A DNA stretch of 64,000 nt from Octopus vulgaris (Eukaryota): the NCBI GenBank assembly GCA_951406725.2, contig OX597830.1, positions 64,356,001 to 64,420,000 of the forward strand, given 5' to 3'. Each line of letters begins with the position of its first letter. Position 1 is the stretch's first letter. The notes beneath the pieces are model-generated. The model did no database searches and was not told where the DNA came from. It was given only the letters and a program-made list of their open reading frames with translations. Positions 1-64,000 of the stretch are shown here, in pieces. The translations under genes were made by a program, and so were the position numbers.

Positions 1-69
<69 letters not shown>

Positions 70-235
70 TGACGGGCTTCTACACAGCTTCCGTCCACCA
101 AATTTACACACAAGGCATTGAACAGTCCGGGGCTACTGTAAACCACACGTACCCAATGCATCGTTCAGTGGGAAATTTGCCCACTATTCTTAGCAAATGA
201 ACTGACCACATAGCAGCTTCATTGTTGCCGCATGA

Positions 236-297
236 TTCGGGTTTTGATAAGCTTTCTTTGTTCGCGCGAGTAGAATATGGGCGAAACGTATGCTGAA
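236..297 (+). ncRNA. Degenerate hammerhead-like motif with U3-A8 core
   Basis: TTGATAA-gct-ttct...agaa-tatg-ggc-GAAA-cg-TA; stem I is imperfect. Confidence 0.38.
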
Positions 298-661
298 ATT
301 TAATTAATGTTGAATCAATCATGTTTGGTTTGTCCAAAGCAATTTTCTCAGCTTTGACTTTTTTTTCAGATCTTATTTCCCTTGTTCTCTTACTGATGTC
401 CCTGGAGTCAATTGGAACTTTAGTTGCACAAATTTTGCAAAACAATTTTATTCATAAATTCTCTACGTTTTTAAGAATTTCTTTCCGTTTTTCTTTTGTG
501 AAAGCTAAGTTGATTTCAGATAAAGATACTCTCTTACGTAGTTCACTTTGAGTTGTATCGTCAAGAGGCTGGCTAGGATTTCAGCTGATAGCTTCAGAAT
601 ACAAAGGCACGCACACATTTTCACATACATACATACATACATACATACATACATACATACA

Positions 662-693
<32 letters not shown>

Positions 694-915
694 CACAGGC
701 ACACACACATATATAAATATATATATACACACATATACATTTATATATATATATATACTTACATATATACATACATATAAATATATATACATTTATATGC
801 ATATATACATTTATGCATAAATACATGTGTGTGTGTATGTATATACAGGCAGAGGCGGTGCTCCAGCATGGCTACAGTCAAACTGGCTGAAACAAATAAG
901 AGAATAAAAGAATAT

Positions 916-957
<42 letters not shown>

Positions 958-1059
958 AGAGAGAGAAGAGAGAGAGAGATGCGCGCACATGCATGCACAT
1001 ACATATGCATATATATAAAACTACATATATATATATATATTCATATAGTATATATAATG

Positions 1060-1091
<32 letters not shown>

Positions 1092-1157
1092 CATGCGTAT
1101 GTGATTATATTTATATTTGCATTTATATTTATCTATATGTAAATACATAAACAATCA

Positions 1158-1211
<54 letters not shown>

Positions 1212-1727
1212 GGGATGTATGTACTTTTGACGCTCACACATATCTATGTTTCATGTCATATCATATAATATGATATCATACGTTATATTATATACAGAAG
1301 CTAAAAGACAGCATTCCTCTGAAATTCTCGTTCCCGATATCTGACGATAGTGAAAATTGGAACGTAATGCAAAGTAAAGATTTGATTGGATAATGTAATT
1401 GATGCAAAAAGAATATTAAAGCAGACGCTATACAAAGTAAAATAGAAATATTATCAACTAAAGAATATAAAGAATTAAATAATGAGTGTCCATGCGATTT
1501 ATCTGCCAGAGAAAAGAAGAAAGGAGAGAAAAAATTGGAAGAGGAACTTGTGTGGAGAGGAATTGCTAAAAATATGGGTACTGGCGAAGAAATGGGATAA
1601 AATCATATAGGCACATGGTTCCGGGCTTAGTCCCACTGCATAGCACCTGGGGCAAGTACCTTCTAGAGCAAGTGCCTTGTGAGTGGATTTGGTAGATGGA
1701 AACTGAAAGAAGCTTGTCATATACATG

Positions 1728-1828
<101 letters not shown>

Positions 1829-1857
1829 ATGTGTATGTATGTACGTATGCATGCATG

Positions 1858-1912
<55 letters not shown>

Positions 1913-2065
1913 ATGTATGTGTGTGTATGTATGTACGTATGCATGCATGTATATATGTGTGTGTTCGTGTTTGTAACCCCAACGTCGCTTGACAACCGAG
2001 TCAGACGCCGTGATAGATCGTTAGCCACCACACACATTTTTTCTCTCCTTGTTTTTTCTGTGTCC

Positions 2066-2101
2066 CTTTCTGTAGAGGAGCGTAGGCTCGAAACGTAAAA
2101 G
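2066..2101 (+). ncRNA. Minimal hammerhead-like motif (CUGUAGA, A6U)
   Basis: cttt-CTGTAGA-g-gagc-gtag-gctc-GAAA-cg-TA-aaag. Confidence 0.65.
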
Positions 2102-2209
2102 ACTTTTTCTATTCTTGAGCGCTATACTAATACATCTGTTTGTTTTGTAGACCACCTGTTTTCGTCTTTTGTTTTTTTTTTCGTAAACTTTCCCTATATA
2201 TATCACGCG

Positions 2210-2541
2210 CTCACGTGGTCTCACTTGTTGATCCTATCTTCTCTACCACTACGAACTTTTCTCCACTGGACTTCTACCTCTACGGATACTTACCCTCTGG
2301 CTGCACCTTTGGAAACTTTATTTTTACTAATGAGTATGTTGCTGATTTAGAAACTTCGAGAGAACGTGAAATAATCCTCTTTGGTGGTGGTGGAGTCTCG
2401 AAACAGATAAAGATATAAATAATAACGTGCAAATATTGAGTTAGAAAACCGTTCAGATGGAAAAAAAATATGGAAGGCTACTCTATCAAACATAAATTCT
2501 GCTCATAATTTGCTTAAATTGCTTGCGTATTTCCCTCATAT
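2210..2541 (+). pseudogene. Highly decayed Tc1/mariner 3' fragment
   Basis: SPLDFYLYGYL resembles the PLDF.LWGYLK motif; ends in a TIR-like ...ccctcaTA. Confidence 0.4.
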
Positions 2542-2592
2542 TTGATTACTTCGATACTAAGAAGACGAAGGAGGAGGAGGAGGAGGAGGCGG

Positions 2593-2954
2593 TGTAGTAG
2601 TAGTAGCTGTTGTAGTAGTAAAAGAAGTAGTAGGAGGAGGAGAGGCAGCAGAGTAGTAGTAATAGTAAAAGTAGTAGTTGTAATAGATGTAGTAGTAGTA
2701 GTACTAGGTGTAGTAGTAGTAGTAGTAATAGTAAAAGCAGTGGAAGTAGTAGAAATAGTAGTAGTAGTTGTAGTAGTAGTAGTAGTAGTAGTAGTAGACG
2801 AGGGAGAAGAAGAAGCAGCAGTAGTAGTAGTAGTAGTAGTAGTAGCAGCAGTAGCAGTAGTTGTAGTAGTAGTAGTAGTAGTAGCAGCAGAAGTAGTAGC
2901 AGTAGTAGTAGCAGCAGTAGCAGTAGTTGTAGTAGTAGTAGTAGTAGTAGCAGC

Positions 2955-2994
<40 letters not shown>

Positions 2995-3080
2995 ATAGCA
3001 GCAGTGACAGTAGTAGTAGTAGTAGCAGCAGTAGCAGTAGTAGCTGTAGTAGTAGTAGTAGTAGTAGTAGTAGCTGTAGC

Positions 3081-3115
<35 letters not shown>

Positions 3116-3185
3116 CAGCAGAAGTAGTAGCAGTAGTAGTAGCAGCAGTAGCAGTAGTTGTAGTAGTAGTAGTAGTAGTAGCAGC

Positions 3186-3225
<40 letters not shown>

Positions 3226-3299
3226 ATAGCAGCAGTGACAGTAGTAGTAGTAGTAGCAGCAGTAGCAGTAGTTGTAGTAGTAGTAGTAGTAGTAGCAGC

Positions 3300-3342
<43 letters not shown>

Positions 3343-3393
3343 ATAGCAGCAGTGACAGTAGTAGTAGTAGTAGCAGCAGTAGCAGTAGTAGCT

Positions 3394-3427
<34 letters not shown>

Positions 3428-3434
3428 CTGTAGC

Positions 3435-3472
<38 letters not shown>

Positions 3473-3476
3473 CAGC

Positions 3477-3511
<35 letters not shown>

Positions 3512-3515
3512 CAGC

Positions 3516-3550
<35 letters not shown>

Positions 3551-3558
3551 CAGTAGTA
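2593..3558. repeat. (GTA)n/(GCA) trinucleotide array with higher-order repeats
   Basis: Marker gtaatagcagcagtgaca recurs at about 2992, 3223 and 3340. Confidence 0.92.
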
Positions 3559-4213
3559 ATTTATTTAGTATTGGACAAGTTCGTTATTTATCATCCTCAA
3601 ATCCCGTCGAGGTCATTTTTGCTTGTAAAAGCCAAATTGAGGTCGTTTGAACTGAACGCACAGAGAGGACGTACCCATCGTCACAAGGAACTAAACCTAA
3701 TGCTCTACCGATTCTGACGAATACAAATCATAAAAAAACTCCTTCAAAGCAAAGGAAATAATGAAAACACAACACAACAATTTTATGGTGAAATTTCTTT
3801 ATTCGATTTTACACTCGCCCGAGTGTTAATTGCAATATAAATATGTAGTATATATATATATACAGCTATAAACACATGCACTGGAGTATATACAACAATA
3901 AACACGTGCAACCGAGTTTCAAAGGTGTGTATACATTCTTTGAACTCCTGTAATGTTAGCATATGTTTAATAATATTTACAAAAAAAGGAATATAATGCA
4001 TTCACAGACACACTTCGCAATCATTTCCATTCGTGCATTTATCACCCATTTACATGTTATGCGCATGCATACTCTCGTATATACAAAATATTGTGTGTAT
4101 GTGTGGTGTTTGTGTGTGTGTGTATGTGTGTTTGTGAGTGTGCTAAAACGTAAACTTTCTCTGAGAAACCTATACATATTGCAAATTAAAAACGTATTAC
4201 ACGAACAAAAATA

Positions 4214-4499
4214 CAGTAATGCCTCGATATTGAATTAATTTGTTCTCGGAGGCTGCTCGTAAAGCGAAAACTCGTAAAGCAGAGCAATAGTTTCGCATAG
4301 AATCAAGGAAATTTTATGCCGTCTTTTTACTCCGTCGCTACATGTAGCTGTGTAGACGCGTCAGAACTAGTGTTGCCACATGTTGCGACTTTGCCACACA
4401 CACAAAATGGCTGTTTAACCCTTTTACAGTATATCATTAAATAAAACTCGTAAACCCGGGGTCTCGTAAAGCGGGTCTCCGTAAAGTGAAGTATTACTG
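4214..4499. mobile_element. Tigger/pogo-like MITE
   Basis: TA|CAGTAATGCCTCG ... TGAAGTATTACTG termini; internal ctcgtaaa repeats. Confidence 0.65.
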
Positions 4500-5065
4500 T
4501 TTATATATATATAACTACCTAAAATTAAGTAAATACCTATACATACGTATGTGTGTGTCTTTACATATATGCATATATGCGTATGTGTATATACATATAT
4601 ATATATATATATATACTCACGCACACAGAAGCATTCATAAGTATATATATATATATACATACATACATACGCCGCACAGCACAAACAGAAATACACACGC
4701 ACATACATATGTATATATTTGCAGACACGTTATTGTTAGTGTATAAATAAAAAATGCATATACCTACGTACATGTGTGTAACGCACCCTAGTATGCATAG
4801 TCTTTGTGTGTGGATGTGTGTGTGCATTACAAATAATATGTATATGTATTTATACATACATATATCTACACACATGTACATTCATATACATACACACACA
4901 TATATACACAAGCACACACAGACACATGTGCATTTATATATACACCCAAATATATATGTGTGTAAAACACACACATATATATATGTGTACATAGATACAT
5001 ACTTATGTACAAACATGCATACATATATACAAACATATATATATATATATGCACACACTCACACA

Positions 5066-5107
<42 letters not shown>

Positions 5108-5228
5108 GATACACACACACGTGTATAAACGGTTCAAAATATACAGAAAAATATGTAAACACACACACAGATTGGTAGAACAACAAACAAGGTGTATTAG
5201 TTTAACGCTCAAGGAGAATGGAAGAAGG

Positions 5229-5264
5229 GTTTAACGTTTCGAGCCGATGATCTTCTACAGAAAT
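5229..5264 (-). ncRNA. Minimal hammerhead-like motif (CUGUAGA), same family as 2066
   Basis: Minus strand reads attt-CTGTAGA-a-gatc-atcg-gctc-GAAA-cg-TT-aaac; downstream sequence is similar to the 2066 copy. Confidence 0.58.
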
Positions 5265-5765
5265 GAATGAAGAGAGAAAACAGATGGAGTGAGAGAAAGA
5301 AAAATGCATCTGAATCAACTGTTACTACATGTCAACTTGAGTGTTTCGTATTGCATACTGTACCCGAAGGAGAAGTTTCCTAAACAGAAAGGCAGCGACA
5401 ATAAAATTCAGGATCCAGCATATCTGACCAGACGTACAAACATGCCGTCTTTTGTGCATAGTTCACAAATTCATACTGAGCTGTGCAGAAATATTTGTTA
5501 ATTTGTCAATCATTCCACCAAATAACTCACGGAATGAAAATTCGCATCACTATTACAGATAATTTCTGCTTTAAGGGTTATTTATTCCTGGCTTTGTCAT
5601 CAAGAAGCCGTGTAACATGCTAGAACACTCTCCCTGATTTAGTTTTGCTTTGCTTTGTTTTGAGCAGCGAATTTATATGTATTTACAGTCGCACAACGGA
5701 AAAGCCAGGATCTTTACTTGTTCTAGGCGTCTATTCGAAGCTGTGTGAGCATATCTGTCTATTTG

Positions 5766-5841
<76 letters not shown>

Positions 5842-5842
5842 C

Positions 5843-5921
<79 letters not shown>

Positions 5922-5922
5922 A

Positions 5923-6201
5923 ATGATTAACAGTAGAAGCACAGGTGTCAATCAATTTCGGCCATTTATAGTGATTCGGCTACTATCTCATACTATTTCG
6001 GTGTCAACTGAAATAGTAGCAGAGTCACTGTAAATGTTTTTGCTCCGTGGATTTTAAATTATGTTAAATCATTTTCAATGTCCTTTATTTCGAAGTTCGT
6101 GAACTCATCTGACGAAAACGGTTTCTTTACAATGATGTAATGTAATGAATCATTACAAACGGTTGTAATTGATTGACACCGTTACCTCTACCGTTACTCA
6201 T
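5923..6201. mobile_element. MITE of unassigned superfamily with ~55-bp TIRs
   Basis: atgattaacagtagaagcacaggtgtcaatcaatt...gtgattc versus reverse complement atgagtaacggtagaggtaacggtgtcaatcaatt...atgattc. Confidence 0.75.
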
Positions 6202-6455
6202 ATTTTTATTCACCTTCCACAGAATCTTCCCTTCGTAAATATTATGGACATTATATTTAATACAATGAACATGTCCCAATAGTTCAAGAGTGGGTTGCTT
6301 CACTCAGCAGGGTCTAATTGTCTACATGCACTGCAAGAATAACATTCGGACGGTACTTATGTACCAGGTTTGATATTTACATAATATTGTTGCGTGTGTA
6401 TATTATTCCGACGTAACGAGGTGCCTCAATTTAAGTACCTAATTCAACTGAATCT

Positions 6456-6534
<79 letters not shown>

Positions 6535-6866
6535 GTCTGTCTGTTTGTCTGTCTGTCCACATATATGTATGTGCGAGTGTATATGCGTATAGATTTATAA
6601 CCTAGATATATGTATACTCAATACATGCAGGAGAGCATGAAAATTTATTCAACACTCACAGTTCCGTTGTAACTTTGTGTCCTCTATGTATTCGCAAACG
6701 TCTAAGCAGTTGCTAAAATATCGCTGGACACTCACTCTCTCACTCGTTTAAAGAACTATGTACAGTTTACCTGGTTTGCGCTTTTGATTTTGCACATTAG
6801 AAACTGTAGGAAAAAATGAACTGATCACAAGTGGTAGGCTCAGAATAGTATTTACTCTCTCTCTCT

Positions 6867-7085
6867 CTTTTTTACTCTTTTACTTGTTTCAGTCATTTGA
6901 CTGCGGCCATGCAGGAGCACCGCCTTTAGTCGAGCAAATCGACCCCGGGACTTATTCTTTTGTAAGCCCAGTACTTATTCTATCGGTCTCTTTTGCCGAA
7001 CCGCTAAGTAACGGGGACATAAACACACAAGCATCGGTTGTCAAGCAATGCTAGGGGGACAAACACAGACACACAAACACACACA

Positions 7086-7125
<40 letters not shown>

Positions 7126-7291
7126 TACGACGGGCTTCTTTCAGTTTCCGTCTACCAAATCCAACTCACAAGGCTTTGGTCGGCCCGAGGCTATAGTAGA
7201 AGACACTTGCCCAAGGTGCCACACAGTGGGACTGAACCCGGAACCATGTGGTTGGTAGACAAGCTACTTACCACACAGCCACTCCTGCGCC
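6867..7291 (-). mobile_element. tRNA-derived SINE family A, full length
   Basis: A box tggctgtgtgg, B box ggttcagtccc, internal (TA)/(TG) repeat, tail ggtgctcc.gcatggccgcagtcaaatgactgaaacaagtaaaag; many copies in the window. Confidence 0.9.
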
Positions 7292-7344
7292 TATTTGATG
7301 TAAATCTTTATTGTATTAGGATAAGTTTTACTCCCTTTTCTCAC

Positions 7345-8900
7345 GGATCTAGGACAATTCACCGTAAGGCATTTCGCCGTAGCACTATTCGCCGTAAAAC
7401 AATTAATTCACCGTACGGATATTTCGCCGCAAGAACATTTTCTAGTAAAGCATAAGAAGAGAAGGATAAAAAATATATATAATGAAGACCTTATACTTAA
7501 TTTTAAAATAATGAAGGTCATGCACTTTATTTAAAAAGTTAAGCTATAGAACTAAAAAGCTAAAAATCATGTAAATTCATTGAAATTGCACGCATATAAT
7601 ATTGGTTTTGATTTCAATCGTAACTTCCGACAATGCGTTTGTAAACATCTTTGTATTTTTTCTTGGTTGCAGTTTCTTTTTTTTTTGCTGCATGGTTTAC
7701 CTTCTTTTTAGAAAGAAATTCTTCTTTTCTCAAGACATTGAGAAGTTTCCGTAAATTTGGATGAGTATTCGTAACAGATGCTTGCAGCGCATTATGGAAG
7801 CCTTCTACTCCATTGTTGGTGTTGGCCGGCTAATTTAGGGTTCTTTCATACATATTCCAAAGACCGATAAGAAAAGTAGGAAGAACTCTACGTCTACGAG
7901 TTCCCTTGCCTCTCTCGCCACCAATGTAATGTGTTCCAAAATATGCCGTAAGTTCTTGTGGCAAGCCATCATCATTCACAAGCTCTATAAATGCATCGAT
8001 GGTGTCTAGAGGCGGGGTGAATTACTTTTGTGTTAAAATCACAATCAAGTTGATATCGCACCTTAAGCCCAATATCTGTCACCTTTGTGTAAACTTTTAC
8101 AGAAATGAAAAAAAAAAAAAAAAAAAAAAACAGCCTGTCACATTTGCAGATGGAAAATTGTCTGGAAATCTCAGGAAACTAGCTTGTTCAAAATCAATCA
8201 TTAAATTTTCAGATCTTAGGAACTCGAGCAATTCTTTAACCTTTTGAAAAAAACTTATTGCCTGAGTCAAGAGTCTTATTCGGAAGGAGACCGTAAATTC
8301 GTGGGATGCATACATGTCCTATGTTGACATGCAGAGTATACAACTGATAATGAATTTCAAGACAAACCTGTTGATACTGTTTGTATCAACACACTTCCAA
8401 TAGACCTTGCCTCCATATTTTCTTTGTTGCCTATAAATAGAGATAGAGTCGTCTACGAGCTTACCATAACCTCTGCTGCTTTTAACAGTATATGACATCG
8501 TAAGAGTTTAAGTTTCAAATTTTACAGAAAAATAATGTAAATAATGTCGAGGTAACCTCTCAAAATAAGCTTTTTGCTTTTGAATTCTCAAGATAAGCCT
8601 GTTATTTTGTTTTTTTTTAAATGTTAAACGACTTTCTGCTTTTAATTTCTCGTTTTAGCATTTAACGACGCAGTTTCAAATTTAAACGACCTTTCAGTTT
8701 TTAACCGAAAATGGCTGCTGTTAATACCGTTCCTTTATCTACGTTATTTAATTAACGTAGCAATTTCAAGTTTCTAAGCTTTACGGCAAAATGTCCTTTG
8801 CAGCGAAATATCCGTACGGCGAATTGTCTTAGTCCTACGAATAGTCCTACGGCCAATTGTCCTAAGGCGAATTTGTTTACGGCGAATTGGCCGGTCAGCC
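7345..8900 (-). mobile_element. Internally deleted MULE (Mutator-like) transposon with long repeat-containing TIRs
   Basis: About 100-bp TIRs built from ~15-bp (acaattcgccgta) units; GG...CC ends; flanks tttctcac / tttctcaac form a near-perfect TSD. Confidence 0.85.
7560..8498 (-). pseudogene. Decayed FLYWCH + MULE transposase
   Basis: MSYTVKSSRGYGKLVD...VYWKC (FLYWCH-like), LMIDFEQA..FPSANVTGCFF, LWNMYERT..NTNNGVEGFHNAL..HPNL; contains stops and frameshifts. Confidence 0.82.
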
Positions 8901-8993
8901 TTTCTCAACTACTCTTTCTACTATATTCCAAAATACTTTATTTCTATCATTCCATCAGCCTACCTACCTAATTTCCTATATTATATATATAGG

Positions 8994-9171
<178 letters not shown>

Positions 9172-9338
9172 TATATAGGTATATATACAACTACACATGC
9201 ACATACATATATACATCTGTGCAGACATATACACATGTGCATACGTTCATACATAACTAAAAGTTTATATACCTTGTTTGTATGCCTGTATTCATATATG
9301 TATGCATGTATATGTGTATATATTGTATGCATATATAT

Positions 9339-9391
<53 letters not shown>

Positions 9392-9656
9392 GAACACTGA
9401 CATATATCTACTATATCTAATATATACACATCCACTTGTATATATTCATACAAGATTCATATGTGCGCTTGTGTGTGTCCGTATGGGTGCGTATAAAGTA
9501 TAAATGCCGATATACTTATACGTACATATATTTATATATGATATATGAATATTACTATCGTTTACATGTATGTATGTATATATATATGTGTCGATAAATA
9601 GAAAGATCTGTCTCTCTGTGAAAGTATGTATGAACGTATGTGTGCGTTCGTGTGTA

Positions 9657-9687
<31 letters not shown>

Positions 9688-9860
9688 ATGCGTGTGTTCG
9701 CGTGAATTCATACATTTACTTAAATATACGTATATTTTATTACAAGTCGGCATACAAGGGCAAATAAACATTTATAAGTTCATAAATGGATATTTATATG
9801 TATACAAAAGAAAAAAAAGAATAGAATAAACACAATAACAACATTGATAATAATGATAAC

Positions 9861-9909
<49 letters not shown>

Positions 9910-9944
9910 TTAATAATAATAATAATTAGTAATAATAATAATCC

Positions 9945-12880
9945 TTTTTACTGTAGGCATAAGGTTTGGAATTTTGAGGAAGGAGGTAAGTCGATTACAT
10001 CGACCCCAGTGTTCAACAGGTACTTGATTTATCGACCCCGAAAGGATGAAAGGCGAGGTCGAGCTCGGCGGAATTTGAACTCAGAACGTAGCGACGGGCG
10101 AAATACCGCTAAGAATTTCGTCCTGCGTGTCGCCTTAATAATGATAATAATAATGATGATGATGATGATGATGATATCAATAATACCATTTTCCTGTATA
10201 TTTATAAGGACTGTAATGTTTCGTGGGTGGGGGAGAATAGTCGTTATGTCGACCATATAATTTAACTGGTACTTTAGTGTATCAATTCCTGATAGATGAA
10301 AATTTAAAAAAATGTCGACCTGGGTGCGATTTGAGAATGTGCAGAATCGTACAGAATCGGAGCAGATAACGGATTGTATAATTATTCGGTGGATTCTAAT
10401 TATTGCAGCAAAAAATGTACGGCAAAGTTAAAAGAAATACATTTAAAATTTGTTTTAAATAGCAGTTTAAATAGTCGTAGCTTGCTTACCAACCACATGG
10501 TAGCGGGTTCAATCCCATTGCGTGGCACCTTGGGCAAGTGTCTTCTACTGTAGCTTCGGTTCGGCAAAAGAGACTGATAGAATAAGTACTAGGCTTACAG
10601 AGAATAAGTCCTGGGGGGTCGATTTGCTCGACTGAAGGTGGTACTCTAGCATGGCCAGAGTTACATGACTGAAGCAAGTAAAAGAGTAAAGAGTTCGATG
10701 TTTAAATAAAATAAAATTACTTTGGGTAAGTTCTCGTCGTCGTCGTCGTCATCACCGTCATCACCGTCATCACCACCACCATCACCACCATCATCATTAT
10801 CATCATCGTCATCATCGTCGTCGTTCTCGTCATCGAAACGATTTAAGTTAGAGAACATTGGTTAGAATAAGAACAACAATATTTACAATATGTATAAAGA
10901 AGATGGCGAACTGGGAGAGTCGTTAGCGAGCCGGACAAAATGCTTTTTGCGGCATTTCGTCCGTCTTTACCTTTTGAGTTCAAATTCCGCCAAGGTCGAC
11001 TTTGCTTTCCATCCTTTCCGGGGGGTCGATAAAATAAGTACTAGCTGAGTACTGGAGTCGATGTAATCGACTTACTCTCTTCTCCGATATTGCTGGCCTT
11101 GTCACGCCGAGCGAAATGCTTAGCGGTACTTCGACCCTCGCTACGTTCTGAGTTCAAATTCCACCGAGGTTGACTTTGCCTTTCAACGTTTAGGGGTCAA
11201 TAAATTAAGTACCAATGAAACTCTGGGGTCGATGTCCTCGACTAGTCCCCTCCCCACAAATTTCATGACTTGTGCCTTAGAAAGGTTATTACTGCTCTTA
11301 CGACAAAATTTGAAATCATTAATTATAATGTATGTAAAGAACAGCAGCAACAGTGGAGGCGCAATGGACCAGTGGTTAGGGTAGCGGACTCGCGGTCGTA
11401 AGAACATTGTGAGTGTTTATTGAGCAAAAACACCTAAGCTCCACGAGGCCCCGGCGGTGGTGGTGGTGAACCCCGCTGTACTCTCTCACCACAACTTTCT
11501 TTCACTCTTTCTTCCTACTTCTGCCACAAAGCAGAGGAACCATGGTGTAACCCACTTTCAGACCCTAGTCTAGATTGCGAATCCTTGGTACTCCTAGATG
11601 GTTCAGCTCTCCACCCGTTAAAAGCCACCGTTTGCGGAATGAGGATAACAACGTAGCTTTCGTGCCCGTGCAATCGCCAGTCTATCGCGTGTGGTGGGTG
11701 GATCTTCAAGTTGCCGCACGCATTCTTTGTAGCTTAGAGTAAGGCTCGAATTAGAGATTATTCTTTGTGGCTAATTACGTGAGTCCTGATTGGAAGAAGA
11801 AGATAGCAGCAACAACGACAGCGGTTACTGATCTAGGCACAACGCCAGCTCTTTTGAGAAGAGGGCTAATCCTGTTGATTGGTACTTCATTTTAATGACC
11901 CTGAATGCGATTAAAGGCAAAGTTAATCTCAACAGGATTGGCAGAACAAAAAAAGCGCCTGACAAAATGCCCGGCTGTATTACTTTACGATCTGAATTCA
12001 AATCCTGCTGTGGTCAACTTTGCCCTTCACCTTTCCGTAGTCGATAAAATAGAATACTAGTCTTAGACACTTGATGGTATTGACTTACCCTTGCTCTCAA
12101 AACTGGTGGGTCTGGGACCAAAGTGCAAACAATTATGACTAAAAGAATAGCAGTTTAAAATTTTGGCTCAAGACCAGTAAATTTAGTTGGAGGGGTGAGT
12201 CAGTAATATCGATTCTACTGCTCATTTGCTACTTAATTTATCGACCCCAAAAGGGCGGGCAGGAATGTCAGCGCGTCGCCTAATAAGGACTTCAAATTAT
12301 TGCCACAAGGACAGCTTGTGGGAAGGGGTTAAGTCGATTACATCAACCCCAGTGCGTAACTGGTACTTATTTTATCGATCCCGAAAGGATGAAAGGCAAA
12401 GTCGACCTCGGAGGAATTTGAACTCAGAACGCAGCGATGGGCGAAATAGCGCTAAGAATTTCGTCCGGCGCGTTAACGATTCTGCCAGTTCGTCGCCTAA
12501 TAATAATTATAATAATTATTTCTAAATTTGACGAAAAGATCACCAGATTTTGAGGGTGGGGGTTACCCATTTACATCGATCCCAGTATCTGACTGGCGCT
12601 TTATTTTATCGACTCCAAAAGATTGAAAAACGAAGTCGATTTTGCTGATGTTTGAACTCAGAGCATTAAGATGCAGAAGTGGCGTTAAGCATTTTTGTCC
12701 AACGCTCTAACCATTCTGCCAGCTCACCGTTTAAAGAACAACGACTATAATTCTTTGTGAAATTTTTGAGGGGAGGGGTTATTCGATTACATTGATCTCA
12801 GGGCTCAACTTATATTTGTTTCATCGACCCCGGAATGATGAAAAGCAAAACAAGCTTTGATGGAATTTGAACTCAAAACG
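9945..12880. mobile_element. Cluster of tRNA-derived SINE family B copies on both strands
   Basis: Repeated gagttcaaattccgccgaggtcgactttgcctttcatcctttcggggtcgataaa (B box plus a central domain resembling the Meta/MESC domain) at about 9945-10135, 10903-11280, 11937-12125 and 12160-12880. Confidence 0.82.
10479..10693 (+). mobile_element. SINE family A, internally deleted
   Basis: Head joined directly to tail. Other fragments lie at about 70-170, 850-910, 1605-1720, 14930-15135, 31045-31153, 37695-38210, 40100-40250, 43022-43186, 55297-55405 and 59840-60350. Confidence 0.82.
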
Positions 12881-13989
12881 TAATGTGGAAATAATTACAG
12901 GAATAATGACAGAAATAGGATACCAAATATACGATGTCAACAAGAACACGGGGAAAATGCAAAAAATATGCAAAAAATGCAAAAAGAAGATTGTCCAAAA
13001 ATTATAATATAATATTTGAACAAATAAATCATGTTTTTCTATTATTTAAATATCTTTTTTTTTATATTCATTCAGAATTGTCTTTTTTTTTTCTGTTATG
13101 GTTTTGAGGTTTATTGTGTGTATTTTAGTAGTGTTATTATTATTATTCTTTGTTTTAAATAGATTTTTCTTGTTGTCATTTTCACTTCAATTTTTATTAT
13201 TGACATGAATGTTTTTTAAGGTTACACATTGTTCCTTCTATAAAAAATTGTTGCCATTGTATGTGTTTTTTTGATTTTCTTTTTAATAATCAATTTTATA
13301 TGATTTAATTTATTTTTCAGGAGATTTCTGTCTCAATTTCATTGTATTTAGCTTTTTTGGTTTTGAATTTTAATAGTATATCACAAAAAAAAAATAAAAA
13401 GTACCTATTCAGATGTTTTACAGAACTGCGATAAAAAATGAGGAAAGAAATCTTCATAACCATCATCATCAACAACAACAACAGCAGCAACAATAACAAC
13501 AGTGGCAGCAGCAGCAGCAGTAGTAGCAGCAATAAAAACGATAACAACAACAGCAACAACATAAACGAATCATAAGAGCCGGTCAGGAAAAAAATCACTC
13601 CTCATCTGGCTGGAATGCAGGGCAACGAATGTATTTTTAAAGGTTTCCGTCCCGTTTTCTTCAAAATGTAGGCACCGATTTCTATACACCTGCAATGAAA
13701 AAATATATATTTAAATATATAGTTCTCATAACTAAATAGATTTTTGCATTTCAATATGTAAATGTATGTATGTATGTATGTATGTATGTATGTATATATT
13801 ATATATATATATGTATATATATACAGATCGATAGACAGATGTGCATGCGTGTGTATGTGTGTGTGTGTGCATGTCTATGTGTTCGTGTTGTATTTGTACC
13901 CTACCACCCCGCTTGACAAGCGGTATTGTTTTGTTTACCGTTCTATATATATATTTGTACGTGTACATAGATACATATCTATTTATGTA

Positions 13990-14051
<62 letters not shown>

Positions 14052-14372
14052 GATCCACCAGATCCACCCAGCGAACATCCACCATGGGTCATCACAATTG
14101 CTTAAGGTAAAAATGAATTCCTCGCTCTTTCGGAAACATCAATCTTCTGTATTGACCGCTTTCCACCACTTTGATCTGTTTTTTGTATTGAATACGTATC
14201 GCCACCGTGGGCCACTGCATCGAACACTTTGAACATATACTTCAAACTATATATCAACTATACATGAACTATATATCAACTATACATGAACTCTAAGATG
14301 TCTGACTCCGTTGTGTATTATAAATGAATTTCTTGTGTTTGACGGCATGAGCTGTCTTTTTTTATATATAAC

Positions 14373-14416
14373 TTTTTTTGATAAGGTTCATTTCAGGAAC
14401 TGAAACATGTTATAAT
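14373..14416 (+). ncRNA. Minimal hammerhead with U3-A8 core, stem I decayed
   Basis: TTGATAA-ggttc-atttcag-gaact-GAAA-catg-TT; same stem II and III as the 29598 copy. Confidence 0.55.
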
Positions 14417-14596
14417 GTATATATAGAAATAAAAAATTGTATAATACAGCAGCATTTTCGAACTTCATTTTTTACAAATATATATATATATATATATATA
14501 TATCATAAAATATATATATATATATATAATGTGTGTATATATGTACATATATAACTGTATAGTAATATATCATAATACATATATTCTCTGATTACA

Positions 14597-14636
<40 letters not shown>

Positions 14637-15401
14637 GTACATACATCTATAAGTATACATACACACATATACAAACATCGATAAGGTAGACAAACAGTCT
14701 CGTTTGTCAAGTTCAAATGTTTATTCCGCCATGTTTACACAAAGCGAAAGTTAAAAATATTTCTCGTACCAATACCTCCAACCACGAAACTGCAATCGTT
14801 GTTGAATTCATTGTGTTGAATTCAGATTGTGTTTGTTGTAGATGCTGTCGTAGTGGTGGTGGTGGTTTTGGTTGCAGTTCTATTTACTGGTGGCTGTGTT
14901 TGTTGCGGCAATAGTTATTAGAAGCTTACACTTTTTACTCGCATCTTTGCTTCAGCCACTCGACAGCGACCATGTTGGGGCACTGTTTTGTTGTTAGTTT
15001 AGTTAAATAAAACGATATGAGTAATTACTTCTAGTCTAGAATTTATTGGTCTCTTTTGACGAATTACTTAATTACGGGTGACGTAAGGAAAGCAACACCG
15101 GTTCTCAATCGGTGACGGGAAATCAGACACAAAGACATTTGTGCCTCCCCCCCCCCCAAAAAAAAACCCCAGCACACATAATTAGAAGAGAGGGCGGAAA
15201 AGCATAAATTTCTTACATCATAATTACAAAAAATGTTTTATTAGTGACAAAGATCATTGATTCTTTACTTACTCAATTAAGATACATAATAAACACAATT
15301 AATATAAAATGATTAAAACAAAAATTTAGTTGGGGTAAGACATTGTAGATGTTATTCTTATTGCTGTTGTAGGTGTCGCTGTGATACTAGTGAACACTGC
15401 C

Positions 15402-16722
15402 AGCGAGCTGGCAGAATTGTTAGCGCACCGGGCGAAATGCTTAGTGGCTTTTTGTCTGCCGTTACGTTCTGAGTTCAAATTCCGCCGAGGTCAACTTTGC
15501 CTTTCATACTTTCGGGGTCGATTAAATAGGTACCAGTTACGCACTGGGGTCGATGTAAACGACTGAATCCCTTTGTCTGTCCTTGTTTGTCCCCCTCTAT
15601 GTTTAGCCCTCTGTGGGCAATAAAGAAACAGATATGAGTAACTCTAGTAGCAGTTGTGGTAGTTGACGGTGTTTAGTGTAGTAGTTGGTGCGGTAGTTTG
15701 GTTTGCTTAAATGGATCTACGTCTTTCTCGACGATTAATAGTTTTTAGTTGCTCGATTACTCGAACTACCTTAAGTAGTTGAATATTCCACGGACATGTC
15801 TGCTATCTTTAATGTAAATCCTTAGATAGAATGTGTGACAAGGTCAAATTTTGCCACAAGGGCAGCCATTTTGGGGGAGGTGGAGATGTGTCGATTACAT
15901 CGACCTCCAGTACACAACTGGTACTTAATTTATCGACCCCGAAGGGAAGAAAGGGAAAGTTGACCTCGGCGGAATTTGAACTCAGAAGTAGCGACGGACG
16001 AAATACCTATTTCTTTACTGCCCATAAGGGGCTAAACACAGAGGGGACGAACAAGGACAGACAAACGGATTAAGTCGATTATATCGACCCCAGTGCGTAA
16101 CTGGTACTTAATTAATCGAACCCGAAAGGATGAAAGGCAAAGTCGACCTCGGCGGAATTTGAACTCAGAGCGTAACGGCAGACGAAATACGGCTAAGCAT
16201 TTCGCCCGGCGTGCTAACGTTTCTGCCAGCTCGCCGCCTTACTCTTCCTCCTCCTTCTCCTCCTCCTCATCCCCCTCCCCTCCTCCTCCTCCTCCTCCTC
16301 CTCCTCCTACTACTACTAATAATAATAATAATCCTTTCTAGTGTAGGCACAAGGCTTGAAATTTGGGAGAGGCGACATGCCGCTAAGCATTTCGTCCGGC
16401 GTGCTAACGATTCTGCCAAGCCAGCGTCTGTTGCAGAGCAGAAACAACAACAACAATATGAACCACAACTACGATGGCGACGGCGGCGGCACCAATACCT
16501 ATTTCTTTACTACCCACAAGGGGCTAAACACAGAGGGGACGAACAAGGACAGACAAATGGATTAAGACGATTATATCGACCCCAGTGCGTAACTGGTACT
16601 TAATTTATCGACTCCGAAAGGATGAAAGGCAAAGTCGACCTCGGTGGAATTTGAACTCACAACGTAACGGCAGACGAAATACCGCAAAGCATTTCGCCCG
16701 GCGTGCTAACGTTTCTACCAGC
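15402..16722. mobile_element. Cluster of SINE family B copies (15402-15628 plus; 15845-16238 and 16332-16722 minus, nested or tandem)
   Basis: Same head and central domain; tail ccctttgtctgtccttgtttgtcccc..gtttagcccc.tgtgggcaataaag. Confidence 0.88.
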
Positions 16723-16767
16723 TCCTCCATACCACTGAATTAGCAACACCTCTGCCACCACCAACTT

Positions 16768-16806
<39 letters not shown>

Positions 16807-17964
16807 ATACGCGCACACACACACACACATACACACACACTCACAGACACCTTCATAACCCCAGTCACTCAACGTCAATCACCACCGTGTTCAGTATTGT
16901 CCAAAGTTATTACCCCAACCCCCACCCCTACCACCACCACCACCACTACGACGACAACAACAACTACAACAACAGCAGCAAAAACAAGAATCACCACCAA
17001 ACACCATCTTCAACATCGACACGCAAACATCCTTACCGACATTATTGTCACCGCTGCCATCTACCTACATCAACTCAAGACTATTTCGAAATCGAATAAC
17101 CACTACCGTTGCCACCACCACCACCACCACCACCACCACCACCGCCACCACCACCGCCACATCCTCTTCCTCCTCTAAAGCTACACAATACCATTCTATC
17201 ACGTCATCAAATACACACCACCAATAACCACCCTAACTACCTTCGCCGTAATCACATTGCTACCACCACCACTACCACCACCACCACCACCACCACACCA
17301 CTACCATTACTAGTACCACTACTAGCAGTAGTAGTAGCAGCAGCAGCAGCGGCACCACCACCACCACCACCATCACAACTACAGCAGTAGCCACCACAAT
17401 CGTGTCTTACCTACATAACACCATTCTATCAAAAAATCAAATCCACCCCAACGCAAACATCACCACCACCACCACCACCACTAACAATCACAGCAACAAC
17501 AATAACAAAAACAGCCAGGACCACCACCACCACCACCACCACCACCACCACCACCACCACCACCTCCTACTCATTACCTACATACCATCAGTCTTATTCT
17601 GAACATCAAAATCACGCCTCAAAACCACAAACAACAATTTAATGGGATTTTTATGTCTACCCTCTTCTCCCCGCCTCCCCTTCCACCTCTCCTTATTTTC
17701 CACTTAACAAAAAAAACCCCCCAAAAAAACAGAAAAGAAAAGGGATCATGTATCTTTCAATGTTTTCTTCTAGTGACCCCTTTTATTCGAGTACACGTTT
17801 ACTAAGAGGCCCCTAATTTTGTCGTTGATTGATACATCATCTTATCTGTTGATGTCACAGTTCCCTATATATAAGCAGTGGGCGGGGGGATGAGGTTCTA
17901 CGTAATTGTTCGCTTTGCTAGAAATAGCAGTCAAATACTTCTGAAATTACTACTCTATCTACAC

Positions 17965-18889
17965 TAGTGATTCTCAACCGGGGTTCATGTGGCCCTTTGT
18001 GGATCCCCATAAGATTTTGTTGTTAAAATTTATCTGCAATAAATTGGTTATATTTTTACAATACACTAAATATTTTAACATTTCTTTTATATAATATTTA
18101 ATAATACCTACTTATAAAAATATAGGGTAAAGAGACCCTTCGGTCAAGAACGACCATGGGATTGCACCGAGAAAGTTGTTTATGGAAAGACCAGTAGTCA
18201 CCCATGCGTACTTGCCTTCCCTCTCCACGTTACCGATGTTATTTATCCACGGGAAAGGCAAAGGCCAATACAGCTTGGCACTAGGGGTCGCAATCCATTT
18301 CTTTGGAAGCACTCCGTCGGTTACGACGACGAGGGTTCCGGTTGATCCGAATCAACGGAACAGCCTGCTCGTGAAATTAACGTGTAAGTGGCTGAGCACT
18401 CCACAGACACGTGTACCCTTAACGTAGTTCTCGGGGATATTCAGCGTGACACAGAGAGTGACAAGGCCGGCCCTTTGAAATACAGGTACAACAGAAACAG
18501 GAAGTAAGAGTGAGAGAAAGTTGTGGTGAAAGAGTACAGCAGGGATCACCACCATCCCCTGCCGGAGCCTCGTGGAGCTTTAGGTGTTTTCGCTCAATAA
18601 ACACTCACAATGCCCGGTCTGGGAATCGAAACCGCGATCCTATGACCGCGAGTCCGCTGCCCTAACCACTGGGCCATTGCGCCTCCACTAATCCATTTCT
18701 ACAACTGAGTGAACTGGAGCAATGTGAAAATAAAGTGTCTTGCTCAAGAACACAATACACATCTAGGTCCGGGAATCGAACTTGCTACCTCATGCTTGTG
18801 AGTTCGATGCTCTAACAACTGGATGGCAATAAAATAGGAATTTAAGGTGTCTATAGGTAAAATGAAGCAAAAATGGGCGAGAAACATTG
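17965..18889. mobile_element. hAT-type MITE (same family) containing nested SINEs
   Basis: TAGTGATTCTCAACC / GAGAAACATTG ends; body similar to the 56327 copy; no TSD recognisable. Confidence 0.7.
18303..18689 (-). mobile_element. tRNA-derived SINE family C, full length, nested in a family D SINE
   Basis: Head ggaggcgcaatggcccagtggttagggcagcggactcgcggtc...gtttcgattccc; 11-bp TSD AATCCATTTCT at 18292-18302 and 18690-18700. Confidence 0.9.
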
Positions 18890-19849
18890 GGTTTGAATCA
18901 TAAACTCCGATGTCCTGAGGAGAGCCAATCTGTGCCACGGGCAAGAGATTGTGGCTGAAGGACGGGTGAGTACCCAAGACAACGGGTACCACATAAGGGA
19001 CGAAGGAAGAGAGGGAGACCCAAGAAGACATGGTGTTACACTTTCAAAATAAAATATCGAACCCAGTATTTACTTTGAAGTCTGGTATTTATTTGATCGT
19101 TTTCTCTGCCGAATCGCAAGGTAATAGGGACGTAAACAAACCAACATCATTTATCAAGCGATTGTAGAGAGACAAACAGATGCACAGTGACGCACATAGG
19201 TATACACAAACACACACACAGACATGCACATATATATACGACGGGGTTCCACACAGTTTATGTTCTTGAGCAAAATACTGCATTTCACGAAGCTCTAGTC
19301 CATTCAGTTGTATGAGTAAACCTGTAACAGACTGATGTCTCGTTTAGAGGGTATGTAGTGATGTAGGACACTCATACTACATGGAAAACGAGGTGGTTAA
19401 ACGGCCCTATGCCTAGAGACAGGACGATCCGTGACCGTGACGGTGAACATGATGAGCAGTTTATGTCAGCTGAATGTGTCGGTTGGACAACGGAATTCAT
19501 CATTTGGCTACACAAATTTATACTGGGGTCAGAGCCAAAGACACACGTGAATTACTTAAAAGTGCTCAACATACCCGAAACATTCGGTGCTACAACAGCA
19601 AACGTCATGTCACAGGCACCAACATTCTCACTTGTCATTGCCTTCTATGTAATGACACTTAGCCATTCTCCCCTCTTGACACCACAAGTACTTATTACCA
19701 TAATATCTCCAGCACTAAAATTATAAACATCAACTTTACCAAGGACAACACGTTACGAAATTATCAACATTTCCTATACGACACTCCCTCCACGAGTGTA
19801 TGTTGCCACACACACACACACACACACATACACATAGCTACATACATAT

Positions 19850-19913
<64 letters not shown>

Positions 19914-20106
19914 TGGAAGGTTTGGAGGTGATCTACAGGTATTTTATATTAGAAGAAATTTCTGAGTACCTCATTTCTTCTAATATATATATATGTATAT
20001 ATATATATAAAGTTAATTCAAACACGAAAACACAAAACACAACAACGTGAGGACGTGGAACAAATATAGTATTATTGTACGCTCAGGAAGGAAGGGAAGA
20101 AGGAGG

Positions 20107-20141
20107 GTTTAACGTTTCGAGCGGAGCTCTTCGTCAGAAAC
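20107..20141 (-). ncRNA. Minimal type I hammerhead, canonical core
   Basis: Minus strand reads gttt-CTGACGA-a-gagc-tcc-gctc-GAAA-cg-TT-aaac. Confidence 0.78.
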
Positions 20142-20854
20142 ATAGGAAAAGGAAAGATCCAGAGAAGGGAAGACGGAGTTAAAAAAAATCGCCAACAGTA
20201 CACACGCAGTCACATTTTAAATACAAAATGGGACAAGAACGCAAAACGTTCAAATAGACGATATAAAAAACACGGACGGGTCATTCGAAGCCGCTAATCT
20301 TCAGTCAAGAACCGGATCATCCTCGCAATTTCGGCTGATTAATCTTGAGCTTGCTTCGATCTGGCCAGCCTCAAGGAAAAACTAAGCTATGACCATTAGA
20401 TTTCTTTGAAAAAGGATCGAATGGTTACGAAACAAGGACAGAAAAACGGACATATTATATATTATATATTATATAGACATGTATATTATATTTTATATAG
20501 ACATGTAAATTATATATTATATATATTATATATACATGTATATTATATGTTATATATTATATATATTATATATACATGTATATTATGTTATATACATATT
20601 ATATATACATGTATATTATATATATATATATATAAAACTTGGAAAAGAATGCGTTGCGTTCGATCATATTATGGTATAAATAATATATAAATATATGCAT
20701 ATATACATACATATATGTACATACCTACATACATATGTATATATGTATATATACATATGTATGTAGATATGTACATATATGTTTGTATATATAAATATAT
20801 TTATATATTATTTATATATATTATATATATAAGCCAGCTAGCTACACACATACA

Positions 20855-20906
<52 letters not shown>

Positions 20907-21464
20907 ATATATATACACACAAATACATATATGAATGCATTTATGTTGTATGGCATATGATATACCTGTATTCCTCCCCACACTCTCTCGATATATATAT
21001 GGTGTGTGTGTGTGAGCATGTGTCTGCGTGAGAGAGTGCCCTAAGTGTCCAATATCATTCTGTTGTTGTTTACAATCAGAGTGATGAAATGTCGCCGATC
21101 TGTCAGTCTCCGTGCGATGGATCAAGGTGAAAGGCTACAAGTATCAAATTATAAACATTCTCTGAACTTAATAACACTTTATCTGTTTCATACTCTTTTC
21201 CTTCCCACTCTCCAGAGAACGTAATCATATATTTATATATATATATATACATATATACATACATACCTACATACATATACACATATATACATACATACAT
21301 ACACATATACACATATATACATATATACATATATATTTACACATATACATATAACTACATATATATATATATATATACACACACATACATATATACACAT
21401 ATGTATATATTTACACATATGTATACATATAACTACATATATCTATATACACACATACATATAA

Positions 21465-21500
<36 letters not shown>

Positions 21501-21909
21501 CTTAGACATATACATATATGTATATACACACACACATATATATATACAGAGACATATACATATATATATATACACACACACACACGTACACACACACACA
21601 TATATATATATTTATATACAGAGATATATACATATATATATACACACACACATGTTTCTTGGGACTAGTGAACAGTAGTAGCAACGTCCCTTACAGGACA
21701 CCCATATTATGTTGGTAATTAAATTTTACTTTTACTTTAAAGAAATGTTACTGCATTTCTCTCTCTGAGAGATTTAGAAATATTGCTATTTCGATTTAAA
21801 ATATGTTCACCCACACATATATGGCAGCAGGTAGTCCAATGACCTAAAGAATAAAAAAATGATATATATATACATACATGTTTTAAATTATTTCTTTTAT
21901 CTTATTTGC

Positions 21910-22013
<104 letters not shown>

Positions 22014-22265
22014 CCTACCTACCTATCTGTCTATATATATATTAGATGGATGTTTATGTATAGAAACGATTATCAATCTATTTATCGATGTAGCTACAAG
22101 CACAAAAAGACACACAAACACACACACACACACACACACACACATTTGTTTGCACTGTACGAGGAAGAAAAGGCATTCCTTTCTAATTATAGTTTGACAT
22201 TTTGATAGCTCATATTCACTATTTTATTGCTTCAGCCTTCCTACTAAAACAACAACGACAACAAA

Positions 22266-22304
<39 letters not shown>

Positions 22305-22386
22305 AACTGCTGCTGCAACCACCGTGACCACCACAACTCTCACAACAAACATTACCACCACCACCACCACCACCACCACCACCACC

Positions 22387-22427
<41 letters not shown>

Positions 22428-22927
22428 CACTACTACTGCTGCTGCTGCTGCTACATTTTCACCAGAATTTGGCGATGATGATGATGTTGACGGCGATGAT
22501 ACTGACGACAACGATGATGATGATGATGACAACGATGATGATAATTCGGTGCCTAGTACTAGTGAATCCACATCTTGCTTTCATTACTTTTATTTATTTA
22601 TTTATTTATTCTTTTTTTGGCAGAAACGGTAGAGTGTCGGACCAGCTGTCTTAGATTATGTCATCCGTTCTGAGTTCAAATACCACCGAGGTCAACCTTC
22701 ACTTTCACTTTCATCCTTGTACCAGTCAAATACTGGTGACGATATATGATCGACCGATTCTTCAGAACCCGCCGATTTCTGACCATGTACCACCCTATGT
22801 TTGAAATAAATTATTCCTAAAGTGAAGGTTAATGGAATCGGTAGAGCTGCATACAAAATATCTTGCGTTAATTTTGTCGCATACATTTGTTCTGTGTTCA
22901 AATCCCGCCCAGTTCTTTGCTTTTCAT

Positions 22928-23488
22928 GAGTGGTTCTCAACCATTCCCCCCACCATGCACCCCTTCCATTAACATTTTACTCTGGTGGACCCTCATAATC
23001 ATTTGATGTTTTAAAAAAGTCATTTTATGTAAAGGTGCATGGCTCAGTGGTTAGAGCGTCCGGTTTACGCGGTACTGAGTTCGATTCCCGGACCGAACTG
23101 TGTGCTGTGTTCTTGAGCAAGACACAGTATTTCACATTACTCCAGTTCACTCAGCTGTAAAAACGAGTTGCGACGTCACTGGAGCCTTTCCCTTGGATAA
23201 CATCGGTGGTGTGGAAAGGGAAGCTGTTATGCATGGCTGACTGCTGGTCTTCTAGCAACAACCTTGCCCAGGCTTGTACCTCAGCGGGGAACTCTCTAGG
23301 ATCAATCCCATGGTCATTCTTAACCGAAGGGTGGGGTCTTTACTTTTTATATTTTTATAAACTGCATAAAATTGTTAAATATACTGTGTATTATAAACGC
23401 ATAAGCATTTCAATGCAGATAAATTTTACCAGTAAAATCTTATTTATACCTCGCCGGGGGTCATACGGACTCTAGAAGGGAACCACTG
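22928..23488. mobile_element. hAT-type MITE (same family) containing a SINE
   Basis: GAGTGGTTCTCAACC / GGGAACCACTG ends; perfect 8-bp TSD CTTTTCAT. Confidence 0.85.
23034..23340 (+). mobile_element. tRNA-derived SINE family D
   Basis: ggtgcatggctcagtggttagagcg...gagttcgattcccgg, then ttcttgagcaagacac...cactcagctgta. Confidence 0.88.
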
Positions 23489-23777
23489 CTTTTCATACTC
23501 CGGGCTCCATAATATAAGGGACATGTTATCTATTGGTCTCGATTTAATCGACTATTCTGTTTCGTCCATATTACAGTTGTGCCAAAATTTGAAAGTTTAG
23601 CTGGTCAAGCGAAACTAGGAACCAGAATATGGTTACTATCGCACATTGCAGCATCTGTTGAGCCACACGTGAATTGGATGCAGTAGTTATGGACCACATA
23701 GGATCCTGGTCAACCCCCCGAACGGAAGTGACTGCCTCTCACTGTCAGCTGTCTTCTTGCATCCTAAACCTATGTTT

Positions 23778-24193
23778 CTTTTACTTGTTTCGGCCATTTG
23801 ACCGCGTCCATGCTGGAGCACCGCCTTGAAGGGTTTTAATTGAACAAATTGGGACTTACTTTTTTTGAAGCCTAATACATATTCTATCGGTGTCTTTTGA
23901 CGAACCGCTAGTTACGGAGACGTAAACACACAACACCGGTTGTCAAATTGTCAAACGATGATGGGGGTTAAACACAGATAAAAAGACACACACATAGATA
24001 CGCACAGATACATGCACATATATTTATATATGACGGGTTTCTTTCAGTTTCCGTCTTCCAAAACAACTCACAAGTCTTCGGTCGATCCATGATTATAGTA
24101 GAAGACACTTTCTCAAGGTGCCACGCAGTGGGACTGAACCCGGAACCATGTGGTTGGGAAGCAAGCTTCTTACCACACAGCCAAGCCTACGTC
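23778..24193 (-). mobile_element. SINE family A, full length
   Basis: Colinear with 6867-7291. Confidence 0.88.
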
Positions 24194-24616
24194 CACATAC
24201 ACACACACACATGTATGTTTATCTAAATTTTGATCCTGATGTAAAATAGAATTGCTTATAAATTACTGTAACAGCACATTGATGAATTATCGTAAAACTC
24301 GCAGCAGCAATCAGACCATTATTACTGTTTATGGTACTTATATACGAATAACTTGAACTGAGCCATTGATAGTTCAAATGCTTTTGTCTCATATTCAAAG
24401 AAGTATTGTATATAAGACAGGAAGCAGCGTAATTTTGACTCCTGAGCTGACAACTTATTGTTTCAACCAGCTGCGACTCTCCTAGAAATGATAGTTTGGT
24501 ATTCAGAGAAATGTTACATATGAGACACGAACCAGCGTAAATTTGGCTCATAACTTGACGCCTTATCGGCTCGGCCAGCTGTGATTCTTTTACAATAACA
24601 GATGAAGAAACGACAC

Positions 24617-24703
<87 letters not shown>

Positions 24704-25706
24704 AAGAGAGGGAGGTGGGAAGGAAGGGAGGGAGAGCGATGATACAGGATGTTTGAAGCTTAGATTGAAGCCACCCTTCGTTGCTCCGTCCTTATGTTTG
24801 ATGTCCGCTAAATTTACCCGAACGTCACGTAAAACAAAGCAAAAATGAAAAAAAACCCAAAAAACAAAGACAACCCCCATAAAAAATAAAAAATAAAAAA
24901 ACTCCAACTAAAATGCAAAAAATATGGCTAGAATTTTAGTGCATTATGCTATATTCTTGATATAGACACGACCAGAAATACACACCCTCGGGAATCTTCA
25001 AACAAACACCTTTAATTTCCTGGGTGGGGGTAGGAACTGTTCCTCGGTACAAGTGAGATACAGTGTGTCAATGTGAGCAAAACATTGCCTTTATTTAGCA
25101 CTTACAGATAGGGGTCATCTATATTTGGGGATAAGAACTATACCCCTTCTCCACCCCACCACATTGCATCCCGTTTACAAAAAAAAAAAGAAAAATAGAA
25201 AAAAGATTTACCGATTTTATCCTTCATAAAAAAAATAAGCAGCTCCCCAAAAGACAATCGGTACCGAATCTATCATTTGTTACTTTTTTTCATCTTCGCA
25301 ACGCACCCCTAAAACAACTTTATAACTCACAGTTTCCCGTCCCCCTTGTCCATCCAGTTACCCTGCCGCCCATCCTCCCACTCACCCATCCATTCACCAA
25401 TCCGCGGTGGTTGTGAAGATTTAAAGGAAGAATTCCCAATGGACCGTTTATCGGTGCTTCACTTCGCTTACTTAAAGAAATCACATTCTTTGTCCTCCTT
25501 ATCTCACGGTCGTCTTCAGCCCTTTCTTTCTTCTCTTTCTTCATTCTTTTCTTGTGTATTTATTTCCTTTCATTTTGTATTGAAGATCCATCTTTTTCTT
25601 TTCATCCTTTGGGTACTTGTTCTCTCCCATGTGTGTATGTATTATGTATTAATACACACAAACACACATATACGATACAGACACACATGCGTATGAAAGT
25701 GCAAAT

Positions 25707-25748
<42 letters not shown>

Positions 25749-25814
25749 GCATAGGCACACAAACATTATTCTATACATGTTTGTGAATATAATTCATGAA
25801 TACTATACCAAATT

Positions 25815-25965
<151 letters not shown>

Positions 25966-26165
25966 TATATACATGTATGTATGTATGCCAATTTTGTACA
26001 AGACATTATAGATCTTTAGCTGGGCTAAAAAGTCACATTCGATCACAGCACCAGTAACAGCTAAGCTTCGTGCGATGGCCATACTCGATAATGAGGGGGC
26101 AGCCATACTAATGTATATATATATATATATAGAAGAAGAAGAAGAAGAAGAAGAAGAAGAAGAAG

Positions 26166-26197
<32 letters not shown>

Positions 26198-26230
26198 GAA
26201 GAAGAAGAAGAGGAAGAAGAAAAGGAAGAG

Positions 26231-26269
<39 letters not shown>

Positions 26270-26305
26270 TAATAATTAGAATAATAATATATGTATGTAT
26301 GTATA

Positions 26306-26645
26306 TGGCTGTGACGCAAAGGGTCAGAGAAAGGTCCATGCTACCACATTCGAAATGAGATATTTCGCGAAAGGAGCGGATTGCAGAGTACCGAAAGCAC
26401 AAGATACCCTGGTCCGGACATGTTACAAGGCACACTGACAATAGCTGGATTCGTGCAGTTGCCGAGTGGTATGTAAAGTGTCAGAAAAGACCACCTGGAA
26501 GGCCTCCACAACAGTGTGTGTGTGTGTGTGTGTGGGGGGGGTTATTTAGTCAAGCAATTTGGGCCAAAATAAAAAAGAAATGGCGCAATCACGGCAGAAT
26601 TAGAATTACATTGTGACTAGTGGTGCATAACAGCATCTGATGGTC
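26306..26645 (+). mobile_element. RTE-clade LINE C-terminal fragment, decayed
   Basis: Remnants AVTQR..ERSML, HIRNE, WSGHVTRHTDNSW.RAV.EW, KRPPGRPP. Confidence 0.72.
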
Positions 26646-26674
26646 TGGTTATATGTGTGTGTATATGGGGAGAG

Positions 26675-27001
26675 GAGACCTCCTTCGGTCATGAATGACC
26701 ATGGGATTGCACCTAGAAAGTTACCCTCCGAGGAACAAACCCGGGCAAGTTTGTTTATGGAAGGCCAGCAGTCACCAATGCATACCAGCCTCCTCTCTCC
26801 ATGCCACTGATGTTATCCAAGAGAAAAGCAAAGGCTGATACAGCTTGGCACCAGTGACGATACAACTCATTTCTACAGCTGAGTGAACTGGAGCAATGTG
26901 AAATAAAGTGTCTTGTTCAAGAACACAACACGCACCCCGGTCCGGGAATCGAACTCACAACCTCACGATCGTAAGCTCGACGCTCTAACCACTGAGCCAT
27001 G
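26675..27001 (-). mobile_element. SINE family D, full length
   Basis: Colinear with 23034-23340; another copy spans 18128-18826, split by SINE C. Confidence 0.88.
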
Positions 27002-27035
<34 letters not shown>

Positions 27036-27138
27036 AGAGAGAGTGTGTTCACATACATATAAATACATATATCACGGCATAACGATATTGACCAGATCAT
27101 CGGATTTGATTCATGGCTGTTCACACTGCCCTGCACAT

Positions 27139-27175
<37 letters not shown>

Positions 27176-27371
27176 TTGTACAAACACCTATATAGTTACA
27201 ATTATAGACACACGCATACATACGTAATACATACATATATACATACACAGATTCTTAGTGTAAATACAATGAAACATAAAAAGAGGGCACACGATCACAC
27301 GATGGACAAGGTCATATGTGCGCGTGTGTGTATATAGGTGTATCTATATTACACATACACCCCCAGCACAC

Positions 27372-27432
<61 letters not shown>

Positions 27433-27892
27433 CATATATACATATACATATCGATACATACTCACACACCTTGGTCAATGCCATTGAGTGTAATGTGAGA
27501 AAGAGAGAGAGAGAGTGAGAAAGAAAGAAGAAAACAGGGAGAGAGAAAAGTAATTAGTAACAGGTAAGTTATGGTAAATACCAATAAATGATCGTTCTCT
27601 CCGTGGTTTGTTAAGACATTTCCACCTTTTATTATGACAACCATTTGTTCTCTTCGTGACATTAACAAAAGAATTCTTTCGAGGGCACTTTCAACTTGAA
27701 AGCAAATGAATAAAGGAGATATTCAACGAATAAAAGAGGTAGCAACGGTAGTAGCAGCAGCAGCAGTAATAGTAGTAGTGGTAGTAGTCGTAGTATTAAT
27801 TTTAGACTTTCACACAAATTTGAACACATTTGTTGATTCCAATAGAAAATCGAAAGTGAAAGTAAAGCAGGTGAAACTAAAGGAACACACAT

Positions 27893-27947
<55 letters not shown>

Positions 27948-27950
27948 CAT

Positions 27951-28412
27951 GTCAGGTCACTTTCGAGTGCTACTGGTAACATGTAACCCAGTACAACCTG
28001 TTGCATGGTCGGGTCGTCGGCGACTAAACCGGCAACCCCACCAAGCTTGCTTGGTGAGGAAGGTGTTTATTGGAAACCCTGCAGGATGAAAAACAAAACC
28101 CGTCAAAGGGCGGAGGAACTCTTGAGAGTCAACGGCCATCCAATAAATGTCTTAAGACTGTATCATGCGCGGGGACATAGAAATAATCGGACTGAATACC
28201 TGATCGCGCGGTTAAACCATTGGGAGTGAAGGATTCCTAGCCTTTGTTAGGGCATCCTTCTAGGATAAGGTAACTCAGGTAACTGGGATAACTTCGACAT
28301 AAAACCTGCGGCTCAGTGGTTATCGATGATGTTGACTTGTTCTTCTTTTCGGATTATGGCTGCTGTTGCTTAGTGAGTGGGATTGACTCAGTGCATAGCC
28401 TTTCCCCACTTT
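27951..28412 (+). mobile_element. Structured non-coding element resembling an RTE 5' UTR or non-autonomous RTE derivative
   Basis: gggcatccttctaggataaggtaactc...ataaaacct resembles, from memory, a conserved RTE 5'-UTR motif; several strong hairpins at the 5' end. Confidence 0.5.
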
Positions 28413-29369
28413 AAAAAAAATCTTCTTGCACAGGCATTGCACGATAACAACATTGATTAAGCTTCGTGCAATGGTATACTCGATAACGAAAGGGCAGCCA
28501 CCATGTATGTATGTATGTATGTATGTATGTATGTATGTATGTATGTATGTATGTATGTATGTATGTATGTATGTATGTGTGTATGTATGTATGTATGTAT
28601 GTATGCATGCATGTATGTATGCATGTATGTACGCATGTGTATGTGTGTGTGTGTGTATGTATATTTGTATGCATTAATGTATATATAAAAACAAAATGAT
28701 AGAAAGATAGACAAAGAGTTAGAGATATTCTTCAATGAATGCCATATAGAAACAGAGTGAAGACAGTTAGTCCTACATAGTTAAGATCGTCTGGAATATG
28801 TGGTGTGTGTCTGTGTGTGTATGTGTGGCTATATATATTTATTACAACTTGTACTGATTTACAGGGTATTTTACCTAACCTAACCGAACCTACCATACTT
28901 AATCGATAATCCGACAAAATCACTAATCGAGCACTCTCCAGGTCCCAACAATGCCGGATTAGTGGTTGTGTACTGTATATGTTTGTATGTAGGTACATAT
29001 TGGTTATATATATATAATAATAATATGAGGGAATAGTATTCCAAACTTACAGGGAAAAATTCAATTTAGAAATACTAAATCGAATTTCGCAAAATGTAAT
29101 ATATATATGATTTTGATTTTGATTTTGATTTTTCCAGTTTCAGCTAATGAGCTGTGGCCATGCTGGGGCATATATATATATATAAATTAGAAAATAAAAA
29201 CACCTTTTATCAATTCAAAAGGAAAAATTAAATTACACCATCTAGAAAATTACATATAATAGAAAGATTAAATATAAGATGAAAAGTATAACGATGATTA
29301 AGTAATGTGTATATATGTATACACACACACACACATATATATATATATACACACACACACATTTATACG

Positions 29370-29537
29370 TATACTTGCAATCCTTCGGTATTGGTAGATG
29401 ACATCATTAACCCATACAATCTCTTCCCTTATGACACAGATAAAGAGGATTAGATCGAAAAGTGGCGGTGGGGGAATGACGTCGCCGCTTCATAACGATA
29501 CTCTATATACCAATACCGAAGAATCGTCCATATACTT
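29370..29537. mobile_element. Small MITE-like element in an AT-repeat context
   Basis: cttcggtattggta / taccaataccgaag inverted repeats with weaker outward extension. Confidence 0.55.
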
Positions 29538-29597
29538 ATATATATATAAGAAGTTTGAAAACGCCACTATATAAGATAAATTTAAATTTTCTGAGAG

Positions 29598-29645
29598 ATT
29601 TTACATGTTTCGGTTCTTCTCGAAAAAGCGAACCTTATCAAAAAT
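29598..29645 (-). ncRNA. Minimal hammerhead with U3-A8 core (UUGAUAA)
   Basis: Minus strand reads attt-TTGATAA-ggttc-...-gaacc-GAAA-catg-TA-aaat. Confidence 0.68.
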
Positions 29646-29686
29646 ATTTTAAAAAGTTAAGTGTAATTAAAAAGTTCATAATTGTT

Positions 29687-29756
<70 letters not shown>

Positions 29757-30571
29757 AGAATATATCTTTTATAAGATTAATTCCGAAACTGATTCAATAT
29801 AGAGTTTCAATTTTCCTGTAACAAGTGGATTATAAGTGGATAAATCAGTGTATTGGCTTTAGAATAACCCACTTTAGCCCTTAATTATATGATATATATA
29901 TATATATATATATCGTAAATATACCATGTAGTCACAACAAAACACACGCCTACAAACTTACACTTTACACATAAAGCTCCTATATGTATGTGTGTGCATG
30001 TGTATATGTCTGTGCGTGTGTGTGTGTCAAAGTGTATATAATCAGGCCTATTGTGTAAGCAGTCTGGTGTTAGTAAATTACAAAATAGAGGAAAAAGAGT
30101 GTGTGTATGAGAGAGAGAGACGGGAAAAAGAGAGACACATAGTAAAAGCGGGATGGAGAGAGAGAGAGAGAGAGGGGGGAGAAATAGGTAAATATAAATA
30201 GGAGAAAAGAGTGAGAGAGTAGGAGGGTCGAAATGGTGGTGGTGGTGGCGGCTTTGATATTTCTGTGTCTTTGTGAAAAGCAACGAAGACAATCACTAAG
30301 AACATTTAAAGACTTGTGAACCGGATAACCTCCAGCTTATAGAGCTTGTGTGTGTGTATGAGTGTGTGTATGAGTGTGTGTGTGCGTGTGTGTACGTCTT
30401 CTCGCATATGTGTGTTTGTAGACGTGTGTGAATGTGAGTGTCTGAGTGTTTTAAGGTGTGGGATTGTATGCGGTTGCGTAGATATGCGTGTGTGTGAATG
30501 TATGTGCACGTGTTTTTGTGTGTGTCCGTGTGTGTGTGTGTGCGCGTGTAATGAATGTTTGTGTATGAGCG

Positions 30572-30612
<41 letters not shown>

Positions 30613-30763
30613 GTATATATATGTCTGTGGATGTGTGTTTATATATATATATATGTATATATGTGTGTGTGTATATATATATATAAGTTGATTTAGACAA
30701 CTAGACCAGACAATGTTGCCTTGCGGCAACAGCAACAGGTGGGGCAGCAGCAGCAGCAGTAGC

Positions 30764-30841
<78 letters not shown>

Positions 30842-31156
30842 GGTAGCACATGAGGGTTGGCTCCAACGAGACAAACTTGTAACACGCATAAAGACACACA
30901 CACACACACGTGTTTGTTAAGACACACACACGTGTTTGTTAAGACACACACGCACACACACACGTGTGTGCGTGTGTATGTGTTACAAGTTTATATATAC
31001 AGTAGTAATAATAGGCATCTGTCGGTCTTGAAATATATACATAGATAGAATAAGTACTAGAATAATACAAAGAATAAGTCCTGGAGCCGATATGCTCAAC
31101 TGAAGGTGGTGCTCCAACATGGCCGCAGTCAAATGACTGAAACAAGTAAAAGTGTA

Positions 31157-31202
<46 letters not shown>

Positions 31203-31294
31203 AGGTGGTGCTATTAAGTTAGACATGGCCTGGGCCAATAATGGCCGAAACCTATCAAAGTATCAAAGTATCAAAGTATATATATATATATATA

Positions 31295-31329
<35 letters not shown>

Positions 31330-31691
31330 TAATCAAAATAAAAACATGATGCTAAGGATTCAGCGGTACATATGTTTCGGGCCTTTATTAGACGGATTTA
31401 TAACAATGCATAATGTGTGTCTATGGCCTTCTTCAGCCGCGCACAATTACTACCCCAAGGACATGTATTACATCAAAAATTCTACGTTGGGGATGCAAAT
31501 CCTCTCATTCGCGTACGACATAATGCGGCAGCAGCACAAAAATGAAGCGTCCAAAGTAAGATGTGGCAGAGCACGTTCCAGGCCGATATATGATAGTGAT
31601 GGGAGTCGGCCCGACTAGAGAGAGGAGGAAGGCGAGCAGTCGGGATATTTGGAGAAGGTTCCTGGTCAGTTGTGCAGATAGTATTGGATGG

Positions 31692-31696
<5 letters not shown>
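31330..31696 (-). mobile_element. Solo PLE pseudo-LTR fragment of a different family, between (TA)n arrays
   Basis: Carries the 31363-31440 hammerhead and a possible decayed second one near 31483-31515. Not visibly homologous to the 35 kb pseudo-LTR. Confidence 0.55.
31363..31440 (-). ncRNA. Minimal type I hammerhead with canonical core and extended stem II
   Basis: Minus strand reads gcgg-CTGAAGA-a-ggcc-a-tagac...gtcta-ataaa-ggcc-c-GAAA-catatg(palindrome)-TA-ccgc. Confidence 0.82.
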
Positions 31697-31769
<73 letters not shown>

Positions 31770-31938
31770 CGGTAAAGACACCAGAACTCCGAGAAATAGC
31801 ATTAAAAGTGGACAACCTCACCAACGCAACATACACCAGAACACGTGGCAACATGAACACCCGTTTCACCACGAATCGAAGACGAACTACGGTAAGAACT
31901 CTTCCCATTTTGTATGCAAACACCCTAATGCACACAAC

Positions 31939-34572
31939 ATGAACAAAAAGCACAAACAAAATAGATATTGTTTTGAACAAACCATTAGCAGTAGAAATAA
32001 CAGGAGATCATTTTCAAGACCTCAACAGAGATTACCCACAAGAAACTGGACAAAAAACCGATCTAGATCTAGAAGTAAACCCAGATCATTTCTCCAGGTG
32101 GTTAAAAACAATGCTAACAAGAAATTGAAAAGTAGCATACATAATACCAAAAACAAGACAGAAAACATAACGAAACCAAGTAAAGTACCACAACCAAAAC
32201 GCAAAATTCATCAAGCAAACATCAACAGGAATATAAATCATAACCAGAAAAAAATCCATTTTTTTACGTCAGGACAACAAACACCGGAGAAAGAAAAAAA
32301 TCCAAGAGGAAACATACCCCAAACAACTGAACGTATAGATCCTAAAATAATTAATTTATCAAAAAGAGATCTTGACAATGATGAAATCCAACTTCTGTCA
32401 AAAGGACTGAAATTCACACCTACACCAACAGCCAACCACCAAGAATTAAAGGAGGATATCCAAAAATTCTGTCGAAAATTACGACTTGTAGAATTCTTCG
32501 CTAACAAAAGTAATGAGATTGATGAATCCCTAGTAAGGAATAAATCAAATTTCACCCCACCAAAAGGAAGAAATAACTACCTTGACCAATACATTGATAT
32601 CCTGTCTAAATTTCCCCTTAGACGCAATACCAATGTTAGGCCAAACATTAGCAAATCAGAGATGTCTGCATGTAAACGTATACAAAACGATCAAACAATA
32701 ATAATTAAACAAGCAGATAAAGGTGGTGCAATTGTTATTATGGATACCGAATACTATAAGGATTTGGTTGAAGACCAACTGAAGGATACAACCTTCTATT
32801 GTGAAATACCCGCAAATATAGACCACCACATCATGAAAAAGATCAACAACCTGATTTCAACACACCACAACTCACTTACGGATAATGAAAAAGACTACAT
32901 CACCAATTTTGAACCAAAACCCAGCAACTTCTACGGCTTACCAAAAATACACAAATCAAAAAACATTCAACAGGCAGTAAAAGAACAAGAAAGTGAGTAC
33001 ATAAAATTATTACATCCAAAAGACCTAAAACTTAGACCTATTATAGCTGGTCCAGCATGCCCTACACACCGTCTAAGCAATTTTATTGACATTGTTTTGA
33101 AACCACTATGTACTTACATACCAAGTTTCATCAGGGATGACATCGACTTCCTGTCCCATCTTCCCAAAACAACAGAAACAAATTCAGTTTTGCTAAGTTT
33201 TGATGTGGTAAGCCTCTACACCAATATTCCACACGATTTAGGAATAAAGGCGATTAAATACTGGTTAGAAAAACATAGAGAAGTGATTCCCAGCAGATTC
33301 ACAGTGGCATTTATATTAGACACAGTCAAACTTATTCTAGAAAATAACACATTCTTCTTCAATGGAAAGAATTACATCCAAATTAGAGGCACGGCGATGG
33401 GAACGAGGTTTGCTCCCGTTTACGCCAACTCTGTAATGGGATACTTAGAAGAACAACTCTACCAAGAGGTGGAGGTAAACTATGGCACTGGATTTAGAAA
33501 GTATATTGAAAAGGCATGGAAGAGATACCTAGACGACTGTTTCATAATCTGGACAGAATCTCTAAATACTCTGGAAGAGTTCAATATCCTCCTGAACAAC
33601 CTACACCCATCTCTCAAATTTACAAAGGAGATGAGTAGTACCAAATTACCATTCCTGGATATAATGGTAATTAAAAATGACACCACCATCACCACAGATA
33701 TATACTATAAACACACAGACACACATCAATACCTAAATTTTAAGTCGTGCCATCCACCACATACAAAACGTAACATCCCATACTGCCTAGCCAGAAGAAT
33801 TTGTACTATTGTAGAAGATGCAAATATCAGGAACAAACGCCTAATAGAACTAAGAGAATTTTTGCTCAAACAAAAATACCCATCTCTACTTATAGAAAAT
33901 GGCATACAGCGGGCTATAAAAATACCTATACAACAACTTAGGACAACCCAAGGAAGAGGAAAACAAGAACAAGTCATACCATTCATAGTGACACACAACC
34001 CATGTCACCAGAATATCTTCAACATTGCCAAAGCAAACCTTCCAATCATTGCCCAAAGTAATGAATTAAAAGACATAATCAAGGATCGAGCTATGGTGCT
34101 TAGTAAAAGACAGCCTAAAAACTTGAAAACATTACTAACAAAGGCAAAATTTGACCTCAGCAACAAAGACCAAACATTCACGGTATCTAAATGCAATGAT
34201 AGCCGATGTGGCACATGCCAATTCATACATACCGGTCAATATATAAACACAAAAACCGGGAAAATATTCACAAACGCGAATATGAACTGCAAAAGCAGAA
34301 ATTTAATTTACTGCATCAAATGCCCAAATTGTGAAGAAATATATGTAGGTCAGACGGGAAACGCACTATTAGAACGCTCACGTGTACACCGGCAACAGAT
34401 TAGAGACCCAGAGGTCCGTCAGATACCTTTGAGTAACCACCTAGCAACATGTGGTCGGAAAATATATATAATATTTCCATTCTACAAATTACACAGCCCA
34501 AGTGAAATCGAGAGGAAAATCAGAGAAAAGAATTTTATTGATAAATTCGAACCCAAACTAAATAAGCAATAA
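31939..34572 (+). CDS. PLE reverse transcriptase-GIY-YIG endonuclease ORF (first ATG at 31939, about 877 aa; frame is open from the (TA)n junction)
   Basis: Motifs IINLS, LLSKGLKF, ADKG, GLPKIHK, RPII, SFDVVSLYTNIP, GTAMGTRFAP, RYLDD, FLD, Cx4Cx2C knuckle (CNDSRCGTC) and NLIYCIKCPNC..IYVGQT..ER..H...H (GIY-YIG with CCHH). No stops or frameshifts. Confidence 0.93.
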   Translation: MNKKHKQNRYCFEQTISSRNNRRSFSRPQQRLPTRNWTKNRSRSRSKPRSFLQVVKNNANKKLKSSIHNTKNKTENITKPSKVPQPKRKIHQANINRNINHNQKKIHFFTSGQQTPEKEKNPRGNIPQTTERIDPKIINLSKRDLDNDEIQLLSKGLKFTPTPTANHQELKEDIQKFCRKLRLVEFFANKSNEIDESLVRNKSNFTPPKGRNNYLDQYIDILSKFPLRRNTNVRPNISKSEMSACKRIQNDQTIIIKQADKGGAIVIMDTEYYKDLVEDQLKDTTFYCEIPANIDHHIMKKINNLISTHHNSLTDNEKDYITNFEPKPSNFYGLPKIHKSKNIQQAVKEQESEYIKLLHPKDLKLRPIIAGPACPTHRLSNFIDIVLKPLCTYIPSFIRDDIDFLSHLPKTTETNSVLLSFDVVSLYTNIPHDLGIKAIKYWLEKHREVIPSRFTVAFILDTVKLILENNTFFFNGKNYIQIRGTAMGTRFAPVYANSVMGYLEEQLYQEVEVNYGTGFRKYIEKAWKRYLDDCFIIWTESLNTLEEFNILLNNLHPSLKFTKEMSSTKLPFLDIMVIKNDTTITTDIYYKHTDTHQYLNFKSCHPPHTKRNIPYCLARRICTIVEDANIRNKRLIELREFLLKQKYPSLLIENGIQRAIKIPIQQLRTTQGRGKQEQVIPFIVTHNPCHQNIFNIAKANLPIIAQSNELKDIIKDRAMVLSKRQPKNLKTLLTKAKFDLSNKDQTFTVSKCNDSRCGTCQFIHTGQYINTKTGKIFTNANMNCKSRNLIYCIKCPNCEEIYVGQTGNALLERSRVHRQQIRDPEVRQIPLSNHLATCGRKIYIIFPFYKLHSPSEIERKIREKNFIDKFEPKLNKQ

Positions 34573-34887
34573 TAATAATACTTAGAGGTATTACTTCCAC
34601 TGCTACGACCATGACCACTAACAACAACAACAATACTAAAGGTGATCAAGACGAAGATAGCAGGAAAATTATCTTATTTAGGGTTAAAAGTTCTATTGCC
34701 ACCACCATCACCACTAGCAACAATAATTAAGGTGCTGACAATGATGATGATGACAATTGAAATATAAAAATATAAAAATCTCTGACAAAGGATATTTACA
34801 ACATTTCTAAAAATAACCCAACAATTGCTGCTTCGGCCAGGGTCAAGATACAGGACTCTTGACCTGTCCAACAAAGCGTGATGCCTA

Positions 34888-35003
34888 AACCAATCAGCTC
34901 AACCAACCAATCAGCTTAAGTAATTGAGTGATACTACACACTGATTGGTCAGAATACAGTTTGCAAAACCTAGCACTCTGGAGCCTACCCAGCTGTATTT
35001 ATA
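34888..35003 (+). promoter_or_regulatory. Candidate Pol II promoter in the PLE pseudo-LTR
   Basis: CCAATCAG at about 34890 and 34907, reverse CCAAT (ATTGG) at 34944, TATTTATA at 34996-35003, about 65 nt upstream of the hammerhead. Confidence 0.55.
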
Positions 35004-35066
35004 GCACAGAATCACTCATCTTGCTACAGTCAAAAATTGTGAAGCATGACTGTCAACACTACTACA

Positions 35067-35111
35067 TGAACCCGAAGATTGCAGAATTCAATGCATGAAA
35101 GTACTAGTTCA
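35067..35111 (+). ncRNA. Minimal type I hammerhead ribozyme of the PLE pseudo-LTR (U4C core variant)
   Basis: tgaac-CCGAAGA-t-tgca..tgca-t-GAAA-gtac(palindrome)-TA-gttca; stem I is 5 bp perfect. Confidence 0.75.
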
Positions 35112-35275
35112 ATCAGAATGAATATTTAACATTCTACTATTTCATTTTATTTTACTCAATTATAATATATTATCTTATAATATATCATTATAAGATTGTA
35201 AATAAAACGTGAAAATCAGACAAGGTTGGAATTCTTTTTATTAATATATTCTTCTATACACAATCACACACACCC

Positions 35276-35307
<32 letters not shown>

Positions 35308-35345
35308 TTCTAACTATATCTATCTATACATAAGCACCTATATAC

Positions 35346-35395
<50 letters not shown>

Positions 35396-35451
35396 TATAT
35401 TATATACACACATATATATATATATATTATATACACATATATATATTATAT

Positions 35452-35890
35452 ACATGATGATGATGACCGTCCACTCGTGACCGAGGAAGACCATTGCCGA
35501 CCTTCAGGATTATTGTGCGCTCTAGGACCAACTTATATTTTGCATTTGCGGCTCTGTTGGTGGCTAATGTGCCCTGCTCTTGACAAGCATACACGACTGC
35601 AAACTTTGGAAACCAAGCTATCCCCATTCACTACTCCAGCAGTTCGCTACTGAGCAGCACTCTTATGTTCTTCATGCAGAATACGTGCTCTCTCAAAAGT
35701 GTTGACTCCCCCTTTAACCTGCATTCCATTTTTTTCTCTAAAACGAACAAGTGTCTTTGTGACAGAAGCATCTGTGTCATTTATGACTTGACCAATCGTA
35801 TCTCTGTAAACTGTTGATTTTCTTTCAACTGAACTCTTTGTCTCTTCTCCTCGGAGACTTTCTCCCTGATAATGTTTAACTGACATATGC
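35452..35890 (-). mobile_element. RTE-clade LINE 3' end, decayed
   Basis: ..GVNTFERARI...VCSRVCLSRAGHISHQQSRKC (decayed C2H2 knuckle), short 3' UTR and (CAT)n tail. Confidence 0.75.
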
Positions 35891-36159
35891 AGGTGATGTA
35901 GGAAGAAGCTTAGCCATGTATTTGCTTACGGCTGGTGATTACATGCGCGAGATGCCGCAAGCATTTTGCGCGGCGTATTAACGATTCAGCCAGCTCACAA
36001 AATATATTGAGTATAACCAGCCGAAACTGCAAAGATAATCTGGTGCTCGACTGACGAAAGAGGACTCCGAATGACCTATCCTTGCTTTTTCTTGTCCCTT
36101 GTATCATCTAGATGTCTGGATGCCTTGTTGCCTGTTGCGATCTTGTCCCAATTTTTGTA

Positions 36160-36238
<79 letters not shown>

Positions 36239-36334
36239 TGTGTGTGTGTATGTGATTGTAATATTGAAGATGGTATCTATCTTAGATAGTGATAGCCTCC
36301 CACGTCAAGCGTGCGACTGTATATATCCAGTGCC

Positions 36335-36475
36335 GTATGTATGTATGTATGTATGTATGTATGTATGCATGTATGTATGTATGTATGTATGTATGTATGT
36401 ATGTATGTATGTATGTATGTATGTATGTATGTATGTATGTATGTATGTATGTATGTATGTATGTATGTATGTATG

Positions 36476-36506
<31 letters not shown>

Positions 36507-36878
36507 GTATGTGTGTATGTATGTATGTATGCATGTATGTATGTATGTATGCATGTATGTATGTATGTATGTATGTATCTATGGATGTATGTATGTATGT
36601 ATGTATGTATGTATGTATGTATGTATGTATGTATGTATGTATGTATCTATGGATGTATGTATGTATGCATGTATGTATGTATGTATGTATGTATGTATGT
36701 ATGTATGTATGCATGCATGTATGTATGTATGTATGTATGTATGTATGTATGTATGTATGTATGTATGTATGTATGTATGTATGTATGTGTGTATGTATGT
36801 ATGTGTGTATGTATGTATGTATGTATGTATGTATGTGTGTGTGTATGTATGCATGCGTGTATGTGCATATGTATGTAT
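36335..36878. repeat. Long (ATGT)n tetranucleotide array
   Basis: Direct reading. Confidence 0.95.
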
Positions 36879-37156
36879 AAACCATAAAAATCTAGGAGGT
36901 ATGAGAGCTGAGTATATTAATTTAACCACTTCTCATCCTTGGGATTTACGGTCATTTTGCAGCTTTCATCATGTAATAATAATAACAATTTCCGTGTATA
37001 ATAAATTATGTAAACATTATTTATTACACACTGAAATTATTATTACATAAAGAAACCTATTTACTTATATATGCATATATACATACACATATACACACAT
37101 AGATGTACATATATTTATGTTTGTGTGAGTGCATACATACACATCCATCCAACCAC

Positions 37157-37194
<38 letters not shown>

Positions 37195-37367
37195 ATATAT
37201 AATGTGTACGCATTGAGTCGAGCCAGGGGCAGCTGATGAAGGGGAATATTCCTTGTATTGTTTGTCTTGTACTCTGTTTTTTCGTTGTTAAAAAAAGTCT
37301 GTTTCCTTGTTTGTTTTTTATGTTTTCGTTTCTCGTTGTGCTCTACGTTTATTTGTGGTGTCCTGTA

Positions 37368-37413
<46 letters not shown>

Positions 37414-37541
37414 TGTATATATAAATATAGATGTATGTATGTACATATATGTATGTATGTATGCATATGTTTTATTTGTTAAATTGTTATTATATGACTG
37501 AACGCCTCGCGTCGCTTCTTATCCTCCAAGTAAGTTTTTAT

Positions 37542-37579
<38 letters not shown>

Positions 37580-38609
37580 TACGTATATATATATATATAT
37601 GTGCGTGTATATGTGTGTGTGAGAGAGAGGGAGAGAGGGGGATAGGGGGATAGAGAGGGGGATAGAGGGAGAGAGAGAGTGAGTGTATATGTGTGTGTTT
37701 CTGCAACGGCTTGACAACTGGTGTTGATATGTTTACGTCCACTGTAACTTAGCGTTACAGACACCGATAGAATAAGTATATATATATTCATACATACATA
37801 CATACATATATATATATATATATCAGTATGTATATACATGTATATAATGTGTGTATGTATGTATGTGCGCATAAGTGTATATTAGTCAGTCCAAGGCTAT
37901 ATACAATAGCAGACATTTGCCCCAGGTCTCACGCACACGCAGAGGCACTGAATCCAAAAATCATGTACTGTAGTTGCAAAGCGAACTACTTCACCATTCA
38001 ACCATATTCACCCCCACCTTCCTTCCTGTTCCCCCACTTGTATCAGTAACAGTCTTCGTAACAATTTTCCGTTTAACGAATTCATCATAAAAATTATTGG
38101 CCAACTTGAGCTAACCTTAGAATGCTTCTTCTCCAAGACATTCCGTTGTAGGTGTGAACTTGAAACCACTTCATTGCGAAGCGAACTACTTAACTACACA
38201 ACAACGCCTGCGTGTAAAATGTGTTTGCAGATGTGTATATAGAAATCCCATTCAGCGATAAGCCATCCCCAAGCCATTCCCAAAACCTTGCGAAAGACAC
38301 TTAAAATGGTACGATTGATGACACCGTAACAAAATCCAAGGCAAGGATGTGCAAATGTCACAAGTTATAACATCTGTCACATCTAAGCTATCGTATGCTT
38401 TACAAATGCTCGTAAACACACATGAAATGTCTCAATGGAAAGTGTTTATACACCCACTGTGAAGATGGGGGAGCCGGGTCGAAGCAAACAAAATGATAAT
38501 ACTTAAAAGTTAAAATAATAGCAAAATAGATGAGGAAAACTGCTAGCATGTATGGTTCCTTTTTTTGATTTTTTTTTTTGACTTGTCGCAGCTAATATTA
38601 TATAATGCT

Positions 38610-38653
<44 letters not shown>

Positions 38654-38689
38654 GCACACACGCACACACATGCACACGCACACACATAT

Positions 38690-39480
38690 CAGAGAGTACA
38701 GTATAACAACGAACATAGCAGATTGTATAAGGAATAATACACGCCCAGCAGATAGTATATCAACACTATACATCTTACATCAGTTAGTTTTTCAATACTA
38801 TACACCCAACATATAGTATAGCAATACAATACCGATCATAGATAGCATATCAAATTTATATACACAAAAGATCAATACAACACCCAGCAAGTAGTATATC
38901 TATACTATACACACGGCAGCTAGTATATCATCCTTATACACACAGGAGATAGTATATACACACGATAGTATATACACAAGCATCAACACACGATATACCT
39001 TGCATTAGCACTATACACACGGAGAGTATTCTCGACATTATATACACCTCAGGATGTATATAACACAACTCACCCAATATCAACTCACATTGCGCTCCCG
39101 ATTGTACATCCTTACTGTACGCACCAGATAGTTGTATATCAGTGCATCAACTCATTGCAAATACCAGACAGTACATTAATATTATACACACACCATATAA
39201 CACATCAGTCCTATACACGCCCGTAAGTACATCAGCAGTATATACACATCAAGTGGAACAACCAAGCTATACACAGTATGTGCCATGTTACAGTAATGGT
39301 ATGATATAATACTCTATTATTCCGCATATCAGACAGTACAGAAACCAAACAGTATATAAATAGTATAGAGACTAGATCGTAAATCACTATCACGCACAGC
39401 ATATATTAAACATTCGCATGCTCGTCGTAGAACATCTACTAACACAATATGACATCTGTATATACAGCAGAAATATTTTA
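38690..39480. repeat. Old degenerate minisatellite, unit about 29 bp
   Basis: Recurrent TATACACACAGCAGATAGTATATCAACAC-like units. Confidence 0.72.
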
Positions 39481-39502
39481 CACGTTCTTTCTTCGTTATC
39501 CC

Positions 39503-39577
39503 CCGAAGACGTTTCGATCCAATTTTACAGATAAAAATTAGTTTGTCTGTAGGAACAGTTATCTTTCATTAGTTAGG
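39503..39577 (-). ncRNA. Decayed hammerhead with long stem II (G5A)
   Basis: Minus strand reads cctaa-CTAATGA-aa-gat...tacaga..tctgta...atc-GAAA-cg-TC-ttcgg. Confidence 0.5.
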
Positions 39578-40270
39578 AACGCAATATTTTGTGCAGACGC
39601 TTTGTAAGGAATAAGTATAATCTGAATAATATTAGTGCCGAAGTTCATATATAATCTCAAGAGTTATTTTAAACTGTAGTTCTAGGCTACGTCAAATAGT
39701 TGAAGGATTTGTTTGCAATTCATGTGTAAATTGTGTACATATTTCCATAATTTAATATTAGAATATGTAGAATTTTGATTTAAATTTGAATGCTGTCTTT
39801 CGCAGTCTGATTTATGCATAACTTGGCTAGAATTGCGTTCTTTCTTCGCTTTCCCCTGATTTTAGGCTTACAAAATGGCATGCTTACAGAAACAACTATC
39901 TGCCGGGAATCACGTTCGTGATTTCGGATGTATGCAGACACGCGTACATGTAGATGTTACACACGCGCACACATATGTATCTATGTGTGTAGGTATGTGT
40001 GTGTGTATATATATATATATTTATATAAACATGTGCATATATTTATATATATATTTATAGAAATATGTGCACGTATATATATATGTGTGTGTGTGTGTAA
40101 GTGTTTGTTCCCCCAATATCGCTTGACAACCGATGCTGGTGTGTTAACGTCCCCGTAATTTGGCACTTCGGGAAAAGAGACCGATAGAATAAGTACTAAA
40201 GGCGGTGTTCCAACATGTCCACAGTGAAATGACTGAAGCAAGTAAAAGAAACAATAAAGGAATCTCTCAG

Positions 40271-40324
<54 letters not shown>

Positions 40325-40402
40325 TCAGTCAGTGTTTCCTATGGTGTTCTCTATAAAACTAAAAAGGCAAGTTATGTTTTTAACCCTCGGCGACGGGGTA
40401 AT

Positions 40403-40450
40403 GGTCACTGATGAAGATTAATCAAATCTAAAATCAACGCTGATATGACT
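40403..40450 (+). ncRNA. Full type I hammerhead with all three stems paired and a single core change (G12A)
   Basis: ggtca-CTGATGA-agatt-aatca-aatct-AAAA-tca-acgc-tga-TA-tgact. Confidence 0.75.
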
Positions 40451-40941
40451 CCATCTCGCTTGCCGTAGAGAGGGGGCTTATCTCCCTTGTCAGTCGTTAG
40501 AAAGGTGCTCTCACGTGCCTAAGAGTTGTTTTGGCTCTTATTTCTAGCAATGCTAGCGCTGACTAGCACCCTCTGTCATTTTAGTGACGACTGTACTTGC
40601 GATATTCGGTGGTAAATTGCAAATAGTCACCATGATTTATGTGTGTTTATGAGCACGTCATATACTTTCATTTTGTAAGTGTTCTGCACACCCACGCACA
40701 CGCACACGCACACGCCCGCATGCACAGACACACACAGACATGACACACATTGCTCTTCCACTCTCCTTTTTTTTTCTTTTTTTACCTTACCTTTCAGGCT
40801 CTTCTTTTCTCATTCACTCATTGCTTCATCCCTCTCCTCACCACCTCCCTCTCCATTTCCACGCGGGAAATCTAAATAAAAAAAATGCTAAATTTGCTGA
40901 CGAGAGTGTCTAGACTCTCCAAATACTTTTAGATACACATG

Positions 40942-41014
<73 letters not shown>

Positions 41015-41508
41015 GCACACACGCACACTCAGTTACATACACACACAATCACTCTAACAAATCCATTCACACAAACATGTTTCACACACACGGATATGCA
41101 TGTCTACATACATACACATACATACATACATACATACACATACATACATACATACATACATACATACATACATACATACTTACATACATACATACGCACA
41201 GGTAAGCTGATACCTAGACAGTTTCGTAGATAAATAATTATATATAATCAGTTACATTCTATGATTAGTTACATATATAATTAATGTATATATTTATGCA
41301 TTTAATTATGTACTCACTCAAATATATATATATATGCATGTATGTATGTATGTATGTATGTATGTATGTATGTATGTATGTATGTATACACCTAAAATCT
41401 CGTGTAATTATAAATACGTACTACATCAACGTATACACACGTGTGCGTGTGTGTGTGTATGTGAGTGTATATTCACAAACCTCGCCCCACATATTTATAT
41501 ATTTGATT

Positions 41509-41870
41509 CTTTTACTTATTTCAGTCATTTGACTGCGGCCACGCTGGAGCACTGCCTTTAGTCGAACATATCGACCCCAGGACTTATTTTTTGTAAAACC
41601 TAGTACTTGGCCCAACCGCTAGGTTACAGGGACGTAAACACACCAGCATCGGTTGTCAAGCGATGTTGGGAGGACAAATACAGACACACAAACATATACA
41701 TATATACTACGGGCTTCTTTCAGTTTCCGTCTACCAAATTCACTCACAAGGCTTTGGTCGGCCCGAGGCTAAAGTAGAAGTCACTTGCCCAAGGTGCCAA
41801 GCAGTGGGACTGAACCCGGGACCATATGTGGTTGGGAAACAAGCTTCTTACCACACAGCCACGCCTGTGC
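41509..41870 (-). mobile_element. SINE family A, near full length
   Basis: Colinear with 6867-7291, with an internal deletion. Confidence 0.88.
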
Positions 41871-42975
41871 GCTAACGATTCTGCCAGCTCGCTGCCTTAT
41901 CCACAGTAATATCTACAGCAATAACCATAACTACTACAATAACAACAACAACCACAATGACGACCACAGCAGCAGTAGGGGGAGCTGCATTCTACGGTGG
42001 GGGTGGGGTGGGTGGGAGAGTCGAGGGGGTGGGTATTGTGGGAGTGAGATATGGGCGGGTGCCAGCTTGATAATAACACGCATGTCAACAATAACGGTGT
42101 AGACATTATGTCGAGAATTCAGGAAACAGGAAGACATCAGACATCAGACATAAACAACAACATCAACAATGTACAACAACAACAACAACAACAACAGAAA
42201 AGAATAACCACGAAAACAGCAATAACAATAACAGCACCAGTAATAACAGAAGGAGCAACAACAACAACAACAAAAACAACAGCAGCAACAGCAACGACCA
42301 CAACAAAAGAACAACAGCAACCGCAGCACTAACAACAACAACAGCAGCAATAACACAAACAACAACCACAACAACAGAAACGACAGCAATAAAAGCTACA
42401 ACAGCAACAACAATAACAACGATATCTACTCTGTTGTAACAACAGACAGACACACAGACAGACCTAAGCACCATAACAACGGCAGCAAATACCATTGTGT
42501 GTAAAACCAGTTATTTATAACAAACTAGACAAGTCGTGAAAACCGAACAAAGAGAATGAGTGCCTCTAAGTGGTTGCACGAGATGGTAGAAATAGCAGTT
42601 ATATTTCCCTTAAATCAAACCTCTGTTTAGTTCAGGAATCCACAAAACAAGAGAGAGAAAGCTTATTTGATAAAGTAGGCCAAAACAGCGTTAGAAATAG
42701 GAGCTGGTCACCGTTAGAATCCTTTTGGTCTACTTTTCAGGAATGACTTGGGGCTTAACAATAACAGCAACAATGGTATTTCAAAGAAATCAGAGCTAAA
42801 TTAGTAGCCATGCGCAATATGGAGGGCTACGTATGAGGTGGGGTGGCGAGTGGGGAGTGACTTGAAGCGGAGTAACATGGCGGTAGTCGCACCTGTGTAA
42901 GTCAAGTTAATTAACACCCTGTGATCATAATGAGTATAAATGTATATTCGTGTATATACATATGTATATGTTTGT

Positions 42976-43025
<50 letters not shown>

Positions 43026-43289
43026 GGAGTGGCTGTGTGGTAAGTATCTTGCTTACCAATCACATGGTTCCGGTTTCAGTCCCACTGCTTGGCACTTTGG
43101 GCAAGTGTCTTCTACTTTGGCCTCGGGCCGACCAAAGCTTTGTGAGTGCATTTGGTAGACGGAAACTCAAAAGAAGCCTGTCGTTTATGTATGTGCGTTT
43201 GTATGATTTTACTCAAGTTAATGTTGTAGTAGTAGTAGTAGTACTGGTGGTGGTGATGGTAGTATTTGTTGTAGTAGGAATGGTTGTGG

Positions 43290-44967
43290 TTAGTTAGTTA
43301 GTTAGTTAGTTAATTTGGCTCAAAAGCAAATAGCAAGGCCATGTAGGGGGACATGGAGTTAAGTACAGGGTGGTGTTCATGTAAAGAGTTCAGGCCACTT
43401 GAGGTCCAGGGAGGCTTTGAACAAAGCGGTCGTCGGCATCTTCACCATCTCGTCTGGCAGCTTGTTCCACGGATCCGCAACCCGGACGGAGAAAGCTCCT
43501 CTCCTTCGATTGAGATGAAATCGTCGCAGGTAGAGCTTTTCGGAATGACCCCGCAGCCGACGCTCCGGAGCAGGAGTGAAGAACAGCTCTTTCGAGAGGT
43601 TACACTTCCCGCTTATGATGTTGTGGGCGAGAATGAGATCACCACGGCGGCGGCGTTTTTCAAGAGAATAAAGGTCGAGCGTCCTCAGCCTTTCTTCGTA
43701 GGACAAATTTTTGAGACCATGAACCATGCGGGTAGCCAGCCTCTGGACTCTTTCGAGGTGCTGTATGTCTTTGAGGAGATAAGGAGAAGAGGCTTGAATC
43801 CCATACTCCAATATGGGTCTCACCAGCGTGACATAGAGTGGCAGGAATATGGCTGCTGTGAGCATTCCGAATGACCGTCGAATCAAAAACAGAATTCCGC
43901 GCGCTTTGTTGGCAGCATGGACGCACTGGGCCGAAGGCGAAAAGGAGGAATCCACCAAGATACCCAGGTCCTTTACCTGATCGGTCCTCTCCAGCAGCAG
44001 ACGACCCGGCTCGAAATCAAGTTGAGTTGCAGGAGTAGAGCCGACAGGCAGATGACAGCACTTTGACACGTTCAGACACAGGTCCCAATCGTTAGACCAC
44101 TTCCAAATTTGGTGGAGGCATCGACGAAGATCCTCTATACTACCGCGAGGAGCGACCAGTTTGATATCGTCGGCAAATAGAAGGGTGTGTTGCGTGAGGT
44201 CGTCGGCAAGTCATTTATGAAGACTAAGAACAACAAGGGCCCAAGCACTGAACCTTGAGGCACGCCACTGCTCGCACTGGAGACGTCGGACCGCGAACCA
44301 TTAACTTGAACTTGGAAGGAGCGATCTGAGAGGAAGGCACCAACCCATCGTACAATATCCGGATGGAAACTATATGCTTGAAGCTTGACAAGTAGTAGGC
44401 GGTGGTTTACCGAGTCAAAAGCTTTGGCAAAGTCCAATAAAACGATGTCAACAGCATCACTATCATCGAGGATGCGCGTCACCAATTCTTCCATTACTAG
44501 TAAGTTGGTCAAGCATGATCTCTTCGGCACGAAGCCGTGTTGGGAATCAGTGATCGAGGCTGTGTTTAGGAGGTGGAGCATCATACTTTTCTTAAGGATG
44601 GTTTCGAACATCTTGCTGATTATTGATGTAAGGGAAACCGGTCGGTAGTTAAGCGGGTCTTCGCGGCTCCCTTTCTTGAAAATTGGGCAGATTATCGCTG
44701 TTCTCCAGTCTGCAGGTATAACACCCGTCGCCAATGACATATTGAATAGTCGTGTTAAGGGCTCGCAGATGACCGGAGCCAACGCTTTGATAACCCGTGG
44801 GTGTATGCCGTCAGGGCCGTGATCCTTGTTGACATCGAGGCCTTGAATAACACGTTTGACTTGGTCCCGCGTGATGATCAATCGAAGCATTGGAGGTACC
44901 GATCTATCAAATGGAGGGGGTTCACGACCATCATCTTGTTTGAAAATAGTTGAAAAAGCCTCGGCAA
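43290..44967 (-). mobile_element. 5'-truncated CR1-like LINE (RT and C-terminus) with one frameshift and a (TAAC)n tail
   Basis: GPDGIHPRV, PIFKKG, NYRPVSLTS, QHGF...SCLTNLL, DFAKAFDSV, SGVPQGSVLGPLLF, frameshift near 44205 before LFADD, KDLGI, LVRPILEY, RRRRGDLI. Tandem-repeat tail at 43290-43312. Confidence 0.93.
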
Positions 44968-45037
44968 ATAATTGACTCTGTGGTGGTAGTTAATATAGTA
45001 GTAGCGGTTGGTCCTATAACTAGTCTTGTCGTTGTTT

Positions 45038-45098
<61 letters not shown>

Positions 45099-45470
45099 CA
45101 GCAGCAGCAGCTGTTGTTGTTGCTAATGATGAGGATGTTGTGTTTAGTAAATAAATCTCCATCGTATTTCAACATTCTCGTTCTCTCACAAACAGAGAAC
45201 TTCACCTCATAGACACTGCAGGAAATATCGGCTTACACCATTTTCATATAAGCTCTGCTAATATATAGTGATCATTTATTATTATTGTTATTATTATTAT
45301 CATCATCTTTATTATTGTTGTTACTGTGTTGATGATGATAATGCTGATGTTGCTGATGTAGAGATATGTGGAACATCTCGCTATCGGCCGGCTCCATCGC
45401 TAAAAGATCTTCCACCGTTTACCTTTGGCCAGGAATAAGAGGCAGTTTTCCCCTTCTTTTTCTGGTGGCT

Positions 45471-45701
45471 ATGGTGAGCTGGCAGAATCGTTAGCACGCC
45501 AGGCGAAATGCGTACCCGTATTTCGTCTTCCGTTACGTTCTGAGTTCAAATTCTGCCGAGGTCGACTTTGCCTTTCATCCTTTCGGGGTCGATAAAATAA
45601 GTACCAGTTACGCACTGGGGTTAATGTAATCGATTTAATCCCTTTGTCTGTACTTGTTTGTCCCTTCCATGTTTAGCCCCCTGTGGGCAACAAATAAATA
45701 A

Positions 45702-45703
<2 letters not shown>
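45471..45703 (+). mobile_element. SINE family B, full length, ending in (TTA)n
   Basis: Colinear with 15402-15628; further fragments at 22618-22755 and 53452-53588. Confidence 0.88.
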
Positions 45704-45767
<64 letters not shown>

Positions 45768-46803
45768 GAGTGAGAGAGCAGTTCATGCCATCAAAGTGAC
45801 ACTGGGGTAAAATATACGAAGCCCAATATACGAAGCCCAATATACCCATCATGACTACCCATCTGATAAGGGTACACCAGGCATCACAACCATATGTGCG
45901 CGACATGGTGATCTCATATCAAGATAAACAGCACATGACCTTGCAGGTGGAGCCCAGTTAGAATTTTCTTCAGATCGAGTAACCCATCCCGCTCAAAAGG
46001 TCCCTGAATAAGGGTTGTTTAAGGATGTTGAAAGAATCACCCATGTTTCCAGAGGTGAATTATTCAAACTCCAAAGAATCCCTCTCAACACATGGCTATG
46101 ATGCTCCCCCACTACTTCTGCTCGTGATCAGAGATGCACATATCGTCAGCCACTAAGGGACATGCTCAACTGGTTAAGGTCAAACAACTGACAAGCAAAT
46201 CTGTGGTATTGAGCAGAATAATTACTGTAGCCCATCTTTTATAACAAGACAAAACAATGTACATGATAACACTTCCAATCAGAGTGTGAGAGTAATGCAC
46301 GCCATCAAAGTGAAACTGGAGTAAAATATACGAAGCCCAGCATAGCCATTATAACTACCCGTCTGATAAGAGTACACCAGGCACATGCATTACAACCATA
46401 TGTGCGCGACATGGTGATCTCATATCATGATAAACAGCACATGGCCTTGCAGGTGGGGGCCTAGTTAGAATTTCCTTCAGGTCGAGCAGCCAAAAAGGTC
46501 CCTGAATAAGGTTTGTTTAAGGATGTTGAACGAACCACCCATGCTTCCAAAGGTGAATTATCCAAACCTCTAAGAATTCCTTTCAACACATGGCTATGAT
46601 GCTTTCCCATTACTTGTGCTCGTGATCAGAGATGCACATATCGTCAGCCACTAAGGGACATGCTCAACCGATTAAGGTCAAACAACTGACAAGCAAATCT
46701 GTGGTATTGAACAGAATATTTGCTGTAGGCCATCTTTTATACCAAGACTAAACAATGTACATGATAACACTTCCAATCAGTTAAGATCAGAAGCCATGAG
46801 AGC
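45768..46803. repeat. Head-to-tail dimer of a ~515-bp non-coding element embedded in (TTA)n
   Basis: Unit 1 (45768-46281) and unit 2 (46282-46803) align over their length with scattered substitutions. Confidence 0.92.
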
Positions 46804-46815
46804 TTATTATTATTA

Positions 46816-46899
<84 letters not shown>

Positions 46900-46901
<2 letters not shown>

Positions 46902-47439
46902 GCCGACCTCCTTTAACCGGGAGGGCAAGGCAATTTTTCTTTGTCTAGTGGCCTAGTGGCTGTAGCGAAAGAGGTGATATGGTGGACCCGTTTGAAAGGG
47001 CTAAGGTCAGACACTTTCCTCTTTGGCCAAGGCCTCATCAACTTTTTCAAGTTCCACTTGAACAGGAAGATGAGAGTAGAGAGGGAAGTTCTGTCTCGTA
47101 GCAAATTCATTGAAAGGTGGATGAATGTCGGAAGAATGGCCAGAATGAACGGACCAATTCTGAGGATACACCTGTAAAAAAAAAAGGTAATATAAAAGGA
47201 GAAAGGGGCTCTCTACCCCGCTTTTGATTAGGCGCCCGTGGCTTTTATGGGTTTTTCCACGAGTAACCTTTTCGAAGCGCCTCCCCCTGTTGGGAGTTTT
47301 TACTTGTTATATTTTTGTTGTTATCTTGCATTTTTACACGGACTTTTCAAACGGACAAAACCCTTTTGGAACTTTCGTCCTGTATTTTATCCTTACATGT
47401 TTTATTTGATTTTTGTTAGCCCTTGTGGCCAATAAACGA

Positions 47440-47441
<2 letters not shown>
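46900..47441 (+). mobile_element. Tx1/L1-like non-LTR element 3' fragment inserted in (TTA)n
   Basis: VAKEVIWWTR...KFIERW C-terminal pattern, an 8-nt duplication (ctagtggc) causing a frameshift, 3' UTR with AATAAA, (TTA)n on both sides. Confidence 0.7.
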
Positions 47442-47512
<71 letters not shown>

Positions 47513-47753
47513 ATTATTATTATTATTGTTATTATTATTTTTGTTATTGTTATTATTGTTATTGTTATTATTATTATTATTGTTGTTGTTATTATTATAA
47601 TAATTATTGTTATTGTTATTATTATTATTTTATTGACGATGATGATAACGATACTGTTAGACAGTAAGATCTCTCAATAGACCTCATTTTATGAGATTTC
47701 CAGGTGTAACAGGTAGGATGGTAGTTCTTAGGTATTGGTGTCTATTTATTTAT

Positions 47754-47786
<33 letters not shown>

Positions 47787-47937
47787 TATTATTATTTGCT
47801 TCTTGCCTTTGACATCATATCAGAATGTAAGTAGAGTGGTTTTCTCTGCTGGAAATTGAAACCAGATCACTAAACATATACTTCAATATATGTCTAGACA
47901 AATATTTCTATATACACTCATTGTGAACGAACGCATG

Positions 47938-47979
<42 letters not shown>

Positions 47980-48158
47980 ACACACACACACACACATATA
48001 TTGTTCTGTCTAGGGAGAGCCAATATATGTATATACACATCCTCTCTCTGTTTGTATGCAAACATATGAATGTGTATATGTATATATATATACATTCATA
48101 TCTATATGTATGCATGTATACACAAGCACACACAAACATATCTATACACAGACGCAAA

Positions 48159-48218
<60 letters not shown>

Positions 48219-49389
48219 TACATATATATATATACATATATATGTGTGTGTGTATAACCAGTTATACACATATACCTGAATAATCATATACAAATACTCC
48301 TGTATGAAGTGAACATTATCACAGACCGGAAGCAGCTATATTCGCTGGGAAATAGTTTACGTAGCAGTTTAATTTTTGACATCATAATAATGTGTTGTTT
48401 ATAGCAATAAATTCCACGAGTAGCGTTTGAGACGGCTTGGCGCTGCCGTTTTGGCACCGCGTATTTGGGGTCGCTGATTGGACGTTGATTTATTTGACAT
48501 CAGACGTTTTAATATTTCTCTCCTTTTCTCCCTCATCTCACTCTCTTTCTCTCCCCCTCATTCTCTCTCGCTTCCTCTCACTCTCTTTCGCTGCCCCTCA
48601 CTGTCTCTCCCTCTTTGTTTATGCGTGTTAGCATATTTCTATGTGTTTGTGTGAAGAGAGGGCAGGTGTTAACGTCAAACGTGTTCAATTAAAAACTGTA
48701 ATTCCAAATAAATAGACCCAACGTTTCTTCTGCATGTCGTAAAATATGATTAGAAGTAGTTGAAACAGTATTTTGCATTTCGACCTCATAAAACCTACAC
48801 AAGCAACGACTACGTAAATTGGAGGACTGTTGCTAAGTGGTGCACAGGGGTCATCCGCCAGGTATAGAGAATCGCCGAAAAATAGTGGATGCAACGACGC
48901 ACTGTAGCAGGGCACAGCCCCACACTCGACTTGAGATGGCTTCATTCTCTTCCTCTCTCACACCTTCTCTGCACGTGGATATTTCTGCGCGCACATCCTT
49001 TTGCACGTTTGTGAGTGTGTGTGTGTGTATGTGTTAGTGTGTGTGCGTGTCCCCAGTGCCAAAACATTTTGTCGCTGAAATAGATTTAATGTCCAAATCA
49101 ACCGTGTCAAATCCTCAAATTGTTTCGAGGTTTTGGCTAAGAAAATATATTTGTTTTTAGTAGATTTGTAATATCTATTACTAGTGTTAAAATAGTTGTC
49201 AGAATAAATATGGAATGATCATCTAAGAAAATTAATTGTTCTATGAGTAAAGAATTTGCATCTTGAAACCCTAGATGTCCTCATTGGGTCTTATATTAAA
49301 TATCTAAATAATAGTTTCATTCAGAGGGCGCACACTCTGGTATCGCGAGCAGATGGCTTCAACACACACACGTATATATGCATATATAC

Positions 49390-49706
49390 AGGAAAATGCA
49401 TAAATAATGGGCTTTACATATTTATTTATTTGTGCATTATAGATTTGCAGCTGTTTCTGATACATATATTAAGGGTGCGTTCATAGTTTCGTTAACTCAG
49501 TCGGTCAATTGACCGATTGAAAATCTCAATCCGTGAGCGCTGAAGATGATAGTATTTGCTAAGGTCGTTTAACTTTTGCAGCCGATCAACTGACCGATTG
49601 AGTTAACGGAAATATGAATGCACCAATGATGTATATCAGAAACAGCTGTAAGTCTACGATGCACAAATAAATAAATATGTAAAATCCATTATATATGCCT
49701 TTTCTT
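49390..49706. repeat. Long imperfect inverted repeat (about 130-bp arms, about 55-bp spacer)
   Basis: ttacatatttatttatttgtgcat...cagctgtttctgata...ggtgcgttcata..cgttaactcagtcggtca is mirrored at 49575-49706. Confidence 0.88.
49535..49655 (+). ncRNA. Hammerhead with very long loop II, inside a palindromic PLE-like remnant
   Basis: CTGAAGA-tgata-(about 80 nt)-tatca-GAAA-cagctg-TA; stem I not paired. Confidence 0.55.
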
Positions 49707-49984
49707 ATGCATTGCTCCATGAAAAACACCACATTAACCTAGAAAAGCAACCATGGATTTACAAAGTCGACTGGTGATTGACTTTTTACCTGGAGTTCTA
49801 TGCCAATCAGAAAACCTTTCGCCGGCATGGTGCATTTGTGTTAAGAGAGAGCTTGAGAAGTATTCTTGATTGATAATCTCTTATAACCCTATACAGAGAG
49901 AGAAAGAGAGAGAGAGAGAGAGAAAGAAAAAAAGAACGAGACAGATGGTTATGTTCATAGAGATACACTTAATATATTTATGTA

Positions 49985-50390
49985 CGAGTAAAACGCCTCC
50001 CCCCCCCCGTCCAATGGGCGGTGCTGAGTTGTCAAACATTTAAACCGAATTTTCTCAAAACAACTTGTCCGACCGTCCCATAGGCCTCCCCTTTGAGAAA
50101 CAATGATTTCACCTAAATTTGAGACAGCAGCAAAAGAAGAAATGAAGATAGGCTTATTTTCTATTCCAAAGAAAAACGATTTTATTCACACAAATATGCA
50201 ACCGAAGAGTTTAAAGTACCAGTAATCGATCGCATTCTCACCTGGAATCGATTTTTGTAATTTTTTCAAGACTTATACACGCCCTGATACCGTCGGTATC
50301 TACATATCAAATTTGAGCGCAATCAGATGGAGGATTCCCTAGATCTTAGAAGACACACATACACACAGACAACGGATTTTATATAATAGA
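49985..50390 (-). mobile_element. Non-autonomous Helitron-like element
   Basis: Minus strand starts A|TCtattatataaaa followed by a (GT)-type microsatellite, has a GC-rich imperfect hairpin (ccgcccattggacgg) near the 3' end, and ends CTCG|T. Confidence 0.62.
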
Positions 50391-50836
50391 TATATCTCAC
50401 GCATCCGTATATAATTCCCCACAAAAAGCTAACTTTCCTTAAAAGAATGCTCCAAGACTTACAGGCTAACGTCTATAAACTCCAACCCACCTCTATGATA
50501 GCTAAGCTAACAACTAACAACAATAACCCACTGTGTTACAGTATTCTTGTCACATAACAAAAAACCCAGTGATAACATTCAAAATCATTCTTACTTTCCA
50601 TCTCGACACCATCTTGTTTTCGTTCCCCTACGTGGTTTCGATTTCTTTCTTCCGTAAACCTCCTGTTTCGTGGCATGTAAAGTTTGTAACAGTTTATAGT
50701 AGATTGTTTATATATCTTTCTTACAGAGATACAAGACGTCAGATTGAACGGGGGATGTTGAAATGGCACGCTGTTTTGATGACAATGTCACCGCTCTTAC
50801 GTCAAGGCGATTAGTTATCGCCATACATTATATTTG

Positions 50837-50925
<89 letters not shown>

Positions 50926-50978
50926 CTATATACACACACATGAGTTTGTATATATATATATATACATATCTACCAGCA

Positions 50979-51063
<85 letters not shown>

Positions 51064-51553
51064 GTCTATCTACCTACCTATCGATTTATCTATCTGTCTG
51101 TCTGTCTATCGGCCTGTCTGTCTGTGTCTCTCTGTCTGTCTGTCTGTCTGTCTCTCTCTCACTTTCTCTCTCTAGCTATCTTTCTACCTATCAATCAGTC
51201 AGTCTGTGTCTTTGTCTCTATCTATCTATCTGCCTGTCTATGTGTCTGTCCGTCTCACTCTTTCTTTCTCTCCCTCTCTCACTTTATCGATCTATCTATA
51301 TCCTTTACTTTCATGTAGACACGTTCAGAGAAGCTCAAGATCCATAAGAGGAGAGCTGTTGTGAGTGGAGGTTGTGTGATATTGATGTCTCTCTCGATAA
51401 ATTGAAGGAGTGAGTAAAGTGATAGCGTTAAAACAAAACTATAAAACAATTTGTAGGGAAAAAAATAAATAACCACCGGCGCTAAATTCTATTCTCTGAC
51501 ATGTATACAAATATGTATATATGTATATATATGTATGTATATATGTATGTATG

Positions 51554-51623
<70 letters not shown>

Positions 51624-51633
51624 CAGATAGATA

Positions 51634-51672
<39 letters not shown>

Positions 51673-51780
51673 ATATATACATACACATGCGTTTCTATAT
51701 ACCATTTGATCAGTGATAAAAAAAGTTGCTTGGCGAAGATAACTACATCCTTTGGTAACTATCCATCTGTTAGTCCATCA

Positions 51781-51872
<92 letters not shown>

Positions 51873-52507
51873 GTCTATCTATTTATCTGTCTGTTTGTCT
51901 GTCTATCTATTTATATGTATGTCTGTGTGTGTACATACTCACACACATGTTACAGTCACATAAGATTATGAATGCGTGTGCCCTTACATTCGTATTACAC
52001 ATGACATATGCAAAATGCATCAGATTCATAAGCAGAACGTAGAATCCAAGAACAAGGGGCAAAACACACGGTTTAGATTAAACGCCTCCCCCCTCCTACA
52101 TATCTCAAGAGAACCAACAATCATAAATAAAGCGAAATACCTACAAATGATATTGTTTAGACAGATTATCGTATAATATTTAGTTAATATTTACTTAACA
52201 AAATTAAACAGTGGCTGTGAGAATTTCATGTCTTCAAATTCTCCCGTGAAGTTTCTCTGGGATTCCGTTAACGAAATTGGAGCTGTGATGAAAGCCAAAT
52301 CATACAACATTACATTTTGACTCTAACTGTTTCGGTGTTAATTTACTTAGGATATGTGTTTGTGGCTTACGGAAACACCTTAGGTCTTTGCTCTTAGGTT
52401 GCTCTATTTGGGAGGGAGGTCCTGACATTAGATGTAAATAAAAGGGTTGTATGTATAATAGGGTGCGTTATTATGGGTGTAGTTTTATGTGCAAGTGTGT
52501 ACATGTA

Positions 52508-52572
<65 letters not shown>

Positions 52573-52734
52573 AAAGCAATTAAGATTCAAGTGAGTTCTG
52601 TTGAATTCACATGAATGTGGTACTTAACTTATATGCACCAGAAATACCATATATATATATATATATATATATATTGTATGTGTCTTTATATATTCATATA
52701 TATAATTATTTATATATACTTCTAAATATATGCA

Positions 52735-52768
<34 letters not shown>

Positions 52769-53387
52769 AACATACATACACATAGACATATACATATATA
52801 GATACAGACACACACATACACACACACACACACACACAAAGTCATTATCGTGGAAGACATGTATTAACCATTCAAAAACACAAAATATATTATTAATTTC
52901 AGTCAATCATTATATTATTTGGTATCAAAATGTTTTTGGTCGTACCAACTGCGACGTGCCCATTGACATTGTTCCAGAGCAACTAAACTACAAATTAGTT
53001 CTTTAGCTTTCTGCTTTGTTTTGCATAAGTAGTTGTCATTGATTAATGAACGAAGAACATGTCAAAAGGGCAAAATATGCTGTCCACTACAGTGCCAGCT
53101 TCATCTGTGACTGCTTTTTAAACAACAAATCTAAGCTCCCAATTGGGGTAAAAAGGTGGCCACCACACCCACCCACACACACATTATGTGAAGTTATATA
53201 TAAGAACTATTTAAGATTCAACTGAAGGATCACGTAATAAATTTTAGTTGAGTACATATAAATTTTTTTCTGAGAAAAGTGTTGCCAGTAACTTCGAAGT
53301 TTTCGCTTGCTGATTGTCATCAGACATTCAACTTTTTTTTCTTAAAAAATATTCATAAGTATACGAGTGTATCTCTCTCTCTCCCTT

Positions 53388-53441
<54 letters not shown>

Positions 53442-53584
53442 CGCCGTGGTTAACTTTTTCTTTCATCCATTCGGGGTCGATTAAATCAGTACCAGTTACG
53501 CATTAGTGTCGTTGTAATCTACTTAATTCCTGTGACTTTCCTTGTTTGTCTCCTCTATGTTTAAGCCCCCTGTGAGCAATAAAG

Positions 53585-53639
<55 letters not shown>

Positions 53640-54548
53640 CGCCCACATGCATACATATCTATCTATCTATCTATCTATCTATCATATATATATATATATA
53701 TATTCCGGACGTTGTAAACTAAACATTGTTATAGAGGGCCCTATCCGGCAACACCACATCGCATAGCACCCAACCCCACGACACCGACCCGACCACCAGC
53801 TATATAACTTCACCTTGTGACATTTTAAGATTGGATGGAGTGAAACGGTTGGGTCACATTCAAAGGTCAGCCACATTCGTGCCAGCCCCAGGACAAATTG
53901 GAAAACTTATTCGACAGAAGAGGTTTCCGTCATCCTGCTCATGTTTGCTTTTTATTTTCGTTTGTTTTTAAAACTCATTTCGTCAATAGAATCAGTTCTG
54001 CTTTTTTTTAGAAACTATTGGCGTAAGTGCCGTATGTGTGAAGGGAACCCATCTATAAAAGTACAAATAACAGCCGAAAGAACGACAACAATAACAACAC
54101 AAACAACTGCAGATATAAATGAAACAAGGGTGGGGATTGGTGGTGGTGGTGGGGGGTAACCCAGTTGTGGGAAGTGATTCTCTTCTGGTTTTTGTTTTTG
54201 CCTTTTTGGCTATTTTAGGGTCTTGATGAATGGGGACCTATTTCATGGTGCGTAGCTCTCACGAGAAACAGCGTTATTTTTGAGCAGGACAGGGACTATA
54301 CACACACACACAAACAGACGCACGCGCACACACATATATATATACGCATTTATACATATATATACATGTATATACACATATCTACATATATACAGACACA
54401 TATATATATACGCATTTATACATATATATCTACATGTTTATACACATACATACATATATACGCACATATATGTATGCATTTATAGATATACATCTACATG
54501 TATATACACATACATACATACATACACACACATACGTACATACATACA

Positions 54549-54594
<46 letters not shown>

Positions 54595-55467
54595 CAGAGA
54601 GAGAGAGAGAGAAATAGCTATATATTTATACATATATATACAATAAGTGTGTATGTGTGTGTGTGTATAGTTACCGAAATACTAAGAAAGGTATTTCCTT
54701 GCTTCCATGTCATATGTTATCTGTCATCGTCATCGTAGTCGCTTCTCTTTACTGTCATCGTCATCACCACCACCACCACCACCACCGCCGCCGCCGCCGA
54801 CGCCACCGCTGCCATCACCATCAACACCAGCCATCGCCCTCATCATCATTAGCAGCAGCAGTAACACTTTACCTGCCATAGTTTAATGATTGCTGCTGCC
54901 ACCACCACCAACCACCACCACCACCACCACCACCACCACCACCACCACCATCCATATGTATCATCCATTATCTTCTACCCCGCCTCCTCCTCCTCCTCCT
55001 CATCATCATCACAATTATCATCCTCGTCGTCGTCTTCGTCGCCATTATCATCTTCATCAGCATTATCATTGTCGTCATCGTCATCATCATCACCCATCAT
55101 TACTATTCTGACCACCCCACCCCACCGCACCCCACCACAACCACTCAGCCACTACCATCAGTGCCCCACCGCCACCATCAGTGTCCCCCCACCACCATCA
55201 CCGCAGTTCAACGCTTCCATAGATACTATAAATCTTACCGTTGGCATTCGCCGAGATCGTAATTGGACGCACATATTGGTTGGACGTGGCCATACTGGAG
55301 CCCGAGGCTATAGTAGAAGACACTTGCCCAAGGTGCCACGCTGTGGGAATGAACCCGGAACCATGTGGTTGGTAAGCAAGCTACTTACCACACAACCACT
55401 CCTGCTGTGAAATATACAGGTGTGTCTTAGGAATCTAGCGATGGTGTACATCGGAAAATTGTAAATA

Positions 55468-55955
55468 CCGTAGAAACTCGCGGTACGAGTTTCGCATTGT
55501 ACAAGTAATTTGCTATACGAACCGAGCCTCGTGCGAGCTTTTGCCTTGAAGTACGAACAGTATGAGCCCACAAATCGTCCTACCTTTAAGGTAATTAATT
55601 CAGTTAATAAAACCAGTTTACATATTTCTTTTCCGTTCCCTTTTTTATAATTGTCATTTTACTTGTAACCTCTTGAAAGAGCTGTTCTTCACTCCTGCTC
55701 CAGAGCGTCGGCTGCGGGGTCATTCCGAAAAGCTCTACCTGCGACGATTTCATCTCAATCGAAGGAGAGGAGCTTTCTCCGTCCGGGTTGCGGATCCGTG
55801 GAACAAGCTGCCAGACGAGATGGTGAAGATGCCGACGACCGCTTTGTTCAAAGCCTCCCTTGACCTCAAGTGGCCTGAACTCTTTACATGAACACCACCC
55901 CGTACTTAACTCCATGTCCCCCTACATGGCCTTGCTATTTGCTTTTGAGCCAAAT

Positions 55956-55988
<33 letters not shown>

Positions 55989-56167
55989 TCAACTTTTCTA
56001 TTTTAAAACCCATAGAAAATTGTTTGTGAGTGGTTTGGGGGAGGGGCTGGAACGGATTAATTATAATCTAGTTAATTTCAATGGGGAAAATTGATTTGTA
56101 AAACGAGTAAATCGTAAGACGAGCTCGGTCATGGAACGAATTAAACTCGTACTGCGAGGTATCACTG
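55468..56167. mobile_element. Tigger/pogo-like MITE interrupted by the LINE fragment
   Basis: TA|ccgtagaaactcgcggtacgagttt ... aaactcgtactgcgaggtatcactg|TA terminal inverted repeats. Confidence 0.75.
55664..55988 (+). mobile_element. Short 3' fragment of the same CR1-like LINE, nested in a Tigger-like MITE
   Basis: Near-identical to the reverse complement of 43290-43603, with an (AACT)n tail. Confidence 0.93.
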
Positions 56168-56326
56168 TATAAGCAAATAGTTTAAAAGTGGAAGAGATTT
56201 GACCTCAGTAAAAATTAGAATTGGTCACCGTATTAGTCGAATGTATTCAAATTGAGACAGAGATAAGCTGAGATAAGCTTTAAATGATATTAATGACCAT
56301 AGTCCTGTAAGGAAAATCGCATACAG

Positions 56327-56590
56327 CAGTGGTTCTCAACAGAGGTCTAAATGGGCCCTCGTGGGGTCCATATAAGATCTTGCCATTGAAATTTATGTAC
56401 AAGAAATTGTTTATACCTGCTTCTGTACACAAAATATTTTCAGAAAGTTTTAGTAGAGTTTCTAACAATATTTAATTCTGAAAATATAATAATAGGAATT
56501 TTTTTTTTAGGTATCGAATGGCTATGAAAGTCCATGTGATTAAAATAATCAAAGGGGTCCAATATGTAAAAAAATATTTGAGAAACATTG
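56327..56590. mobile_element. hAT-type MITE (empty copy)
   Basis: CAGTGGTTCTCAA / TTGAGAAACATTG TIRs; perfect 8-bp TSD GCATACAG. Confidence 0.9.
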
Positions 56591-56602
56591 GCATACAGAA
56601 CA

Positions 56603-56683
<81 letters not shown>

Positions 56684-56695
56684 GTCTGTCCATCC

Positions 56696-56750
<55 letters not shown>

Positions 56751-56762
56751 GATCGATCGTTG

Positions 56763-56857
<95 letters not shown>

Positions 56858-56921
56858 ATATATATATATATATATATATCTATCTACTCATCCATCCATC
56901 CATCCATCCATCCTCCTCTCC

Positions 56922-56961
<40 letters not shown>

Positions 56962-57141
56962 ACAGACGCAGGCGTGGCTGCGTGGTAAGAATGCCGTTGT
57001 TATTTTGTTTTAGATATTTTGTACAAATGCTTGAAATAGGTATATTTATCAGTTGTATGTGTGTGTGCGCGCGCTTATGCACACAAACACATATATGACT
57101 CTTAATGTAGGTGGAGTCATATATGTGTGTGCGCGTGTACG

Positions 57142-57189
<48 letters not shown>

Positions 57190-57291
57190 GAAGTAGAACT
57201 CGATCTCCACATAGACTTATCCTAGTCCCACTGGCCTATATACGCCAAGTCTTCATATAATATCAATATTAATATGAGATAGCAAGATTAT

Positions 57292-57322
<31 letters not shown>

Positions 57323-57562
57323 TCCATGCATATACGTATGTATAACAATATCATTGTTGGTTTTGTCGTTGACCGAGTTATATGCTTACACGATTAAATC
57401 TACAGATATGCATGACGTGCACGTAGGTGTGGTTTTCGGTAACACACTTGCACACATACACATTAAGAGGAATACTGCCTCGCCAAACACGTTTACTTCC
57501 CACTTACATTTCTGCATATCCTTGCACATTTCTGCACGTCACGTATGTACTTACAAAAGTAT

Positions 57563-57603
<41 letters not shown>

Positions 57604-57658
57604 TATGTTATATGTGTGTATGTATATATATATGTATATATATATATATATATATATG

Positions 57659-57689
<31 letters not shown>

Positions 57690-57748
57690 GTATATGTATA
57701 TATACATATATATATATATGTATATATATATATGTATATATATATATG

Positions 57749-57808
<60 letters not shown>

Positions 57809-57931
57809 TAGATATAATAATATATATAACATATATATTGAATATGTTTGTCATCAAACATCCTTCACATACATACACACACACACACATATTTATTGAA
57901 CCTATAACTATTCAAAAGTATACGCAAGCAT

Positions 57932-57972
<41 letters not shown>

Positions 57973-58249
57973 TTATGTGTGAGGTTGTGTGTATGTGGAT
58001 AAAGAGAGGAGAGAGTGGTAGTAATAGTAGTAGTAGTAGAAGAAGGAGGAGGAGGAGGGGATGTTGATGAAGATGAAGAAGATGAAGAAGAAGAACGTGC
58101 TAAGGCTGCAACTCGGCGCCTCATTAATATGTGTATCTGCTTAGAAAAACGACTGTATATTCTATTAAGGGACGCCATGTTGATATATTCGGTGGGGTTT
58201 TCCGCCATTATCACGTAACGTTGTTTACATTTAATAATTGCCTCAGACG

Positions 58250-58288
<39 letters not shown>

Positions 58289-58487
58289 TCCAGACGTTAT
58301 TTTAAAAATGCAGATTTTGTCCGTCTCGAATGATCTATAAGCCCGGAGTCCATGCAGAAGAAATTACTTATACACCAACGCAGCATGACTATATGAATAT
58401 TTAAACAAATACAGTGTACCGATCACACACACACACACAAACATACATACATAATTACAGACACACACACATACACCTATATATACC

Positions 58488-59260
58488 CAGAGGGTTGGAC
58501 AAACTAATGGAAACACCACTTGTATTTAACTATTTTTTATATTGGCAGCACGACAAATTCAGATCTGTTCTTGCCTGTGCTCATATGCATTGCGTTTGCT
58601 TTGTATTTCATGCTATAGCACTCTGTGTTTTATCGTTATATTTCAATAATCTAGCATGCGTGACTTATCTGATTTCCAAAATGGATATTGATAAACAGAA
58701 TCAAATCGTGTCTAGAGAACCAGAAGAGTTCAATGACTGAATGGAACCATGTGATCTCTGCTGCGGCATAATTCACATTTTTGTTTTCTCACTCCAGGGA
58801 CAGCGTTTGTCTGGTGACAAGCCGAAGAATCCTTCAGCCTAAACTGTTTCGCCCCTACCGTGAAGCATGGCAGTGATTTGGACAGGCATATCACGGGATT
58901 CTTTTGACTTTTTAGTTGTTCTACGTAGCAGTGTTAACTCCAAAGATGATCTGAATACTTTTATTGATTAGGTGCATCCTATGATACGATCGTTCTTTAC
59001 TGAAGTGAGCGCAGCCTTCAAGGATGATAAACGCGCCGATTCACATGGCTAATATCATTCAACATTGATACAAAAAGCACAAAGGTGAGGTAGACCACGC
59101 AGCTTGGCCCTCTGTAATCAACGGTTCTCAATGTAATCGAATATTTATGTTGCTTTTACGAACTGCAAGTAAGTAACTGCTTCCTCTGCTATCGTTGCTG
59201 AAAGAGCTAAAACAGGTTTTACTTGAAAAATGGCCAAGAATTCCCTTTACAACAGAACCT
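58488..59260 (+). pseudogene. Tc1/mariner transposon relic
   Basis: TIR-like CAGAGGGTTGGACAAACTAATGGAAACACC; remnants WNHVI, PTVKHG, VHPM, FKDD-APIH, WP...LNVIE with stops and frameshifts. Confidence 0.8.
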
Positions 59261-59949
59261 GTACACACGTCTATTGTGAATCTTTAGCAGACCACAAAAT
59301 AAAGAAGTAAAAATAGCATGCAAAACAAATAAGTGGATAAATGGAAAAAAAATTGGTGAGTGAAAGAAAGAAACTCTCCTATCATTCTACAGGGTCAAAA
59401 ACTACTTCAGTTCCTCCATCATCTGCTAATTCGTTACCCAACAAACTGGAGAGGATGCCATTAAGTGGTCACTCGACTTACTAGAAATAACAGTAAATTC
59501 ACTTCTAATTCGCATTGTACTGTTTTGCAGACAGAAAACAAAACACAACTGGATAATGTGAATGTGAAGGTTTTTTTTTAATGAAAATATGATGGCCTTG
59601 TTATGACAGGAACACTGTTGATTATTGGTGAGATCGATGAGGAAAAACTCGGGGCCAAACATCATCATCATCAGCAGCAGCAGCAACAGTATCAACAACA
59701 AAAACAAAAACAGTAACAACTGCTCGACCAAAATTGAAGCAGAGCCCACAATGGAGCACTCTGCCCAACATCCGAGGCCACATATGTCACCGACTACTCT
59801 GTACTGAGACATTAATCAATAATGTGTGAGTGTGTCTTTGTGTTATGTCTGTATTGTGCTACCCGCTTGACAACCAGGGCTGAGCGGTTCAGCAAAAGTA
59901 ACCGATAAAGTAAGTACAAAGTTTTAAAATAAGTACTTGGGTTGATTCG

Positions 59950-60236
59950 TGGAGGCAAATGGTCTAGTGGTTAGGCAGCGGACTCGCGGTCGATGGATCG
60001 CGGGTTCGGATCTCAGACCGGGTGATGTGTGTGTTTATGAGCAAAAACACCTAAGCTCCACGCGGCTCCGGCAGAAGGTAATGGCGAACTTCTGCTGACT
60101 CTTTCGCCACAACTTTCTCTCACTCTTTCCTCCTGCATCTTGCAGCTCACCTGCGACGGACCAGGTGGAGAACCTATACACCAAGGTAACTGGGAAACCG
60201 GCCCTTATGAACCAGGCATGGCTTGAGAAGGAACAA
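59950..60236 (+). mobile_element. SINE with family C head and a different body, nested in a family A tail
   Basis: 15-bp TSD ACTTGGGTTGATTCG at 59935-59949 and 60237-60251. Confidence 0.88.
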
Positions 60237-60701
60237 ACTTGGGTTGATTCGGTCTACTAAAGAAAAAAACAAAAAGAAAAAGAAGCAAAAACACCCTTAA
60301 AGACTTTGCCCCAGTGTGGCCGCAGTCCAATGACTGAAACAAGTAATAGACGAATGCTAAAAGATAAGAACCCTTCTCCATACAAAAAAAAGAAGAAGAA
60401 ATAATGAAAAATATAAAATATAAATATAATGTGTCTTGAATGTGTTTTGAATGCAGAGTGGACAACAATAGCTGTTATATTTTAATTATTCATCGTCTGA
60501 TATAATATTTCGGAATATTAAAATTCCTTCTTCAGGTATTGTTAGGAATTGATCGAGTCACTGCTGTAATCGGTTTTCCAGCAACAGTTATTATAGTCGA
60601 GTCTGCATTGTTGAGCCATTCAAGATATTCCACAAACAATACGCAATGCTTCAAGCGAACAACAATACTCTCATAAAGTATGAAATAAAACAAAATCTTA
60701 C

Positions 60702-61256
60702 CTTTTAGCATTGTGTCCATAAAATCACTGATATGTCTTTGCAAATAAGTATAATCCCTAACTCGAATGTACATATTCCTGTAAGCCAACTGTCGAACCT
60801 CTTGGAAAGCATATGCTTTGCCAATAGCAACAACAAAGAGTTTCACTCCCTTAAAACGAGCCCTTTTGGCTTCTAGGATACTAGCATCAGGTTCTTTTAG
60901 TTTGTCATCAACAAACAACACTCCTATATGTGGGGCGTCGTCTCTACCACCATTGGCAGGATCGAAACCGTGATGTCTAAGGCGGCGTATGAGCCAAGCT
61001 AGACTGTGTGTGTCTGGTTTCGTGAAATCGTCGATAAAGTCCTGCGACGTCCGATATTCGGTCAGGTAAATGTCGTTGTGTTGTTGACTGCATTGGCTGG
61101 AGAAAGCACCGACCCTTGTCCAATAAGATCCAATGTGCATTTGTCGTGTGAGGCTGGCGATGAATTCTTTTATGAGATGCAAGTTTTTGTGACCAAATTG
61201 GCAGTCATCGACAAGAAACATGACGTCTAGCCGTTTCTTGGGAAACTTGGACGTAA
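60702..61256 (-). CDS. Internal exon encoding a von Willebrand factor A (VWA) domain of an extracellular-matrix-type protein (collagen VI/matrilin-like); rest of gene not located
   Basis: Minus-strand acceptor ttttcttttctttgcag| ends at 61257 and donor |gtaag starts at 60701. Length 555 nt, phase 1-1, no stops. Translation LDVMFLVDD...TRVGAF...GGRDDAPHIGVLFVDD...EAKRARFKGVKLFVVAIG matches the VWA fold pattern. Confidence 0.88.
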
Positions 61257-61639
61257 CTGCAAAGAAAAGAAAATTAAAGATTTATTTCTATTCGTTGTCA
61301 TGAGCATACATGGCAGTTTTTATCTGAGCCCTTTTTGTTTTTATTTTTAGTGGCTCTGGTCAAACCTGATCGCTTAACCCTTTGCCCGTCCTATATGTCT
61401 CGGGATACACAGAACATATTTTCATAATACACATCCCAGTTTTTTCCAACTACCAGAGTAATTTGTGGCTTACAAACGGAAAACGTTATATTACTCAGAA
61501 TGTATGAAACAAGGGCTTATTAAAGACCTGAAAACAAGCTGAACGTTTCAGGCAAACTTATATGAAAATGCTTTGGGCAGGCAAACGGATAACATTTTAT
61601 AAGAGTAACATGTCAAATAGATGAGATTTTACGCATCAT

Positions 61640-61760
61640 ACCTGACGAGTCCAACGTCGAAGGATACGTCAGAAATCTTGCCTGAAGATGGTGGTATATA
61701 TGTTATGATGTAATTTATAAAAGCATCAATAAAATTCTACCGAAACAGCTGTCAAAAATG
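61640..61760 (+). ncRNA. Tandem hammerhead remnants (first decayed, second with extended stem II)
   Basis: CTGACGA-gtcc...gga-t-acgtc with GAAA lost, then CTGAAGA-t-ggtgg...tgatg/catca...ctacc-GAAA-cagctg-TC. Confidence 0.55.
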
Positions 61761-62072
61761 TTAAACACCATTTGTGATCTTTTATACTTACAATACACCT
61801 GGAACCATGGCTAGAGTCGAATATACGGTTTTAATTGGATTGGTTAGCTACATATCCGCAGTATCCGAGCAACACTTGATACCTTCCTTATTGTTTACCT
61901 CATTGTGATTCCTATGTTATTCTGTAACCTAGCCAATTCTGGCGTCCTACGTGCTGATATGCCTGGTGTCTATTGAATCCTTATAACGAATATATATATA
62001 TATATATATGATTGTATTGGTATGCGTGCCTATTTAATACACTTTGGTATTTGTGTGTATTGTGTATGTTTA

Positions 62073-62148
<76 letters not shown>

Positions 62149-62809
62149 CATACATACATAATACATATATATATACATACATACATACATACATACATAA
62201 TACATATAAAAATGCGTGTGTGTGTATGTATATATATGTTTGTATGAGTGCGTGTGTGTGTGCACGCGCGCGTGCATACCCTTATACGTATTTATAGACA
62301 CACATACCGAAACATATGCTTATCCACGAAAACACATACATACATTCGTATATACATATATATATACACACAATACGTACATGCATATAAATATATATAT
62401 ATGCATATATACATATACATACATATTATACACACCTACAAATATAAGCTGTGTGTGTGTCTAAACGATGGGAACAGAGACAGATGGCACCTAGAGACAA
62501 GACAAGGTCATATAAGTAAAGGATAACACAAGCGAAAAGGCAAGAGAAACAAATCACAAAGAAAAGAGAAAAAAAACTGATGAAAACAAACAAAAACAAT
62601 TGAAGTCTGAAAGCACTGGCAGCCATCTTTGATGTGGCAGATTTTTCCTTTGATTGGTGGCGCCGCCACTCGTGTATTTCATAAACTACCACGACACGTG
62701 GTGAAAGACCAGATGTCAAAACAGATTCGGTGTCAAATCGAACCATATGGAAGAAGACTGGCAGAATATATTCTGTGTTTCCTGGTGTTTTAAGGATGGT
62801 GAGGCGCGT

Positions 62810-63491
62810 TGTGGGTGGGTGCGTGGTGGTGGTGGTGGTGGTGGTGGTGGTGATTAATTTGATGGTGGTGGTTCTTGTGTTATACGTGTTGGTGCTCAGT
62901 GGGGTGGTGTTGGTGGTGGTGGTAGTGGTAGTGGTGGTGGTGATGGTAGTGGTGGTGGTGGTGGTGGTGGTGGTGGTTGCAGTTGTGGTGATATTGGTGT
63001 TATGTGTGTTGTTATTGTTGGTGGTGGTTTCAGAGCTATATTGATTGTTGTGGTTGTGGTGGTAGTGGTGGTAATCGCTTTAGGGCAACGTGTGGTTGTG
63101 TGTGTTGTGATGATGATGATGACGATGATGATAAGCATCATGAAGATATTGATGCGAATGGTGATGAGGATGATGATGATGATGATGATAACGAAGTTGA
63201 TGATTACGATGATCATAAGGAACATAATGGTGATGGTAACGACTACAACAACGACGACGATGATGATGATGGTTATGGTAACGATGATGGTAACGATGAT
63301 GATGACGAGGGTGGCGATGAAGAAGATATGATGACGATAACGAAGAGGATAAGGATGATGATGATGATGATGATGATTATGACGACGATGATGAAGAAGA
63401 CGGTGATGGTGACGAATACGATAACATAGATGATCATAATTATGATGATGATGACGAGAATGGCGATGAAGATATGATGATAATAACGAAG

Positions 63492-63540
<49 letters not shown>

Positions 63541-63680
63541 CGACGTCGACGACGATGACGACGACGTCGACGACGATGACGACGACGTCGACGACGACGA
63601 CGACGATGAAGACGGAGATGACGACGATAACGAAGACGACGATGATGATGATGTCGACTATGATGATAACGATGATGGTG
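62810..63680. repeat. (GGT)n and (GAT/GAC)n low-complexity trinucleotide tract
   Basis: Direct reading. Confidence 0.9.
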
Positions 63681-64000
63681 ATAAAGAGAACAGGACAATG
63701 TTTCTTGGCGCTGGAGATGACGTCGTTGTTAATAGTGAAAGTGGCGGTGGTGCTGGGGTGGGGGAGTAATGACAATAACGAATTTGATATAGTTTTAACA
63801 GGAGTGTTAATTAAACGGAGCCGTCATAACAGGCGATGTAAACACTCCTCGCTTGAGTGAGTCAAGCAACGCGTCGGGTCTCCTAAGTTCTCCATTGACA
63901 GCAAACCACAGTAGCCAAAGAGAAGCGTTAGGCCCCTAGAAACGAGGGTTATCCGGGTAACTGCTTACTATGCTCATGCCTTCGAACGGCAATGGTATTG

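Follow-up and report, generated by a model that had tools for sequence, protein, structure and literature searches.

A multi-copy hammerhead repeat of Octopus vulgaris that probably represents a non-LTR retrozyme family

The window analysed here, a 64,000-nucleotide stretch of Octopus vulgaris contig OX597830.1, is composed of microsatellite-rich animal DNA. On its plus strand an open frame of 990 codons from stop to stop (31600–34572), with reverse transcriptase and GIY-YIG domains, reads as an intact-looking Penelope-like element. A hammerhead-like motif with one core change (U4C) is found about 500 bases after this frame (35067–35112, plus strand) and is likely the 3' terminal-repeat hammerhead of that element. 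Two minimal type I hammerheads, in which an extra base precedes helix II, are present at 20137 (minus strand, core intact) and at 2070 (plus strand, one change). The minus strand carries a broken LINE-type reverse transcriptase in two frames (43377–44989), whose 316-base end recurs inverted at 55664–55979 with 99% likeness, and, at 60532–61281, a von Willebrand A exon from a gene resembling that for cartilage matrix protein, with 98% identity to a protein of Octopus bimaculoides and 92% to one of Argonauta. A worn member of a common family of short interspersed repeats (40112–40254), with relatives at about 6876–7058, 23873–23946, 31075–31152 and 41503–41673, lies just left of a (TG)17.5 microsatellite.

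The right side of this microsatellite abuts the subject of this study, a hammerhead-bearing repeat copy of 309 bases and 43% GC on the plus strand (40325–40633). Its left end is approximate because the contigs of the sequencing runs were compared against 40322–40690 only. A short TG-rich word follows its right end. The TG microsatellite is likely the insertion site; the flanks of the copy show no clear target-site duplication and share only TG-type words of 6–7 letters. The longest ATG frame inside the element has 26 codons, in line with the earlier statement that no ORF is present, and no second copy was found in the window, as expected of the dispersed copy proposed from sequence. Its features are listed below, where family or majority letters are those of related copies in the sequencing runs.

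40287..40321, no strand: (TG)17.5 microsatellite, abutting the left end of the copy
40350..40378, plus: predicted rod helix, 5' arm; five mismatches in the window copy, all paired with majority letters
40388..40399, plus: helix I extension, 5' strand, pairing with 40453–40465 according to folding and family variants
40403..40450, plus: type I hammerhead (helix I, CUGAUGA, helix II with loop AAUCA, A/GAAA, helix III, UA)
40403–07/40446–50, plus: helix I, read from sequence
40408–14, plus: CUGAUGA core, read from sequence
40415–19/40425–29, plus: helix II of 5 pairs, read from sequence
40430, plus: G12A; A in the window copy, G in the family
40430–33, plus: AAAA instead of GAAA, with A at the G12 position (40430)
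40433..40444, plus: helix III with its loop, a perfect 12-nt palindrome with family G40437, broken in the window copy
40434–36/40441–43, plus: helix III of 3 pairs, plus the A15.1-U16.1 pair
40444–45, plus: UA, read from sequence
40445..40446, plus: predicted cleavage site, after A17, placed by hammerhead geometry
40475..40501, plus: predicted rod helix, 3' arm, pairing with 40350–78
40517..40555, plus: high-depth stretch, its summed depth 10–15-fold that over the hammerhead; contains the hairpin 40520–27/40533–40
40555..40570, plus: predicted local hairpin; 6 of 6 pairs with family G40555 and T40557, 4 of 6 in the window copy
40575..40588, plus: predicted local hairpin; a G-U pair becomes G-C with family C40579

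The hammerhead at 40403–40450 has all three stems, including a real helix III, as the sequence-only reading had described, and is the sole motif of such quality in the 64-kb window. The motif appeared in none of 60 simulations that followed the dinucleotide frequencies of the 47.6 kb of non-tandem window sequence, and it is real, not a product of chance. Its three-pair helix III and the lack of an extra base before helix II set it apart from the minimal Penelope hammerheads of the window. The extension of helix I claimed earlier was found at 40388–99/40453–65; the common family variants G40392A and C40463T preserve its pairing, and G40397A requires a shifted register. Part of the family has a G inserted after 40402, which would lengthen helix I to 6 pairs, and loop II fits the RNnA pattern (PMC2632901). 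Rfam gave no match at gathering scores in the whole window; around the element there are 10 weak matches, all sub-threshold, none of them to a hammerhead. Searches with short hammerhead patterns found no locus in metagenome contigs or prokaryote genomes, and two matches in viral contigs were dismissed as chance, having neither helix II pairing nor the rest of the motif. Other candidate features were set aside: a minus-strand hammerhead around 40487–40555 gave no motif match; the TATA-like word at 40353–58, considered as a pol III promoter, has two neighbouring letters that differ in the family and lies inside the rod arm, in a unit interrupted by T4 runs; likenesses to telomerase RNA, U3, U4, 7SK and SECIS have no Rfam support.

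Among the 24 runs listed by the run search, 8 carry part of the stretch and 3 carry half or more; no RNA run is among the listed carriers, a result that bears on expression in neither direction. Related copies were surveyed in the contigs of four DNA runs, compared with 40322–40690 at a likeness of at least 80%: X2 and X6 (organism A), X4 (organism B) and X5 (organism C), under three species labels. The matched contigs number 965, 885, 755 and 797 in X2, X6, X4 and X5, respectively. The window copy thus belongs to a multi-copy repeat family. The family is covered from about 40325 to about 40633, beyond which depth is that of a single locus in one run and about zero in three. The unit is of about 310–345 bases, so that the extent of about 230 nt (40380–40600) proposed originally was too narrow and left the 5' arm of the rod outside. 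Position 40430 reads G in 91–96% of the depth in all four runs (96, 93, 91 and 93%; 8073/8429, 6459/6952, 10081/11021 and 1334/1433 of depth, from 57, 59, 66 and 64 contigs), and therefore GAAA is the family state and G12A a private or rare change. What was found is the reverse of a single-copy sequence with no homologue carrying GAAA, which had been named as part of the outcome that would count against the retrozyme-like reading: 755–965 contigs per run match, and sister copies mostly retain an intact type I hammerhead GAAA core.

Variation is unevenly distributed over the unit. Counted over the 40 listed of 220 variants, apparently those that reach a share of about 25% in some run, other letters occur at 1 of the 39 places of hammerhead core and stems (G12 itself) against 35 of 261 places outside (one-sided Fisher p 0.034) and 3 of 9 places in the hammerhead loops (p 0.017 against core and stems). 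The ratio of summed depth to single-locus depth is 150–590 over the hammerhead and 1600–5800 over 40517–40555, a ratio that differs from copy number and is taken only to mean many copies, and many more at 40517–40555. This stretch is found in only about twice as many contigs as the hammerhead despite its 10–15 times higher depth, which suggests that it is nearly identical across very many copies. It is common to more abundant, more diverged relatives of the family. The loose contig ends beside it resemble the element's own neighbouring sequence, suggesting more diverged subfamilies and not an unrelated repeat. A 24-base word on the minus strand (17912–17935) is 83% like 40530–40553 (E 0.21) and may be a remnant of a relative with the conserved stretch, or chance. 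The 18 differences between the window copy and the family majority include 7 G-to-A and 1 C-to-T changes, which are small numbers; in the family as a whole both types are about equally frequent (38 and 35 places in X2). Of the four runs, X2 alone covers the right flank (40634–40690); X6, which has the same species label and was 76% read, X4 and X5 do not, and two organism-A samples carry just 7% of the words. This coverage in one of four runs, seen for 40647–40690, could reflect a polymorphic locus, sampling or labelling, and is not readable as an insertion polymorphism.

Tandem, partial-tandem and inverted copies exist in the family. Among the 15 joints listed of 49, six go back to an earlier part of the unit, six skip parts and three change strand. 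A tandem spacing of 345 bases occurs in two runs (X6, record 30; X4, record 15), which probably cover a single locus; the hammerheads of these units fall outside the listed pieces. Contigs break in repeats. A joint that goes back from 40587 to 40325 permits a spacing of at most 345, and shorter spacings of at most about 320 (X2 record 4) and about 190 (X2 record 1) were also seen. The window copy stands alone, without a tandem partner for that reason, and is 36 bases shorter than the 345-base spacing. Note that variable spacings, skips and inversions fit ragged Penelope stubs as well as arrays.

The RNA of the unit had been described as almost completely base-paired, which overstates the result: the minimum-energy fold of 40380–40600 in the window copy is 67% paired against 60% in shuffles (z −2.1), and 5 of 200 shuffles, or 2 of 100 in a second set, are as stable. 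Across the folds computed for the window copy, 64–67% of the bases are paired (z −1.6 to −2.2). Folding was repeated on a majority model, obtained by putting onto the window copy the 18 letters whose share is at least half of the depth in each of the four runs; the model is partial, leaves indels aside and takes the majority letters to be linked. These letters lower the predicted energy from −84.9 to −100.8 kcal/mol, which none of 200 sets of random changes of the same types matched, and the modelled unit is predicted to be stably self-paired (z −4.6 linear, −4.0 circular) with 64–66% of its bases paired. The minus strand of the model folds nearly as well (−95.5 against −100.8). The seven letters of the 5' part contribute −18.7 kcal/mol, the two in the hammerhead −4.9 and the nine in the 3' part +2.3. 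Taken separately, 40340–40510 goes from −40.6 to −58.4 with majority letters (0 of 1000 controls as good), and the 3' part (40451–40633) goes from −53.4 to −52.5, with no overall gain (131 of 300 controls as low). The 5' gain is seen in the predicted rod, where 40350–78 and 40475–501 form 19 of 24 pairs in the window copy and 24 of 24 with majority letters, a result that none of the 1000 controls equalled. Both the helix I extension and the hammerhead lie inside the rod, and the hammerhead would sit at the tip of the hairpin. The minor letters G40358 and G40365 and the majority letter G40480 retain G-U pairs in the rod, while G40375 (12–27%) and C40478 (21–26%) would be a compensatory pair if linked. 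Single hairpins of the 3' part (40520–40, 40555–70 and 40575–88) improve with family letters.

The nested helices proposed in the sequence-only reading all exist as complementary words, several of which compete with one another. The family supports taagagtt/ggctctta, where G40534 reads A and a G-U pair becomes A-U. The family letters give no support to ggtgct/agcacc (G40504 reads A in 84–91% of the depth), cagtcgt/acgactg (G40593 reads A in 46–63% and G40496 in 35–53%) and ctagca/tgctag, which has a 1-nt loop and whose G40552 reads A in 17–58%. The pairing aggggg/ctccct improves with family letters and competes with the longer rod.

The letter that completes the palindrome of helix III, G at 40437, is found in 76–86% of the depth; A at 40439, in 8–27%, breaks it. 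For a single copy with family letters, the active fold is predicted to be 5.6 kcal/mol less favourable than an alternative that has the core paired with the 5' strand of helix III. Two copies with family letters would form a double hammerhead 8.3 kcal/mol below two folded monomers (3.3 in the window copy) and within 0.4 kcal/mol of the best co-fold; these energies were computed without magnesium and tertiary contacts. Compared with all 256 loop sequences, the family loop ranks fifth for the gain of the double hammerhead. The idea of the monomer “off-lock” as a selected switch was rejected as unremarkable, an equally large gap being given by 38% of the 256 loops. A palindromic four-letter loop arises by chance alone in 1 of 16 cases. 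The modelling thus hints weakly at selection on the palindrome, not on the lock, and predicts that the palindromic helix III favours double-hammerhead cleavage in tandem copies over cleavage within one. Palindromic helix III with dimer cleavage has been described for metazoan type I hammerheads (PMC4209133; PMC7229834).

The best explanation, which we regard as probable, is that 40325–40633 is a dead, dispersed monomer belonging to a family of non-LTR retrozymes, which Penelope-like elements likely mobilise. Published non-LTR retrozymes are defined as small units with GC under 50% and no protein frame (PMC7229834), and the definition applied here was a unit of 150–450 bases, GC under 50% and no protein frame. 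The octopus unit has 309 bases, or a spacing of 345, 43% GC, no ORF, many copies and an intact family core. The family has the intact core of a type I hammerhead and the window copy does not (G12A). G12 is the general base of the hammerhead (PMC6155905) and G12A slows cleavage about 10^6-fold (PMC2553840), and so the window copy is likely inactive, as had been supposed; the broken palindrome and the five rod mismatches bring to three the counts on which it is likely dead.

The cycle proposed for the family takes its transcription, cleavage, ligation and mobilisation steps from published retrozymes (PMC7229834; PMC7761336). Tandem loci would be transcribed by read-through. In the transcript the rod would bring together the start and the end of the same unit, as the inner helix of a double hammerhead, and the palindromes of neighbouring copies would pair as a 12-pair helix III. 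Both sites would then be cut after A17. The rod of the released unit would hold its two ends side by side for ligation, and a host enzyme would join them into a circle; by this analogy the family would likely yield small circular RNAs. In the folded monomer, pairing with the 5' strand of helix III would sequester the core. The circle would likely be reverse-transcribed by a Penelope-like enzyme and inserted, leaving behind dispersed monomers such as the window copy, which would then decay. The intact-looking Penelope-type frame in the window and the 3 opposite-strand joints among the 15 listed, an arrangement known from Penelope insertions, speak for this part of the cycle.

The sequence-only reading had called the family retrozyme-like. 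Its multi-copy nature and GAAA core stand, and assignment to retrozymes, while favoured, faces a less likely though substantial alternative: the family would be a terminal repeat (pLTR) that carries the hammerhead and belongs to an autonomous Penelope-like element, the window copy a truncated stub, and the hammerhead would process the element's own transcript. In Penelope elements, truncated copies in inverted orientation, a tail of 30–40 bases and a microsatellite bias are typical (bioRxiv 2021.04.23.441226). The octopus family has truncated inverted copies as well as partial tandems (3 opposite-strand and 6 go-back joints among the 15 listed of 49), spacings vary and the window copy abuts (TG)17.5. 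Some Penelope hammerheads also have a small palindromic helix III (PMC4209133). Yet no coding frame adjoins the window copy, and the 345-base repeat spacing leaves no room for one. The end of the nearest Penelope frame is 5.7 kb distant, and the termini of its element have no sequence in common with the window copy; given this lack of likeness and the different hammerhead, the Penelope element of the window is at most a candidate mobilising partner. Helices I–III and loop II look classical, unlike the minimal Penelope type elsewhere in the window; this lowers the case for Penelope membership and does not close it, since non-minimal Penelope variants exist. Retrozymes have been argued to derive from pLTRs (bioRxiv 2026.07.22.740005), so that the two readings intergrade, and what divides them is whether the unit is copied independently.

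Three further explanations carry far less weight. It is very unlikely that the family is an old repeat spreading or persisting at the DNA level (satellite or hairpin type), its hammerhead a relic, its rod the relic of an inverted duplication and no RNA cycle at present. About half of the matched contigs fall short of 90% likeness (451 of 965 in X2), most changes are of the C>T and G>A types expected from neutral decay, runs of different species labels contain the same loci, and the folding of the minus strand comes close to that of the plus strand. Against this stand the lower variation of hammerhead core and stems than of the rest, the very high depth per contig of 40517–40555, which suggests many near-identical copies, and the several common variants that retain plus-strand G-U pairs. 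Reading the element as a box C/D snoRNA or kink-turn RNA, from UGAUGA (40409–14), CUGA (40440–43) and a terminal stem, is less credible still. Both boxes are present, and the Rfam model snoU2_19 touches 40403–40445 (E 0.82); its 23 bits, however, are far under the family threshold of 39 bits, the boxes are just 25 bases apart, the first has no purine, and the family, a decaying multi-copy repeat, restores GAAA exactly at the hammerhead place. As for chance, by which the motif would have arisen in unrelated sequence, its detection had to tolerate one core mismatch and the Rfam hammerhead models gave no match, but the simulations never produced the motif and the mismatch falls where the family has the consensus letter, so that this notion is practically refuted.

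A bolder extension of the retrozyme reading is put forward as speculation, unlikely as it stands: the octopus family would be active, with thousands of copies and abundant circles of about 345 nt, would cut only as a double hammerhead, by way of the palindromic helix III of 12 pairs, its circles keeping their own cores locked, and 40517–40555, far more conserved than the rest, would be a signal shared with the mobilising Penelope element. If so, this signal would name the mobilising partner of a metazoan retrozyme, which no metazoan retrozyme motif has revealed according to a review (PMC7761336). In practical terms the defined unit, the predicted cleavage site and the high-depth conserved stretch provide a handle for octopus assemblies and total-RNA data, by which retrozyme arrays, circles and the mobilising Penelope family could be sought. 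Octopuses edit their RNA heavily, and the long double-stranded rod, if it forms, would be an obvious editing substrate.

Non-LTR retrozymes are known in mussel, coral and amphibians (PMC7229834; bioRxiv 2026.07.22.740005), and the present family likely extends hammerhead retrozymes to cephalopods. The literature search found no description of a cephalopod hammerhead retrozyme, although the supplements of PMC7229834 and of the 2026 preprint may list octopus hammerheads; the word “cephalopod” is absent from the main text of PMC7229834, and the preprint, a survey of 35 genomes (bioRxiv 2026.07.22.740005), names no mollusc in the accessible portion of its text. In the giant squid genome 235 Rfam matches to “hammerhead 1” were counted (PMC6962438); these were not assigned to a repeat family, and the octopus window copy is below every Rfam threshold. 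The octopus family resembles the pLTR hammerheads of Penelope elements in being of type I, in its inverted and partial-tandem joints, in lying beside a microsatellite and in having a Penelope frame in the same genome. It differs in that the window copy has no adjoining frame, is not a minimal hammerhead and shows no likeness to Penelope ends in the window.

The closest parallels are the metazoan non-LTR retrozymes of coral, of Mytilus galloprovincialis (350–390 bp) and of axolotl (330/350 bp) (Cervera and de la Pena 2020, PMC7229834), set here beside the octopus family by description and not by sequence. Expression, cleavage and circles were demonstrated for published metazoan retrozymes and are predicted for the octopus family; note that of 9 dimers predicted for Xenopus retrozymes, 8 failed to self-cleave in vitro (bioRxiv 2026.07.22.740005). 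Dispersed monomers are common among retrozymes (Li et al. 2026, bioRxiv 2026.07.22.740005). Helix II of the octopus hammerhead has 5 pairs and closes on A-U, where the usual closing pair is G-C, and its helix III has three pairs plus A15.1-U16.1 within a palindrome of 12 nt, compared with 1–2 pairs in the published canonical type (PMC4209133). A further difference from canonical metazoan type I hammerheads is that the 5' half of the palindrome is predicted to pair also with the core. The palindromic helix III and the predicted pairing of tandem copies are shared with the amphibian satellite, with axolotl HHR_Amex1 and with the canonical metazoan type I hammerhead (PMC7229834; PMC4209133). With the metazoan non-LTR retrozymes the octopus family has in common a type I hammerhead, a non-coding unit of a few hundred bases with GC under 50%, many copies of which some are in tandem, and a self-paired predicted fold.
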